Of a stretch of DNA of 64,000 bases, positions 1 to 64,000 are shown piece after piece. The notes below the pieces were generated by a model. It had not been told where the DNA came from. It searched no databases and was given only the letters and a program-made list of their open reading frames with translations. How positions within the stretch are numbered: position 1 is the first letter of the stretch; every line of letters starts with the position of its first letter. A program made the position numbers and the translations under genes. The stretch is from NCBI GenBank assembly GCA_965218295.1, contig CBDCKN010000009.1, positions 480,001 to 544,000 on the forward strand, in the 5' to 3' direction. Source of the DNA: Longimicrobiales bacterium (GTDB lineage Bacteria; Gemmatimonadota; Gemmatimonadetes; Longimicrobiales; Gaopeijiaceae).

Positions 1-1105
1 GTCCAGGGAAAAGTTGCAGGGCTGCTGGGATTGAGCCTCGAGGACGGGACGAACTCATGAAGGCGACCCAGGAGCTAGCCAAGCACGTAGGGGTGAAGCC
101 CGCGTGCGATGCGCTCAGGGTGCCGCGAGCCACGTTCTACCGTCGTCGGAGTGCATCGACCGGGCATCAGCAGCCCCGCCCGACCCCCGCCCGGGCCTTA
201 AGTGAGAGGGAGCGGGACAAGATTTTCGACACCCTGTGTTCGGAGCGGTTCGTGGACCGGTCCCCAGCCGAGGTGGTGGCGACGCTGCTCGACGAGGACG
301 TCTACCTGTGCAGCGAGCGTACGATGTATCGCGTTCTGGCTTCCCAGGTGCCGGTTCAGGAGCGTCGAGCGCAGCGGAGTCATCCCAAATACCAGAAGCC
401 CGAGTTGATGGCGAGGGGCCCGAACCAGGTCTGGTCCTGGGATATCACCCGGCTGCTGGGGCCGAAGAAGTGGAGTTACTTCTACCTCTACGTGATCCTG
501 GACATCTTCAGCCGCTACGTCGTGGGATGGATGGTGGCGGATCGGGAGAACTCTGCCCTGGCCAGCCGGCTGATCCAGCAGAGTTGCTTGAAGCATGGCG
601 TCCAGCCCCACCTCCTGACCCTGCATTCCGATCGAGGGGCTCCGATGACGAGCCAATGCACGGCTCAACTACTCGCCGATCTCGGCGTGACCCGCTCGTT
701 GGGCCGACCCCAGGTCTCGGATGACAATCCGTTCTCCGAGGCTCAGTTCAAGACCTTGAAGTACCATCCCTCGTTTCCCGGCCGGTTCGGGGATCAGGGG
801 CAAGCCAAGACCTTCTGTCGCTCGTTCTTCCGTTGGTATAATGCCGAGCACCGCCATGGCGGCATCTCGATGCTGACCCCCCGAACAGGTCCACTTCGGT
901 CACGCCGATCGGATCATCGCCTGCAGGAAGGCCGTGCTCCGTGAGGCATGGGCCGCTCATCCCGAGCGCTTCGTCTCCGGTGAGCCGAAGCCTAAACCAC
1001 TCCCGGAGGCCGTCTGGATCAATCCTCCCACCCCATCCCTCACTACACAGGAGATTGCTCTCTAATTGATTTCCAAGAGTGTCTCACTGGCGTTGACAGG
1101 TTCCG
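1..1105 (+). mobile_element. IS3-family element, copy 1 (5' end outside window); orfB 57..1065 frameshifted at a C6 run near 877-882
   Basis: rve-type integrase core (WSWDIT, LHSDRG, SEAQFKTLK); right end GTGTCTCACTGGCGTTGACAGGTTCCG as in the other copies. Confidence 0.95.
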
Positions 1106-1549
1106 GCGAGGTACGCCTCTCATTCGTCAGCGCCGAGGTGGCGTGCGTTCGGTACCTCTTGACGAACCTCATGCTGCATGAGCAGGAGGGTTAGTCGTTC
1201 GTCGTCACCGCTTTCGCAACGCCTATTCGGCGGACCCCGCGGGCAGTCACCCTGCCAAAGCTCATCGTTGAGCCCTGTTGCCTCGGCCTGCCCCGTCCTA
1301 TTGTGCCGGCAATCGACCGCTTCGATTGACACGCATGAAGTAGTCACAGAGCAGCGCTTGCTTGAGATCCTGAACGAAGAGCTTCGCCAGTCGCCAGAAT
1401 GCGAAGGTGCAGAGATCGTGGGTGATTTGTGGCGTATGGACAGGAGCGGCTCAACAACCCAAAGATCACGAAGTGAGGAGCGGGGATCGGGAGAGTGAAT
1501 CCGTGCTGCGGAAGCGCGTTTAGCTACCGCTTTTGAAGAGGAGCAAGCC

Positions 1550-3418
1550 GTGAGATCGTTTGCCGCCTGTCTGCTTCTAGTGGGGACGGTCGTGCTGGTG
1601 CCGTCGACGGCATCGTCGGCCCAGCAAACGGCCCCAGAGGCCATTCTCCACGAGCGGGACCTCATGATCCCGATGCGCGATGGAGTGAAGCTCGCGACCG
1701 ACATCTACCGGCCCGCCCGCAACGGGGTGCCGGTGGAGGAGCGCCTGCCCATTGTCCTCTACCGGACGCCGTACAACAAGACGACTCCCGGGAGGGCGGA
1801 GCAGGCGCAGTTCTTTGCCCGGCACGGGTACGTGGCGGTGGTGCAGGACACCCGGGGCCGGTACAAGTCGGAGGGGAGCTTCCAGAAGTATAACGAGTTG
1901 GATGCGCCGGACGGCTACGACGCCATCGAGTGGCTGGCGAAGCTTCCGTACGCGGACGGCAAGGTCGGGATGTACGGCACCTCGTACAACGCCCACACCC
2001 AGGCCGACGCCGCTAAGATGAACCCGCCGCATCTCACCACCATCGTGGTCAACCAGGGTGGGATCTCCAACGGGTGGAAGAACAGCGTGCGCTGGCACGG
2101 GGCGTTCGAGCAGAGGTGGCAGCTCTCGTGGGCCCTCTCGAACCTGCGGGGCGAGCTCGACAACGACGCCCTGGTGGACGGGATCCTGGCGATCGAAAAG
2201 GCGGACGAGTGGCTCCACGCGCTGCCCCTGAGGAAGGGCCAGAACCCCCTCTCCGTCTCCCCCGACTTCGAGGAGTACTACCTGAAGCAGGCCACCCAGG
2301 GGGACGCCGACTGGTGGAAGGGGCTGGGGGTCAACTGGGAGGAGTACTACGAGCAGACCGCCGACATCCCGATGCTCCAGATCGGCGGATGGTTCGACTA
2401 CTTCTGCGGGGGCACCATCGACAACTTCGTGGGGCTCTCGGCCATCAAGGAGGGACCGATCCGCCTGCTTATGGGCCCCTGGACCCACGGTGGGAACGAC
2501 GAGAGCTTCGCCGGTGACGCGGAGTTCGGGCCCGAGGCCACGATCCGGGACTTCCACACCTACTTCCAACTACGGTGGCTCGACCACTACTTGAAGGGGA
2601 AGGGCACGGGGGTGGAGGACCACCCTCCCGTCCGGCTGTTCGTCATGGGGAGCGGGGACGGACACAGGGACGGGAACGGGCGGCTCTTCCACGGGGGTTA
2701 CTGGAGGGACGAGGAGCGCTGGCCGCTGCCCGGCACCCGGTTTAGGGAGTACTATTTCCACGGGGACGGGAGCCTCAGCACGACGGGGCCGGCCTCCGGG
2801 CCGGAGTCCACGACCTACACCTTCGACCCCGACGATCCCGTCCCCAGCATCGGGGGATCGTTCTACGGCGCGGAAGGCGGCTTCAATCAGCGGGAGAACG
2901 AGGACTGCTTCGGCTGCGAGCCGCCCTACCTGCCCCTGAAGGCCCGGGCCGACGTGGTCGTCTTCCAGACCCAGCCGCTCGAGGAAGACGTGGAGGTCGT
3001 GGGACCCATCGTGGTGAAGCTCTACGCTTTCTCCACGGCCCTGGACACCGACTTCACGGCGAAGCTCGTGGACGTCTACCCCGCGAGCCTGGGCTATCCA
3101 GCGGGCTACGACTTGGGCCTTACCGACGGGATCCTCCGGGCGCGGTACCGGAACTCTCCGTCCAGCCAGGAGTTGATGACCCCCGGTGAGGTCTATGAGT
3201 TTACCATTGAACCGTACCCCACCGCCAACGTGTTCAAGAAGGGGCACCGGATCCGGATCGACATCTCCAGCAGCAACTTCCCCCGGTTCGACGTGAACCC
3301 CAACACCGGGGAATCCCTGGGCATGGAGCGGCGGAAGATCAAGGCGGACAACACCATCTATCATAGCTCCCAGTACCCGTCGCACGTCATCCTCCCCATC
3401 GTTCCCTCCAAACGATGA
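1550..3418 (+). CDS. CocE/NonD-family (Xaa-Pro dipeptidyl-peptidase-like) secreted serine hydrolase
   Basis: Signal peptide, MRDGVKLATDIYRP, RTPY, GTSY nucleophile motif, GPWTH, C-terminal GHRIRIDISSSNFPRF. Confidence 0.93.
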   Translation: MRSFAACLLLVGTVVLVPSTASSAQQTAPEAILHERDLMIPMRDGVKLATDIYRPARNGVPVEERLPIVLYRTPYNKTTPGRAEQAQFFARHGYVAVVQDTRGRYKSEGSFQKYNELDAPDGYDAIEWLAKLPYADGKVGMYGTSYNAHTQADAAKMNPPHLTTIVVNQGGISNGWKNSVRWHGAFEQRWQLSWALSNLRGELDNDALVDGILAIEKADEWLHALPLRKGQNPLSVSPDFEEYYLKQATQGDADWWKGLGVNWEEYYEQTADIPMLQIGGWFDYFCGGTIDNFVGLSAIKEGPIRLLMGPWTHGGNDESFAGDAEFGPEATIRDFHTYFQLRWLDHYLKGKGTGVEDHPPVRLFVMGSGDGHRDGNGRLFHGGYWRDEERWPLPGTRFREYYFHGDGSLSTTGPASGPESTTYTFDPDDPVPSIGGSFYGAEGGFNQRENEDCFGCEPPYLPLKARADVVVFQTQPLEEDVEVVGPIVVKLYAFSTALDTDFTAKLVDVYPASLGYPAGYDLGLTDGILRARYRNSPSSQELMTPGEVYEFTIEPYPTANVFKKGHRIRIDISSSNFPRFDVNPNTGESLGMERRKIKADNTIYHSSQYPSHVILPIVPSKR

Positions 3419-3680
3419 GGGAGGAACGACTCGAACGGGTGAGACGAGTAGCGAAGCAGATCGAAGCATGACACGGCGTACAGTAACCCCCGGCGTGGTC
3501 CTCGTCTTCTCTTGTCTTGTCTCCTGGCGGGTTGTCGGCAACCCGACGGTCTGTACGAGGTAGTGGTCCAGGAACAGGACTTCATGCTCCCGAGAGCGGT
3601 CCGGTAGGCGCAAGCAGAGCCACGTCAGACGCTTGTAAAGGCGTTCTGAGCGTCTTCGGGCTTTATTCGGCATCCCTGGG

Positions 3681-3721
3681 TAGGGCAGAGCGCCCTCGTG
3701 GCTTAGAGGGCCGTTAGGGGC
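3681..3721. repeat. 41-bp imperfect direct repeat, copy 1 (internal hairpin GCCCTC-N8-GAGGGC)
   Basis: 34/41 identities by eye with 6001..6041. Confidence 0.7.
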
Positions 3722-3815
3722 TCGGCCTCTGCCACGCCATTACAGCCACGCCCAAGGGGCCAATCCCAGCGCGAAGATCATTGCCGTGTGGATCAGGGCC
3801 AACGTTGGTGAAACA

Positions 3816-4109
3816 TCACTTCCCCAACTTGTTGTGCCTCGGCTTGGACCTCTTGATGCTGCGCGCCTCGGCTTCACGCGCCTCAGCGATCGTGCCTTTG
3901 GGGGTGATCTCCACAGTTGTGGCACCCGGAATCGCGTCGGGTCCTCCGGGCAGATGTTCCTTGAGCCGCTCTGCGACACGTCCTCTCTTAGCCACCCCGG
4001 TGTATGTGTGGGTCCCGGCTCGGTTGCGGATCTTGTAGACGACAGGTTTGTCCTGGGCCAGTGATTCGATGCCCGTCTTGCTAAACCGGGCCTTCTTTTT
4101 TCCCGGCAA
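3816..4109 (-). CDS. Small stand-alone GIY-YIG nuclease-family protein
   Basis: PVVYKI...YTGVAKRGRVAERLKEH...EAREAEARSIK..KPRHN fits the GIY-YIG motif order; GGAGG RBS before TTG start. Confidence 0.75.
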   Translation of the reverse strand: MPGKKKARFSKTGIESLAQDKPVVYKIRNRAGTHTYTGVAKRGRVAERLKEHLPGGPDAIPGATTVEITPKGTIAEAREAEARSIKRSKPRHNKLGK

Positions 4110-4145
4110 GATATACCTCCGAGGTAATAGTCATGATCGTCCCTC

Positions 4146-4340
4146 TTACGCCCTGGCCCGATCCAGCAGCGCTTCGATCTCGTCGTCGGTCACGTCGGCA
4201 AGCGGCGTATCCGATCGCACCTCCGCCGTGAACTGCTTCCCCTCCGCCGCGAACGCCAGCACTCCGCGCCGCTCACCCCGTTCGAGCCAGAGCAGCCAGT
4301 GCTTGCCGTCCCTCGGGTCGGTCCAGTCGCGGTGGGTCAT
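4146..4340 (-). CDS. Hypothetical 64-aa protein
   Basis: ATG start, protein-like composition (WTDPRDGKHW...LAF...DDEIEALLDRAR). Confidence 0.6.
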   Translation of the reverse strand: MTHRDWTDPRDGKHWLLWLERGERRGVLAFAAEGKQFTAEVRSDTPLADVTDDEIEALLDRARA

Positions 4341-4342
4341 AC

Positions 4343-4459
4343 CTCGGCTCCGACGACTGATGTCAGTTCCGGCTTCAGCACCTTGAGCGCGACCTTGCGA
4401 TTGTGTTTGAGATCGTTAGCCAGGTAAACGATGGCCATCCCGCCCTCACCCAACTGGCC
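4343..4459 (-). pseudogene. Remnant of Ser/Thr protein kinase subdomains I-II
   Basis: Translates to GQLGEGGMAIVYLANDLKHNRKVALKVLKPELTSVVGAE (Gly-rich loop and VALK lysine); no start codon and no catalytic loop. Confidence 0.85.
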
Positions 4460-4479
4460 TGCGCGCACAGGATAGCAGC

Positions 4480-5925
4480 CTACCTCCTGGGCCGCACCTC
4501 CACCTCCAGATCCTGACGCCTATACATGCAGATCCCGTTCACGTCCTCGCAGACGTAGTAGAGGGCGTATCCCGGTATGGTGATCGGGCCGCGGCCGAGC
4601 TCCTGGGGCGCACGGATCTCAGCCTCGATCACGCGGGTCTCCAGTGACACCACCTCGGGAGGGAGCGGATAGCTGGACATCCTGGTCTCGACTTCCCATC
4701 CCTCGGGCGGATCGAGCCAGAGGACCATCTCCTCGGCCTCGTTGTTCCAGTGCGCTTTCGTCCGCTGGATCGGTCGGAACGAGAAATGCAGCCGCGTGAC
4801 GTCCCCGGGAGCGACCCTGGCCGGGACCGCAACGGCCTCGGCTTCAATGAACTGGTCCTCGTCGCGAAGCACGCGACCCAGAGGGTCGGGCTCTGGGGGG
4901 GCGTCCAGGCCGACGACGAAGTCCCTTTGCGGGCTGGCGAACTCGGAGCCACGAGGCTCGACGGTGAGTGGAGCAGGCTCTTCGCCCCGGGCCTGGATCT
5001 CCTCGCGGGCCGTGACGACCCAGTCGTAGAAGGGGTACGGTTTATCTAGCCGCGGGCCATACTGCTGGATGCGTCTGCGCCAAATGTACTGGTTGGGATC
5101 GATCTCGAGCGCGGCGGACCACTCGTCCACGGCCTTCTGGAAGTCGCCTTTGCGCCGACCGTCCGAGTCGTAGCGCATCCGGTGGGCGACGCCCAGGCGG
5201 AAGTGCGCCATGCCGTCCTCCGGCTGCTCGCGCACCACCCACTCGTACGCGTCGACGGCCTGATCCACTCGGCCGGCTCCACCCCACACGGCGATCGCGT
5301 CACCATAGGCCCTCCACGCCTCCGCGCTGCCCTCGGACCGTGCGCGCGCATAGAGGGCAGCCACGTCCGGCGGAGGAGTGGCTGGCGACGGCTCGCCCCG
5401 CACGGAGCCGAAGCTCTCCTCCAGAAAGTCGTCGCTGACGCTGCCGTCCTTCTGCATCGCCGGCAGAACCTTCCGAATCACGCCGCTCTCGTCGATCGCA
5501 AGGGAGATCGGCACGTAGGGCGCCCCCAGCAGATCGTACGAGTCGACCAAAATGGGCCACCCCATCTGCTTCCACTGCATGAAGAGGAGGGCCCGGTCGG
5601 GGTGCTGCTCCTGGATGATCCCGACCATCTGTACGCTGCCGACGTCCTGGAGGCTCTCGGTCGCGTTGTGCCACCCGGGCACGTGTCGCCTACAGCCTGC
5701 TCACCAGGATGCAAAGATGTGTAGGATGACCTTCTGACCGCGGAAGTCGGCGATAGACGCGGGCCGCCCGTCGTCGAGGGACGGGAGCGACAGAGTGGGG
5801 AACGGTCTGCCCACCTTGAAGCCGTGCGACGGCATGGAGCTCTGCGCACGCGCTTCGCTCGGAACAGCGATGGCGATCAGCAGGAGTAGTGTGACGGCGA
5901 ATTGTCGGGCGGATGTGTTCATCAT
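4480..5925 (-). CDS. Probable selenoprotein (~481 aa): signal peptide + TlpA/AhpC-TSA thioredoxin fold (FASW-U-AGC) + TPR + C-terminal DsbD-N-like domain
   Basis: ORFs 5701..5925 and 4480..5682 are in one frame joined by TGA at 5701-5703, at the first Cys of WCxxC; hairpin follows. Confidence 0.85.
5668..5682 (-). promoter_or_regulatory. Candidate bacterial SECIS apical hairpin (GTGCC-CGGGT-GGCAC)
   Basis: Loop starts 23 nt after UGA; G at loop position 2. Confidence 0.6.
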
Positions 5926-6000
5926 TCCTCCAACTGCACGGCAGCCCTCTCCAGTTTAGCTCGCAGTCGGTCGCACGTCGAGCAAGGGAGCCGAGGTCGT

Positions 6001-6041
6001 TAGGCTGGAGCGCCCTCCTGGCTTGGAGGGCCATTATGGGC
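6001..6041. repeat. 41-bp imperfect direct repeat, copy 2
   Basis: Matches 3681..3721. Confidence 0.7.
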
Positions 6042-6249
6042 GTGCTCTCCTCTGAACCCAATACACCACAACAGCATAACGCCTTGCTCAAGCAGGGTGC
6101 CGGACTCGAAAAGGGTCTTTAAAATGCCTATCCCTTATCGAAAACCTAGCTCGCCGGTTCTACGAACCATCCCTAAAGCGAGTAGCCGGTAGGTTTGCGT
6201 GGCGTTCGCTGACGGTGTCACACTCCCGCCTCGTGCTACTCGACCAGAT

Positions 6250-6774
6250 TCAGGATGTCTTCGTGAGCCGGCTGACGATCTCCTCGATGACGGCGTCCGC
6301 CCGTTCTTTGATCTCGGCCGGAGTCCGATCCTGAATCGGGTGTGGGACGAAAACCGCGTCCAGGTCGGGCCGCCCCAGGCGGCTCGCCTGCACCCTGGCA
6401 GCTGTGCGAAACTCCTCCGTGGCGAGGGGCACGGAGGGGATGCCTTCCGCTTCGAGTCGAACGCTGTCGTGCAAACTGCACGTTGTGCAGGAGCCTCAGT
6501 CGGCCAGCGCTTCGATCACCCCATCCACGAAAGCGAGCCTCTCCCGCAGGGCTCTAGGAGCCGGCTTCGTGTAGGTCGGCTTGACCTCGCGAACGATTCG
6601 GGAAACGCCGTAGCGCTCCTTGAGAATCTCCTCCAGCCGATCCAAGAACTCCTTCCCTCGGGGCTTGCTGATGTCGAGCAGGGCGAGGGTCTTGCCCTCG
6701 AGGCTATCGAGCCGGGGCGCAGGAGGCAGCCGGTCTTGGGAGCGTTCATCGAGAGGGTTCACCAACGTGGACAT
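6250..6774 (-). CDS. UGSC-family (seleno)protein, ~174 aa
   Basis: AAGGAG RBS and ATG at 6774; in-frame TGA 6496-6498 gives EALAD-U-GSCTTCSLHD...LEAEGIP...HPI, the UGSC signature. Confidence 0.9.
6468..6482 (-). promoter_or_regulatory. Candidate SECIS hairpin (CGTGCA-GTT-TGCACG)
   Basis: Loop starts 19 nt after UGA and begins with G. Confidence 0.55.
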
Positions 6775-6806
6775 GGAATCTCCTTGTTGCATGTTCTTTT
6801 GCGTCC

Positions 6807-8459
6807 TTACCACTCTATTCGTGTATTTACCAACACCGGATATGTCACGATCTGAGAGCCTCCGGCGCCCGCCAGCCAACCCCCCAGGACTGCGGAAAAT
6901 TTTCCGGCCGTGCCGCCCGCCACGATGATCCGAATCTGCGACGGGTCTTCGAACTTCCGATAGTGGGGCTCACCGTCGATCAGGACTTCCTCGTAGGTAT
7001 CGCGGAGCTGGGTACCCTCCGTGCCCTCGTGGTCGAACGCCCGGAGGGGAACGCCGGTCTGCTCGAAGAGGAAGTCGCGCGCGTCGCTCTTGGAGAATCC
7101 GTCGGAGCTCAAGGTCGCGGCGTGCTCAGGGCACAACACCACCAGCGCGTCGATCCGCCCGCACCGCCTCCAGCTCCAGATCATGGAGAGCGTGGCGCCA
7201 ATCGTGCGGAGCACTCCGGCCCCGGTTCGGGCCGTGTGCTCGCTCACCTCCGTGAGCCCGCCGGCGGCGAACAGCGTGACGGTGCTCTGGTTCTGACCGA
7301 AGCCGAGCTCTACGTGGAGAGGCTCCCAGGGACTCTCCTCGTGATTCTCGGCCACGCAGTACGAGAAGCGTCCCGGACTTCCCAGCGCCGACATGTCGAT
7401 CTCACCCGGGAGAGCACCCCCCAGGTTCGCCATCACGAGTTGGAGCGCCCGGCCCACCGAGCTGTTGGCCCGAGCCACGTTTCCGAACACCCCCGCCCCG
7501 CTCGCGAAGCCCAAGCGCGTGGTGGCCGGCCCGCTCAGGATGATCAACGGAGTGGCCGAGTGGGTCGTCGCCTGCACCCCGTGCAGGTTGAAGCGCTCGT
7601 CGCAAGCGGCCCTGACCACAGGGATCAGAACCTCCATGTACTCCGGCTTGCAGCCCGCCATCACCGCGTTGGCGGCAATCTTCTCGACCGTGGCGGGCCC
7701 GTAGCAGGGCGGGACCAGTCCCACCACACGATCCGGTGAGTGTGGGATCGCCGCCAAGAAGGCGTCGACCCGTTCCGCCGTAGGTGGGACCACGGGAACG
7801 AATGGCGAGAAGCCGGCGCTCATGCAATACTCGTACGGATCTTCGTCCTCGGCCAACGTGAGGCGTGAGGCCCGCGGCGCGCGATCGGGAAGCGGATCGA
7901 TTGGCTCGGGCGGCGCCTCGTCAGACGCTTCGACAGCCCCGACGGCCACCGCCGACTCGAGGTGGCGGGACGCACAGCCGGGCTTCATCATGGGAGCCCC
8001 ATCGTCGAGGTCGGCCACTGTCCGCACCGGAAGTCCGAGGTCAGAGAGCATTCTCTCCGCGGCCGAGTTGAGGTCCCCCTTGTGGAAGCCCACCTCGGAG
8101 AACTCGATCTGTCCCCCGTGGCCCACGAGAAATAGCGCCGGGACGCTGGGCGGATTGAAGCTGCGAGACGCATCCAGATCGACGTCCAAGAGCACCGGGA
8201 AGCTCACGTCATAGGCCTCCACCAGCTCTCGTGTTTCAGGGCCACCGTCCTGCGAGACCGCCACGACCCGATGGCCATTGGGGCCGAGCGCCTCGGCCAG
8301 GCGTTTCAGGTACGGGACCGTAAGGCGGCAGGTGGGACAGTCGGTCTCGATGAATGAGAGGAGGATGGGACCCTCGGTCGTCTCCTCCCCGAGTCGCCAA
8401 TCGGTTCCGTCCAGCCGGGCGAGTGAGAAGTCCGGTGCCGGATCTCCCGGAGCAAGCAT
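6807..8459 (-). CDS. AhpC/TSA (TlpA-like, CPTC) domain fused to the large UGSC-associated domain
   Basis: N-terminal PGDPAPDFSL...DCPTC; C-terminal PVVPPTAERV...ATVEKIAANAVMAGCKPEY...QATT...RANSSVGRA; directly upstream of the UGSC gene. Confidence 0.8.
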   Translation of the reverse strand: MLAPGDPAPDFSLARLDGTDWRLGEETTEGPILLSFIETDCPTCRLTVPYLKRLAEALGPNGHRVVAVSQDGGPETRELVEAYDVSFPVLLDVDLDASRSFNPPSVPALFLVGHGGQIEFSEVGFHKGDLNSAAERMLSDLGLPVRTVADLDDGAPMMKPGCASRHLESAVAVGAVEASDEAPPEPIDPLPDRAPRASRLTLAEDEDPYEYCMSAGFSPFVPVVPPTAERVDAFLAAIPHSPDRVVGLVPPCYGPATVEKIAANAVMAGCKPEYMEVLIPVVRAACDERFNLHGVQATTHSATPLIILSGPATTRLGFASGAGVFGNVARANSSVGRALQLVMANLGGALPGEIDMSALGSPGRFSYCVAENHEESPWEPLHVELGFGQNQSTVTLFAAGGLTEVSEHTARTGAGVLRTIGATLSMIWSWRRCGRIDALVVLCPEHAATLSSDGFSKSDARDFLFEQTGVPLRAFDHEGTEGTQLRDTYEEVLIDGEPHYRKFEDPSQIRIIVAGGTAGKFSAVLGGWLAGAGGSQIVTYPVLVNTRIEW

Positions 8460-8614
8460 GGTCAGGTCACAGGATGGAGGGTGAGTACGCCGCCGAACGC
8501 CGCTTCGGGCTTGCGAGCCCAGTATCCTATGGGCTGAGGGTGAGGCGCAAGCCGCCGCGGGAGCAGACCCTGGAGCAGGCCAGTGGAAGCTACTGGTGGA
8601 GCGAGCCTGCCCGG

Positions 8615-8914
8615 TTATGAGATCCGCGCTGTTATGCTGGCCACCGACGGCGCTCCGTCTGCCCGGCAGGCCATCGCTGCCGTGCTGACGTTCTCTCCGG
8701 TCACGTCCTCACCGTTCACCAAGACGGTGGGTGACCCGAAGCGCCGGAAGTCAGCCGGTGTTGACTCCGCCATGAGGTCCCACTCTGACCAAGTCAGGAC
8801 CTGACCGGCCCCCTCAATTGCCTCTCTCAGGTTGTCTCGTGCTTGCGCCGTGTTGGGGCATCCGTCGAAGTAGACCAACTCGATTCGTGGCATCTTCATC
8901 TCTCTATTCTCCAT
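8615..8914 (-). CDS. Small thioredoxin-fold protein of the type found beside merB/merT
   Basis: IELVYFDGCPN...FGSPTVLVNGED...ACR. Confidence 0.75.
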   Translation of the reverse strand: MENREMKMPRIELVYFDGCPNTAQARDNLREAIEGAGQVLTWSEWDLMAESTPADFRRFGSPTVLVNGEDVTGENVSTAAMACRADGAPSVASITARIS

Positions 8915-8928
8915 GGGCCAAGAGGTGG

Positions 8929-9306
8929 CTACTCACCTTCGTCGGCCCGCTCTGTCGCACTGAAGGCAGTCATCTGTTCGAGTTCGCTCACGATCTCCGC
9001 GACGGTGGTCACCGTCGTGTCGAACGTCACGAAACCCTCTGCCGCCTCGTACGAGAAACGCGCCTCCTGCACACCCTCGACTCGCTCCACGGCCAACCCG
9101 GCCGCTGTGGCGCAGCCGTCTCAGGTCATGCCGGTGACATCTAGCGCCACCGTTCGAAGCGTTCCCTCCACGTCGGCCATGTCGGCAGGTACATCCCCCT
9201 GCAAGGTCGCTCCGTGGTCCATCGCCGCGTCTTCGTGTCCGGGTATCTGGAGCAGAATGCCGCCCCCGATCACCACGGCCACAGCCGACCATTGTTTCCA
9301 ACCCAT
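8929..9306 (-). CDS. merP: MerP-like heavy-metal-associated (HMA) protein with probable selenocysteine (GMT-U-DGC), 125 aa
   Basis: Frame stays open past TGA 9121-9123 to TAG 8929: VALDVTGMT-U-DGCATAAGLAVERVEGVQEARFSYEAAEGFVTFD; N-terminal hydrophobic segment; follows merT. Confidence 0.85.
9090..9104 (-). promoter_or_regulatory. Candidate SECIS hairpin (CGGCC-GGGTT-GGCCG)
   Basis: Loop starts 21 nt after UGA and begins with G. Confidence 0.6.
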
Positions 9307-9322
9307 CGTTTGGAATCTCCTG

Positions 9323-9667
9323 TTATAGGATGAGCGTCTGCCAACTAGGGAACGTGGCGAAGACGACGGCCACGACGGTGGCGGTCCAAAGCATGACCAT
9401 CATGCGCCGTCTGACCGCAGGGTCGGCGCACGGTTTGCCCGGAACACATGCCGCCTTCTCCTCTCGGTCGAGGAGCCAGAATCCCAGGACGAGGAAAAAC
9501 GCCGTGGCTGCCAGGAAGTACGGTCGGTACGGCTCAAATGCCGAGAGCCCGGCTCCCGACACGCCCAAGCTCACCGCCACGACCGGCCCGGCACAGCAGA
9601 GGGCCGAGCTAGCGGCTGCGAAGACCCCGCCCACGCCTGGCAATGTCGCCTTCATCGAATCTCTCAC
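9323..9667 (-). CDS. merT: Mercuric ion transporter MerT
   Basis: ASSALCCAGP in TM1, FEPYRPYF, cytoplasmic ACVPGKPC pair, three hydrophobic segments. Confidence 0.9.
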   Translation of the reverse strand: MRDSMKATLPGVGGVFAAASSALCCAGPVVAVSLGVSGAGLSAFEPYRPYFLAATAFFLVLGFWLLDREEKAACVPGKPCADPAVRRRMMVMLWTATVVAVVFATFPSWQTLIL

Positions 9668-9679
9668 GGCGTCCTCCGA

Positions 9680-10398
9680 CTACTCGACCACGTCGCCGAG
9701 GGTGTGAGCCGTGACGTGCTCCGTTAGGCTCGAATTCGCCAACGCAGCACCCCAATTCCTGGCGTTCAATCGTTTGGCAAGGTCGGCGGCTTCATCCAGC
9801 CTAAGGAGGAACGTGCCTTCGTGCTTGGTCGCCTTAGGCTTCACCCGATTCCCGCGACTCAAAGAAGAAGACGAAATGGCAGAAGCTCGCCATCACGTTG
9901 TCCGCTGACTTGAACCCCTCGGCGTCAGGCGCGACAAAAGACACCACGGTGGTCTCGGGCTCCTGAGACCGAACACCTTCGGGCGCGACCGTGGGGTCGG
10001 ATGGTACCCCCGGTCTGGGGGTCCCGACTTTCGACCCGGGCTTGCTCTCCGAGGATCTCAGGGATGAAAAGGCTGTCCCAGGCGCACCACGTCCACAGAG
10101 TGCGCCCGTCGAGATCGAGCTTGTGAGACATCGGTGCGGCAGCGAGACCTCCGAAACCCAACACGTGGCCCTCTTCATCCGGGTAGACGAAGGATCGGAT
10201 GAAATCCCTGCCTAGCAGCTCAGCACTCGCGACCGGCACATCCAGGGCTGCGGGAAGTTGCGTGGCGGATACCGGACTGCCTTTAGCTAGTTCGCGGTAA
10301 AGTGTGACGGCGGCACGTTGCTCGTCTTCCGCAAACGTCGGAAGCACTGCTTCGAGTGCTTGCCAATACTGATCGATGTCGGGTGTCTCGTTCATCAT
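9680..10398 (-). pseudogene. merB: Organomercurial lyase MerB, two frameshifts (near 10000 and 9835)
   Basis: LWTWCAWDSLFIP (catalytic Cys/Asp), then ASFCHFVFFF and FLLRLDEAADLAKRLN in shifted frames. Confidence 0.85.
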
Positions 10399-10473
10399 CA
10401 GTCTACCTCCCTTTTGTCATCGTCCTCGAGCACCTAATGGCCTGATCCGTCGTGGACCAGCCTCGACCAATAC

Positions 10474-10505
10474 AAGCTAAACCCTGTACCACAGTACGGA
10501 GTCAA
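10474..10505 (-). promoter_or_regulatory. MerR-type promoter/operator for merB-merT-merP
   Basis: TTGACT-CCGTACTGTGGTACAGGGTT-TAGCTT: GTAC-N4-GTAC dyad in a 20-bp spacer, close to the Tn501/Tn21 PmerT sequence TTGACTCCGTAC. Confidence 0.85.
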
Positions 10506-10549
10506 GGGCTGGTGGTGGTGGAGTCGGACATCAGCCGGGGAGAACTGCG

Positions 10550-12549
10550 TCAGCGGTCTGGCCAGCCCGAGTGATCGAGTTCCTCAAGGATCGGGCACGC
10601 ACCCGTCGGTTCCCGCGCCTCACATGCTTCGACCAGACGCTGGAGTGCGGTCTCAATCCGCCGGAGTGCCTCTATCTTACCGGCGACCTGCTCTAGTTTC
10701 TCTCGCGCTTGCGCCTCGACTGGACCGCACGCGGCGACCTCATTCACGCGCAGGTTGAGCAGTTCCGAAATCTCCCGGAGCGCGAAGCCGAGTCCCTGCG
10801 CCCGCCGGATGAACTTCACGCGGTCCACAGCGTCACCGGGGTACTGACGGTACCCCGACAGTGTCCGTGGTGGCTCTGGTAGCAGACCCTTGCGCTCGTA
10901 GAAGCGGACAGTCTCGACTCCGATTCCAGCCGCTTGCCCTCTCTGCCAACTTAGGTGAGACACGGAACGAGTAAAGAATTAGAGTAGGGCGAAGGCAGAG
11001 AAACCGAGGATGCTGGGACACCGAGAGAGAATGGAAGAGAATGGAATCGCCCCACTAACCTGGGAGGGTAAGCGAAGCGCGGCAGCTGCTCCGGACGCGG
11101 AGGTGGTAGATAAGCCGACGCGCCGACGGTTTAGTCCGTCGTACAAGCTGCGGGTCGTCGAAGAAGCGGACCGGTGCACGGAGCCGGGAGAAGGTAGGGC
11201 GACTCCTGCGACGGGAGGGCTTGTACTCGTCGCACCTGACGACATGGCGCAAGGCGGTGCGGAGTGGGTCGCTGAGAGTGCTGTCGAAGAGACGAGGTCG
11301 AAAGCCGAGCGAACGGAATCCGCTGGAGGGGAAAGTGCGCAAGCTGGAGCGCGAGAACACTCGCCTGGAGAAGGAACTCGAGAAGGCGCGCCTGATCATC
11401 GACGTCCAGGGAAAAGTTGCAGGGCTGCTGGGATTGAGCCTCGAGGACGGGACGAACTCGTGAAGGCGGCCGAGGCGCTGGCCACGTACGTAGGGGTAAA
11501 GCCCGCGTGCGATGCGCTCAGGGTCGCCCGAGCCACGTTCTATCGTCGTCGGAGGCCATCGACCGGGCATCAGCAGCCCCGCCCGACCCCAGCCCGGGCC
11601 TTGAGCGAGAAGGAACGAGACAAGGTCTTCGACACGCTGTGTTCGGAGCGATTCGTGGACCGGTCCCCGGCCGAGGTTGTGGCGACCCTGCTCGACGAAG
11701 ACGTCTACCTGTGCAGCGAACGTACGATGTATCGCGTTCTGGCCTCCCAAGTGCCAGTTCGAGAGCGCCGAGCGCAGCGGAGTCATCCCGAATACCAGAA
11801 ACCCGAGTTGATGGCGACGGGCCCGGGCCAGGTCTGGTCCTGGGATATCACACGGCTGCTGGGGCCGAGGAAGTGGAGCTACTTCTACCTCTACGTCATC
11901 ATGGACATCTTCAGCCGCTACATCGTGGGATGGATGGTGGCGGATCGGGAGAGCTCGGCCTTGGCCGGGCGCCTGATCCAGCAGAGTTGCCTGAAGCATG
12001 GCGTCCAGCCCCAGGTCCTGACCTTGCACTCGGATCGAGGAGCTCCGATGACGAGCCAATGCACGGCTCAGCTCCTCGCCGATCTCGGGGTGACCCGCTC
12101 GCTGAGCCGACCTCAGGTGTCGGATGACAATCCGTTCTCCGAGGCCCAGTTCAAGACCTTGAAGTACCATCCCTCGTTTCCTGGACGGTTCGAGGATCAG
12201 GGCCAGGCCAAAATGTTCTGTCGCTCGTTCTTCCGCTGGTACAATGCCGAGCACCGCCATGGCGGCATCTCGATGCTGACCCCCGAACAGGTCCACTTCG
12301 GTCACGCCGATCAGGTCATCGCCGGCAGGGAGGCCGTGCTACGCGAGGCCTGGGCCGCTCATCCCGACCGCTTCGTCTCCGGTGAGCCGAAGCCCAAACC
12401 GCTCCCGGAGGCCGTCTGGATCAATCCTCCAACCCCCTCCCTCACGACACAGGAGATTGCTCTCTAATTAATTCCCAAGAGTGTCTCACTGGCGTTGACA
12501 GGCTCCGTTGGGCCAAGGCACCGATTGTCAGCGTGGAGGTCTCAGACAT
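10550..12549 (-). pseudogene. merR: Hg(II)-responsive regulator MerR, split by an IS3-family element after codon 14
   Basis: 12549..12508 = MSETSTLTIGALAQ, joining AAGIGVETVRFYERKGLL...C...C...CPIL; three Cys; 3-bp duplication TTG at both IS junctions. Confidence 0.93.
10937..12507 (+). mobile_element. IS3-family element, copy 2 (divergent isoform), 3-bp TSD TTG
   Basis: Ends CCCTCTCTGCCAACTTAGGTGAGACAC / GTGTCTCACTGGCGTTGACAGGCTCCG; orfA/orfB appear fused (11010..12467) by an indel in orfA. Confidence 0.95.
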
Positions 12550-12555
12550 GACCAC

Positions 12556-12586
12556 ACACTAACCCCGTAGTCCGGTACGGGGTCAA
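12556..12586 (-). promoter_or_regulatory. Second MerR-type promoter/operator immediately upstream of merR (probably leaderless)
   Basis: TTGACC-CCGTACCGGACTACGGGGT-TAGTGT: 19-bp spacer with dyad ACCCCGTA..TACGGGGT; ATG 6 nt after the -10. Confidence 0.8.
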
Positions 12587-12678
12587 GTCCTAGGTCTAGA
12601 CGGCTGTGCCTGACCACCTCACCTGACGACCGGCTCTTCTCGCCCAGCTCCTCAAAGCGAAGTTCGGGGTCCAGCTTG

Positions 12679-12936
12679 TCAACGACGATATGGGGGTGGC
12701 GGCCCGCGGTCGTCGTCGTCCCCACCAGCGCCAATTGCGTCTTTCAGACCCTTACTGGCGCGGAAGCCGGGGGTCTTAGAAGCCGGAATGTGAATCGTAG
12801 CGCCTGTACGAGGATTCCTGCCCATACGGGTCTTGCGGTGCTTCGCCTCGAACGTACCAAAGCCTGTGATCTGAACGCGACTGTCCATCCTCAGGGTTCC
12901 GGCGATGATGCCGTCAGAGCCGAAGAGTGCGTCCAT
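12679..12936 (-). pseudogene. HU/IHF DNA-binding protein lacking its N-terminal helices
   Basis: VQITGFGTFEAKHRKTRMGRNPRTG...PGFRASKGLKDAI; no MNK-type N-terminus, abuts the permease stop. Confidence 0.8.
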
Positions 12937-12991
12937 GGCCCGAAAGGGATCCGATCGGGGGAAGCAACCGGAACTGAGGTGAGGCCGGGCC

Positions 12992-15418
12992 CTATTCGCT
13001 CCTGAGCGACGTCATAGGGTCGATACGGCTGGCGCGCCGGGCCGGGAGGGCCGAGGCCAAGAGGGCCACTGCACCGAGCAGGACCGTGACAGCCGCGTAG
13101 GCCTTGAGGTCGAAGGGCTCCACGCCGAACAACAGGCTGGCGAACAGGCGGGTCGAGGCCGCTGCACCCAGCAGCCCGATGACGAGCCCGAGCACGGTCA
13201 TGATCATGCCCTGGGAGACGATGAGGCTCAGGACGTCCCGCTGGGTGGCGCCCAGAGCCATGCGGATGCCTACTTCTTGGCGCCGCTGGGTCACGGCGTA
13301 GCTCAGCACCCCGTGGACGCCGAGGAGCGCCAGGAAGAGGGCGAAGGCGGAGAAGACCGCCAGCACCACTCCGGCGAAGCGCTCCCTGGCCGTGGCGTCG
13401 CGAAGCGTCTCATCCATGGTCGACACGTTGGAGACCGCCAGGTCCCGATCCAGCGACCAGATCGTTTCCCGGACCGAGGTGGCCATGGCGGCGGGATCGC
13501 CGGTGGTCGAGACCATCAACGTGATCGGCACCGGGCGGGGTGGAGCCTGGTACATATTGGCGTACATGGCCGGAGGCGCATCGGTGTCCAGGCCGTGGAT
13601 GCGCTCGTTCTCGACGATGCCGATGATCTCTCTCGGGATCGGTCCCCAGAAGCTGAGGGTCGATCCCAGGGCGTCGCCGTCGGGGAAGTAGCGCTCCGCT
13701 GCAGCACGGTTGATGACTACGACGAGAGGCGTGTCCGTCTCGTCGGTGGCGTCCATCTGTCGGCCGGCCACCAGCTCAACGCCTACGGTCTCGAAGTATC
13801 CGGGGGTCACGATGCGGGTTGTCATCTCCCCCTGGTTGGGACCCACCGGCTGGCTGTTGATGGAGAAGCTGTTGGTAAAGCCCTCGTCCAGAGGATGGTT
13901 GGTGGTGACGGCCGCGGACTCCACTCCCGGAAGGGCTCTCACTCGGTCGGTGAGCTGGTGGGTGAAGCCGTTCACCTCGGGCCAGTTGGGCCAGACCGAG
14001 AAATCCCGTGGATAGCGGGACGCCGGCAGCATGAAGTCCATTCGCAGCACGTTCGCGGACCGGAATCCGGGATCGACGCTCTGCAGGTTCATCAAGGTCA
14101 CGATGAACAGGCCGGCAGACACCAGCAGGATCACGGCCATGGCGATCTGACCCGACACCAGGAACCGGCGCACGGGCATCCTCGATCCGGTACCTCCCTG
14201 AGAGCGGCCTTCCTTGAGCTGATCCTGGAGGTTCAGTCGAGAGGCCTGCAGCGTGGGCAGGAGACCGAAGGCCAGCCCGATGGTGGTGCTCACCAGGAGC
14301 GCGAAGGCCAGGGCGGTGCGGTCCACGCTGATCTCACCCAGGGTGAGGAGCTCCGCCGGAGCCAATGCGAGGAGCACCTTGGTCCCGATGACGGCCAGAG
14401 CTACTCCACCGACGGCGGCCATGGCTGTGAGGGAGAGGCTCTCGACCAGGAATCGCTGGGCGAGACGGCCCCGGCCGGCGCCGAGCGCCACGTATACGGC
14501 CGTCTCCCGAGCCCGGGCCGCGCCGCGAGCGAGCAGCAGGTTGGCCACGTTGGCGCACGCGATCAGCAGCACCGTGAACACGGCGGCGAAGAGCACCCAC
14601 AGGGTCAGGCGAACGTCGCCACGGAGGTACTCAGAGATGGGCTCGACGAAGGCCCCCCGGTTCCGGTTGGCGGGGTATTCACTCTCCAGCTCCTGCGCGA
14701 TCCTCGTCATCTCGCCCTGGGCCTGCGGCACCGAGACCCCGGGCGCCAGGCGGCCCATGACCCGAACCCTGTGCGGATTCCGGGCTGCCGTGGCGATCGA
14801 CTGCTGGATGGGTGCCCAGATATCCGTATCCTTGGTCGGGAAGTCTAATTCGGCCGGAAGCACGCCGATGATGGCTGCCGGTCGGTCGTCGATGGAGACC
14901 GTGCTCCCCAGCACACCGGGGTCCGCCTCGAAGGATGTCCTCCAGAGCCGGTCGCTCAGCACGATGACCGTGGGGCCGCCGGGCACGTCTTCCACCTCGG
15001 AGATCCCCCTCCCCAGCTGGAAGCCGACGCCCAGCACGTCGTCAAGGTTGTGGGTCACGACGGCAGCGTTGAGGCGCCGGGGCTCACCCTGCTCCCGGGT
15101 CAGGTTCGCAGAGCCCTGCCCAACCATGGCCAGGGACTCGAACGAGCGGCTCCGCTCCACGAAGTCGAAGTAGTCGGCCGTGGAGGCATTCTCGCGGATC
15201 GTGCCGGTGGCGCGATCATTCTGCCAGACGACGGTGAGGTTGTCGGCGTCGTGATAGGGGAGAGGCGCAAGGAGGACGCCGTTCACGATGGAGAAGATGG
15301 CCGTTGTGGCCCCGATCCCCAGGGCGAGAGTCACGGCCACCACCCCGCTGAAGCCCCAGCTCTTCACGACTGTCCGGAATGCGAGCCGTGCGTCGTGTCC
15401 CAAGGAGTCCATCATCAT
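12992..15418 (-). CDS. ADOP-type duplicated ABC transporter permease (MacB/FtsX-like)
   Basis: TLALGIGATTAIFSIVNGVLL, LLIACANVANLLLARG, EVGIRMALGA, PARRASRIDPMTSLRSE. Confidence 0.93.
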   Translation of the reverse strand: MMMDSLGHDARLAFRTVVKSWGFSGVVAVTLALGIGATTAIFSIVNGVLLAPLPYHDADNLTVVWQNDRATGTIRENASTADYFDFVERSRSFESLAMVGQGSANLTREQGEPRRLNAAVVTHNLDDVLGVGFQLGRGISEVEDVPGGPTVIVLSDRLWRTSFEADPGVLGSTVSIDDRPAAIIGVLPAELDFPTKDTDIWAPIQQSIATAARNPHRVRVMGRLAPGVSVPQAQGEMTRIAQELESEYPANRNRGAFVEPISEYLRGDVRLTLWVLFAAVFTVLLIACANVANLLLARGAARARETAVYVALGAGRGRLAQRFLVESLSLTAMAAVGGVALAVIGTKVLLALAPAELLTLGEISVDRTALAFALLVSTTIGLAFGLLPTLQASRLNLQDQLKEGRSQGGTGSRMPVRRFLVSGQIAMAVILLVSAGLFIVTLMNLQSVDPGFRSANVLRMDFMLPASRYPRDFSVWPNWPEVNGFTHQLTDRVRALPGVESAAVTTNHPLDEGFTNSFSINSQPVGPNQGEMTTRIVTPGYFETVGVELVAGRQMDATDETDTPLVVVINRAAAERYFPDGDALGSTLSFWGPIPREIIGIVENERIHGLDTDAPPAMYANMYQAPPRPVPITLMVSTTGDPAAMATSVRETIWSLDRDLAVSNVSTMDETLRDATARERFAGVVLAVFSAFALFLALLGVHGVLSYAVTQRRQEVGIRMALGATQRDVLSLIVSQGMIMTVLGLVIGLLGAAASTRLFASLLFGVEPFDLKAYAAVTVLLGAVALLASALPARRASRIDPMTSLRSE

Positions 15419-15534
15419 CGTCCACCCCCGTCGTTCCACCCGTTGTCGTGAGTACTTCCTGCAGGCAGCCTCTACCGTTACCAGTCGGCCACAAGCAGAC
15501 CTTCGATCATGATACCGATTCGTCCCAAGCGAGT

Positions 15535-15890
15535 TTAGTCGAGGGCAAAGCAATAAAAGCGTCCTGCGCCTCTGGTCTCGTTGAATTTCTCCAGCGAGCA
15601 TCCCGATGTCGAGTGCGACGAATTCCACGAGGTGTTAAATGAACTCAGGCGGTCATGATGGCCGATCATGGCGCTGCCGTCGGGGCCGCCATAGGTCCAA
15701 TTGTCGCAGGTGAGGTTTTTGTTGACCCCGAGTTGCCCGTACCCCTGGAGGAAAGCCCTGGCCATGGGGAAAGGACCGGCCATGCGAATCCGAACCCGTG
15801 AGTATATCGTGCTCCATATTCGTCCCTTCTGGCCGGACCCGGCCGTTCACCAATTCGCCCTTCTCGGTCAACGTCGTCTCTCGAAAGCGC
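15535..15890 (-). pseudogene. C-terminal fragment of a secreted lectin-like (endostatin/DUF1554-like) protein, frameshifted
   Basis: LTEKGELVNG...HDILTGS; TCDNWT...AMIGHHDR...SWNSSH...GCS...GAGRFYCFA. Confidence 0.6.
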
Positions 15891-15901
15891 CCCCCCTACC
15901 C

Positions 15902-18850
15902 TCAGCGCTGGATCTCCTTGATCCGAATCCCCCTCCACTGCACCCCGAGCCCCACGTTCTCATCCGGGACGGAGTGGACCTGTAACGCAATGAATCCGCT
16001 CGGTGTGAGCGGGTCCAGGATGTCCGTGACCAGCACACCGTTCACCCAGGTGCGGATGTGATCCCCCACGGCCTCGATGCGGAAGTGATTCCACTCGTCC
16101 TGGCGAAAGGCAGCCTGCGCCGTGGGACGTCCGTCCAGCGGGAAGAGCCACCCGCGCCGGGCCTCATCGTAGAGCCCTCCGGTCCACTTCCGATCCGATG
16201 GGTCGATCTCGATCTGATAGCCGTGAACCCGACCGTTCTGGTACTCCGGTAGGCTGTGGCTCCTGATCTGGACGCCCGAGTTCATGTTCCGATCCACGAG
16301 GAATTCCAGCTCCAGAATGAAGTCGGAATACTCCCGATCCGTGGCCAGGAAACTGTTGGGCGAGTCCGCAACCGAAGTCCCGACAATCCTGCCGTCCCGC
16401 GCCTCGTAGCTGGCCGTGCCGTTCAGGAGGCCCCATCCGTCGAGCGACTCTCCGTCGAGGAGCGGCGTCCACCCCCCTTCGGAAGCGCGCAGCTCTTCAG
16501 CCGTGTACGTCTCCAAGCGTGCCGGCGCACTCGCCCGCACGTCGCCCACGAAGTCCGCCGAGACGGCGGTGGCCTGGTTCCCCCAGGCGTTACGCACGTA
16601 AGTCAGCGCGTCGGCGATCTGTTCGTCCGTGAAGGGCGTGGAGCGCACCGCGGGCATTACACCCACGATCTCTGGCACATCGTACGTCGTTCCGTCCACG
16701 GACACGGGACCACTCATCCCATCGAGAACGAGACGAACGAGGCGATCTGCGTCCTGCAACGCCCACTGCGAGCGCACGAGTGGGGGCGCGGTTGCAGGGA
16801 GTCCCATTCCATCGGTTCCGTGGCACGTCCCGCAATACTCCGAATACACCGCCTCACCGGCTGCGAACTGGGGCGCCAACTCGGCGGGAAGGGGGCGCTC
16901 AGCCACCGGAGTCGCGAGCGCGAGGCCCGCCGCACTTCTCACCGCGCCGACAACCCGCCCTTCCTCGACTCCCGACTCGGAAGCGAACTGCGCGAACGCG
17001 TCTTCACGGTCCTCGAGTGCACCAAGAATGCCATCGATGAGGATGGGGGCCTCGCGGTGCCGGTCAGCCAGTGTGAGCTGAATGCCCCAGGCTCGGTCCC
17101 TATTTGTCGCAGAGAGCGTGGCAGCCGCTGCAGCGATCTGCGGTGCGACTTGGGCCGTAGACGACTCCGCCAGACGCTCCAGCAGGCCCAGCGCCCGTGC
17201 GGCCTGCCCCGTGGGCACTGCAGATGTGAGACCGGCAACGGCCCCAATGAGTCTCGAGTCGCCTGAGGCCACTGCAGATTCCAAAGCCCCCACGCTGAGT
17301 CGCCCAATACCCTCTAGAGTCCACAACGCGTGGAAGCGGGCTCGCGGGTCCGCATGCCCGGCGGCCATGGCCTCCAGTTGCCCCTGTATGTCCATGGCCT
17401 GCCGCTCCACGAGCAACCGCTGTGCCGTGTCCCGCCACCAACCGTTCGGATGGGCGAGATGGCCCACCAGCTCCGAGGACGAGGCGTTCCCGAGGTCCGG
17501 TGCCGGACCAAGCTCCGCTCCAGCCCACTTCACCCGATAGATCCGTCCGAGCCCGATGGGGAGTGCAAGCCCGCGGCTCGCGATCTGGCGCTTGAGGTAA
17601 TCCGTCAGGTAAGTGACGTGCTCAATCACGCCCCTGTACATGTCCACGACGTAGAGGCTGCCGTCAGGAGCCGTATACCCGTTCACCGGCCGGAATCGCT
17701 CATCACCCGAGGTGAGGAACTCCCTTCCCTCGTAGGGGAGTGCACCCTCGACTCGTCCATCGACGTCTTCGAGGAGCACGCGCTTCACGAGATGACCCGC
17801 AGGCTCCTGAACGAACGCGTTCCCCCGATACGCCTCCGGGAAGTTGTCCCCCCGGTAGATGACAGGCCCCGCCGCCGACGTGACGTTGGCCAGGCGCCCG
17901 TTGTCGGCCAGCGTTTGTGGCCGGTAGCCCCGGTTTACGCCCGGAGTGACGCGGCTCGGGAAGACCTGGTTGGAGACCCTTCTCGCACCGTATGGCGAGG
18001 GCGAAGAAGCCCGGTGGTGCGGGTTGCTGAGGAAGGTGCTGGGCGGGAAGTCGTCTCCGCGCAGCGTCGTGCTGTTGTCATTGTAGAAGAGACGCCCCCA
18101 GTCGTCCTGCGTGATGCCCCACTGGCCCCGGAACTCGGTGGTCTCCCTCAACCATTCGCCGTCTTTCAATCGATAGCGAACATCCGATTTCGCGCTGTAG
18201 ATCCAGTTATCGGCCGCGACCAGCAGCCCGTTCGGCTGGTGATCAGGGTTGCCCCCCACCGCGTAGAGCGAGTCGATGATCGTGACCTGCCCCGCTCCAT
18301 AGCCACGCTTCTCCACGAAGAGGAGGTTGGGGGGTTCAGCTACTAGGATCCCCCCGGCGTACACGGCAATCGCTCGCGGGAGAACGAGTTCGTCCATGAA
18401 GACCGTGGAGGACTCGTACCGGCCATCGGAGTCTAGATCGCGGAGAACCACGATGCGTCCCACGGGCTCGTCCTCTCCCGTGCCGTCCAGCGTGGGCATG
18501 TAGCCCCGCATCTCGACGACCCACATCGCTCCGTTTTCATCGAAGGAGAGCGCCACCGGATCGACCACGTCCGGCTCGGCCGCGACCATTTGCACTTCGA
18601 ACCCCGGCTCGAGAGCCAAATCCGCGAGCGCTTCTTCGGCGGAGAGGACTGGGGCGGGAGGAACGCTGTCCGGATGCACCACGTCCACGTTCTGGTCGGC
18701 GTCCCCGGTCTCCGCGGCCGCGACACTCCCGTCGGCATCGGGGCGCGGGTTCGCATCAGGTGCGCTACAGCCCAACATCACCGCACCCATGACCACCCAC
18801 GCACGAGCCGACACCCAGTACTTGAACAGTGGCTCAGGATGGGCAGTCAC
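15902..18850 (-). CDS. PVC-type membrane-bound dehydrogenase domain + HEAT repeats + cytochrome c + DUF1080 lipoprotein (start approximate)
   Basis: Lipobox MLGC, AAEPDVVDPVALSFD, FRPVN, CGTCH heme motif, DUF1080 tail (MNSGVQIRS, GYQIEID, GFIALQVH). Confidence 0.85.
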   Translation of the reverse strand: MTAHPEPLFKYWVSARAWVVMGAVMLGCSAPDANPRPDADGSVAAAETGDADQNVDVVHPDSVPPAPVLSAEEALADLALEPGFEVQMVAAEPDVVDPVALSFDENGAMWVVEMRGYMPTLDGTGEDEPVGRIVVLRDLDSDGRYESSTVFMDELVLPRAIAVYAGGILVAEPPNLLFVEKRGYGAGQVTIIDSLYAVGGNPDHQPNGLLVAADNWIYSAKSDVRYRLKDGEWLRETTEFRGQWGITQDDWGRLFYNDNSTTLRGDDFPPSTFLSNPHHRASSPSPYGARRVSNQVFPSRVTPGVNRGYRPQTLADNGRLANVTSAAGPVIYRGDNFPEAYRGNAFVQEPAGHLVKRVLLEDVDGRVEGALPYEGREFLTSGDERFRPVNGYTAPDGSLYVVDMYRGVIEHVTYLTDYLKRQIASRGLALPIGLGRIYRVKWAGAELGPAPDLGNASSSELVGHLAHPNGWWRDTAQRLLVERQAMDIQGQLEAMAAGHADPRARFHALWTLEGIGRLSVGALESAVASGDSRLIGAVAGLTSAVPTGQAARALGLLERLAESSTAQVAPQIAAAAATLSATNRDRAWGIQLTLADRHREAPILIDGILGALEDREDAFAQFASESGVEEGRVVGAVRSAAGLALATPVAERPLPAELAPQFAAGEAVYSEYCGTCHGTDGMGLPATAPPLVRSQWALQDADRLVRLVLDGMSGPVSVDGTTYDVPEIVGVMPAVRSTPFTDEQIADALTYVRNAWGNQATAVSADFVGDVRASAPARLETYTAEELRASEGGWTPLLDGESLDGWGLLNGTASYEARDGRIVGTSVADSPNSFLATDREYSDFILELEFLVDRNMNSGVQIRSHSLPEYQNGRVHGYQIEIDPSDRKWTGGLYDEARRGWLFPLDGRPTAQAAFRQDEWNHFRIEAVGDHIRTWVNGVLVTDILDPLTPSGFIALQVHSVPDENVGLGVQWRGIRIKEIQR

Positions 18851-18976
18851 TAGTTGTTCTCCCGTGGAAGTTCCTCTCGCGCATTGCGGAAGCGGGGAGC
18901 ATAATGCCGGGTGCACGAGCGGGGTGGCAAGCTTCGCCCTGCCCTGCCATCTCCAACTCACTCCGGAAGGCTCCAC

Positions 18977-20698
18977 ATGCGACTGCACGTCGTCGATAGC
19001 GGTCTGTTCGTCACCGACTGTCGCACGCGCCTGCCCTTCCGCTTCGGCGCGGTCACCATGACGGAGGCACCCCTGTGCCTGGCCATGCTGGAGATCGAGA
19101 CCGAAGACGGCCGACGGACTCGTGGATATTCGTCGGACCTGTTGGTGCCTAAGTGGTTCGACAAGGATCCCGCCAAGTCCCCGCAGGAAAACTCGCGGGA
19201 CCTCTTGGCCAGCGCCCACGCCGCAGCACGCGCGTTTCGCGATGAGCCACCTTCGACTGTCTTCGACAGCTGGTGGTCGGTTTATCAGCAGCGGGTCGAG
19301 TCGTAGCCGTTCGGCCAAGGGGATCAGCTCGTACGTGGCTTCGGAGTCGCGCTGTGTGAGCGGGCGCTGATGGATGCGGCTTGTCGGGCCGCCGACGTCA
19401 GCTTCTTCACCGCGTGGAGGCAGGACCTGTTCGCGTTCCAGCCCCACCTCCTGTATGCCGCCCTCGCCGGTTGGTTGCTTTCGGCATCGTTGGCCGAGGC
19501 TCCGGCTACTCGGGTCCGTGTTCGTCATACCATCGGCCTGACGGATGCGCTACGTGAGGCCGAGCTGGAGACCCCACTAAACGACGGCTTCCCGCAGGCT
19601 TTGAAGCAAGACATTGCCGTCTACGGACTCGACACCTTCAAGGTGAAGATCGGCGGCGGGCACGACGTGGACGTGGCCCGGTTGCAGTCGCTTGCCGAGT
19701 TCTTCGATGACACGCTCGACGACTATCAGGTCACGGTGGACGGCAACGAGCAGTTCCACACACTCGACGAACTCGTGGCGCTCTTCGAAGCGGTCGGAGA
19801 AGCTGTCCCAACCGTAGTTGAAGGTTCCTGATAGGGGAGAAAGAAAAGTGGTGGCTCCGGGGGTCCCGGGCCGATAGGCTCGGGTAGGCAAAAACCCCAA
19901 CACGGAGCCACCACGATGAAGAGAACGTACGAGGTAAGGGATCGGGCGGACAAGCGCGCGATCAGGGAGTTCCTGAAGCGGGAGGGGCAGTTTCTGCTTC
20001 CGATGCTTGAGCTCGTGGAGCAGACGGAGGTCGCGATCGACGAAGTCATCCAGGTGATGGGACGAGCGACGATCGAAGCGGTGCTGGAGATGAGCGCCGA
20101 GGGTGTGGCAGGCGTGAAGCAGGCAGGTCGGTCACGAGCGGAAGACGACACGGTGTGGTATGGCCGGCAGGGTGGTGTGGTTTACCTGTCGGACCGGAAG
20201 GTGCGTGTGGAGCGGCCACGGCTCAGGCGCCGGGGCGCCGGGGAGGGTGGCGAGGTCGAGGTGCCGGCGTACGCAGCGATGCGGAGACCGGGCGCCGTGG
20301 CGGATCGGATGCTCGAGGTCCTGATGGCGGGGGTGAGCACGCGGAAGTACGGCCGTGTGATCGGTGAGATGGCCGACACGGTCGGGGTGAGCAAGTCGGC
20401 GGTGAGCCGTGAGACGGTCGAGGCCTCGGAGCGCGTGCTGAAGGAGCTGATGGAGCGCCGGCTGGATGCGTGGGACCTCCTGGTGATCTTCATGGAACGC
20501 AACGGCCATCACTATTTCCGTGGGCTCGACCATCTCTCCGAACGGGAGATCGAATACGCGCTGGCAGAGCACCCCGAGTTGTACACGAGACACGACGGCG
20601 GTGCGCGGCTCGACATTCAGGCGGGCGAGTTGAAGCTCCATTCGCTCCAGCGCTCCGGGTATGGCGCTGTTGGCGATCCCGACCTCGAGAGGGAGTAG
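18977..20698 (+). pseudogene. Enolase/mandelate-racemase-superfamily protein: in-frame TAG at 19304, IS256 insertion and internal deletion
   Basis: RTRLPFRFG..PKWFDK, VRHTIGLTD, FKVKIGG, VTVDGNEQF; C-terminal ERNGHHYFRGL after the IS. Confidence 0.8.
19799..20489 (+). mobile_element. IS256-family element type 1, copy A (3'-truncated)
   Basis: Left end GAAGCTGTCCCAACCGTAGTTGAAGGT; identity with the other copies stops at CTGGTGATCT. Confidence 0.92.
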
Positions 20699-20701
20699 TT
20701 C

Positions 20702-22142
20702 GTGGAGTACAAACCACCAGGAAGGCACCGCAGCGTAGCCGACTTCCGTGACCACCTGCGCGCCTTGAATCCGGCGTTCGACTGTGACGAAGAGTTGCTC
20801 GGTGCCGCCGGCCCTCTCGGTCAGACGCTGGACCTCGGTCATCGAAAGCTGGGAAACCGTTTCGCCACTCAACCCATGGAAGGGTGGGACGCCACGGACG
20901 AAGGCCTGCCCTCGGAACAGACGCTTCGCCGTTGGAGGCGGTTCGGCTCCAGCGGTGCCACTCTGATCTGGGGTGGCGAGGCCTTCGCGGTTCAGGCCGA
21001 CGGCCGAGCCAACCCCAACCAGCTGTACATGAACGACGATGTAGACGTCGTCGGGGGTCTCCAGAGCCTCATCGCCGAGGTGCGCGCCGGCCACGCCGAG
21101 CAAGGGCTGGACCCCGAGGATCCGTACATCGGGGCTGCAGTTGACCCACTCCGGGCGCTTCGCACGGCCGAACGGGCCTCTCGAGCCACGCATTGCGTAT
21201 CACCACGAGCCGCTTGAGGACAAATACGGGATCGACAGCGGCATCGAGCCACTCACGGACGCCGAACTCGAGGCAATCGGCGACAACTACGTGATCGCGG
21301 CTGAGGCGGCCGAGCGCGCCGGTTTCGACTTCGTCGACGTGAAGTGTTGCCACGGCTACCTGCTGCACGAGTTACTCGGAGCCCACCGACGTGAGGGCGA
21401 ATACGGTGGCTCGTTCGAGAACCGCACGCGCTTGTTCCGTCGCATCGTGGACGGCATCCGCAGCCGTTGCCCGAAGCTCGACATCGGAGTGCGCGTCTCG
21501 CTGGTCGATGTGTTTCCGCACAGGGCGAACCCGGAAACCCGCCTGGGCGAAGCCGCCGACTGGGAACGACACGTACCGTACGACCTCGGCTTCGGAGTCG
21601 ACGCCGACGATCCGCGCCGCTTCGACTTTGCTGACGGCATGCGCTTCCTCGAGCTGGTCGAAGGCCTCGGCATCCGACTGGTCAACTTGACGCTCGGATC
21701 ACCCTACTACTGCCCGCACTTGCAGCGTCCGGCAACGTATCCGCCCAGCGATGGTTACCTACCGCCGGAAGACCCGCTGCTCAGTGTCATCGCACACCTC
21801 GAGTGCGCGAGGCGGGCCAAGGCGGCCTTTCCCAACCTCGTCATCGTGGGCACCGGGTACAGCTACCTGCAGGAGTACCTGCCGCACGTCGCCCAGCACG
21901 AAGTCGGGTAACGGTCACGTGGACATCGTCGGCCTCGGTCGCATGGCGCTCATCTACCCGGACCTGGCCAAAGACGTACTCGCCCGTAAGCCGCTGGAAA
22001 GAAACGCATCTGCCGGACCTTCAGCGACTGCACCACCGCTCCGCGAAATGGCATGGTCAGTGGCTGCTATCCGCTCGACCCGTACTACAAGGACACCCCG
22101 GAAGCGAAGCGTCTCAAGGAGATCAAGAAGGCACAACGATGA
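20702..22142 (+). CDS. NADH:flavin oxidoreductase (Old Yellow Enzyme family), several frameshifts
   Basis: [67 protein letters not shown]. Confidence 0.85.
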
Positions 22143-25069
22143 GCGACCGCAACGTCGACGCCGATCAACTCCGAGAGATGCGACGTGGGCTGCGCATGTC
22201 GCACCCACCCGATCCCGAGAAGCTCGCGGCAGAGAGAGAGCTTCTCACCGAGCTCGAAAGCGCGACTCCTCTGCGGCGCACTCGAGGATTCCTGAAGCTC
22301 ACCGGCCCAGGCTACATGCAGAGCGCCATGACGCTCGGCGGTGGCACCGCAATCGCCTCACTCGGCGCCGGTGGATGGTGTCCCGCTGACAGTTGAAGGT
22401 GGTGGCTCCGGAGAGTCTCCTTGTCAGCCTGCCTTTCTCATTTCGGCAACCGGTTCATGGTCGTCGAGGTGGGCCCTGAGCATCCAGAGCTGGTCGTAGC
22501 CGATGATCCTCCGGTAGCTCTTCTCGGTCTCCACGAACGAGGCCGCAGCCCAGCGCAAGGCCATCGCTCCGTTCTTCCAGTTGGTCACCCTGCGGGTCTT
22601 CTGTCTTACACCCGAGTGGGTGCTGTCGATCAGGTTGGTCGAGCCCAGGCACTTCCTCAGCCGCGGCGGGAGGCCGAGCCGGTTGATCGTGAACATCTCG
22701 CTGAGGCCTTCGCGTAGGCTGGCCGAGGCCGAGGGGTGGTCGCGCTCGAGCCATCGGGCGAGCTGCTCGAGCTTCTGCTCGCCCTGCTTCGCGTCCAGCT
22801 TCATCGCCGCCCGGAACGCCGCCTTCACCTGAGGATGCTGATCCTTCGGCAGATGACCCAGCACGTTGCGGAGCTTGTGGTTGCGGCAGCGCTGGATGGG
22901 GTGACGTTGGCCGAACACCTTCTCGATCGCCTTCCTGAGCGCTTTCGAGCCATCGATCACGAACAGCCGCCGCCTGCCCGGGTCCAGGCCGCGCTCGACC
23001 AGATCCTCTAGGAGCGCCGCTGGTCACCTCGGCGTTCTCACTCGCTCCTTCCCTCACGCCCAGCACGTGCTTCTTTCCGTCTGAGTCCACGCCTACCGCA
23101 GCAAGCACGTGGTGCGAGCCCATCTGGATCCCGTCCAGGTAGATCACCAGGAGGTCCCACGCATCCAGCCGGCGCTCCATCAGCTCCTTCAGCACGCGCT
23201 CCGAGGCCTCGACCGTCTCACGGCTCACCGCCGACTTGCTCACCCCGACCGTGTCGGCCATCTCACCGATCACACGGCCGTACTTCCGCGTGCTCACCCC
23301 CGCCATCAGGACCTCGAGCATCCGATCCGCCACGGCGCCCGGTCTCCGCATCGCTGCGTACGCCGGCACCTCGACCTCGCCACCCTCCCCGGCGCCCCGG
23401 CGCCTGAGCCGTGGCCGCTCCACACGCACCTTCCCGTCCGACAGGTAAACCACACCACCCTGCCGGCCATACCACACCGTGTCGTCTTCCGCTCGTGACC
23501 GACCTGCCTGCTTCACGCCTGCCACACCCTCGGCGCTCATCTCCAGCACCGCTTCGATCGTCGCTCGTCCCATCACCTGGATGACTTCGTCGATCGCGAC
23601 CTCCGTCTGCTCCACGAGCTCAAGCATCGGAAGCAGAAACTGCCCCTCCCGCTTCAGGAACTCCCTGATCGCGCGCTTGTCCGCCCGATCCCTTACCTCG
23701 TACGTTCTCTTCATCGTGGTGGCTCCGTGTTGGGGTTTTTGCCTACCCGAGCCTATCGGCCCGGGACCCCCGGAGCCACCACTTTTCTTTCTCCCCTATC
23801 AGGAACCTTCAACTACGGTTGGGACAGCTTCCGCCGGTGCCGCGTTCGGCTACAAGCTGCTGTGGGTGGCGCCCACTGCGATGCTGCTTGGCATCATCAT
23901 GCTGACGGCTGTCTCCCATCAGACGCTGTCCACCGGCATGCGCCCGTTCGACGCCATGGCGCGCTTCGCGGGCAAGCCCCTGGCATGGGCTTGGGCCATT
24001 GGCGCGTTGATGTCGTCCATCATCTGGCACTTCCCTCAGTACTCGCTGGCATCCGCCGGGCTCGTGGACATCGGCGCGGCCTTCGGTCAGACGTGGCGGC
24101 CACAGTACATGAGCTTCGTGGTTCTGGCCTGGGCCATCGGGCCTGTCCTTGTTGTACGGCAAGTCAGCGAAGTGGGTGCGTCTGTACGAACGCCTACTCA
24201 AGTACATGGTGTGGGGCATCGTGATGTGCTTCGGCTACGTCGTGTTCAAGACGGGTGTCGATTGGTCGGGAGTCGCCGAGGGACTCACGTTCCAGCTTCC
24301 GGAAAGCCGCGAAGGCGTGGCCGCGGTCACGCTGGTGCTGAGCGGACTGTCTGCGGCCGTCGGCGTGAACATGTTGTTCTTGTACCCCTACAGTCTGCTG
24401 GCACGCGGCTGGGGGCGGGAGCACCGCCGCGTGGCCCGCTTCGACCTGTACGTCGGCATGTTCATCCCGTACGTGCTGGCCACCGGTCTCATCGTCATCG
24501 CCTCGGCCAATACACTCTACGATGGCTTCGCCGGCGATTCGATCGGTGCGGTCGATGCCGCGCAGTCGCTGGCGGCAGTCATCGGTCCAAAGCTCGGTCG
24601 AAGCATCTTCGACCTCGGCCTCATTGGGATGGCTCTGAGTTCGATCTCGCTGCAGATGCTCACGTGCGGCTTCGTCGCCACCGAGCTGTTGGGCTGGGAA
24701 GTCGGATCACGAAAGCACCAGTTGGCGATGTTGATTCCGACGCCCGGTGTGCTCGGACCCGTGCTGTGGACGAAGCTGCTGTGGCTGGCGGTGCCAACGA
24801 ACATCCTCTCGGGCTTGTTTCTACCGGCGGCCTATTTGGGCTTCACGTTGCTGCAGCGCAATAAGAGCTACATGGGCGACGATCTAGTGTCGGGCACACG
24901 CGGCCGCGTCTGGTTCGGGGCCATGTTGGCCGTCACCGTCTTCATGGTCGTGTTCCTCGCCTGGTACATGATCCAATACGGCCCGGCTACCTCGACACCT
25001 ACTTTAACCAGGTCGAGGGGTAGGACTCGCGCCTCACCGTGGACACCCCACGTGGCCCGCTCACCATAG
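22139..25069 (+). pseudogene. NRAMP/MntH-like transporter interrupted by IS256
   Basis: GPGYMQSAMTLGGG...GAAFGYKLLW rejoined across the IS; many TM segments. Confidence 0.8.
22374..23831 (-). mobile_element. IS256 type 1, copy B; 8-bp TSD CGCCGGTG; transposase frameshifted
   Basis: Both terminal IRs; TSD at 22366-22373 and 23832-23839. Confidence 0.95.
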
Positions 25070-25861
25070 ATGACCGCCAACTAGACGAGCATCGCGCGCG
25101 CCTCGCGTCGGTCGGCGACGTGCCGCCTGCCCGCCGAGCGTACGCTGCGACACGCGTGGTGATGCGCCCGGACTACGCTGAGCGGGACCATCGCCTAGAT
25201 CATCCGGGCGACGCTGACGAGATCGCTGACGGGATCGACTGGCAGAGCACCATGCAGCTGCGCCGCCACCTCGCTGCTCGTGGCTTCGGGATCGCCGAGG
25301 CGATGGACACCGCGCAGCGCTTCTTCCTGGGTTGGCCGAGCGCAGAGCGCCTGATCCGCGAGTGCGGCGCCCTCGACCTCGAGCACGGCTTCCTTGCGGG
25401 TGCGGGCGTCGATCATCTGAAGACCGTGGACTCGATGACGCAGCTCGTGGATGGTGTCGTCGCACAGGCCAGCCTCATCCAGGAGTGCGGCGGCTCTGTC
25501 ATCCTGCTGCCGCTCGCCCACCTCCCGAAGTCCGGGTCAGACAGCGACAGCTACGTCGATGTCTGAAGCTGTCCCAACCGTAGTTGAAGGTTCCTGATAG
25601 GGGAGAAAGAAAAGTGGTGGCTCCGGGGGGTCCCGGGCCGATAGGCTCGGGTAGGCAAAAACCCCAACACGGAGCCACCACGATGAAGAGAACGTACGAG
25701 GTAAGGGATCGGGCGGACAAGCGCGCGATCAGGGAGTTCCTGAAGCGGGAGGGGCAGTTTCTGCTTCCGATGCTTGAGCTCGTGGAGCAGACGGAGGTCG
25801 CGATCGACGAAGTCATCCAGGTGATGGGACGAGCGACGATCGAAGCGGTGCTGGAGATGAG

Positions 25862-27637
25862 CCCTCTCTGCCAACTTACGTGAGACACAGAGCAGCTAAG
25901 GAATTAGAGTAGGGCGAAGGCAGAGAAACCGAGGATGCTGAGACACCGTGAGAGAATGAAAGAGAATGGAATAGCCCCACCAACCTGGGACGGTAAGCGA
26001 AGCGCGGCAGCTCCTGCGGACTCGGAGGTGGTAGATAGGCCGCTGCGCCGGCGGTTCGCTCCGTCGTACAAGCTGCGGATCGTCGAAGAAGCGGACCGGT
26101 GCACGGAGCCCGGAGAGGTTGGCCGACTCCTACGGCGGGAGGGCTTGTACTCGTCGCACCTGACGACATGGCGCAAGGCGGCGCATAGCGGGTCCCTGAA
26201 AGCGCTGTCGAAGAAACGAGGCCGTAAGCGCGAGCGCAATCCGCTGGAGGAGAAGGTGCGCAAGCTGGAGCGCGAGAACACTCGCCTCGAGAAGGAGCTC
26301 CAGAAGGCGCACTTGATCATCGACGTCCAGGGAAAAGTTGCAGGGCTGCTGGGATTGAGCCTCGAGGACGGGACGAACTCATGAAGGCGACCCAGGAGCT
26401 AGCCAAGCACGTAGGGGTGAAGCCCGCGTGCGATGCGCTCAGGGTGCCGCGAGCCACGTTCTACCGTCGTCGGAGTGCATCGACCGGGCATCAGCAGCCC
26501 CGCCCGACCCCCGCCCGGGCCTTAAGTGAGAGGGAGCGGGACAAGATTTTCGACACCCTGTGTTCGGAGCGGTTCGTGGACCGGTCCCCAGCCGAGGTGG
26601 TGGCGACGCTGCTCGACGAGGACGTCTACCTGTGCAGCGAGCGTACGATGTATCGCGTTCTGGCTTCCCAGGTGCCGGTTCAGGAGCGTCGAGCGCAGCG
26701 GAGTCATCCCAAATACCAGAAGCCCGAGTTGATGGCGAGGGGCCCGAACCAGGTCTGGTCCTGGGATATCACCCGGCTGCTGGGGCCGAAGAAGTGGAGT
26801 TACTTCTACCTCTACGTGATCCTGGACATCTTCAGCCGCTACGTCGTGGGATGGATGGTGGCGGATCGGGAGAACTCTGCCCTGGCCAGCCGGCTGATCC
26901 AGCAGAGTTGCTTGAAGCATGGCGTCCAGCCCCACCTCCTGACCCTGCATTCCGATCGAGGGGCTCCGATGACGAGCCAATGCACGGCTCAACTACTCGC
27001 CGATCTCGGCGTGACCCGCTCGTTGGGCCGACCCCAGGTCTCGGATGACAATCCGTTCTCCGAGGCTCAGTTCAAGACCTTGAAGTACCATCCCTCGTTT
27101 CCCGGCCGGTTCGGGGATCAGGGGCAAGCCAAGACCTTCTGTCGCTCGTTCTTCCGTTGGTATAATGCCGAGCACCGCCATGGCGGCATCTCGATGCTGA
27201 CCCCCCGAACAGGTCCACTTCGGTCACGCCGATCGGATCATCGCCTGCAGGAAGGCCGTGCTCCGTGAGGCATGGGCCGCTCATCCCGAGCGCTTCGTCT
27301 CCGGTGAGCCGAAGCCTAAACCACTCCCGGAGGCCGTCTGGATCAATCCTCCCACCCCATCCCTCACTACACAGGAGATTGCTCTCTAATTGATTTCCAA
27401 GAGTGTCTCACTGGCGTTGACAGGTTCCGGGTCACGCCGATCGGATCATCGCCTGCAGGAAGGCCGTGCTCCGTGAGGCATGGGCCGCTCATCCCGAGCG
27501 CTTCGTCTCCGGTGAGCCGAAGCCTAAACCACTCCCGGAGGCCGTCTGGATCAATCCTCCCACCCCATCCCTCACTACACAGGAGATTGCTCTCTAATTG
27601 ATTTCCAAGAGTGTCTCACTGGCGTTGACAGGTTCCG
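25862..27637 (+). mobile_element. IS3-family element, copy 3 (orfA 25935..26384, orfB frameshifted) with duplicated right end
   Basis: Same termini as copies 1 and 4; inserted in the IS256 transposase at GAGATGAG|CGCC. Confidence 0.95.
27222..27637 (+). repeat. 208-bp tandem duplication of the IS3 right end
   Basis: 27222..27429 repeated as 27430..27637. Confidence 0.9.
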
Positions 27638-29680
27638 AGCGCCGAGGGTGTGGCAGGCGTGAAGCAGGCAGGTCGGTCACGAGCGGAAGACGACACGGTG
27701 TGGTATGGCCGGCAGGGTGGTGTGGTTTACCTGTCGGACCGGAAGGTGCGTGTGGAGCGGCCACGGCTCAGGCGCCGGGGCGCCGGGGAGGGTGGCGAGG
27801 TCGAGGTGCCGGCGTACGCAGCGAATGCGGAGACCGGGCGCCGTGGCGGATCGGATGCTCGAGGTCCTGATGGCGGGGGTGAGCACGCGGAAGTACGGCC
27901 GTGTGATCGGTGAGATGGCCGACACGGTCGGGGTGAGCAAGTCGGCGGTGAGCCGTGAGACGGTCGAGGCCTCGGAGCGCGTGCTGAAGGAGCTGATGGA
28001 GCGCCGGCTGGATGCGTGGGACCTCCTGGTGATCTACCTGGACGGGATCCAGATGGGCTCGCACCACGTGCTTGCTGCGGTAGGCGTGGACTCAGACGGA
28101 AAGAAGCACGTGCTGGGCGTGAGGGAAGGAGCGAGTGAGAACGCCGAGGTGACCGGGGCGCTCCTAGAGGATCTGGTCGAGCGCGGCCTGGACCCGGGCA
28201 GGCGGCGGCTGTTCGTGATCGATGGCTCGAAAGCGCTCAGGAAGGCGATCGAGAAGGTGTTCGGCCAACGTCACCCCATCCAGCGCTGCCGCAACCACAA
28301 GCTCCGCAACGTGCTGGGGTCATCTGCCGAAGGATCAGCATCCTCAGGTGAAGGCGGCGTTCCGGGCGGCGATGAAGCTGGACGCGAAGCAGGGCGAGCA
28401 GAAGCTCGAGCAGCTCGCCCGATGGCTCGAGCGCGACCACCCCTCGGCCTCGGCCAGCCTACGCGAAGGCCTCAGCGAGATGTTCACGATCAACCGGCTC
28501 GGCCTCCCGCCGCGGCTGAGGAAGTGCCTGGGCTCGACCAACCTGATCGACAGCACCCACTCGGGCGTAAGACAGAAGACCCGCAGGGTGACCAACTGGA
28601 AGAACGGAGCGATGGCCTTGCGCTGGGCTGCGGCCTCGTTCGTGGAGACCGAGAAGAGCTACCGGAGGATCATCGGCTACGACCAGCTCTGGATGCTCAG
28701 GGCCCACCTCGACGACCATGAACCGGTTGCCGAAATGAGAAAGGCAGGCTAACAAGGAGACTCTCCGGAGCCACCACCTTCAACTGTCAGCGGGACACCA
28801 TCCGATGTCTACACGTCCATCATCGATCAACTCGACGGCCCTCTTCTAGTGCACTGGCTCGGGGAGATGTTCGCACCGCAACTGGCGGGCTACTTCCCCG
28901 ACGACAGCTTCGACGTGATTCTCGATCACGACCCGGAGAAGGTGCGCGGCTGCAAGCTCTCACTGCTCGATGATGCGCTGGAACTCCGCGTGCGTCGTCG
29001 TCTCGCCGAGCAGGGTCAGGTGGTCTTCACCGGTGACGACTTCAACTTCGCGCGCCTGATTCTGGGCGGTGACCCGAGTGCGCCGCCCGCCAGCGTGCCT
29101 ACCATCGAGGGAAGCGCCGACTTCGCCGGGGCCCCGCTGCCCACCGGTGATTTCAGCCACGCGCTTCTCGGCATTTTCGATGGAATCGCCGAGCCGGCCG
29201 GTTTGGCGCTGAGGTTGCTCGCCCACGGTGAAGTCGACCGCTACATGGACATCATGGGTCCGTGTGAAGAACTCGGGCGCCTAGTCTTCGAGGCTCCCAC
29301 GAGTCACTACAAGGCTGGCCTCGCCTTCATCAGTTGGCTCAACGGGTGGCAGGACAACACGATGCTCGTGAATCGCGAAGAGCTGGCGCGCTCGGCAGAG
29401 CACTACTGGCAGGTGGCGCGCTGCGCCGCGGCTGCAGGTGCGTTGCTCGACGCAGAGCTGGCTGCCGAACGACGACTTCGGTTGATGGCCGAGGGGAGTC
29501 GTTGACGTCGCACCGCCAACATCGATTCCGTTGGGCCATGTCTGTGACCGAGACGTTCGGAGCCTCAAGAGGAGCACGTCTGAGACGAAGCCACGCGAAG
29601 CCGTACTTGGAAGGTGCTGGGCCCCAGTGAAGCTGGTGCTCTGCGTGCTCGCTGGAGGAGTGATCGCCTTCACCACCATG

Positions 29681-31057
29681 GAGGTTGGGTCAATAGGTGT
29701 GTAAACGTATCAGGCGGCATTCTTCCGCTGTTGGGTTGAGACGGGCTTTCCGTCTTCGAACTTTCTTCCTTCAAATACGTCCTTGAGGAGGTGAGGAGCG
29801 TCGAGCCTTCGGAACCGCTTCTCAGCCACCAAGAGCAACTTCCAGATCAGCGCCGTAGCGCTCTCCACTCGCTTGAACCGCTTCGCCGCCGTCGTCCTGA
29901 GCCGTACCGCAGCGAACGGGCTCTCGACCACGTTCGTCGTGCGTAGATGCTTCCAGTGATCCTCGGGGAAGTCGTAGAAGGCCACCATCCGCTCCCAGTC
30001 GTCCTCGAGTACGTCCACCGCTTTCGGATACCACGGCCTGTAGCGTCTGGCGAACGCCTCACGGGCCCTCACCGCCTCGGCCCGGCTCGGTGCGTAGACC
30101 ACGGCCCTGAGAAGATCCTTCGCCTCGCTCTGCTCCCGCTGAGGCAGCCGGTCCAGCACGTTCCTCATCTTGTGGTTCCAGCACCGTTGCTCGCCCGCCT
30201 CAGGCCATACCTGCCGTACTGCGCCCCAGATCGCCGCGTTGCCGTCCGCCATCAAAAGCCGGGGCGCCTCGATGCCGTGTGCCTTCAGATCCCGCAACAC
30301 CTCCGACCAGGACTCGACCGACTCTCGGTAGCCCGATCTCAGGGCCAACACCTCCTTCGTCCCGTCTCGCATCGCGCCCAGCACCACCAGTAGCGCCGCC
30401 TTGTCCCGCTCGAGCCCTGCCTTCACATAGATCCCGTCCGCCCATACGTAGACGACCTCACGGCCCTCCAGGCGACGCTGGCTCCATTCCTCGAACTCCG
30501 CCGTCCATCCCGCCCGCAGTCTCCGGATCGAAGACTTCGACAGCGGTGCCCCCTCGCCTAACAGTCCCCGCATCGCCAGCTCGAAGTCTCCCTCTGCCAG
30601 TCCGTGCAGATACAGCTCCGGAAGCAGAGCGCCCAGCTCCTTCGTCCGCCTCGCGAACAACGGCAGCACCCGACTCTCGAACCGCTCCTCGACGCCCCGA
30701 ACCCGAGGGCGTCGGAGTGTGATCGTGCCCGAGCTCATCGCCAACCGCCTCAGCTTGCCATATCCGTTGCGGTAGCCCTCGGCCGAGTCCACCGTACTCC
30801 TGCGCTCTGACTTCTCCCGGCCTAACAACTCCGTGACTTCCTCCTCCATGATCTGTTGGATGAACTCCTGCGCCTTCTCCCTAACCATCCCCTCGAGCGT
30901 CTCCCACATCGGCCTGCTGGACGCACCCTGGGGTCCCGCGATATCCTCTCTCATGAGGCGACGTTCCTTTCCCCGGGCTGTCACCCGGGCTCGCTGGTTT
31001 AAATCTCAGCGCAAAGGTACGTCGCCTCTCTTTTTACACACCCTTTGATCCTAGCTC
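29681..31057 (-). mobile_element. IS256-family element type 2; 8-bp TSD CCACCATG
   Basis: Imperfect 25-bp IRs GAGGTTGGGTCAATAGGTGTGTAAA / GAGCTAGGATCAAAGGGTGTGTAAA; TSD at 29673-29680 and 31058-31065. Confidence 0.93.
29710..30984 (-). CDS. IS256-family transposase (intact)
   Basis: YRNGY, YVWADGIY, EQRCWNHK, LRTTNVVES. Confidence 0.93.
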   Translation of the reverse strand: MTARGKERRLMREDIAGPQGASSRPMWETLEGMVREKAQEFIQQIMEEEVTELLGREKSERRSTVDSAEGYRNGYGKLRRLAMSSGTITLRRPRVRGVEERFESRVLPLFARRTKELGALLPELYLHGLAEGDFELAMRGLLGEGAPLSKSSIRRLRAGWTAEFEEWSQRRLEGREVVYVWADGIYVKAGLERDKAALLVVLGAMRDGTKEVLALRSGYRESVESWSEVLRDLKAHGIEAPRLLMADGNAAIWGAVRQVWPEAGEQRCWNHKMRNVLDRLPQREQSEAKDLLRAVVYAPSRAEAVRAREAFARRYRPWYPKAVDVLEDDWERMVAFYDFPEDHWKHLRTTNVVESPFAAVRLRTTAAKRFKRVESATALIWKLLLVAEKRFRRLDAPHLLKDVFEGRKFEDGKPVSTQQRKNAA

Positions 31058-31121
31058 CCACCATGACGTGATCTTGCCACCCTTGCAAGCACGTAGGAAA
31101 CATGGGACTACTGCGAGGCCG

Positions 31122-31950
31122 CTAGTTGCCCACCCGCTCCTTCAACTCCTCAAACCAGTTATCGACAAGGATCAATTGAGTGTCGAACTCTCCAACCTTC
31201 AGCATCACCAATCGCTGGTCATCCGGGCTGATATCGTATTGCGCGTGACCGTTCCCGATTAGGTAGGCGGCCAAGGGAAACAGGACTCGCTGCTGCCCCA
31301 CAGCGAACGATGGATCTCTGATGATTTCGGCAACCATTTGTTCGTCAGCGTTCGCCGTTCCCTGATAAAACAACTCTCGACCATTGTGTGCCCACACGGC
31401 CTCATCGCCTCTAGTCGTGGATATCTGCCACCTGCCCGCATCAACGTCGGGGAAGGGACGCACATACACCTGAATATCGCCGTCGTCCTGGAGCCAGGTG
31501 TGGGCTAGCCAGCGACCGTCGGGGGAAAGTGAGATCTCAAGCGCCGCTCCCTCCGTGACCAATGGAGTCGCTACGCTGTCCACCCCGGGGCGTATCGCGT
31601 AGATGTCGGAGTTGGTGGTCAAGCCGTCTGATTCCACAAAGATCAGCCAGGTGCCGTCGGGCGAGTAGACGAATTCCTGGATAGGCCGCTCCCTGTCCAG
31701 CACGAGCTCGGCCAGGCCGCTCCCATCCGCTTTCTTTCTCCACAAATCCCCTTGTCCCGCACGATTCGACACGAATGTGACGAATTCCCCGTCCCGCGAC
31801 CACAGAGCCCTGAGGTTCTCCGTTCCCTCGAACGTGAGGCGGAACAAAGGGCCGGTGTCCAGCTGCTTGACCCACAGGTCTGTGGTCCCGTCTGAGTCCG
31901 TAATCGACGTGACGAGCCGGGTGCCGTCGGGGGAAAGCGCAAGACTGGAA
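31122..31950 (-). pseudogene. C-terminal TolB/PD40 beta-propeller fragment (tail typical of Ser/Thr kinase-TolB fusions); 5' boundary approximate
   Basis: WSRDG/YSPDG/LSPDG repeats, QVYVRPFPD...RWQIS, YDISPD, VDNWFEELKER. Confidence 0.75.
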
Positions 31951-32126
31951 AGGTCAAAGTTCCGGGAAACTCCGTTCCGCCGCCCCGGACCACTCCAGGT
32001 CCTTCGCTACCCACGTAATACGAAACTCGTCTCAAGACTCCCCAATTCGTGCTGGGTATGAGAGAATAGATAACGTACGAAAATCAAATTTCCATAAGGT
32101 CGAAGCGTTGCGGAGGGTGACTGACA

Positions 32127-32417
32127 GTGGCAAACAGCGAAAGGCGGATCGATCTCAGGAAAGCAATGCTGAACCCGGCGCTTGTATTCCTTGGTCCCGA
32201 GGATGTGCTTAAACGGGACGAGTTGACTCGCGAACAGAAGATCGAAATCTTGCGTCGCTGGAAGTTCGACGCGCTGCAACTTCAAGTCGCGGAAGAAGAG
32301 AACATGGGAAGCGAGCAACCGTCGGATATTCTGGATCGGGTGCTGCAGGCACTCCATGCGCTGAACGCGGGTCCCAATCTCGAAAATTCACCGCCCACGA
32401 AACTCCGGGACGGATAA
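32127..32417 (+). CDS. Conserved-looking hypothetical protein, 96 aa
   Basis: GGAGG RBS; NPALVF..PEDVL...LTREQKIEILRRW..DA...VAEEENM. Confidence 0.7.
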   Translation: MANSERRIDLRKAMLNPALVFLGPEDVLKRDELTREQKIEILRRWKFDALQLQVAEEENMGSEQPSDILDRVLQALHALNAGPNLENSPPTKLRDG

Positions 32418-32590
32418 CGAGCTCGCAGCGCACGGTGCCGGGGAGCATGTTCCCCGGTGAGGTGAGGTGCTCGAATGTCGTCAACTCAGCTGTGCCCCTC
32501 GCTGCAGTTGGCCGGAACCCTCTCTGCCAACTTACGTGAGACACGGAGCAGCTAAGGAATTAGAGTAGGGCGAAGGCAGAGAAACCGAGG

Positions 32591-33040
32591 ATGCTGAGAC
32601 ACCGAGAGAGAATGAAAGAGAATGGAATAGCCCCACCAACCTGGGACGGTAAGCGAAGCGCGGCAGCTCCTGCGGACTCGGAGGTGGTAGATAGGCCGCT
32701 GCGCCGGCGGTTCGCTCCGTCGTACAAGCTGCGGATCGTCGAAGAAGCGGACCGGTGCACGGAGCCCGGAGAGGTTGGCCGACTCCTACGGCGGGAGGGC
32801 TTGTACTCGTCGCACCTGACGACATGGCGCAAGGCGGCGCATAGCGGGTCCCTGAAAGCGCTGTCGAAGAAACGAGGCCGTAAGCGCGAGCGCAATCCGC
32901 TGGAGGAGAAGGTGCGCAAGCTGGAGCGCGAGAACACTCGCCTCGAGAAGGAGCTCCAGAAGGCGCACTTGATCATCGACGTCCAGGGAAAAGTTGCAGG
33001 GCTGCTGGGATTGAGCCTCGAGGACGGGACGAACTCATGA
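32591..33040 (+). CDS. IS3 transposase OrfA
   Basis: RRRFAPSYKLRIVEEAD...LLRREGLYSSHLTTWRK HTH plus coiled coil. Confidence 0.9.
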   Translation: MLRHRERMKENGIAPPTWDGKRSAAAPADSEVVDRPLRRRFAPSYKLRIVEEADRCTEPGEVGRLLRREGLYSSHLTTWRKAAHSGSLKALSKKRGRKRERNPLEEKVRKLERENTRLEKELQKAHLIIDVQGKVAGLLGLSLEDGTNS

Positions 33041-34044
33041 AGGCGACCCAGGAGCTAGCCAAGCACGTAGGGGTGAAGCCCGCGTGCGATGCGCTCAGGG
33101 TGCCGCGAGCCACGTTCTACCGTCGTCGGAGTGCATCGACCGGGCATCAGCAGCCCCGCCCGACCCCCGCCCGGGCCTTAAGCGAGAAGGAACGAGACAA
33201 GGTCTTCGACACGCTGTGTTCGGAGCGGTTCGTGGACCGGTCCCCAGCCGAGGTGGTGGCGACGCTGCTCGACGAGGACGTCTACCTGTGCAGCGAGCGT
33301 ACGATGTATCGCGTTCTGGCTTCCCAGGTGCCGGTTCAGGAGCGTCGAGCGCAGCGGAGTCATCCCAAATACCAGAAGCCCGAGTTGATGGCGAGGGGCC
33401 CGAACCAGGTCTGGTCCTGGGATATCACCCGGCTGCTGGGGCCGAAGAAGTGGAGTTACTTCTACCTCTACGTGATCCTGGACATCTTCAGCCGCTACGT
33501 CGTGGGATGGATGGTGGCGGATCGGGAGAACTCTGCCCTGGCCAGCCGGCTGATCCAGCAGAGTTGCTTGAAGCATGGCGTCCAGCCCCACCTCCTGACC
33601 CTGCATTCCGATCGAGGGGCTCCGATGACGAGCCAATGCACGGCTCAACTACTCGCCGATCTCGGCGTGACCCGCTCGTTGGGCCGACCCCAGGTCTCGG
33701 ATGACAATCCGTTCTCCGAGGCTCAGTTCAAGACCTTGAAGTACCATCCCTCGTTTCCCGGCCGGTTCGGGGATCAGGGGCAAGCCAAGACCTTCTGTCG
33801 CTCGTTCTTCCGTTGGTATAATGCCGAGCACCGCCATGGCGGCATCTCGATGCTGACCCCCGAACAGGTCCACTTCGGTCACGCCGATCGGATCATCGCC
33901 TGCAGGAAGGCCGTGCTCCGTGAGGCATGGGCCGCTCATCCCGAGCGCTTCGTCTCCGGTGAGCCGAAGCCTAAACCACTCCCGGAGGCCGTCTGGATCA
34001 ATCCTCCCACCCCATCCCTCACTACACAGGAGATTGCTCTCTAA
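33037..34044 (+). CDS. IS3 transposase OrfB (DDE integrase core)
   Basis: WSWDIT, HSDRG, SEAQFKTLK, WYNAEHRH; ATGA overlap with orfA. Confidence 0.93.
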   Translation: MKATQELAKHVGVKPACDALRVPRATFYRRRSASTGHQQPRPTPARALSEKERDKVFDTLCSERFVDRSPAEVVATLLDEDVYLCSERTMYRVLASQVPVQERRAQRSHPKYQKPELMARGPNQVWSWDITRLLGPKKWSYFYLYVILDIFSRYVVGWMVADRENSALASRLIQQSCLKHGVQPHLLTLHSDRGAPMTSQCTAQLLADLGVTRSLGRPQVSDDNPFSEAQFKTLKYHPSFPGRFGDQGQAKTFCRSFFRWYNAEHRHGGISMLTPEQVHFGHADRIIACRKAVLREAWAAHPERFVSGEPKPKPLPEAVWINPPTPSLTTQEIAL

Positions 34045-34479
34045 TTGATTTCCAAGAGTGTCTCACTGGCGTTGACAGGTTCCGGAAGAGAAGCCTGCCA
34101 CGAGTATGTCACCGACGGGCGTGACGGCGATTCCCTCTACCGTACCGAACCCGTCGCCGAGAGCTACCGAGCCACTCCAGTCCCGAGCAATCCGAAGAAC
34201 ATTACACATGCGTACAATCTGGTAGCTCAGATTGCGAAAGTCTGTGCGCACGCTTGATCGTCAAGCGCTGGCACGAGAATCCCTGGTTGACCGGTCTGAT
34301 CCCCCCCCTCACGTTATCGCGACCCGTGAAAGGGCTTTTGTTTTGGCTATCCCTAAGACCACTTGTTCAGGGAGGGCAGAATGGACTCGACTGAGGCGAA
34401 GTTCGCACGGCACTTGGAAGTGCTACCGCAGGGCGTGTGTTCAGCTCAGCGGAACGCAGATCCGATAAGAATCTTCGTC

Positions 34480-35936
34480 GATGGTGTCCCGCTGACAGTT
34501 GAAGGTGGTGGCTCCGGAGAGTCTCCTTGTTAGCCTGCCTTTCTCATTTCGGCAACCGGTTCATGGTCGTCGAGGTGGGCCCTGAGCATCCAGAGCTGGT
34601 CGTAGCCGATGATCCTCCGGTAGCTCTTCTCGGTCTCCACGAACGAGGCCGCAGCCCAGCGCAAGGCCATCGCTCCGTTCTTCCAGTTGGTCACCCTGCG
34701 GGTCTTCTGTCTTACGCCCGAGTGGGTGCTGTCGATCAGGTTGGTCGAGCCCAGGCACTTCCTCAGCCGCGGCGGGAGGCCGAGCCGGTTGATCGTGAAC
34801 ATCTCGCTGAGGCCTTCGCGTAGGCTGGCCGAGGCCGAGGGGTGGTCGCGCTCGAGCCATCGGGCGAGCTGCTCGAGCTTCTGCTCGCCCTGCTTCGCGT
34901 CCAGCTTCATCGCCGCCCGGAACGCCGCCTTCACCTGAGGATGCTGATCCTTCGGCAGATGACCCAGCACGTTGCGGAGCTTGTGGTTGCGGCAGCGCTG
35001 GATGGGGTGACGTTGGCCGAACACCTTCTCGATCGCCTTCCTGAGCGCTTTCGAGCCATCGATCACGAACAGCCGCCGCCTGCCCGGGTCCAGGCCGCGC
35101 TCGACCAGATCCTCTAGGAGCGCCCCGGTCACCTCGGCGTTCTCACTCGCTCCTTCCCTCACGCCCAGCACGTGCTTCTTTCCGTCTGAGTCCACGCCTA
35201 CCGCAGCAAGCACGTGGTGCGAGCCCATCTGGATCCCGTCCAGGTAGATCACCAGGAGGTCCCACGCATCCAGCCGGCGCTCCATCAGCTCCTTCAGCAC
35301 GCGCTCCGAGGCCTCGACCGTCTCACGGCTCACCGCCGACTTGCTCACCCCGACCGTGTCGGCCATCTCACCGATCACACGGCCGTACTTCCGCGTGCTC
35401 ACCCCCGCCATCAGGACCTCGAGCATCCGATCCGCCACGGCGCCCGGTCTCCGCATCGCTGCGTACGCCGGCACCTCGACCTCGCCACCCTCCCCGGCGC
35501 CCCGGCGCCTGAGCCGTGGCCGCTCCACACGCACCTTCCGGTCCGACAGGTAAACCACACCACCCTGCCGGCCATACCACACCGTGTCGTCTTCCGCTCG
35601 TGACCGACCTGCCTGCTTCACGCCTGCCACACCCTCGGCGCTCATCTCCAGCACCGCTTCGATCGTCGCTCGTCCCATCACCTGGATGACTTCGTCGATC
35701 GCGACCTCCGTCTGCTCCACGAGCTCAAGCATCGGAAGCAGAAACTGCCCCTCCCGCTTCAGGAACTCCCTGATCGCGCGCTTGTCCGCCCGATCCCTTA
35801 CCTCGTACGTTCTCTTCATCGTGGTGGCTCCGTGTTGGGGTTTTTGCCTACCCGAGCCTATCGGCCCGGGACCCCCGGAGCCACCACTTTTCTTTCTCCC
35901 CTATCAGGAACCTTCAACTACGGTTGGGACAGCTTC
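34480..35936 (-). mobile_element. IS256 type 1, copy D, intact (1457 bp); 8-bp TSD TCTTCGTC
   Basis: IRs; TSD at 34472-34479 and 35937-35944. Confidence 0.96.
34530..35819 (-). CDS. IS256-family transposase (intact, 429 aa)
   Basis: GVSTRKY, VIYLDGI, FVIDGSKAL, QRCRNHK, STNLIDS. Confidence 0.94.
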   Translation of the reverse strand: MKRTYEVRDRADKRAIREFLKREGQFLLPMLELVEQTEVAIDEVIQVMGRATIEAVLEMSAEGVAGVKQAGRSRAEDDTVWYGRQGGVVYLSDRKVRVERPRLRRRGAGEGGEVEVPAYAAMRRPGAVADRMLEVLMAGVSTRKYGRVIGEMADTVGVSKSAVSRETVEASERVLKELMERRLDAWDLLVIYLDGIQMGSHHVLAAVGVDSDGKKHVLGVREGASENAEVTGALLEDLVERGLDPGRRRLFVIDGSKALRKAIEKVFGQRHPIQRCRNHKLRNVLGHLPKDQHPQVKAAFRAAMKLDAKQGEQKLEQLARWLERDHPSASASLREGLSEMFTINRLGLPPRLRKCLGSTNLIDSTHSGVRQKTRRVTNWKNGAMALRWAAASFVETEKSYRRIIGYDQLWMLRAHLDDHEPVAEMRKAG

Positions 35937-37250
35937 TCTTCGTCCGGGGGAAGGGTGCCTACATCTGGGACAGTGAGGGCAAGAAATACACTGACTATCA
36001 TGCGGCGTTTGCCCCCATACTCCTTGGGCATAATGACGACGATGTAACCCAGGCTCTCATCGACGGACTCAGGCAAGAGGCATCCTTGTTCGGATCTGGC
36101 GGATCGCCATGGGAGGAGGAGTTCGGGCGCCTTATCGTCGAGAGTATTCCCAGTGCCGAGAAGGCGCTGGTAGTGAATACGGGAAGTGAGGCCACCTACC
36201 TTGCCCTTCGAGTGGCTCGGGCAGCAACGGGTCGAGATAAGATCATCGTCGTCCAAGGAGGCTACAACGGATGGCACAATGACGTTGCGTTTAATCTCAT
36301 GGACCCTTGGGAAAGAGTCGCATCATATCGGAAAGGGCATCCGATGGAATTGCTGCCGTTCACCTCGGGAATGCCCTCGAATCAAATGCAGAACACCGTG
36401 GCAGTCCAGTTCAACGATCTCGAGGCGGTTGAGAACCTGATGAAAACCGGAGAGATCGCCGGGATCATCCTCGAGCCGGTGCTCCAGAATATCGGTGTCG
36501 TCAAACCGGAAGATGGCTACCTACCAGGTTTGCGAGCTCTTTCCGATCGCTACGGATGTGTGTTGATCTTTGACGAGGTGAAGACGGGGTTCCGCCACGG
36601 GATAGGAGGATATCAATCGATCTGTGGTGTGATGCCGGACCTCACCACTCTCGCAAAAGCTGTCGCTAACGGTTTTCCACTGGGCATCGTCGCGGGCCCG
36701 GACAAGTACATGCAGTATTTTCTCCACGAGGATCCGTCGAAGTTCGTGCTGGTTGCTGGCACATACAACGGTCATTTCGTGGGAACTCTCGCGGGTATAG
36801 CGGTCCTGAAAAAACTCAGGAGCCGAGAGAAGGAGATATACGGACACCTGGAAAAGCTCGGTGCGAAGATGGAGGAGGGGCTTGCCTCGGTTTGGACGGC
36901 CAAGGGCATTCCGTTCCATACTGCGCGCCTGGGCTCAGCCTATTCGACTTATTTCATGGATCATGAACCCAAGAATTGGAACGATATTGCCCGGAATCAT
37001 GATATGGCTCTGGACGTCGCTTTTCGACAGAGGTTGGTACAATCGGGAGTGTATTATTGCCCAATGCCGACCAAACAATGCAGCATTTCCTTTGCACACA
37101 CCGAAGAGGACATTGATGATTCCCTGGAGATCATCGAAAGCGTCGTCAGACAGCTATAGTCTCTCTGGAAAGGGAACGGATCTGATTTCAGAAGAGGTGC
37201 TTCGGAATCCAAGAGGAAAAACAAACGTCAGCAAGACGCGGAGGAACTTC

Positions 37251-39249
37251 ATGCGAGTGATTACAGCCACGACGGTCTTTTGTTTGATCGTAGCAACTGG
37301 GATGGCGGAAGCTCAGCTGGTGTGCTTACGCGTTGAACGCCGAGAAATCGTAGCGAACGGCAAGGCGTTCGGTTTGGCTGGACCCTACGAAAAGCTCGTC
37401 GGCATGGCTGATTTCACCCTCGATCCTGATCAACCACAGAATCAAATCGTCGTCGATCTACCCCTCGCGCAAAGAAACGTTGATGGCGACGTCGAGTACA
37501 GCGCGGAGTTCTATCTCCTGAAACCTGTCGATCCAACTCGTGGCAACGGCAGGCTTCTTTACGAAGTAGGTAACCGGGGCAATAAGTGGATTCTCGCGAC
37601 ATTTCAGGAGGCGCTGCGTTCGTCAGATCCGATGACCGCCGAAGAGTTTGGCGACGGCTCACTGATGTGTAAAGGCTTCTCGTTACTCTGGATGGGCTGG
37701 CAGTGGGACGTACCTGAGGGACGGATGCGCATGACAATCCCGATCGCGACCGATGGTGGCGAGCCAATTACGGGTTTGGTGCGTGGCAACTTCGTCGTCG
37801 GTGCTCGTGACCGGACGGCACTAGTCGCTGACCGTGGTCATGAAGCCTACTCCTTCGTCGATCCCGAGAATGACGAGCACGCGATGACCGTGCGAGACCT
37901 CACGACCGATCGGCTTGAGATCGTGCCGCGTGCCAGCTGGCGATTTACCGAACCCTGGCGTTGTGGAACTCGATGGCGGATTTGAACCAGGTCGAATCTA
38001 CGACGTGGTCTATCTCAGCCAAAATCCACGCGTGGTCGGCCTTGGGCTCGCAGGCACACGCGATATCGTAAGTTTCTTCAAGTACGACACGAGCGATGCA
38101 AATCCATTACCCGGCATCAAATACGCGATCGGCTGGGGTGTGTCGCAGAGCGGACGCTTCCTGCGACACTTCCTATATCAAGGCTTCAATGAAGACGAGC
38201 ACGGGCGCCAAGTCTTTGACGGAGTCTTCAATCAGGTCGGTGGTGCGGGCCGAGGCTCCTTTAACCATCGATTTGGGCAAGCCTCACGCGATGCAGAACA
38301 GCACCTGAATTTCCTTTTCCCAGTCGACATGTTTCCGTTTACTGACGTGACGACCACTGACCCAGTAACAGGCGACACCGACGGTCTGCTGCGCCGGACC
38401 GAAGCAACGGGTACCACGCCCAAGGTGTTTCACGTGTTATCAAACTCGGAATACTTCAACCGCGCCGGATCGCTCACTCACACCGACGTGACGGGCTCAC
38501 GAGATATCGATCCACCGGCAGCGAGTCGAATCTACTTCCTTTCGTCGGCACCCCACACCCTCGGGCGCTTTCCACCTCAACCCAACCGGGAGGAGGCGTT
38601 TCTCGGACAAGCACCCATGAATATCTTGGCCTACTCGTCAGTGATACGCGCTCTGTTCCAAGCACTCGACGCCTGGGTCGCCGAAGGACACGAGCCGCCA
38701 CCAAGCCTTTATCCGCGCATCGACAATGGGACACTCGTGTCGCCTACTGACGCGGGCTGGCCGAATATACCTGGCGTCAGTCTGCCAAAAGATCCGCAGA
38801 CGGCACTACGTCTCGATTTCGGTCCCGATTGGAACCGAGGCATCGTGACATATGAGCCACCAAAAATTGGTGCCCCCTTCATCCAACTTGTGCCGGCCGT
38901 CGATACTGACGGGAACGACCGTGCCGGTATCCGGATGCCCGAACTGGTAGTACCGCTGGCAACGCACACTGGATGGAATTACCGACACGAGAGTATCGGC
39001 GCTCCGGATCGTTTGTCGGGCGAAATTGGCTCTTACTTCGCCTTTGCGCGAACACGTGCACAACGCGAGGAGTCTGGTGATCCCCGACTATCCATCGAAG
39101 AGCGTTACCGAGACAAAAACGACTACCTTGGACGAATTACCCAAGCCGCGCTCAATCTGGTGAACAGAGGTTATCTCCTGACCGCCGACCTTCCGGACAT
39201 CATCAATCGGGCCGGTCTGCATTATGATTGGGCAGTAGGGGAACACTAG
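37251..39249 (+). CDS. Secreted alpha/beta-hydrolase-domain protein, one frameshift near 37950
   Basis: Signal peptide; GPYEKL, YEVGNRG, GWQWD, GVSQSGRFLR nucleophile elbow, DGNDRAGIRMP, PRLSIEERY. Confidence 0.8.
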
Positions 39250-39365
39250 CGGTTCAATGAGAGATTCTGATTTCGATGCCTACCGAACACGCCATCATCG
39301 GTAGGCATCGAAAGGCCGTCCTCGATCGCGCATGACCCTGTCAAGAACCTCGCGAGCCGCCTCGG

Positions 39366-39764
39366 ATGGCGGTGACGGCGCCGGCGCTGACGCGTGAGTC
39401 GATCTTCGACGCACTCTACACACGAAGGACGTATGGGACGACGGGCGCTCGCATCCTCCTCGATTTCCGCGCCAACGGCGAGCCGATGGGCGGTGAGACA
39501 ATTACGGACGGTGCACCTCGACTGCGCGTCACCGCCCACGGGACAGACGTCATTGAGTCGGTGGAAATCTTGCGATACTCGCAATCGGACGGCGGTTTCA
39601 GGGTTATCTACGGTTTGCATCCCGATGCACTCGACTACGAGTGGTCGGGAACCGATGATGGTTTCCGTGACGACTCGGTCTACTACCTTCGGCAGCGTGG
39701 CAGCATTAGGGGTCGCGCCGTCATGGCGTGGTCAAGTCCGATCTGGGTCCGGAAGTCGCCGTGA
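39366..39764 (+). pseudogene. C-terminal fragment of a DUF3604-like protein
   Basis: LTRESIFDALYTRRTYGTTGARI...YYLR...AWSSPIWV; the N-terminal bulk is missing. Confidence 0.7.
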
Positions 39765-39789
39765 GCTATCGAGATCGCAAAGACCTGCG

Positions 39790-40061
39790 CCCCCCGCCAG
39801 GTGGATGTGCATGTCCGTGAGACTCGGGATCACGTACTTGCCGCGACCGTTTATCGTCATCGCACCGTCCGCGCTGAGTGGAGTGCAGGATACCCGTGCG
39901 ATACGCTCGTTCTCGACCAGTACGAACGCATCCGGCATTAGAGCGCCGCCCGTCCCGTCGATGACGGTTACGTGCTCCAGCAGTCGCGACTGGGCGGAGG
40001 CGGGCGCCCGGAGTATTGCCAGCCCGGCCATCCCGCAAACGACGATGTGGCGCGACTTCAC
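39790..40061 (-). pseudogene. N-terminal fragment of a metal-dependent amidohydrolase
   Basis: HVTVIDGTGG...GRGKYVIPSLTDMHIH, then collides with the convergent fragment. Confidence 0.75.
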
Positions 40062-41350
40062 TTGGAGGCCGCCGGGTCGAGCCGTGCCGGCTCCATGCGG
40101 GGAACCAGCAGGTGGATGATGACCATCGCCGCCATGTATGTGAGTCCGAGGACGACGAAGATCGGGGCGTAGTTGCCGTGGGTGGCGTCCAGGAGGTCGC
40201 CCGTGAACCGCTGGAACAGGAAGGCGGCGAACATGCCCGCAAAGCCACCGATGCCGACCACCGACGCAACCGCCCGCCGGGGGAACATGTCGCTCACCGT
40301 GGTGAAGAGGTTGGCGGACCATCCCTGGTGCGCCGACGCCGCGACACTCACGATGGCGACGGCAGCCCACATGCTGTTGACGGCCGGTGCGGCCATGGTC
40401 GGCACGATCAGCAGGGCCGAGATCAACATGGCTGTTTTCCGGCCGCGGTTGACGCTCCAGCCTCGCTTGATGAGCGCGCTCGACATCCACCCGCCCCCAA
40501 CCGAACCCACGTCGGCCGCCACGTAGATCACGATCAGCGGCAGCGCGAGGCCGGACAGCTGCACATTCCAGTTCTCGTCGAGGAATTTGGGAAGCCAGAA
40601 CAGATAGAACAGCCACACCGGATCCGTCATCGCTTTGCCGACGATGAAAGCCCAGGTGGGGCGGTGAACCAGCAGGCGGCGCCAGGGGACCTTGACCGGC
40701 GGGTCGGCCGGGTCGCTGCGGATATACGCCAGCTCGGCTGGCGAGACCCTGGGATGCGCGGCTGGGTCCCGATACACGGCGCGCCAGACGGGGATCCAGA
40801 GAAGGCCGAGCAGGCCGGTGAGGATGAACGCCCAACGCCACCCCAGCGTGAGTGTGATCCACGGGACCAGCAGCGCGGCCACCACCACCCCCACGTTGGT
40901 CCCGGCATTGAAGATACCGGTCGCAAGGGCCCGCTCTTTCTTCGGAAACCATTCCGCTACGGCCTTCACCGCGCCGGGGAAGTTCGCCGACTCGCCGACG
41001 CCGAGAAGCGCGCGCGCCACTGAGAATCCCGCAACCGTGCGAAAGAGGGCGTGCGCCATCGCCATCACGCTCCAGGACGAGACGGCAAGGGTGAAGCCGC
41101 GCCGCACACCGATGCGGTCCATGACACGGCCCATGACCAGGAGCCCGAAGCCGTACCCGATACTGAACCACGAGACGATGGCCCCGTAATCGGACTCGCT
41201 CCACTGCAGCTCGCGCGTGAGCGTGGGGGCGAGGATGCCGAGGACCTGGCGGTCGACGTAATTGACCGTGGTCGCGCCGAACAGCAGCACGACGATCGTC
41301 CACCGATAACCGAACCCCGGCCGGGCTATGCCGGCGCCCCCGCGATCCAC
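40058..41350 (-). CDS. MFS transporter, ExuT-like hexuronate transporter (start approximate)
   Basis: YRWTIVVLLF..TTVNYVDRQ, GESANFP, EWFPKKERALATGIFNAG, DPVWLFYLFWLP, HQGWSANLFT. Confidence 0.88.
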   Translation of the reverse strand: MDRGGAGIARPGFGYRWTIVVLLFGATTVNYVDRQVLGILAPTLTRELQWSESDYGAIVSWFSIGYGFGLLVMGRVMDRIGVRRGFTLAVSSWSVMAMAHALFRTVAGFSVARALLGVGESANFPGAVKAVAEWFPKKERALATGIFNAGTNVGVVVAALLVPWITLTLGWRWAFILTGLLGLLWIPVWRAVYRDPAAHPRVSPAELAYIRSDPADPPVKVPWRRLLVHRPTWAFIVGKAMTDPVWLFYLFWLPKFLDENWNVQLSGLALPLIVIYVAADVGSVGGGWMSSALIKRGWSVNRGRKTAMLISALLIVPTMAAPAVNSMWAAVAIVSVAASAHQGWSANLFTTVSDMFPRRAVASVVGIGGFAGMFAAFLFQRFTGDLLDATHGNYAPIFVVLGLTYMAAMVIIHLLVPRMEPARLDPAASK

Positions 41351-42474
41351 GTCGCTTGCTGCTGCGCCTCCAGCGCCAATTCGGTCGCAAGGAAGCAATG
41401 TGCCTGCGTCATGGCCGTCTCCGTCCGGTTCAGGACGTCGTCCACGACCTGCGGCCCATAGGGCAGCTCGACCTCGCTACAGTCGATGTGACGGATGTTG
41501 TTCCCGTCCACCAGGAACAGATGTTCCGGGCCCTCGCGTCCACCGATGTCGATGTTCTTCCGCACCTCGATGTAGCCGTCCGTCCCCTCCACAATGATCC
41601 GCGTATCTCCCCAGACCCCCAATCCCGCCGGAGTGAACCAATCGAGCCGCACGTACCCCGTTCCTCCGTTACCACGCAGCACGAAATCGCCGAAATCCTG
41701 GAACCCGGGACGGTCCCGATGACGGTAGTTGGCGATCTGGGACGCGACGACCTCGCCTTGCGTGGAGCCGGTGAAGAAGAGGAATTGATCAACCTGGTGC
41801 GACCCGATGTCGCAGATGATGCCGCCGTACGCGTTGGGGTCCCAGAACCACTCGGGGCGCTCCGGCGGGTGAACGCGGTGCGGTCCCAGTCCGATGGTAT
41901 GGATCACCTTTCCGATGGCGCCCGCCTCGACCAGATCTCCCGCCTTGACCGTCCCCGCACTCTCGAAGCGCTCGGAGTACATGATCGAATAGATCCGTTG
42001 CGTCTCCGCCTGCAGGCGCCGCACCTCGGCGAGCTGTTCCGGTGTCGTGATGCCGGGTTTGTCGGCGATGTAGTCCTTACCGTGTTGCATGACACGGACG
42101 CCGAGGGGAGCGCGTTCGTTCGGGATGATGGAGGAGAGTACCAGCTGGATCGAGTCATCTTCCAGGATCGCTCGTTCGTCCGCGACAACCCGGGCGTTCG
42201 GGTACCGCTCCACAAACGCGGCCCGGAGATCGGGCTCCCGGACGAAGACCGACACCAGCTCGCCGCCTCCGTGCGTCACGGCGTCGACCATGAGGTAGAT
42301 GTGAAAATGGTTCATGCCGATCACACCGAACCGCAACCGTGGCGCGGACCGACCGCGCCGTGCCGTGTGGACGGCCGCCACGAGCTGCTCGGGCACGGCC
42401 GCGGCAGCGGCCACTCCTGCAACGATTCCCGCCGACCTCTTCACGAGATCTCTGCGAGTGAGTTCCTGCATCAT
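41326..42474 (-). CDS. Gfo/Idh/MocA oxidoreductase with Tat signal
   Basis: LTRRDLVK, FGVIGMNHFHI, DKPG, GGIICDIGSHQVD, DWFTP. Confidence 0.88.
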   Translation of the reverse strand: MMQELTRRDLVKRSAGIVAGVAAAAAVPEQLVAAVHTARRGRSAPRLRFGVIGMNHFHIYLMVDAVTHGGGELVSVFVREPDLRAAFVERYPNARVVADERAILEDDSIQLVLSSIIPNERAPLGVRVMQHGKDYIADKPGITTPEQLAEVRRLQAETQRIYSIMYSERFESAGTVKAGDLVEAGAIGKVIHTIGLGPHRVHPPERPEWFWDPNAYGGIICDIGSHQVDQFLFFTGSTQGEVVASQIANYRHRDRPGFQDFGDFVLRGNGGTGYVRLDWFTPAGLGVWGDTRIIVEGTDGYIEVRKNIDIGGREGPEHLFLVDGNNIRHIDCSEVELPYGPQVVDDVLNRTETAMTQAHCFLATELALEAQQQATWIAGAPA

Positions 42475-42543
42475 CCCCCCTTCCAACATTCCTGACTCGA
42501 TTCCCACGAAGCTGCCCGCCCGATTCCCGCCATTCTCTAACGG

Positions 42544-42591
<48 letters not shown>

Positions 42592-42787
42592 CGGCTCTCG
42601 GAGGGCGGGGGCGCCTTCGAGACGTGTCCCGCACGTGGGGGCTGCGCGTCACGTGCGATGATAGGCCCGACGCTCAGTGACGTCCATAGGCACAGCAACG
42701 CCACTCGGGTTCTTGCCCGCAGGCGGGAAGTCGTGTTTGATTTGCACGACCCTCTGACAACCGACGACTCCGACAGGTGCGGGTAAG

Positions 42788-44788
42788 ATGACGGGGAAAC
42801 GGTCCTGCTCCGCTTTTTCTTCGCTGGTGATTGCCACCGTAACACTCCCGGTGCAGCCGAGCCCGGCCGCGGCGCAGTCACAAGCTGTAGCCGAGTTTGC
42901 AGTGCATGCCGGCCGGCACAGCCGGGTCGACGTACCGGTCTCGGCGACGCTCACCGGCGTTCCGCTGCACTCGACTGCCGGTGTGCTGCAGCTCTACGAG
43001 ATCACCGGCGGAGATGATATCCCGATCGCGTCGCAATTGGAACCCGGCGCCCCGGGGCGCCTGTTGTGGATCGTGGACGGCGAACTCGCAGCGGGTCAGG
43101 TTCGGAATTATGAGCTGCGCGCCGTCGCCGAGCTGCCGCCCCGAACGGATAGGCGGCAGAACGTGCAAGTGGATGACGACGGGGAGAGCCTCTGGATTCG
43201 CGTCGGCGACAGGCCGGTGCTGGCTTACCGATATGCAGTTCAGCCGGTCCCGTCGGACGTCGACACGATCTTCCGTCGCGGGGGTTTCCTCCATCCGCTC
43301 TTCTCGCCACAGGGAGAAGTGCTCACGCGCATTCAACCACCCGACCACTACCACCATTACGGTATCTGGAATCCCTGGACGCACACGGAGTTCGAAGGCC
43401 GGACGGTCGATTTTTGGAACCTTGCAAGCCGACAGGGCACGGTCCGACCGCAGCAACTGCTGGAGCGTAGATCCGGACCGCTGGCTGGCGGCTTTGAGGC
43501 TCTACTGAGCCACGTCGCTTTCACCCCTCCGTCCACGGAGACGGTTGCGCTCCAGGAGCAGTGGAAGGTGCGGGTCTGGAACGTCGATCCGTTGAGGCGG
43601 ATCTGGCTGATCGATTTCGTCTCGAAGCTCAACCCGTTGGACAAACCGCTGAAGATTACGGCCTACCGCTACCAGGGCTTCAGCCTGCGGGCTACCGAGA
43701 AGTGGGGTGATTCGACTGTGACCCTGCTCACCTCCGAAGGATTCGACAAGAGCAATGCGAACAGCACCCGGGCGCGGTGGATCGACGTCAACGGCGTGTC
43801 AGCGACGCAAGCCGGGACGTCCGGCATTCTGATAATGACGCATCCGGCGAACTACAACTACCCCGAGCACCTGCGCATCTGGCCGACGGGAATGAATCGA
43901 GGCCGGGCAAACGTCTACGTCAATTTCAATCCCGCGCAGGACCGCGACTGGCAGCTCGAGCCCGGCCGGGCGTACGCACTGCAGTACCGCATGCTCGTGT
44001 ACGACGGAAAAATCAATGAGCACGTCGCCAACCGGTACTGGCTGGATTTCGCGGAGCCCCCGGAGGTCGAGACCTTCCCGACCGGCGCGCTGGATGGTGC
44101 CAGGGTACTGGTCTACACGCGCAATGGTGTGGGCTTCGTCCACGACAACATCGCCGCCAGCGTTGCCGCCATCCAGAAGATGGGCACCGAGAACGGCTTC
44201 GCCGTGGATGTCTCGGACGATCCAACGGTCTTCACACCTGACAATTTGCGGCAGTACGATGCGCTGATCTTCGCCAACACGAACAACGAGGCCTTCACAT
44301 CCGACGCGCAGCGTCTCGCCCTGCAGAGGTACATCCGCGGCGGCGGGGGGTTCGTTGGCATCCACTCGGCCAGCGGTTCGGAACGCAACTGGCCGTGGTA
44401 CTTCAAGCTGCTGGGCGGAACGTTCGTCCGGCACGCCCCACGACAGGACTTTACGGTCGACATCGTCGATCGGTCACATCCATCGACGGCATTCCTGCCT
44501 GACCGGTGGGACATAACGGACGACGAGTGCTACTATCTGACCAGGCTCAATTCGGGCATCCGTGTCCTCCTGGCAGCCGATCTGACGACAGTCGCCGATT
44601 CGGGACGCGCGGAGTTTCCGGGAACGAGATTCGGCGATGCAAATCCCCTCGCCTGGCATCAGGAGTTTGACGGAGGCCGTGAGTGGTACACCGCTCTCGG
44701 ACACCGAGCCGACGAATACCAGGATCCGAGGTTCGTGCGACACATCCTTGGCGGGATTCGCTGGGTAGTCACAGGAGGGTCGCGCTAG
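42788..44788 (+). CDS. Secreted PmoA-like (DUF6807-type) domain + ThuA domain protein
   Basis: FLHPL..P.GEVLT..QPPDHYHHYGIW; C-terminal ThuA (GFVHDNI, GGGFVGIHSA, WYTALGH). Confidence 0.8.
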   Translation: MTGKRSCSAFSSLVIATVTLPVQPSPAAAQSQAVAEFAVHAGRHSRVDVPVSATLTGVPLHSTAGVLQLYEITGGDDIPIASQLEPGAPGRLLWIVDGELAAGQVRNYELRAVAELPPRTDRRQNVQVDDDGESLWIRVGDRPVLAYRYAVQPVPSDVDTIFRRGGFLHPLFSPQGEVLTRIQPPDHYHHYGIWNPWTHTEFEGRTVDFWNLASRQGTVRPQQLLERRSGPLAGGFEALLSHVAFTPPSTETVALQEQWKVRVWNVDPLRRIWLIDFVSKLNPLDKPLKITAYRYQGFSLRATEKWGDSTVTLLTSEGFDKSNANSTRARWIDVNGVSATQAGTSGILIMTHPANYNYPEHLRIWPTGMNRGRANVYVNFNPAQDRDWQLEPGRAYALQYRMLVYDGKINEHVANRYWLDFAEPPEVETFPTGALDGARVLVYTRNGVGFVHDNIAASVAAIQKMGTENGFAVDVSDDPTVFTPDNLRQYDALIFANTNNEAFTSDAQRLALQRYIRGGGGFVGIHSASGSERNWPWYFKLLGGTFVRHAPRQDFTVDIVDRSHPSTAFLPDRWDITDDECYYLTRLNSGIRVLLAADLTTVADSGRAEFPGTRFGDANPLAWHQEFDGGREWYTALGHRADEYQDPRFVRHILGGIRWVVTGGSR

Positions 44789-44842
44789 GTTCCGGAAGCC
44801 AGCCGTCGGAGTGGCACGTACCATCCTCATGAGGCAGGTACG

Positions 44843-46300
44843 ATGAAGAAAAAACAATCGCCCGCCACGGGCACGGACATGTCGAGACGGAGCTACTTGA
44901 AGGCATCGGTCATTGGAACCGCCGGGGCGTTCTTCCCTTCGACGATACTGTCCGCCCGGGTGCTTGGACGCGGAAGCGTGGCGCCGAGCGACACGATCAA
45001 CATCGGGCAGATCGGGTGCGGCCGGATCGCCCGGGATCACGACATGCCGCTGACCATGCAGAACGCCGGCGTGCGCATGATCGCCGTGTGTGATCTCGAC
45101 ACCTTGCGTGCGGCCGAGGGGAAGCAGTTGGTCGGAGAGTTCCACGCCAGGGCGAACACCAGCGCCCCGGACGTTCGGGTGTACCACGATTATCGCGACC
45201 TCGTCGCCCAACCGGACATCGACGCGGTGGTGATCAGCACGCCGGATCATCACCACTTCCTGCCGGCTCTGGAGGCGGCGCTGGCCGGCAAGGACATCTA
45301 CCTGCAGAAGCCGTTCTCCTTGACAGTGCAGGAAGGCAGGATCCTCAGCGACGTGCTGCACCGTCTCGGAATTGTGTTCCAGGTCGGTAGCCAGCAGCGC
45401 TCGTCGGAGCCGTGGCCGCACTTCAAGAAGGCGTGCGAGTTGGTGCGCAACGGCCGGATCGGTGAACTCCGTACCGTGCGTGTCGGCCTCCCGGGCGATC
45501 CTCCAGGCGGCGATCCGACACCGACGCTCGTGCCCGTGAATCTCAACTACGACATGTGGTTGGGCACGACTCCCGAGGTGCCTTACACGCTCGACCGCGT
45601 GCATCCGCAGGAGCGAATTCCACCCGGGCGGGAGTACTCACGCCCCGGCTGGCTGCGGTGCGAACAGTTCTCGGCCGGGATGATCACCGGCTGGGGAGCG
45701 CATCACGTCGACACCGCCCACTGGGGAATGGGAACGGAATTCACCGGGCCCATCGACATCGAGGCAACCGCCGAGTTCGCCGCTGACGGGCTGTGGGACG
45801 TGCACGGAGACTTCCACGTAGAAGCGAAGTACACCAATGGCGTAACCATGTTGATCTCAGGCGAATTCCCGAACGGCGTGCGGTTCGAGGGTACCAACGG
45901 ATGGATCTTCGTTACGCGGAGCGGGGCGCCGGTCACGAGCAGTGATCCGACCTCCGGGCAGCGCGGCTCACCGCTCCAGGCCAGTGATCCGAAGATCCTG
46001 GAGTCGGAGATCGGCCCGGACGAGCTGCATCTCTACGAGAGCCCAGAACAGCACGAGAACTGGATCGACTGCATCCGGAGCCGGCGGACGACCGTCGCTC
46101 CGGTCGAAGTTGCGCACCGCTCCACCAGCGCGTGTCTCATCTCCCACATCGCGATGAAGCTCCAGCGCCCGTTGCACTGGGATCCGATCAACGAGCGGTT
46201 CCACAACGACGACGAGGCCAACTCCCTGTTGTCGAGGCCCCAGCGGTTCCCCTACAGCCTGGAGGGGGTGAAGGGGGGGGCACTGCGCCGCTCCCGGTGA
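44843..46300 (+). CDS. Gfo/Idh/MocA oxidoreductase with Tat signal
   Basis: MSRRSYLK, APSDTINIGQIGCGRI, STPDHHH, YLQKP, FQVGSQQRS, GWGAHHVD. Confidence 0.9.
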   Translation: MKKKQSPATGTDMSRRSYLKASVIGTAGAFFPSTILSARVLGRGSVAPSDTINIGQIGCGRIARDHDMPLTMQNAGVRMIAVCDLDTLRAAEGKQLVGEFHARANTSAPDVRVYHDYRDLVAQPDIDAVVISTPDHHHFLPALEAALAGKDIYLQKPFSLTVQEGRILSDVLHRLGIVFQVGSQQRSSEPWPHFKKACELVRNGRIGELRTVRVGLPGDPPGGDPTPTLVPVNLNYDMWLGTTPEVPYTLDRVHPQERIPPGREYSRPGWLRCEQFSAGMITGWGAHHVDTAHWGMGTEFTGPIDIEATAEFAADGLWDVHGDFHVEAKYTNGVTMLISGEFPNGVRFEGTNGWIFVTRSGAPVTSSDPTSGQRGSPLQASDPKILESEIGPDELHLYESPEQHENWIDCIRSRRTTVAPVEVAHRSTSACLISHIAMKLQRPLHWDPINERFHNDDEANSLLSRPQRFPYSLEGVKGGALRRSR

Positions 46301-46326
46301 GCGCCCGAGCAACGCCGAGTTCCGCC

Positions 46327-48885
46327 CTACCGCACCACTCTCCCGGAGGCTGACCCGGCCATGAGCGATTCCACTTCGCCCCTGGTGGAGTAGTTGATAT
46401 CGCCGACGATGGAATGCGCCAGGCAGGACGCGGTGGTCGCGAACCGGACGGCGGTCTGCGGCGAGTTCGGCTCGCCGCTGGTCAGTGCGAAGATCAGGGC
46501 GGCCGCGAACGCGTCGCCACTACCCACACGATCGACGATGCTGCGAATCTCGTAGGGTTGGTACGTCTCACCCTTGGTCGGCGCGAACCAGGCCCGGTCC
46601 TCGTCCGCACAGTAGAGCATCGCGCCCCAATTGTTGTGCGATGCCGTAACGCTCCCGCGCAGAGTGATGCCGACCTTCGCGACATTGGTGAACTGGGCGA
46701 CGAGCCGACGAGCCACGTCCGGGTAACTCGCGAACCGCAGATCGCCGGCCGCCACGTCCGTTTCCGCCGGCTGGATTCCCAACACCGCCGCGCAATCCTC
46801 CTCGTTGGCAATCACGACATCCACGTGCTGCAACAACTGCCGCATCGTCTGTTCAGCGAGTTCCTTGGGCAGACTGGAAGCGTCCCAGCGCCAGAGCTTG
46901 TTGCGGAAGTTGAGATCGCACGACACGGTGAGACCGGCCGGAAGCTGTCCCAACCGTAGTTGAAGGTTCCTGATAGGGGAGAAAGAAAAGTGGTGGCTCC
47001 GGGGGTCCCGGGCCGATAGGCTCGGGTAGGCAAAAACCCCAACACGGAGCCACCACGATGAAGAGAACGTACGAGGTAAGGGATCGGGCGGACAAGCGCG
47101 CGATCAGGGAGTTCCTGAAGCGGGAGGGGCAGTTTCTGCTTCCGATGCTTGAGCTCGTGGAGCAGACGGAGGTCGCGATCGACGAAGTCATCCAGGTGAT
47201 GGGACGAGCGACGATCGAAGCGGTGCTGGAGATGAGCGCCGAGGGTGTGGCAGGCGTGAAGCAGGCAGGTCGGTCACGAGCGGAAGACGACACGGTGTGG
47301 TATGGCCGGCAGGGTGGTGTGGTTTACCTGTCGGACCGGAAGGTGCGTGTGGAGCGGCCACGGCTCAGGCGCCGGGGCGCCGGGGAGGGTGGCGAGGTCG
47401 AGGTGCCGGCGTACGCAGCGATGCGGAGACCGGGCGCCGTGGCGGATCGGATGCTCGAGGTCCTGATGGCGGGGGTGAGCACGCGGAAGTACGGCCGTGT
47501 GATCGGTGAGATGGCCGACACGGTCGGGGTGAGCAAGTCGGCGGTGAGCCGTGAGACGGTCGAGGCCTCGGAGCGCGTGCTGAAGGAGCTGATGGAGCGC
47601 CGGCTGGATGCGTGGGACCTCCTGGTGATCTACCTGGACGGGATCCAGATGGGCTCGCACCACGTGCTTGCTGCGGTAGGCGTGGACTCAGACGGAAAGA
47701 AGCACGTGCTGGGCGTGAGGGAAGGAGCGAGTGAGAACGCCGAGGTGACCGGGGCGCTCCTAGAGGATCTGGTCGAGCGCGGCCTGGACCCGGGCAGGCG
47801 GCGGCTGTTCGTGATCGATGGCTCGAAAGCGCTCAGGAAGGCGATCGAGAAGGTGTTCGGCCAACGTCACCCCATCCAGCGCTGCCGCAACCACAAGCTC
47901 CGCAACGTGCTGGGTCATCTGCCGAAGGATCAGCATCCTCAGGTGAAGGCGGCGTTCCGGGCGGCGATGAAGCTGGACGCGAAGCAGGGCGAGCAGAAGC
48001 TCGAGCAGCTCGCCCGATGGCTCGAGCGCGACCACCCCTCGGCCTCGGCCAGCCTACGCGAAGGCCTCAGCGAGATGTTCACGATCAACCGGCTCGGCCT
48101 CCCGCCGCGGGCTGAGGAAGTGCCTGGGCTCGACCAACCTGATCGACAGCACCCACTCGGGCGTAAGACAGAAGACCCGCAGGGTGACCAACTGGAAGAA
48201 CGGAGCGATGGCCTTGCGCTGGGCTGCGGCCTCGTTCGTGGAGACCGAGAAGAGCTACCGGAGGATCATCGGCTACGACCAGCTCTGGATGCTCAGGGCC
48301 CACCTCGACGACCATGAACCGGTTGCCGAAATGAGGAAAGGCAGGCTAACAAGGAGACTCTCCGGAGCCACCACCTTCAACTGTCAGCGGGACACCATCA
48401 CCGGCCGCCTTCGCGGCTCGAGCGGCCACTAGTGTCGCTTCGGCCGCCGTGCGTGATAAGGAGGGCGTAATGCCGGTAAAGTGGAACCACTCCGCATCTT
48501 CAAAAACAACCGGCCAATCGTAATGGTCCGCGGCCGTTTGGCTGACGGTAGACTCCGCGCGATCGTACACCACCTGGCTCGGCCGCTGGTTGGCGCCCGT
48601 CTCGAGAAAATAGAGACCTACGCGACCGGCGTCTGTACGGACAATGTGTCGGGTATCGATTCCCAGTGCCCGCAGGGAGTCGACACACGCATCCGCAATG
48701 GCGTTATTCGGAAGCGCCGTAACAAACGCCGCCTGCGCACCGAGTATGGTAAGCGATGCGGCCACATTCGCCTCCGCGCCGCCAAACGTCACGTCCAGCG
48801 ACCCGGGTAACGCCTGCCGAAGACGTAAGAAACCCGGCGCCGCCATCCGCCCCATGACCTCGCCAAAGGTTACGACCCCGGCCAT
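46327..48885 (-). pseudogene. kdgK: 2-keto-3-deoxygluconate kinase (PfkB family) interrupted by IS256
   Basis: VVTFGEVM, GGAEANVA, HFTGITP, SCDLNFRNKLW, IVDRVGSGDAF. Confidence 0.9.
46941..48399 (+). mobile_element. IS256 type 1, copy E; 8-bp TSD ACCGGCCG; transposase frameshifted
   Basis: IRs; TSD at 46933-46940 and 48400-48407. Confidence 0.95.
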
Positions 48886-49039
48886 AAGAATCTCCCTGAA
48901 GACCAGTGTGATACCCTGCGTCATACCGCAGCTGCGATGTCTTTCCGGGACAAAGATATATGGTCTGAAAGGGATCGCCCGAAAGGGTCACGGTCGCTGG
49001 ACATCGCCGACGGCGGGTGCGATACTGGCCGGCCATCCG

Positions 49040-49185
49040 TCCACGACGGAAAGGTCGTGCGGCAGCCCGGACAGAACAACCTGGCCGGTTCCGCGGTCCC
49101 CATGAAGCAGAGCCGGGCGAACCTGATCGAGGGTCTCGGACTGAACGCCGTGGTTGTTAACCAGCTGACAGAACGAACCCCATGA
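49040..49185 (+). pseudogene. Possible C-terminal fragment of an N-acetylglucosamine-6-P deacetylase-like gene
   Basis: DGKVVRQPGQNNLAGSAVPM...NLIEGLGL, next to a nagB-like remnant. Confidence 0.45.
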
Positions 49186-49198
49186 AGGCCGTGGGGCA

Positions 49199-49734
49199 AT
49201 GAACGTCTTCGTATCGCCGAGCAAGGCGGAGCTGGTGCCCGGGCCGCAAAGCAGGGCGCGGTCCTCCTCAACCGCGCCATCGCCTCGAAGGGTCGTGCCA
49301 ACATCATCGTAGCCACCGGCACATCCCAGTTCGAGACGTTGCTGGTGCACCCGAAGCAGTTCTTCTTTGTCAACGGCGAAGGAGACGCAGAGACGGAGTG
49401 CGAACGACTGGGAACCATCATCGCCGAACATCCTGTCGACGTGGCATTCGTCGGAATCGGAGAGAACGGTCACCTGGCCTTCAACGATCCGCCGGCCGAT
49501 CTGGAGACGGACGACGCCTATATCATGGTGAAGCTTGACGAGGCCTGCCGCAAACAACAGATGGGAGAGGGCTGGTTCCCGACCCTGGACGACGTTCCAA
49601 CCGCGGCAATCAGCATGTCGATCAGGCATATTATGAAGTCGGAGTGCATAATCTGCAGCGTGCCGGTTGGAACAGGCGTCGAAACGAGTCGGCTAGCACG
49701 GCGCAACGGACTGAACCTGGAGCGGCAGGCATGA
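49199..49734 (+). pseudogene. nagB: Glucosamine-6-phosphate deaminase-like gene with internal deletion and truncation
   Basis: [13 protein letters not shown] joined directly to [25 protein letters not shown]; the DEY segment is absent. Confidence 0.75.
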
Positions 49735-50550
49735 GTGAGAACCTCTTTGACATTCAAGGCAACGTGGTGGTGGTGACGGGTGCGACGGGTGTTCTGGCGG
49801 GCGGCACGGCCAGCTACCTGCAGCGTCAGGGCGCCACCGTCGCCTACCTGGGCCGCAATCCGGAGCGGCTCGAGGCGACGTTGCAGGAAGCCGTGCGGAT
49901 CTCGGACCGTTGCTGTGGCATCACCTGCGATGTGCTGTATCAGGACGCGGTCGACGCCGCATATGGCGAGGTGATGGACCGGTACGGCCGCGTGGATGCG
50001 TTGATCAACGGTGCCGGAGGGAACATGCCGGGGGCCACGGTGGATCCGGAGCAGGACGTGTTCGACATTGAGATGGAGGAATACGCAAAGGTGCTCGACC
50101 TTAATCTCAAAGGGTCGGTCCTGCCGACGATGGCATTCGCAAAGGCGTTCAAGGCGCAACGGACCGGCTGTGTTGTGAACTTCTCGTCCATGTCCTCCCC
50201 TCTGGCAGTGACCCGCGTCCTCGGGTATTCAAACGCAAAGGCGGCCATCGACAACTTCACCCGCTGGATGGCCACGGAAATGGCGCTCAAGTACGGGTAC
50301 CACGTGCGCGTGAACGCTATCGCGCCCGGCTTCTTCGTGAGCGAGCAGAACCGCAGCCTGCTGATCAACGAAGACGGCTCCTATACGACGCGCGGGCAGC
50401 AGGTGATCGACAACACGCCGTTCCGTCGCTTCGGGAAACCAGGATGAGGTGTATGGCACCATCCACTACCTCATCTCGGACGCGGCCTCGTTCGTAACCG
50501 GGGTCGTCCTGCCGGTCGACGGCGGGTTTTCGGCGTTCAGCGGCGTGTAG
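49731..50550 (+). CDS. SDR-family D-mannonate oxidoreductase (UxuB-like), frameshift near 50440
   Basis: [42 protein letters not shown]; precedes uxuA. Confidence 0.85.
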
Positions 50551-50552
50551 CC

Positions 50553-51749
50553 ATGTACATGGAAGAAACATTCCGCTGGTATGGCCCGGGCGACCCCGTG
50601 AGCCTCCGGGATGTCAGGCAATGTGGATGCGAGGGCGTTTTCACCGCGTTGCACCATGTGCCGTACGGCCACGTCTGGCCGCTGGAGGACATCCGGCGGC
50701 GCAAAGCCGAGTTGGCGGAGTACGGACTCCGCTGGAGCGCGGCCGAGTCCGTGCCCGTGTCGGAAGACATCCGGACCCGCAGCGGCGAATTCAGACAGCA
50801 CGTCGACGCCTACCGGCAGACGGTACAGAACCTGGGTGCGGAAGCTGTTGAGGTCGTCATCTACAACTTCATGCCGGTGCTCGACTGGGTCCGGACGGAT
50901 CTCAAGCGGGTGCTGGCCGACGGAAGCGAGTGCCTTCATTTCGACCCGGCGCGTTTCGCCGCCTTCGACATCTTGCTGCTGAAGCGCGAAGGTGCCGAGG
51001 ACGACTACACCCCGGAGCAACTCGAGCGGGCCGAGGCCTTTTTCCGCACCCTTGACGCCGCCGCGAGAGAGCAGTTCGAGCGTTCGATCATCAACGTATT
51101 CCCGGGAGTCGACTTCGGCTTCACCCTCCAGGACGTGCGGGACATGCTCGCACGCTACGAGGGGGTCGGGCGCGAGGAGCTGGCGGGCAATCTCCGGCAC
51201 TTCCTGGAAGACGTAATTCCGGCCTGCGAGGAGGCCGGGGTGCGCATGGCCGTCCATCCGGACGACCCCCCGTACTCCATCCTCGGTCTTCCTCGCATCC
51301 TTTCCTGCGAGGCCGATGTCGAGGCGCTCCTGACCATGGTCGAGTCGCCCGCCAACGGCTTGTGTTTCTGCACAGGATCCTTGGGCGTGCGCCCCGACAA
51401 CGACCTGCCCGGCATGATCCGCCGCCACGGAGACCGCATCCATGCCGTGCATCTGCGCAGCACGGAACGGAGCCCGGATGGCAGCTTCCACGAGGCGAAT
51501 CACCTGGAAGGAACGGTGGACATGTACGAGGTGGTCAGGGCACTCCTGGAGGAGCAGATGGGGCGCAAAGCGGCGGGGAGCAGGGACTGGCGACTCTCCT
51601 TCCGACCCGACCACGGCCACACCATGCTCGACGATCTGGACAAGCCCGACGCCCCCAATCCGGGGTATTCCTGCATCGGTCGCATGCGCGGCCTGGCCGA
51701 GTTACGCGGGCTCGAACTGGGAATCGCGCGGAGCCTGGGGCTGTCATGA
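50553..51749 (+). CDS. uxuA: Mannonate dehydratase
   Basis: FRWYGPGDPV, YNFMPVLDWVRT, HPDDPP, FCTGSLG, FRPDHGH. Confidence 0.96.
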   Translation: MYMEETFRWYGPGDPVSLRDVRQCGCEGVFTALHHVPYGHVWPLEDIRRRKAELAEYGLRWSAAESVPVSEDIRTRSGEFRQHVDAYRQTVQNLGAEAVEVVIYNFMPVLDWVRTDLKRVLADGSECLHFDPARFAAFDILLLKREGAEDDYTPEQLERAEAFFRTLDAAAREQFERSIINVFPGVDFGFTLQDVRDMLARYEGVGREELAGNLRHFLEDVIPACEEAGVRMAVHPDDPPYSILGLPRILSCEADVEALLTMVESPANGLCFCTGSLGVRPDNDLPGMIRRHGDRIHAVHLRSTERSPDGSFHEANHLEGTVDMYEVVRALLEEQMGRKAAGSRDWRLSFRPDHGHTMLDDLDKPDAPNPGYSCIGRMRGLAELRGLELGIARSLGLS

Positions 51750-51775
51750 GGAAGATCGCGGCGAAGCCGCAGGTT

Positions 51776-52492
51776 CTACCCCCCGGCGTCGCGTTGCTCG
51801 TCGACGATCGCCCGGGCGCGGGCTGCGTTGATCCTGATGGCATCCCAGTCCTCCCGCTGGATCACGTCGCGAGGCGCAATCCATGACCCTCCGACCGCCA
51901 GAACGAGTGAGCTTGACAGATACGCGCGCACGTGGTCTGGCTTGATGCCCCCCAACGGAACAAAACGAACGCCCAGGTGCGCGTACGGCGCGGCCATGCT
52001 CTTCAGGTAGGACATCCCTCCAGTCGACTCGGCCGGGAAGAACTTGACCTCGCGGCAACCCAATTCCAGAGCCGCCTCCAGGTCGGACGCCGTGGCAACA
52101 CCCGGGGCAAATGGCAACCCGACCTTCCGGGCGGCCCGCACTACACGCGGGCTCAGACCTGGCGCGACGCCGAACGCGGCACCGGCGATTGCTGCCTCAC
52201 CCGCCTGTTCCGGCGTCAGCACGGTTCCCACCGCGGACACCATGCCTGGCACTTCAGCCCGAATAGCGCGTAGCGCATCCAGCGCCACGGGTGTCCGCAA
52301 TGTCAACTCCATGACATCGATACCGCCGTCCATCAACGCTGTTGCCAGGGGCACGGCATGAGCCAATTCGTCCACGACGAGCACCGCAACAACTCCGCAC
52401 CGCTCGATTCTCTCCAGCAGCTCAGCGGGGATTCGTGATTGCACTAGAAACGCCTCACTTGACCCCGTCTTGACGATACGAGGGATGCTCAT
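51776..52492 (-). CDS. eda: KDPG/KHG aldolase
   Basis: ELTLRT, GTVLT, PGVATASD, VKFFPAE, PLGGI, VGGSWI. Confidence 0.93.
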   Translation of the reverse strand: MSIPRIVKTGSSEAFLVQSRIPAELLERIERCGVVAVLVVDELAHAVPLATALMDGGIDVMELTLRTPVALDALRAIRAEVPGMVSAVGTVLTPEQAGEAAIAGAAFGVAPGLSPRVVRAARKVGLPFAPGVATASDLEAALELGCREVKFFPAESTGGMSYLKSMAAPYAHLGVRFVPLGGIKPDHVRAYLSSSLVLAVGGSWIAPRDVIQREDWDAIRINAARARAIVDEQRDAGG

Positions 52493-52825
52493 ATTACGCG
52501 CCGTTCGAGATACGGCCAGCGTTGGATGGGGAAGGGATAGGACGGATAGGCATTCTCAAAGACGCTTTCCGAGTGCGGCACCCTCTTGAGCGAGGCGGGA
52601 CCCTCCCCTTGCAGAACTGACCTCAGGCTAAGGTGAACGCTCGCCGTCCGGTCATGCAAGGACGAGACGAGCGCATGCGTGGATGGGCAGCGGTGGATGG
52701 AGCGGGGTGGACCCTCAAACCAGAGGTTTGTCACCGCTAGCGTCACCGCAGGACAATCGGTAGTCTAATCACAGAGGCCACTTAGGACCGTAAAGCCTTG
52801 CAGGGCTTAGTCTTGCATTAATCGA

Positions 52826-53629
52826 ATGGAGGATCGGACCATGAGACTCCCCTACTCCCTCAGGGCGGCAGGGGCCAGGCTGGTGCGCCACATGCCGGTC
52901 CGAATCAGGTCCGGCCCGAACCAAGGTCTCAAATGGAGCCTCGCCAGCTCGGGCCGGGGCTACGGCTCAGGCCGGTTCGAAGCCGGCCGGATCCAGGCAC
53001 TCCACGCCCTCGTGAGTCCGGGAGACCGGGTTTGGGATATCGGCGCTCACAAGGGCTACGTGGCGATGGCGCTGGCTCGGCGAGTCGGTCCCACCGGATC
53101 GGTTGTGGCCTTCGAGCCCTCCGGTACGAATCTCTGGTTCCTCCGAACGCACATCGACTGGAACGTGCTCACCAACGTCCGGATTCTCCCGGTAGCCGTG
53201 AGTGACCGGGATGGCCACGATCAGTTCGGAGGGCGGGGCTCGTCCATCACCTTTCGCCTGGGCCAGGGGAGTGAGCGCGTGCGCGTGGCCACGCTGCAGA
53301 GTCTGAAGGTCGAGGAGGGTCTGTCGACACCGAACATCATGAAGATCGACGTAGAGGGAAATGAGGCCGCGGTGCTGCGAGGCGCCGGTGACCTACTTTC
53401 AGAAAAGACGCTGCTGTTCATCTCGATCCACGGACCTTCCTGCTACGACGAGTGTCATGCCGTGCTATCGGAGCGTGGATACCGGCTCTACGAATCGACC
53501 GCTTTGGCAGAGCACCTGGCGAACCCGTCACTCCATTGGGGTGCCGACCATGAGCTCCTGGCCGTGGGGCCGAAGCACACCGCAGCAGAGGAGGTCATCG
53601 AGAGCCTCCCGTGCTTCGCCGCACCCTAG
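52826..53629 (+). CDS. FkbM-family SAM-dependent methyltransferase
   Basis: WDIGAHKGY, VVAFEP, MKIDVEGNE. Confidence 0.9.
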   Translation: MEDRTMRLPYSLRAAGARLVRHMPVRIRSGPNQGLKWSLASSGRGYGSGRFEAGRIQALHALVSPGDRVWDIGAHKGYVAMALARRVGPTGSVVAFEPSGTNLWFLRTHIDWNVLTNVRILPVAVSDRDGHDQFGGRGSSITFRLGQGSERVRVATLQSLKVEEGLSTPNIMKIDVEGNEAAVLRGAGDLLSEKTLLFISIHGPSCYDECHAVLSERGYRLYESTALAEHLANPSLHWGADHELLAVGPKHTAAEEVIESLPCFAAP

Positions 53630-53711
53630 AGGGCGGCGCCCCACTGCGGGCTTCCAGACCTCCTGAGTGACACGTAGCCTTGCGCACGTGAGGCCAGGAG
53701 GTGGCGCGCTG

Positions 53712-54382
53712 TCAGAGGATCTCTAACGGCTCGAAGGTCTGGAGCCCCTCCTGGTACCACTGCTCACGGAACGGATACGTGTTCACGTCGTCGATCGTGA
53801 GGCCCGCCGTCATCGGATGCTCGTACAGCGTGAGCGAGCCGCGCTCCTCTTCGTGCTCGGAGTGCGGGGCTTCCATGTAGATGTTGGCCTTGAACCGCTT
53901 GTCGCCCTCGACCGTGAACGCGTTGTAGAGGTTCTTCGACGGCTCGTACGAGTGCTGGGTCACGAGGAGGTCCAGAACCGGATCGGCACCGTCGAGCACG
54001 TTGACCTCCATGCCCTCGTCGCTCTCCGTGAACCTGATCTCCAGGTCCCTCATGTAGTGAGGGAGGTGCCAGCGCTCCATGGCGTGCAGCCGCGACGCTT
54101 CGGTGGAGGTGCCGACCACGAACGGTAGAACGCTGCCTTGGGGAGCGGTTTCCCCGGCTCGACCATCGGAGGGACGATCACCGCAAGGACGATCTCTTCG
54201 TACTCACCCACCTCGCTCTCGTGGAACTGGAACGCAGTCAGCGCGAGGATGCTGCGCTCGTGCTGCATCTCGAGCGGCTCCAGGTGCGGAGGGAGCAGCT
54301 TGCGCGCATCCGTGGTTGCCGTTTCGAAGAACGCCCCGACGCAGCGCCGGAAGCCGTAGTAGGTGTAGCCCATGTCGCTCAT
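53712..54382 (-). CDS. Acetoacetate-decarboxylase-like protein, frameshift near 54125
   Basis: DARKLLPPHLEP...VGEYEEIVLAV...ERWHLP. Confidence 0.6.
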
Positions 54383-54678
54383 GTATTTGCTCGCCTTTGA
54401 TCGGCAAGGCGAAAGCCCTCGCACCGGTCGGGACAACGTGAGGGGCAGGACCCAACTGGTCAACAAGCGGTCTCACGCGAGTGTTCGCGGGGTCGGCGGA
54501 CCGCCCTCCTATAGGTGCGGGCATCGGGACCGGAGCGCTATCGATACGAACTGATCCCCTGATGTCGGCCTCGCGACCCGGCTCGAGCGGAGCGGGTGCG
54601 GATCCCCGTCCGTCGAGCCAGGCCGCGTCGTCGAGGCCACATCCTGCGCGCGACCCACTCTACTCCTTCAACAGGACT

Positions 54679-55824
54679 CTAGCGCGCGACGAACTCCACC
54701 CGGGCGAACACTCCCACGTGGTCGGAGGGCCTCAGGCCGGTCACGGTCTCGTCCGCCTCCAGGTCTCCTGTGATGGCGAAGTTGACGACGTTGGCCCTCA
54801 GGTCCCGCGTCCCACGTGCCATCACGTAGTCGATCCGCTCGAAGAGCCCGCTGGTCCGAAGATCAGGGTGGAAGCAGCACGTATATCCGGGGAGGAACCC
54901 GCGCGCCATGGAGCTCGTCTGGGCGTCTTCGAAGTCCGCGTTCAGCAAGATCGGATACGTCGCGGTGGTGGCCGCGTCCGGAAGCGCATTCAAGTCCCCG
55001 ATGAGAAGCGTGGGGACCTGGAGGCTCGAGAGCATCCCGATCAGCTCGGCGGCCTGCGACTCCTGAGTGGTCGGACCCGTCTCGTCGGTCTCGAGGTGTG
55101 TGTTCACGATATGGAACGGCTGATCCTCCATCATCAGATCGACCCGGTTCCAGCCGCGCCGGATGGTTATCGGCAACGCCCCGCCCACCGGAATGGTGAC
55201 GTTCAGCGCGAAGTTGCGCGAGCTCTCGCCGGTGATCTGGATTCCGTCGCGCACCAGGATCACATCGTGGTCCGTCCAGCGAAGGTCCATCAGGCCCGAC
55301 GTCGTGACCGCGGGAAGCTCGATATCCGCGTTCTCCACCACCGATGCGATCGTGTAGTCCAGACCACGCGCCTTCAAGGCATCCAGCAGGAGCAGCAGGT
55401 AGTCGTACTCGACCACCGTCGCCGCCTGCCGGTTCCCCTCCAGGAAGTCGCCTGGATTCTGGACCCGGAACGTCGCGACCTCCTGTAGTCCGATCACATC
55501 GGGACGGGTGCTCTGGATCTCGCGCGCGAGCGCGTCCGCTCGTGCGCGAAAGTCGTTCAAGACGATCCTGTTCCAGGCTTGACCTACGAGCTCCGGAATC
55601 TGCTGCGGCGAGCCGGCGGCCATGATGGGGTCGAGGTCGGCGCCCAGGTAGATATTTCGCGACATGACCGTGATGGCGCGGGTGGGTGGAGTGACCTGCT
55701 CCTGCTCAGAGGCCCCTTCCTCCGCCGGCAGGAAGTCTTCCTCGACATCCGTCGGATTGCGATCGCACGCGGTCGCGGCGATCGCCAAAGAGGCGACGGT
55801 CAGTACGGAGAGTAGACACTTCAT
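54679..55824 (-). CDS. Endonuclease/exonuclease/phosphatase-family lipoprotein
   Basis: Lipobox ATAC; VMSRNIY, IGLQEV, NTHLE, IGDLN, RIDYV, PSDH. Confidence 0.9.
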   Translation of the reverse strand: MKCLLSVLTVASLAIAATACDRNPTDVEEDFLPAEEGASEQEQVTPPTRAITVMSRNIYLGADLDPIMAAGSPQQIPELVGQAWNRIVLNDFRARADALAREIQSTRPDVIGLQEVATFRVQNPGDFLEGNRQAATVVEYDYLLLLLDALKARGLDYTIASVVENADIELPAVTTSGLMDLRWTDHDVILVRDGIQITGESSRNFALNVTIPVGGALPITIRRGWNRVDLMMEDQPFHIVNTHLETDETGPTTQESQAAELIGMLSSLQVPTLLIGDLNALPDAATTATYPILLNADFEDAQTSSMARGFLPGYTCCFHPDLRTSGLFERIDYVMARGTRDLRANVVNFAITGDLEADETVTGLRPSDHVGVFARVEFVAR

Positions 55825-56015
55825 GGTGTCCTCCTTGCTCGTTGACGAAGGCGGTGTTTCCGCTCTCCAAAGAGGATGCCATGAGGCGTGGTCGAGCTGG
55901 ATACGACATAGTACGTAGTCGCGCGCAGAGATGACGTAGGCGTTCCGGGCGGAAGTGGGATGGCTGGAAGGCGGTTTGCCCGGATGTAGAGCTTTCGGCG
56001 GAACAGGACCGGTAC

Positions 56016-58647
56016 ATGCGTCTGGTTAGGCTCATCGGGATTCTGGGAACGGTGTTGGCGGCCCTCGCATCGCCATCGGTCCTTCTCGCTCAAAGCTCTC
56101 CCAAGAGCGCCTACGCCACCCGCGTAGGGGGCCGAGCCCCGTCGGTCGACGGCGTGCTGGACGATCCGGCATGGAGTGCCGTCGCCCCGATTCGTGATTT
56201 CTCCCAGAAGGTGCCCCTTGAGGGTGCGGAACCGTCAGTTGCCACCGAGGTCCGGCTGGTCTACAACGGCGATGCCCTCTACGTCGGTGCCCGCATGCAT
56301 CACCCCGATCCTGCGAGCATCCGCACCACGCTGACGCGCCGCGACGGGAGCAGCGACGCGGAGCGGCTCGTCATCTCCCTCGACACGTATCTCGACAGGC
56401 GAACCGCCTACAGCTTCGGCGTATCGGCAGCGGGCGTACGCTTCGACACGTTCCACCCGGAAGACAGGGACACTGGCGAGTCACAGTTTGACCCGGTGTG
56501 GACGGCGCGCGTGCGCATCGACCATCAGGGGTGGACCGCGGAAATGCGCATCCCGTTCACCCAGTTGCGGTTCAACGCGGCCGACCCGCAGGTGTGGGGA
56601 CTCGAGATCGCCCGGTTCATTCCAGAGCGGAACGAAGAGATCCAATGGGTTCTGATCCCCCGCGAGGCGGCGGGCTACGCGTCGAACTTCGGCACCCTGA
56701 ACGGGATCGAGGGCATCCGGCCCTCACGCAGGATCGAGATTCTGCCGTATGCCGCCGGCGATCTGACGCTCCGGTCCGACATCGATCCCGATGATCCGTT
56801 CGACCAGAAGACGCGGGGACGCGCGGGGGCGGACCTGAAGATGGGTCTGGGCCCCAACCTCACGCTTGACGTCACCGGGAATCCCGACTTTGGGCAGGTC
56901 GAAGCGGACCCCGCCGAGGTGAACCTGACGGCGTTCGAGACCTTTTTCCCCGAGCGCCGGCCGTTCTTCATCGAGGGGAGCGGGATGCTCGACGGCCAGC
57001 AGGGCTACATCACACTGCCGAAGTGGTACTACTCCCGTCGCATCGGCGCGCCACCGGGGGGGAGTGCCGACGGGGACTTCGGTAAAACGACCGGCCAGCA
57101 CGACCATCGCGTCGGCCGCCAAGATCACCGGACGTCTCGCTTCGGGCCTGTCAGTGGGGGCGCTCGCGGCGGTCACACCGCGCGAGTACGCGCGGACCTA
57201 CGAGGTGGCCTCGGGCCTGACGACGGAGGTGCCGGTGGAGCCGGCGTCGACCTATGGAGTGGTCCGACTCCAGCGGGAGGTCGGCCGCCAGCAGTCGGCG
57301 ATCGGAGTGGTGCTGACCGGTACCAGGCGATTCCTCGATGACGGTGATCCAATGTCGGACCTGATGAGCCGGGCAGCATACACCGCTGGGATTGACTGGA
57401 AGGCCCGGCTCAAGGACGGGATGTACGAGTTGACCGGCTTCGTCGGTGGGAGCAGGGTCGAGGGCGACTCCCTCGCCATGCAGCGGCTCCAGCGCTCGTC
57501 GGCCCGCTACTTCCAGCGACCTGACCAGACCTACGTCACCTACGACCCTCACCAGACGTCGTTGAGTGGCTACAGTGCTGGCGTCCGGGCCGACAAGAAC
57601 GCCGGAAGGTGGACATTGTGGGGCATCGGGCTGATCACTCGGTCACCGGGCTTCGAGATCAACGACCTGGGGCAGATGCGGTCGTCGGACGACATCGATT
57701 TCCACGCCGACTACCAGCTGCGCGACACTCAGCCTGGGAAGATCTTCCGCTTCTGGCAGTTCGGTCACGACACGCAGTCGAGCTGGTCGTACGGCGGCGT
57801 GCGGCGGAACTCGAGCCTGAACCAGAGGCTCACGCTCGACTTCCATAACTTCTGGAACTTCAGGTACTCCACGTCCCGCACGTTCCGGGGCATGAGCGAC
57901 AAGTTGACGCGCGGCGGGCCGCTCATGGGCACGCCAAGCGGTTGGCAATACCAGGCCAGGCTCACGGGAAACCCCGGCGCGCGCATCGCGTGGAACACAC
58001 AATTCACTTACTTCCACGACGAGCTCGACGGGTGGCGGCGCCAGCTGAATGGCGGCCTCCAGTTCCGGCTTGCGCCCCGGTGGCAGGCGTCCGTCAACCT
58101 GGCCTACTCGCGGTCGCTGGACCCACGGCAGTACGTCACGACGCGGGACGACGGTTCCGCCGTCACGTATGGAGACCGGTACATCTTCTCCCACATCGAA
58201 CGCTCGCAGCTGTCCACGCCCATCCGGCTCAACTATGCCCTCAGTCCTGATCTCACGATCGAGATCTACGCGGAGCCCTTCGCCGCGAGCGGCCGGTACT
58301 CGGACTTGGGCGAGCTTCCCGCCCCCGAGGCCCGGGACCTGCGCACGTACGGTACCGACGGAACGACCATTACCCGACAGGCTGACGGGTCCAACCTGGT
58401 CACCGACGGAGCGACGAGCTTCACCATTGGCAACCTCGACTTCAACCGGCTGTTCCTGCGCTCGAACGTGGTGATCCGGTGGGAATGGGCACCGGGCAGC
58501 ACGCTATACGTGATCTGGCAGCAGAACCGGACTGCGTTCACGAGCACCGGCGAGCTCATTGGGGTCGGCTCCCTCGGCGACGCTATCACCGCGCCGGGAG
58601 ACAACTTCCTGGCGCTGAAGGCGAGCTACTGGATCGGGCTCAGGTAG
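56016..58647 (+). CDS. CBM9-like + DUF5916 outer-membrane protein, frameshift near 57080
   Basis: VDGVLDDPAW, WTAEMRIPF, NPDFGQVEAD, FFPERRPFF, LKASYW. Confidence 0.85.
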
Positions 58648-58664
58648 GGGGGGAGCGAGGCATC

Positions 58665-59625
58665 ATGGCAACGACGAGCGGGACGACTCGACGCGACTTC
58701 CTGATGCAGCTGCCGAGCCTCGGCGTCCTGCTGTCCCGACCCGGCGGGATTCTCGTGCAGGAGACTCTGCCCACGCAGGAGACCCTGCCCACGCAGGAGA
58801 CGCTGCCCACCCGAGCCATACCAACCAGCGGTGAGACCCTGCCCGTAGTCGGGCTGGGATCCACGAAGCCCGTCCTTGAAATCCCGCACGAAGGCACGGG
58901 GCCCATAGCGTCCGTGATGCGAACGCTCGTCGAGCACGGGGGCCGCGTCGTCGACACCTCGCCCCGAACCGAGGAGGTCGACGCCGAGTTCGGTCGAGTG
59001 CTGATGGCACCGGACTTACGCGACCGCCTCTTTCTCGCCACCAAGATCAACACGGACGGGAGAGAAGCCGGCATCGCGCAGATGCGGCAGACGCAAAGGC
59101 TCTTCGGCCCGGCGCGCCCTGGACTTGGTCCAGGTCGAGAGCATGCGAGACTTGGAGGCCCATTGGCCCAACGTTCGTGAGTGGAAGGAGACGGGTGCGG
59201 CGCGTTACATCGGCGTGACGGTTTCCAGTGACCGCCTGCACGATCGCCTGGAATCGTTTATGAAAACGGAGCCGCTGGACTTCGTGCACATGAACTACTC
59301 GGTGATGGAAACCCGAGCGGAGGAGCGCCTCCTACCGCTGGCCCAGGATCTCGGGATGGCAGTCCTGATCAACAGACCGTTCATGAACGGCAGCTACTTC
59401 GGGCGGGTCAGCGGGCGGGCCCTGCCGGAATGGGCCGCCGAATTCGACTGCGCGAGCTGGGCGCAGTTCTCACTCAAATACATTCTCGCCCATCCCGCGG
59501 TGACGTGCGTCCTGACCGAGACCACGAATCCGGAGCACATGGAGGAGAATATCCAGGCTGCTCTCGGCCGCCTGCCGGACCAGGCGACCAAGCGGCGCAT
59601 GCGGGAGCTGGTTCAAGACATCTGA
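58665..59625 (+). CDS. Aldo/keto reductase with Tat-like signal, frameshift near 59110
   Basis: TRRDFL, GETLPVVGLGS, VDTSP, FLATK, RYIGVT, SWAQFSLKYILAHPAVT. Confidence 0.85.
58758..58811 (+). repeat. 18-bp in-frame tandem repeat x3 (QETLPT)3
   Basis: CAGGAGAC(T/C/G)CTGCCCAC(G/C) three times. Confidence 0.9.
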
Positions 59626-59681
59626 GCTCGTGGGCCCTCCCGAGTACACGTCGACGACGCGGCGGGCACCGGTAGGGGGGC

Positions 59682-61185
59682 TCAGGCCGTCGGCTGCACG
59701 TTCGCGTTTAGCCGGAACAGGTTCGTCGGGTCGTAGCGGTTCTTGATCTGCACGAGCCGGGCGTGGTTCCGCCGGTAGTTGGCATTGATCTCCTCCGCCG
59801 TCTCCTGGTCGACCTCGTTGGTATAGAACCCGCTGGTGAAGGGTTCGAGCTCGGCCCAGTACCGTCTGATCCAGTCGACGTGCGCGGTCGAGTCATCGCC
59901 CACGTTCCAGCCGACGGCGTTCAGCATGTTGAGCTGTGCGTACCGGTGCGCGAACGACGTCGCGTCCGGCGCCGCTCGCCCGATGGCTCCTCCGGCGTGC
60001 TGGAAGAACAGCTGGGTTGCGCGTCTGGGATGTCCCTCGAAGTTCTCCACGATGGCGGTGGCGAGGTCCGGCGCGATTTCGGTGACGAAGCCGCTCTTCA
60101 GGTAGCTACCCAAGGCGCGCGGGTCGTCGACGTCACCCGATCGCTGAAGCGCCACGTAGTCCATGGCCGCGAGACCGTCCATTGCCGGCGTGCCCCAGCC
60201 GCGAATCGGCGCGAGCGCTTTCTCCGCCCCGCTCTCAGGCCCGGAGTAACAGACGCTGAACCCCGCCACGCCGTCCACACCCCCCGGAGGATACGCCATG
60301 AAGTAGTCCATATAGAGCTCGTCGGGAGCTTCGAGGGCGTAGTCGGCGTAGAACTTCAGGGCGTCGAGAGCCTTGGCGATGGGGAACATGATGCGGCCGC
60401 CGACGACCTGACGTTGCATGGGATGCAGCTGGAACTCGAAGGAAGTGACCACACCGAAGTTCCCACCACCCCCGCGCACTCCCCAATAGAGATCCTCGTT
60501 CTCGTCTTTGTTGGCACGACGGAGCTTGCCGTCGGCCGTCACCACGTCCACGGCCATAACGTTGTCGAGGGCGAGACCGAACCGGCGCGCCACGCGACCG
60601 AATCCGCCGCCCAGGGTCAAGCCGCTCACACCGGTGTGCGACACGGTCCCCATGGGCGTCACCAACCCGTACGACATGGCCTCGTGGTCGAGCAGGCCCA
60701 TCAGCGTCCCCCCCGCGACCCGGGCTCTCCTGTCCACCGGATCGACGCGGACGCCCCGGATTGGCGAGAGATCGATCATCATGCCGCGGTCGCACGTGGA
60801 CTTTCCGGACGGGCTGTGACCGCCGCACTTCACCGCCACTAGCAGGCTGTTCTCCCGTGCGAAATCCACCGCGCTCGCTACGTCGGCGGCACCGGTCGCC
60901 TGAACGATGAGGGCGGGGTGCTTGTCGATGGAGGCGTTGAGCACGCGCCGAGCGTCGTCGTAGCCCTCGTCGTCAGCCAGGAGCAGGTGCCCTTTCAAGC
61001 TGGCGGCCAGCTCCTGGACTGCCTTGCCCTTCAGCGAGACTTCCCGGCCGTCTCCCGTGATGGCATCGACGTCGGGGGGCCACCTGGGCCACCGGCCAGT
61101 AGAGAGCGGCCAGCGACCGCCTCCCTGGAATCGAGGTGGCGACCGCAGCCGCGATCGTGGATCGGAGGAAGGTCCGTCGTTTCAT
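59682..61185 (-). CDS. FAD-binding oxidoreductase (berberine-bridge-enzyme family) with Tat signal, frameshift near 61075
   Basis: MKRRTFLR; KCGGHS, GLTLGGG, GGGGNFGVVT, KNRYDPTNLFRLN. Confidence 0.9.
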
Positions 61186-61602
61186 GACTGAGCGCTCCGT
61201 TGGCAGGGAGATTCCAGTTGGACGAGCGGGAGCAGAAGGGCAGACTGGGGGATTACCAAGGTTTTTGCAAGAAATCGAAGGGGCCTTGTACCCGGCATGG
61301 GGCGGGCCTTCGTACGGGAGATGCGACACGCCTCCGATACTACGCGAGGCCTCGGGGAATAAGTGCAGAGAAGGAGGGGAGTGCAAAGAAGGAGGAAAAG
61401 GGAATCGTGGGACGCAAAGGTGTGTGTCTCGAGTGTCGTAGTCGGCCTTGGGATGCAGGAATGTAGAAGAAACGCGGCCGTGCGACTTCCGTGGGCGTGA
61501 CGATGAGCGGGCTCTTGCACAGCATCGCCGCCCCACCCACGATTGTCCAATACAGCTGCATCTTGAAGAGGAGTCATCGCAGTACGGCCAGGAGGAGTGG
61601 CG

Positions 61603-62254
61603 ATGCCCCACGAGACGGCCACTAGAGTCCTCGAAGTCTTCACGGACTTCGTCTGACCCTGGTGCTACCTGAGCGCCGGGCGCGTTCGCAGGCTGGAAGC
61701 CGCGTACGACCTCGATGTCCGGTACACCTACTTTCCCCTCCACCCCGAGACCCCCCCTGAGGGGCGCTCCCTCGTGGATCTGTTCGCCGGTCGTGAGGAG
61801 AGGCTGGCCGGCATGCGCTCGCGTCTCGTCGCGCTCATGGACGAAGAAGGCCTAGAGTACGGTGACCGCACCCACACATACAACAGCCGCCTTGGCCCAG
61901 GAGCTGGCGGTGTGGGGCGATGAAGAATCTGTGACCGATGCCCTCCACGACGCCCTCTACCGCGCATACTTTGTCGATGTCCGGAACCTGGCCGAGACTG
62001 ACGTGCTCGTGGATGTAGCCGAATCCGTGGGGCTCGACGGGACGCGGGCCCGGGCCGTCGTCGAGGAGCGCCCGCACCGGGAGACCATCGACGACCACTG
62101 GCGGCGCGCCACCGAGATGGGCGTCACTGGGGTTCCGACCTTCGTCTCGGAAGGCTTCGGCGTGGTGGGCGCCCAGCCGTACGACATCCTCGAGGACCTC
62201 GTGACCAGGGCAGGGGCCGTTAGACGCCGGGCGGCTGGGGGAGCGGAGCGATGA
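61603..62254 (+). CDS. DsbA/FrnE-family probable selenoprotein (DFV-U-PWCY), one frameshift near 61892
   Basis: GGAGGAG RBS, ATG 61603, TGA 61654-61656 at the first Cys of CPWC; FPLHPETP, GVTGVPTF, GAQP. Confidence 0.85.
61668..61692 (+). promoter_or_regulatory. Candidate SECIS (CCTG-A-GCGC-CGG-GCGC-GTTCG-CAGG)
   Basis: Loop starts 20 nt after UGA; G at loop position 2. Confidence 0.55.
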
Positions 62255-62290
62255 GCCTCGAGGCGGAGCGATGAACCGAGGAGCAGGCCG

Positions 62291-62808
62291 ATGAGCCCTG
62301 TGGGAGCGCTGGGGGCCGCATGGGGCGTCGGTGGGGTCGGTCTCCTCCTCGGGGGCGCGCGTCTACCGGCTGACCACTGTCGCCGTTCGTGCCTTCGACT
62401 ATCCCCTCGACATCCGCCACTGGGTCTTCCTAGTGGTTTGGGGTGGCCCTCATGGTCGTCCTGGAGGGGTACCTCGGCTTTCAACGGTCCTTCTCTCCGC
62501 GCGTGGCTGCCCGGGCGAAGTACCTGACAAAGCACCCGCACGCGGTCCGCTCGCTCCTCGCGCCGTTTTTCTGCATTGGGTATTTCCATGCCATCCGCCG
62601 CGTACAGATCCGGTCGATCCTGCTGACCATCGGCATCGTGGGCCTGGTGTTGGCCGTTCACCGGATGGTTCAGCCGTGGCGCGGGATCGTTGATCTGGGG
62701 GTCCTGCTCGGCCTGACCTGGGGGATCATCAGCATCGGTGTGTTCACCTTCATGGCCTTCGCCACTGACGGGTTCGACCATCCGCCTGAGACTCCGGCCG
62801 ACGCGTAG
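62291..62808 (+). CDS. Conserved membrane protein, frameshifted
   Basis: WGVGGV..., EGYLGFQRSFSPRVAARA, APFFCIGYF, QPWRGIVDLGV. Confidence 0.65.
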
Positions 62809-62921
62809 AGTCTGCCGAGCCGCCGCAGCGCCCGACTCCCTACCTTGCCGTTCACCCCCCCGCGGGGCATCGTGGTGAGGAGGCGATTCACAGGTCTGTC
62901 ATGGGGTCCGGAGGTGTTGAG

Positions 62922-63297
62922 ATGAACGGGAAGATCCGAGCTTCGGTGGCGATTCTCGCAGCGGGTTTGACGGCGGGCTGTGTCGTGGCGGCCGCGGGAG
63001 CGGGAGCCGCTGCCGGGATCCACCTGACCTCCCAGGGTGCCGAGGCGGAGGTTCAGTCGAACATCCAGGGCGCCACGGGCCGCCTTTAAGCGGATGGGCA
63101 TCGAGATCACCGGGGAGAGCATGGAGGATTCCGGCAGCAAGCGTGAGCTCAAGGGCTCGGTGGACGAGCTGGACGTAACGGTGTCGCTCGAGGCCCGCGA
63201 CCGCGGGACCCACCTCGAGGTTTCGACCAGGCGCAACTTTGCCTCCTGGGATCAGGATTACGCGGAGCGGTTGCTGGCAGAGATCGTCGGGGGGTAA
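62922..63297 (+). CDS. DUF3568-like lipoprotein, frameshifted
   Basis: Lipobox TAGC followed by VVAAAGAGAAAG. Confidence 0.6.
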
Positions 63298-63334
63298 CGC
63301 GCGCAGGAAGTCTCACTGCCCCATCGTTCTCACT

Positions 63335-63745
63335 CTACCCTGGCTGCTTCAACGTCACCCTGATCGCACCGTCGCTGTGGCTCGAGCCGTAGCGTAGGGC
63401 GGCGTCGTTCGGGTCGAGGTACCGTATTTCCTGCACCAGGGAGGGCCGGAGGCGTCCCAGCACGCGCGTGGATCCCCTCAGGACCCCATCGATGTAGACC
63501 GGTATTGTGGACTCCTCATAGATGGTGACCATGCCGCGTCCACGCACCCTCAGCCACCTGGGCCGCAGTCGACGTATGGCGTCGAAGACATTCGGCTGCA
63601 TGAAGTCGGCCAGATCGGCGGCCGTGATCAGGTTCGGGTTTCTGTTCGCGCCGGCGGCCCTGCCCGACGTGGTCCCGGTACTGGAGCAAGCCGCCGAAGC
63701 GGTCGCGAGAGCCAGCACGAGGAAGACAACCGACGGTTTTGTCAT
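63335..63745 (-). CDS. Small lipoprotein resembling a stand-alone TonB-receptor plug domain
   Basis: SAAC lipobox; LITAADL, DAIRRLRPRWL, VYIDG, IRYL..DAALRYG...GAIRV. Confidence 0.7.
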   Translation of the reverse strand: MTKPSVVFLVLALATASAACSSTGTTSGRAAGANRNPNLITAADLADFMQPNVFDAIRRLRPRWLRVRGRGMVTIYEESTIPVYIDGVLRGSTRVLGRLRPSLVQEIRYLDPNDAALRYGSSHSDGAIRVTLKQPG

Positions 63746-63909
63746 GGTTCGACCGGCTCCGTAAAGGGCGAGATGGCCTGGGCGCAGCGGGCACGGTATC
63801 GGTAAATATGCTGTGATGGAGCGGGGAGAGCCAGCCTGTGTTCGGTCGAGCCACCCCCGGCAGATTGCAGCCTGCCGGGGTAAGGGGGGCTTCGTGTAGG
63901 CGTGCATCC

Positions 63910-63959
63910 ACGTTTCCGCGGAAACGTCACTGGACTTAGTCTAGGACTTAGTCTATATT
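63910..63959 (+). promoter_or_regulatory. Probable TA promoter/operator: TGGACT-N17-TATATT overlapped by two GGACTTAGTCTA repeats, preceded by palindrome ACGTTTCCGCGGAAACGT
   Basis: Direct reading; ATG follows 5 nt after the -10. Confidence 0.65.
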
Positions 63960-63964
63960 GCGAC

Positions 63965-64000
63965 ATGGCCAAGGTGAACATCCACGAAGCGAAGACGCAC
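63965..64000 (+). CDS. Phd/YefM-family antitoxin (start only; runs off the window)
   Basis: MAKVNIHEAKTH signature. Confidence 0.8.
   Translation, partial: MAKVNIHEAKTH

Follow-up and report, generated by a model that had tools for sequence, protein, structure and literature searches.

A decayed mercury-resistance cassette with a predicted selenocysteine MerP-like protein, and its probably unrelated selenoprotein neighbours, in a Longimicrobiales genome

Genes and features of the locus

The stretch of DNA analysed here (the window, 64,000 nt of a Longimicrobiales contig) carries between positions 4480 and 12586 eight minus-strand genes, all in one direction, whose identities and intergenic gaps of 155 and 324 bp are as stated in an earlier note made from the sequence alone. 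The source genome (G000) is 90.7% complete. It is rich in insertion sequences.

The merR gene is split by an insertion sequence, as had been noticed. Its 5′ part (12508..12549, minus strand, 14 codons) and its 3′ part (10550..10933, minus) are continuous in the relative G222 and in run X13, which carries an IS-free merR joint. The 3′ part shows the Hg-type cysteine spacing C-x34-C-x8-C and has TIGR02051 as its best match, at 133 bits against a cut-off of 151, a score obtained with a fragment of an interrupted gene. The inserted element (10937..12507, plus strand, 1571 bp) is IS3-like (NF033516, E 4.5e-52), is flanked by a 3-bp CAA duplication and has 45 near-full-length copies in the genome. 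Two MerR-type operator/promoters, one upstream of merR (12556..12586, minus; TTGAC, a dyad and a 19-bp spacer) and one before merB-merT-merP(U)-DF (10474..10505, minus), are the only genome-wide matches, at 12586 and 10505, to a pattern built on the Tn501 operator form, and the pattern is conserved in the mer loci of relatives. Downstream, merB (9680..10398, minus) had been read as a plain gene and is in fact a pseudogene, with +1 frameshifts near 9996 and near 9838, the latter accompanied by an in-frame stop, relative to the intact G222 orthologue; its first ORF retains the WCAWD cysteine and loses that of SFCH, the second catalytic-type cysteine. Because X1 and X2 contigs contain both frameshifts, an assembly error is unlikely.

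The remaining genes of the block are a merT, a merP-like gene and a small thioredoxin-fold gene. merT (9323..9667, minus) is intact, with a CC pair in the first helix and a second Cys pair; it scores 76.3 bits against PF02411 (cut-off 32.9) and 68.6 against NF010314, under the cut-off of 150. The merP-like gene (8929..9306, minus) encodes a predicted 125-aa HMA selenoprotein (PF00403, 38.9 bits versus 24.8) with a hydrophobic segment at the N-terminus and the metal loop GMT-U-DG-C. This UxxC loop differs from the CxxC of the MerP model TIGR02052, against which the protein reaches 39.1 bits (cut-off 92.55), and its HMA hits include CopZ/CopA domains. For the third gene (8615..8914, minus) the fold proposed earlier was right, whereas identity and placement had to be refined to a Cys-form DF-like protein belonging to the mer block: NF049942 is its only NCBIfam match (46.6 bits, E 2.7e-12, below the cut-off of 70), two cysteines are invariant in the alignment, and the structure model (pLDDT 90) has a thioredoxin-like fold. 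Against G222 its dN/dS is 0.89, a value from one short pair of 90 codons that is consistent with decay.

The mer block meets the next one at 8563..8607 (no strand), where G222 homology stops at 8608 on the mer side and at 8562 upstream of the UGSC genes; an X2 contig departs from the window at 8564, and X1 and X3 contigs cross the junction. A terminator scan detected no terminator between DF and the UGSC partner, so transcripts may read through; in the interval between UGSC and TlpA it picked up a weak terminator-like hairpin (6147..6169, minus), whose fold energy is no better than that of shuffles in a scan that found 4 hairpins against 4.0 expected by chance. The UGSC partner (6807..8459, minus; PF00578) joins an AhpC/TSA-like domain (CPTC) at its N-terminus to an unnamed domain and adjoins UGSC in all 12 fetched UGSC loci. 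UGSC itself (6250..6774, minus, 174 aa) exceeds the cut-offs of both NF041046 (146.9 bits versus 125) and PF24696 (165.7 versus 25). The last gene (4480..5925, minus) encodes, by its profile matches, a TlpA-like selenoprotein with a TPR region, predicted to be exported, with the motif W-U-AGC (UxxC) and an invariant C-x6-C in the C-terminal domain; it scores 67.3 bits against NF041054 (ResA-like WAxxUGC), whose cut-off is 300. UGSC and its partner likely form a separate cytoplasmic, thioredoxin-driven selenoenzyme, and the TlpA-TPR protein is likely a separate periplasmic disulfide reductase.

Selenocysteine codons and SECIS elements

Three of the genes contain an in-frame TGA at a motif cysteine, as the earlier note had seen: the MerP-like gene (GMT-U-DGC, 9123-9121), UGSC (D-U-GSC, 6498-6496) and TlpA-TPR (W-U-AGC, 5703-5701). 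All three hidden Sec codons are almost certainly real. Neither TGC nor TGT was seen at these codons in X1 contigs (records 5589-5947, 5918-7671 and 7642-10964; X1 may be the source sample), which have 0 other letters and 0 gaps at all three, and run X2, from a different study, is identical to the window over 8852-10705 (0 differences). The genome was searched for Sec machinery, and tRNA-Sec, selA, selB and selD are all present. Moreover, the TGA is kept at the Cys position of the family motif for all three genes in many genera and phyla, and each gene is under purifying selection along its length (dN/dS 0.16-0.20). For the MerP-like gene, the motif holds a TGA in 34 of the 39 family loci; the other five comprise one TGA at a contig edge, one Cys, two deletions of the motif and one unrelated ATPase domain. 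selA is present in 32 of the 35 family genomes that bear this gene, and the one in-clade Cys version, which nests inside the Sec clade, belongs to a 99% complete genome (G104) in which selA was not found. Every UGSC match listed has one TGA, and all full-length TlpA-TPR matches (16 of 300 genomes) retain theirs.

Hairpins had also been proposed downstream of the three codons. Their conservation supports them, while their single-sequence energies are at chance level (z -1.65, +0.36 and +0.50, not significant). The SECIS core of merP(U) (9089..9105, minus) is a 6-bp stem with a 5-nt G-rich loop, 18 nt past the start of the UGA, and it covaries: over 30 sequences 97.8% of cells are paired and three of the six pairs show two-sided changes. 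A stem in the same register occurs at 45 of 83 Sec sites versus 3 of 22 Cys sites. Downstream of the TlpA-TPR codon the hairpin (18 nt) is invariant in 8/8 aligned sequences, and a similar one was seen, without formal counting, in all five UGSC sequences folded. Machinery, conserved codons and independent contigs thus argue for Sec recoding in all three genes, including the MerP-like protein, a predicted Hg binder.

Partners of the cassette in relatives and origin of the locus

In a survey of 300 genomes of the family, the MerP-like gene was found in 35 genomes, at 39 loci. A unit of merR–merT–merP(U) is conserved, complete with the GMT-U-x-x-C loop and the covarying SECIS. Its partner varies from locus to locus: DF in 19 of the 39, MerA in 13, both in none and neither in seven. 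MerA above the TIGR02053 cut-off occurs in 13 of the 35 genomes, always about 2 kb or less downstream of the MerP-like gene, and 12 of these 13 true merA loci have a Sec MerP; it is absent from 16 of 17 genomes with a DF cassette, counts that rest on scoring no more than 33 candidates per genome and on loci of which many are truncated where a contig ends. The exclusion holds per cassette only, since a DF-like gene lies elsewhere in 9 of the 13 MerA genomes; such genes are common (103/300 family genomes). Where best conserved, then, Sec-MerP is partnered, as gene neighbourhoods indicate, by MerA (12 loci) or by DF in MerA's place, and not by UGSC. A search for merA in the source genome found none, at 90.7% completeness: the best TIGR02053 score was 376 against a cut-off of 454, and the top three matches are other flavoproteins. 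This fits the MerA-less setting, one of two suggested earlier.

DF is also tied to mer functions outside these loci. Of 45 longer DF-bearing proteins scanned, drawn from the best 150 matches, 26 have a mer-type domain (MerC 18, MerT 3, MerB 2, MerR 2, HMA 1), and Cryobacterium and Iamia plasmids carry MerR-DF-reductase. In 4 of the 19 DF loci there is a glutathione-reductase-like reductase without the C-terminal CC, plasmid homologues of which adjoin merF, merB or merA; it is absent from the window and was not found in the source genome. In GTDB, the fetched flanks of 29 out of 80 Sec-HMA loci lack any mer gene, and in six loci of one lineage Sec-HMA is fused to another TlpA-like domain.

We consider that three independently inherited blocks were joined in an IS-rich genome and that the mer block is a decayed MerA-less Sec-MerP/MerT/DF mercury cassette, with a probability of about 0.68. 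The region thus likely consists of three unrelated gene blocks that are neighbours by chance. Gene content, lesions, operators, Sec conservation and the alternation of MerA and DF in relatives can all be read from the DNA itself. By that reading this copy of the mer block has decayed: an IS lies in merR, merB has two frameshifts and no merA was found. In the source genome it can probably neither be induced nor cleave organomercury. The blocks differ in their closest relatives. The UGSC pair shares 84-89% identity with copies of genus g10 and 38-48% with that of the same-genus genome G001, whose own pair is missing from the syntenic place in the source genome; TlpA-TPR is 91-92% identical to copies of the same genus. 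What is new about UGSC here is only the horizontal acquisition of a copy that landed beside mer genes.

A less probable course of events, compatible with this explanation as history, is that a single mobile stretch from a g10-like donor brought in both the mer and the UGSC block, IS elements later shifting their spacing, with no common function. G222 has near-identical copies of both blocks on one contig (87% and 89% nt; dS 0.10-0.30), similarly diverged from those of the window and each near the same IS3 family. With only some 55 kb between them there, the two blocks may have a mobile history in common. However, G222 is a single relative, the blocks are differently oriented in it, its inter-block DNA matches this part of the window only at IS copies and a short ABC-permease stretch, and a close MerP-like match is absent from the other g10 genomes with the UGSC pair.

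It is rather improbable that the MerA-less cassette serves a different soft metal or a metalloid (Cu, Ag, Au, As, Se) instead of mercury. The CopZ/CopA hits and the mer-free Sec-HMA flanks would suit such a role, as would DF homologues in arsenic clusters (others lie in unrelated contexts) and one family cassette near ArsR and an arsenite-methyltransferase-like gene, named by sequence reading. Yet the MerR cysteine spacing and the operators are of Hg type, merB lies within the cassette, true MerA follows Sec-MerP directly in 12 loci, and MerC is the main fusion partner of DF.

The earlier note had tentatively joined mer genes, UGSC with its partner and TlpA-TPR into one selenium-based system for Hg capture or repair, replacing MerA or working beside it. 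This is very unlikely, and its own caveat that the linkage might be coincidental is favoured instead. Co-orientation, the missing merA and the lack of a detected terminator before the UGSC partner speak for a single system, as do the proximity of both blocks in G222 and the Sec-HMA–TlpA fusions of the other lineage; TlpA-TPR and the MerP-like gene also share 7 of 16 genomes against 1.9 expected, a figure uncorrected for kinship or Sec machinery. Nevertheless, the blocks are never adjacent in the relatives sampled. UGSC occurs in 70 and the MerP-like gene in 35 of the 300 family genomes, and both in six, at the level of chance (8.2 expected, Fisher p 0.40), with adjacency in 0/6. Mer genes were found in none of the 12 fetched UGSC loci, and UGSC in none of 121 loci (0/41 relative MerP loci, 0/80 GTDB Sec-HMA loci); TlpA-TPR adjoins neither gene in any of its 16 genomes. 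In addition, the genome search gave no MerR operator at UGSC or TlpA-TPR, a dyad is lacking from 12/12 UGSC loci, the closest relatives differ between blocks, and merR and merB are broken in this copy. Finally, that the TGAs are nonsense mutations or assembly errors of a decaying genome, as the abundance of IS elements, the broken merR and merB nearby and the non-significant single-sequence hairpins might suggest, is hardly credible given identical codons in independent contigs, conservation over many genera and phyla, dN/dS of 0.16-0.20 across each gene and a Cys version where selA is missing.

Proposed mechanism and comparison with known systems

By analogy with mer operons, an intact cassette of this kind might work as follows. 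Once bound to Hg, MerR would activate the operator that precedes merB/merT. The HMA domain would be tethered to the membrane, likely on the periplasmic side; it would bind Hg(II) via the U-x-x-C loop, in which the selenol would help to catch mercury at trace levels, and would hand Hg(II) on to the cysteine pairs of MerT for import. In a MerA-type cassette MerA would then reduce Hg(II) to Hg(0). In a DF-type cassette the two invariant DF cysteines likely accept Hg(II) from MerT and MerB inside the cell, and DF may either retain it or relay it to the thiol pool. Some relatives have a glutathione-reductase-like (MerK-like) flavoprotein in the same cassette, which could serve DF. More tentatively, uncultured bacteria of many phyla may take up Hg via a Sec MerP, with DF, as a cytoplasmic Hg(II) acceptor with two cysteines, forming an unrecognised core mer part that replaces MerA in about half of the family cassettes, either sequestering Hg or acting with the MerK-like reductase as a "split MerA". 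If true, this would give a genetic answer to how MerA-less cells with MerB and MerT cope, and selenium would be employed in mercury resistance itself. A role of UGSC in mercury defence, as first proposed, is not borne out.

The locus resembles mer operons of the Tn21/Tn501 type (merR, merT, merP, merA and optional merB) in its Hg-type MerR cysteine spacing, long-spacer dyad operators, MerT, exported HMA protein and MerB, and in the true MerA behind Sec-MerP in 12 family loci. It differs in that the first metal-loop Cys is Sec, that the HMA protein, with its hydrophobic N-terminus, falls below TIGR02052, that merR is co-directional with an operator of its own, and that the cassette type has DF and no merA, with merR and merB broken. 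Among selenoprotein families, NF041115 (metal-binding (seleno)protein, UxxU), listed as "putative mercuric reductase" in a table of PMC13188914, shares the HMA fold and Sec in the metal loop and is the best NCBIfam match of the MerP-like protein; the latter's 63 bits are under the cut-off of 95, its motif is UxxC, and its gene sits alongside MerA or DF in merT operons under MerR control. NF045683 (MerT/CopZ fusion-like heavy metal transport selenoprotein; "putative mercuric transport protein", PF02411) likewise puts selenium into a MerT/HMA pair, but in the window MerT and HMA are separate genes (54.2 and 30.3 bits, cut-off 375), with the Sec in HMA. The DF family (seleno)protein NF049942, called "hypothetical protein DF" of deep-Sep in PMC13188914, has the small thioredoxin fold, and the window DF is a Cys form below its cut-off; the literature searched yielded no role for DF in mer cassettes. 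According to PMC11227200, which cites Petrus 2015, MerK or glutathione-reductase genes occur in mer operons; the reductase of DF cassettes is glutathione-reductase-like too, and may correspond to MerK. UGSC is a usual member of its family, above both cut-offs and with the customary thioredoxin-fused partner.

The block of note likely represents a widespread mercury cassette in broken form. Its metal-binding protein probably uses selenium, and a DF-like gene stands where relatives have MerA. Since this copy is broken, the relatives are better test material. Haft and Gwadz (bioRxiv 10.1101/2022.07.06.499078) report that they found no selenoprotein in mercury resistance and call such a design a liability; here, 12 loci under MerR operators have a predicted Sec-MerP flanked by merT and true merA. 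Because annotation truncates Sec-MerP at the UGA, it would escape mer surveys. Christakis et al. (PMC8261052) counted 906 genomes with MerB and without MerA and left the acceptor of Hg(II) open; for such MerB-bearing, MerA-less genomes DF is a named, small candidate.

Selenocysteine genes and the decay of the mer block

Reading TGA as selenocysteine (Sec) turns three broken ORFs of the minus strand into full genes, encoding a MerP-like Sec-HMA protein of 125 aa (merP(U), 9306-8929), the UGSC protein of 174 aa (6774-6250) and a TlpA-TPR protein of 481 aa (5925-4480). Family scans confirmed the MerR, MerB, MerT, HMA, DF-like, AhpC/TSA fusion, UGSC and TlpA-TPR identities, DF being a small two-cysteine thioredoxin-fold protein and the AhpC/TSA fusion the partner of UGSC. 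The genome search recovered tRNA-Sec, selA, selB and selD, and all three TGAs appear unchanged in contigs of sequencing run X1, which may be the source sample itself. The earlier note's reading of these TGAs as Sec codons is thereby borne out, and its observations were largely right; its headline interpretation was not. Hairpin energies computed for single SECIS sequences were not significant for any of the genes. The selD gene (contig C15, 340010-340930) also contains an in-frame TGA and is therefore likely to encode a selenoprotein itself. The C-terminal domain of TlpA-TPR, for which no match was found among solved structures or Pfam families, may resemble the DsbD N-terminal domain. A UGSC structure model folded without alignment was discarded (pLDDT 39).

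The mer block is a broken copy. An IS3-like element of 1571 bp has split merR, with duplication of CAA, and the IS-free joint was seen in another run, X13. Compared with its intact orthologue in the family genome G222, merB, previously listed as a normal gene, shows +1 frameshifts at two places as well as an in-frame stop. Long-read errors were rejected as the origin of the frameshifts, since the same letters occur in contigs of X1 and of X2, a run of another study whose contigs match 8852-10705 exactly. In G222 the same cassette bears another lesion: merT is gone, as is the greater part of merP. The present genome yielded no second close MerR, the next match being at 31%, and the search for merA returned no MerA above the curated TIGR02053 cut-off (genome 90.7% complete). 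The cassette here is probably not inducible and is predicted to be devoid of lyase activity. Across the 3.57-Mb genome the IS3-like element is present in 45 near-full-length copies, of which four lie in the window or reach into it (1-1107, 10937-12507, 25862-27430 and 32511-34085); G222 has members of this family too. Typical island debris lies on both sides: upstream of merR, an HU/IHF-like gene shortened at its N-terminus (12679-12936), and, downstream of TlpA-TPR, a small GIY-YIG-like gene with a 64-aa ORF (3816-4340). Elsewhere in the genome, 17 tRNA genes are arrayed in ~2.3 kb (contig C9, 278187-280522) near another MerR-family gene at C9:275747.

A conserved merR-merT-merP(U) unit followed by MerA or DF

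Among relatives, merR-merT-merP(U) forms a conserved unit. In 34 of 39 family loci the first loop codon of the MerP-like gene is TGA, followed 18 nt downstream by a SECIS-type 6-bp stem in which 97.8% of cells are paired and three of six pairs show two-sided changes; a stem in the same register occurs at 45/83 Sec sites vs 3/22 Cys sites. Of the 35 genomes with a MerP-like gene, 32 have selA, and the sole in-clade Cys version comes from a genome that is 99% complete and has no selA. A strict DNA pattern for Sec-HMA matched at least 80 loci in GTDB, a set overlapping the family loci. Among the 80 listed, 32 are titled Gemmatimonadota or Longimicrobiales and 48 belong to other groups, including Acidobacteriota, Planctomycetota, Armatimonadota and Anaerolineales; the closest matches among those listed are titled Gemmatimonadota. 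The fetched flanks of these 80 loci contain MerT in 49 cases, MerA in 14 and no mer gene in 29. Among L116, L140, L153 and L166 are tandem Sec-HMA repeats (two in Planctomycetota loci, three in a Poribacteria locus) and a P-type ATPase whose first HMA is UxxC.

What follows merP(U) alternates. MerA above the cut-off is present in 13 of the 35 MerP-like genomes, always ~2 kb or less downstream of the MerP-like gene, which is the Sec form in 12 of them. DF occurs in 19/39 loci, MerA and DF together in none and neither in seven, counts drawn from related, non-independent loci. In 16 of the 17 genomes that carry a DF cassette, no MerA passes the cut-off. The exclusion holds per cassette: a DF-like gene lies elsewhere in nine of the 13 MerA genomes, such genes being present in 103/300 family genomes. 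Placed on a weakly supported MerP tree (3/30 branches starred; near-identical L057, L071, L073 and L074 and incomplete L079-L081, L084 and L085 left out), the MerA and DF labels need five to seven changes, and a single origin may be possible. In L030 (7391-9193, genome G001) the MerA behind Sec-MerP has, in place of the HMA domain, a Cys-rich N-terminal extension that we take to be YHS/TRASH-like. L194 (genome G240) is one more variant of the cassette: it has close merR and DF (85% and 79%) ahead of merT, with genes for another HMA protein and a possible outer-membrane protein in between.

Alignment of DF shows two invariant cysteines, and its model is confidently thioredoxin-like; the matches that Foldseek gave to thioredoxin folds were all weak, with E above 0.001. 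Of 45 longer DF-bearing proteins drawn from the 150 top-scoring HMMER hits, 26 have MerC, MerT, MerB, MerR or HMA domains, 14 are without a Pfam match and five have other domains; a word-indexed search had returned no such fusions. Four DF cassettes also encode a glutathione-reductase-like flavoprotein without a C-terminal CC, and the MerR-DF-reductase trio recurs on Cryobacterium and Iamia plasmids. Five other plasmid DF regions viewed comprised three arsenic or metal clusters and two unrelated ones. The reductase of these cassettes was not found in the present genome, which has a second DF-like gene on contig C16 (1313-1606), with no mer gene in that contig's first 4.5 kb.

Relation of the mer, UGSC and TlpA-TPR blocks

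Do the three blocks form one mercury system, as the earlier note proposed? Adjacency, co-occurrence and operator tests all went against it, and the joint system was rejected. Neighbourhood conservation, which it named as a check, did not appear: the 12 fetched UGSC loci contain neither a mer gene nor TlpA-TPR, the partner being beside UGSC in all 12, and UGSC is absent from 41 MerP loci of relatives and from the 80 GTDB Sec-HMA loci listed. Among 300 family genomes, 35 carry MerP-like, 70 UGSC and 16 TlpA-TPR genes; MerP-like and UGSC share six genomes vs 8.2 expected; in G001 the two are separated by 763 kb, and four others have them on separate contigs. The only two MerR-type operators in the whole genome lie upstream of merR and of merB. 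The window's UGSC pair matches copies in genus g10 at 84-89% vs 38-48% for the host genus, whose own pair is missing from its syntenic place in the present genome, and TlpA-TPR follows the host genus (91-92% identity). Homology to G222 puts the mer/UGSC junction at 8563-8607.

Some observations count the other way. The MerP-like and UGSC blocks are only ~55 kb apart in G222, no terminator was detected 3′ of DF (terminator energies of single sequences were not significant), MerP-like genes occur in seven of the 16 TlpA-TPR genomes vs 1.9 expected, uncorrected, and Sec-HMA-TlpA fusions exist in one other lineage. On balance, these sequence comparisons indicate that the mer, UGSC and TlpA-TPR blocks are not linked. 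Purifying selection acts on the UGSC pair and on TlpA-TPR (dN/dS 0.16-0.20), and the favoured reading is that they are separate redox systems.

The fusions just mentioned join Sec-HMA to a WCxPC TlpA-like domain in six near-identical loci (L131, L132, L137, L151, L156 and L158), mostly titled Blastocatellia or Acidobacteria and mostly near merT- and merR-like genes. A sigma-70 promoter scan, whose spacer range does not include 19-20 bp, gave no sites. A ~55-bp repeat between UGSC and TlpA-TPR (6079-6134) recurs at eight other places in the genome. A second UGSC-partner domain, without thioredoxin head, lies on contig C13 (26082-27044), and no UGSC gene was detected elsewhere in the genome.

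Proposed mechanism and comparison with known systems

Gene content, lesions, operators, conservation and the MerA/DF alternation are read directly from sequence. By what is known of mer biology, MerR would activate the cassette, the U-x-x-C loop of merP(U) would capture Hg in the periplasm and pass it to MerT, and MerA or DF would accept it in the cytoplasm, where DF may hold it or feed a reductase. N-terminal fusions of DF to MerC and MerT suggest that DF is on the cytoplasmic side, given the MerC topology that we assume.

In the parts available, the literature gave no description of Sec-MerP in mer operons or of DF as a mer component, although Haft and Tolstoy 2025 and Petrus 2015 may bear on both. 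Likewise, the main text of BSepDB yielded no match, and its dataset and the papers' supplements may list the family. The accessible portion of Haft and Gwadz (bioRxiv 10.1101/2022.07.06.499078) reports no selenoprotein found in mercury resistance. Sec-containing HMA and MerT-like proteins have already been catalogued computationally, as far as the consulted sections show (PMC9312934, PMC13188914; NCBIfam NF041115, NF045683); the window's proteins, however, score below the cut-offs of NF041115 and NF045683, and the same holds for four of five further Sec-HMA proteins that were scored. Comparative data lend good support to what appears to be a novel mer-system variant, present here as a broken copy.

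Follow-up and report, generated by a model that had tools for sequence, protein, structure and literature searches.

The gene directly behind merT in the mer operon of a Longimicrobiales bacterium carries an in-frame TGA where MerP proteins have the first of their two metal-binding cysteines. Is this codon read as selenocysteine (Sec), and what would a selenolate do in a mercury site? An initial annotation of the window, i.e., the whole 64,000-nucleotide stretch analyzed here, proposed a Sec-containing MerP that may be a sink for mercury rather than a shuttle.

The merP-type gene and its operon

The frame lies on the minus strand (the initial annotation gave none) and runs from ATG (9306-9304) to TAG (8931-8929) over 125 codons. 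Codon 62 is TGA in the context V-T-G-M-T-TGA-D-G-C and is followed by 63 more codons before the TAG, as the initial annotation had read it, and the codon of the second ligand (C65) is TGC or TGT in 17/17 Sec sequences. The ATG stands exactly 16 nt past the merT stop, with an AGGAG site in the spacer (CAGGAGATTCCAAACG), in agreement with the distance and the separate ribosome-binding site described earlier. The membrane or signal segment that had been proposed corresponds to a single hydrophobic stretch at residues 8-22 (Kyte-Doolittle mean 2.12 over 15 residues), after which come an acidic linker with His/Met and an HMA domain at residues 50-119 with U62-x-x-C65. Most Sec loci have a basic N-side and an acidic C-side around this segment, which may be an uncleaved anchor or a cleaved signal. 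On the minus strand, the operon runs merR, merB, merT, merP(U) and a DF-family gene:

8615-8914, minus: DF-family thioredoxin-like gene in its Cys form, the last of the operon (NF049942, 46.6 bits against a cut-off of 70)
8929-9306, minus: merP-type selenoprotein gene, 125 aa (frame reading, HMA profile match, model and fold search)
9089-9105, minus: SECIS-type hairpin, 6-bp stem and 5-nt loop GGGUU (conservation, covariation)
9121-9123, minus: in-frame TGA, codon 62 (Sec62), aligned with the first Cys of GMTCxxC (frame and homologue alignment)
9307-9322, minus: merT-merP spacer of 16 nt with the AGGAG ribosome-binding site
9323-9667, minus: merT, intact and without Sec, Cys pairs ALCCAG and CVPGKPC (PF02411, 76.3 against 32.9 bits)
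9680-10398, minus: merB pseudogene, frameshifts near 10016 and 9837 (PF03243 match, three-frame reading)
10486-10505, minus: MerR-type promoter/operator, TTGACT, GTAC-N4-GTAC dyad, TTAGCT/TAGCTT as -10
10550-10936, minus: 3' segment of merR, keeping the three Cys of Hg-type MerR (alignment to 4ua1 and 5crl)
10937-12507, plus: multi-copy insertion sequence of 1571 bp, presumably IS3-type from its look, with TTG on both flanks, splitting merR after 14 codons (genome copies)
12508-12549, minus: first 14 codons of merR (5' piece), with another operator-like site at 12567-12586

The operon in this genome is decaying: merR is split, merB is frameshifted, no merA was found, and merT and merP(U) are intact. 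The window's merP copy may therefore be poorly induced or idle. The truncated merR ORF scores 133 bits against the 150.85 of TIGR02051, and relatives' contigs run straight through position 10936 without the insertion sequence. The frameshift bases of merB are the same in contigs of two sequencing runs (X1 and X2, below), and relatives' contigs differ there by single-base indels. The operator was searched with a pattern that we take to be that of Tn21/Tn501; it gave 0 matches in 100 shuffles and is present in 20 of 243 loci. The spacer to the -10 element is 19-20 nt (for the spacer rule of MerR-type promoters see PMC11672702). The best MerA candidate in the window's genome reached 376 bits against a cut-off of 454, and the three top candidates have no C-terminal Cys pair, the criterion for MerA (PMC8261052).

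Several neighboring features were recorded in passing. Close relatives have no merB at all, their contig joints skipping about 750 bp from the operator to merT (window about 9690-10445), and a second DF homologue lies elsewhere in the genome without mer context (C16:1313-1606). The insertion sequence family (window 10937-12507 and 57-944) is very active, its copies (90-100%) numbering in the dozens and spread over many contigs. Upstream of merR, a short and perhaps partial frame at 12679-12936 (minus) is one that we take, from its motif, to encode a HU-like DNA-binding protein. A WAxxUGC redoxin/TPR selenoprotein candidate, unrelated to merP, lies at 4480-5925 (minus; TGA at 5703-5701; NF041054, 67 against 300 bits) and has a CGGGU loop at the merP-family offset. 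A second candidate, with the UGSC motif (A-D-U-G-S-C-T-T-C) and called from that motif only, lies at about 6250-6774 (minus; TGA at 6498-6496), preceded by a redoxin-fusion gene at 6807-8459. Outside the window, 18 tRNA genes are clustered within 4 kb (G000:C9:276539-280522).

Reading of codon 62

Contigs from three sequencing runs of two studies, X1 (8500-10964), X2 (8852-10705, from another study than the others) and X3 (8500-9184), have zero differences from the window, TGA included, with the reservation that X1 may itself be the source of the window. Since the bases agree, base-call error is ruled out as the source of the TGA. Long-read error was also considered as the origin of the odd hairpin loop and the merB frameshifts and was ruled out by the independent contigs.

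The codon is also conserved. Among 301 genomes of the order, the best 18 matches, from 17 genomes including that of the window, all carry TGA; TGA stands at the aligned codon in 17/17 returned loci, and the next 12 readable loci have TGC or TGT. A sample of 401 genomes from the phylum gave a match in 48, with TGA in 11, of which 7 were new and belonged to other orders. We then compared 41 genome loci, i.e., the window and 40 fetched flanking regions that comprise every TGA match among the top-ranked and 16 of the Cys matches: the aligned codon is TGA in 25 (24 genomes) and TGC or TGT in 16, and TGA is kept down to 38% identity. In metagenomes, a pattern scan returned 106 stretches, the best 80 of which were assessed, giving 81 matches; at least 56 homologues with TGA (56 of the 81 among the matches listed; 43 distinct sequences) were recognized, judged by the downstream domain alone.

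The initial annotation had set Sec against a picture in which all homologues have Cys and TGA occurs nowhere else. The 25 TGA loci are at odds with that picture, and the alternation with 16 Cys loci is accompanied by conservation past the codon: dN/dS is 0.17 beyond the hairpin (codons +13 to +56) versus 0.21 before the TGA (15 pairs among the 6 closest sequences), and 8 columns downstream of U62 are invariant in 15 sequences, which points to purifying selection there. A single clade of the Cys rows was rejected (AU p 0.007) in a tree of 69 columns, where two Cys sequences nest among Sec sequences; this suggests Cys reversions, with the qualification that few columns were aligned and that one of the two sits on a long branch.

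The hairpin occupies +19 to +35 (U of UGA as +1), and its loop lies 21 nt past the UGA; the loop is mostly C-G-G/U-G-U across the Sec family and GGGUU in the window. For bacterial SECIS elements, a loop of 3-9 nt, a stem of 4-16 bp, a G in the first two loop positions, a distance of 16-37 nt from the UGA and an MFE of -7.5 kcal/mol or lower have been listed (PMC13188914), and the window hairpin agrees with every one of these values (5-nt loop, 6 bp, 21 nt, -14.5 kcal/mol). Single-sequence folding of the region gave z-scores of -0.7 to 0.3, none significant, and the case for this putative SECIS element is one of conservation rather than folding energy. Across 17 sequences, 98% of the cells are paired, with compensatory changes at 3 of the 6 pairs; 0/500 shuffles were as high, and slid positions gave 27-69%. 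Since the structure was derived from these same 17 sequences, independent checks matter. The 3' arm in metagenome sequences, which lies outside the search pattern, forms 5-6 pairs in 56/56 homologues listed versus 2/25 other matches. The inner stem with its G-loop is present in 25/25 Sec loci versus 2/16 Cys loci. The fraction of synonymous differences in Sec loci falls to 0.28 in the hairpin versus 0.52 and 0.58 alongside, whereas Cys loci have 0.60 at the same position and no dip. As background, the hairpin geometry occurs at 94 of the 88,102 TGA triplets of the genome.

The window's genome (90.7% complete) has tRNA-Sec, selA, selB and selD, the last with a TGA of its own; the selA, selB and selD calls were made with protein models above curated cut-offs, and selA was detected in 23/24 TGA genomes. 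The selD hairpin differs from that of merP in loop and spacing, so not every SECIS element of this genome has the merP geometry.

From the sequence comparisons, TGA62 almost certainly encodes Sec at the first metal ligand, as the initial annotation had proposed and as the TGA at the aligned codon of 25 loci suggests. That it arose by nonsense mutation as the operon decayed, or by a wrong base call, is highly improbable: the operon is indeed damaged (merR split by the insertion sequence, merB with two frameshifts), and four of six public matches from close relatives end at GMT (P0003, P0005-P0007; P0002 and P0004 are full-length Cys homologues; two of the six have a source name, Gemmatimonadota in both cases), but the same bases recur in contigs of two studies, 23 other genomes of several orders share the TGA, purifying selection and a co-varying hairpin lie past it, and a truncated product would stop just short of the metal site. 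The earlier worry about decay was thus justified for merR and merB here and does not explain the TGA.

Relation to MerP and to catalogued selenoproteins

The read-through protein, its U read as C, scores 38.9 bits against the Pfam HMA model (PF00403, cut-off 24.8). An AlphaFold2 model from a 15-row alignment predicts a beta-alpha-beta-beta-alpha-beta HMA domain at residues 50-119 (pLDDT about 95), with low confidence at residues 1-49, and its Foldseek matches are copper-ATPase domains, CopZ and MerP (1osd, rmsd 0.9 Å). The HMA/MerP fold assigned earlier is thus borne out by the profile and the prediction. The predicted fold is silent on the metal, since copper-ATPase domains match as well as MerP does. 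The window's protein has Gly70 where Arg stands in 14/15 aligned sequences.

With U read as C, the protein reaches 39.1 bits against the 92.55 required by TIGR02052 (MerP), and Cys homologues of the family likewise remain under this cut-off. The placement is MerP-like, behind merT in a MerR-type operon, in the window and 21/25 Sec loci. Like MerP (TIGR02052; 1osd, 1afi), the protein has the HMA fold, a GMT-x-xx-C loop, a gene directly behind merT and an N-terminal export segment; unlike MerP, it has Sec for the first Cys, a linker of about 28 residues, and a conserved hydrophobic segment that ends in W...LQIP and is perhaps an uncleaved anchor.

The suspicion that Sec-containing HMA proteins were already catalogued proved correct, with NF041115, NF045683 and the ATPase UxxC entries. 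NF041115, a 'metal-binding (seleno)protein', is the top-scoring curated model (63 bits) and shares the HMA domain with Sec at the loop. However, 63 bits is below its cut-off of 95, its motif is UxxU whereas that of the window is UxxC, and its 74 positions do not span the N-terminal segment; it has been listed as UxxU, 'putative mercuric reductase' (PMC13188914, PMC9312934). NF045683 (MerT/CopZ fusion selenoprotein) and NF033556 (MerTP fusion) resemble the relatives L021 and L027, in which MerT is joined to HMA, whereas the window has separate merT and merP genes. On NF045683 the window's protein scores 30 bits against a cut-off of 375, and the relatives' fusions score 69 and 76 bits; on NF033556 the fusions score 97 and 89 against 180 bits. 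The catalogued ATPase E1-E2 (UxxC) and MerT (C/SxxU) have in common with the window's protein that Sec occurs in a heavy-metal transport protein. However, the 'cation-transporting ATPase E1-E2, UxxC' entry is a pump, whereas the window has a free, predictedly exported domain, and the 'putative mercuric transport protein' (C/SxxU) entry has its Sec in the membrane protein MerT, which carries Cys in the window.

According to reviews, Sec occurs in an HMA protein, a P-type ATPase and MerT (PMC13188914, PMC9312934, PMC1976440), and a preprint by Haft and Gwadz mentions Sec-MerT. The GOS 'MerP' was considered as prior art and rejected: its two reads are identical 33-aa fragments without GMT-U-x-x-C (PMC2398784) and therefore do not belong to the Sec-MerP family. 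A search of the open-access literature returned no description of a standalone UxxC MerP in mer operons. The Sec-MerP family is a real, unannotated selenoprotein that falls under every catalogued cut-off tested and is truncated by databases, and the kind of selenoprotein itself is already known.

Shuttle, sink or another role

The relatives give the genomic context. Sec copies are directly behind or fused to merT in 21/25 loci, including the two MerT-HMA(U) fusions L021 and L027, and are not directly behind it in 4/25; eight stand beside a true merA (over the TIGR02053 cut-off), and a DF gene accompanies 11/25. Within 4.5 kb among the 41 loci, DF occurs in 13 and merA in 20, with an overlap of 0; L052, whose reductase has no Cys pair, was counted as neither. 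MerA over the cut-off is present in 10/24 Sec genomes (14 without) versus 13/16 Cys genomes (3 without), where the Sec genomes are 88-100% complete and kin are not independent. An independent-pairs test of Sec against DF had 1 pair, and one of DF against merA was discarded as circular, only loci with either gene having been labelled. Cys orthologues occupy the same merP slot as the Sec forms, and 13/16 of them (L280-L292, L056-L058) versus 0/25 Sec forms have an extra CxxC just past the hydrophobic segment. Contigs from 4 metatranscriptome runs span relatives' merT-merP, mostly at less than 95% likeness; contigs cannot show transcription.

A separate observation concerns a flavin disulfide reductase (about 458 aa) in which TGA takes the place of the first active-site Cys codon (GGT-U-VNEG-C) and the C-terminal Cys pair is absent. 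This reductase was seen on 6 separate contigs (L277:3913-5286, minus, in G430; L285 in G418; L089; L093; L183; L293 in G190), in 5/6 of them closely behind merT-merP, and in 2/301 genomes of the class, and was not found in the window's genome. It had no match among the seleno-specific NCBIfam models.

We consider that Sec-MerP, predicted to be anchored to the inner membrane on its outer face, probably captures Hg(II) for delivery to MerT. SelB and Sec-tRNA would read UGA62 with guidance from the hairpin; machinery and hairpin are both in place, and insertion is very probable. The N-terminal hydrophobic segment would then export or anchor the domain, and U62-x-x-C65 would bind Hg(II), its selenolate, more nucleophilic than a thiol, speeding capture. 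From there, as gene order, the fusions and general metallochaperone chemistry suggest, Hg would move to the Cys pairs of MerT by ligand exchange, pulled inward by MerA or a substitute. We take the first Cys of MerP to be the exposed, exchange-initiating ligand; a literature search on the reactivity of MerP Cys14/Cys17 found no paper.

Mercury is indicated by the Hg-type MerR with its three Cys and by the MerR-type operator. Complete merR-merT-merP-merA operons contain the Sec or the Cys form interchangeably, and since the two forms share the slot in merT-merP-merA, fusions to MerT exist and the importer is kept, a shuttle is likelier than a sink. Against it, transfer from selenolate to MerT may be uphill, and metal transfer needs a favorable donor-to-acceptor gradient (PMC11672702). 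Tight metal sites can exchange via a transient higher-coordinate intermediate given such a gradient (PMC11672702), and for methylmercury Hg-Se adducts are described as exchangeable (PMC13664848). Further points against the shuttle are the 14/24 Sec genomes without MerA, the metal-blind fold, the score below the TIGR02052 cut-off, the 4/25 copies not behind merT, and Gly70.

The sink suggested by the initial annotation would be a periplasmic buffer in which a Se-Hg-S site grips mercury or methylmercury too tightly for hand-over and so shields cells without MerA. We regard this as rather unlikely. It would suit the 14/24 Sec genomes, that of the window included, and the 12/13 genomes with DF-type operons in which no MerA exceeds the cut-off, as well as the greater reactivity of selenols than thiols toward mercury (PMC13664848). 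However, a pure sink has no use for an importer, and yet merT is intact in the MerA-less operons; nor do the eight Sec copies beside true merA and the two fused to MerT fit it. The absence of MerA does not depend on Sec either, since two operons of the Cys form are likewise DF-type and MerA-less, and in three DF-type operons a different flavin reductase is present instead. Of the initial interpretation, the Sec ligand, the HMA/MerP fold, the position behind merT and the export or anchor segment are retained; given the copies beside merA, the MerT fusions and the slot shared with Cys forms, the sink is not favored.

Less probable still is a role with another metal (Cu, Ag, Au, Cd) or a U-x-x-C redox function, at least in the MerA-less DF-type operons. 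Cu-ATPase domains and CopZ among the top fold matches and the His/Met in the linker of most Sec forms would suit another metal, and the thioredoxin-like DF gene, whose atlas look-alikes are unnamed or thioredoxin-family clusters, would suit redox chemistry, UxxC being usually a redox motif (PMC2398784). However, the regulator retains the three Cys of Hg-type MerR, merT, merB and merA recur nearby, and the GTAC-N4-GTAC operator is shared.

A further reading, which we put forward tentatively and think unlikely, is a selenium-tuned, MerA-independent mercury pathway, in which Sec-MerP would load MerT, the DF protein would receive the metal inside, and the Sec flavin reductase would replace MerA in some operons.

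Catalogues already include Sec at sites that bind metal rather than carry out redox chemistry, and its roles there are said to need investigation (PMC13188914). In the Sec-MerP family, natural Sec and Cys counterparts of MerP, whose small fold is well understood, take the same place in the operon, so that whether a selenolate speeds or blocks mercury hand-over can be tested directly. The family also shows that mer operons in marine-sediment bacteria carry wrong annotations, since gene prediction ends the protein ahead of its metal site.
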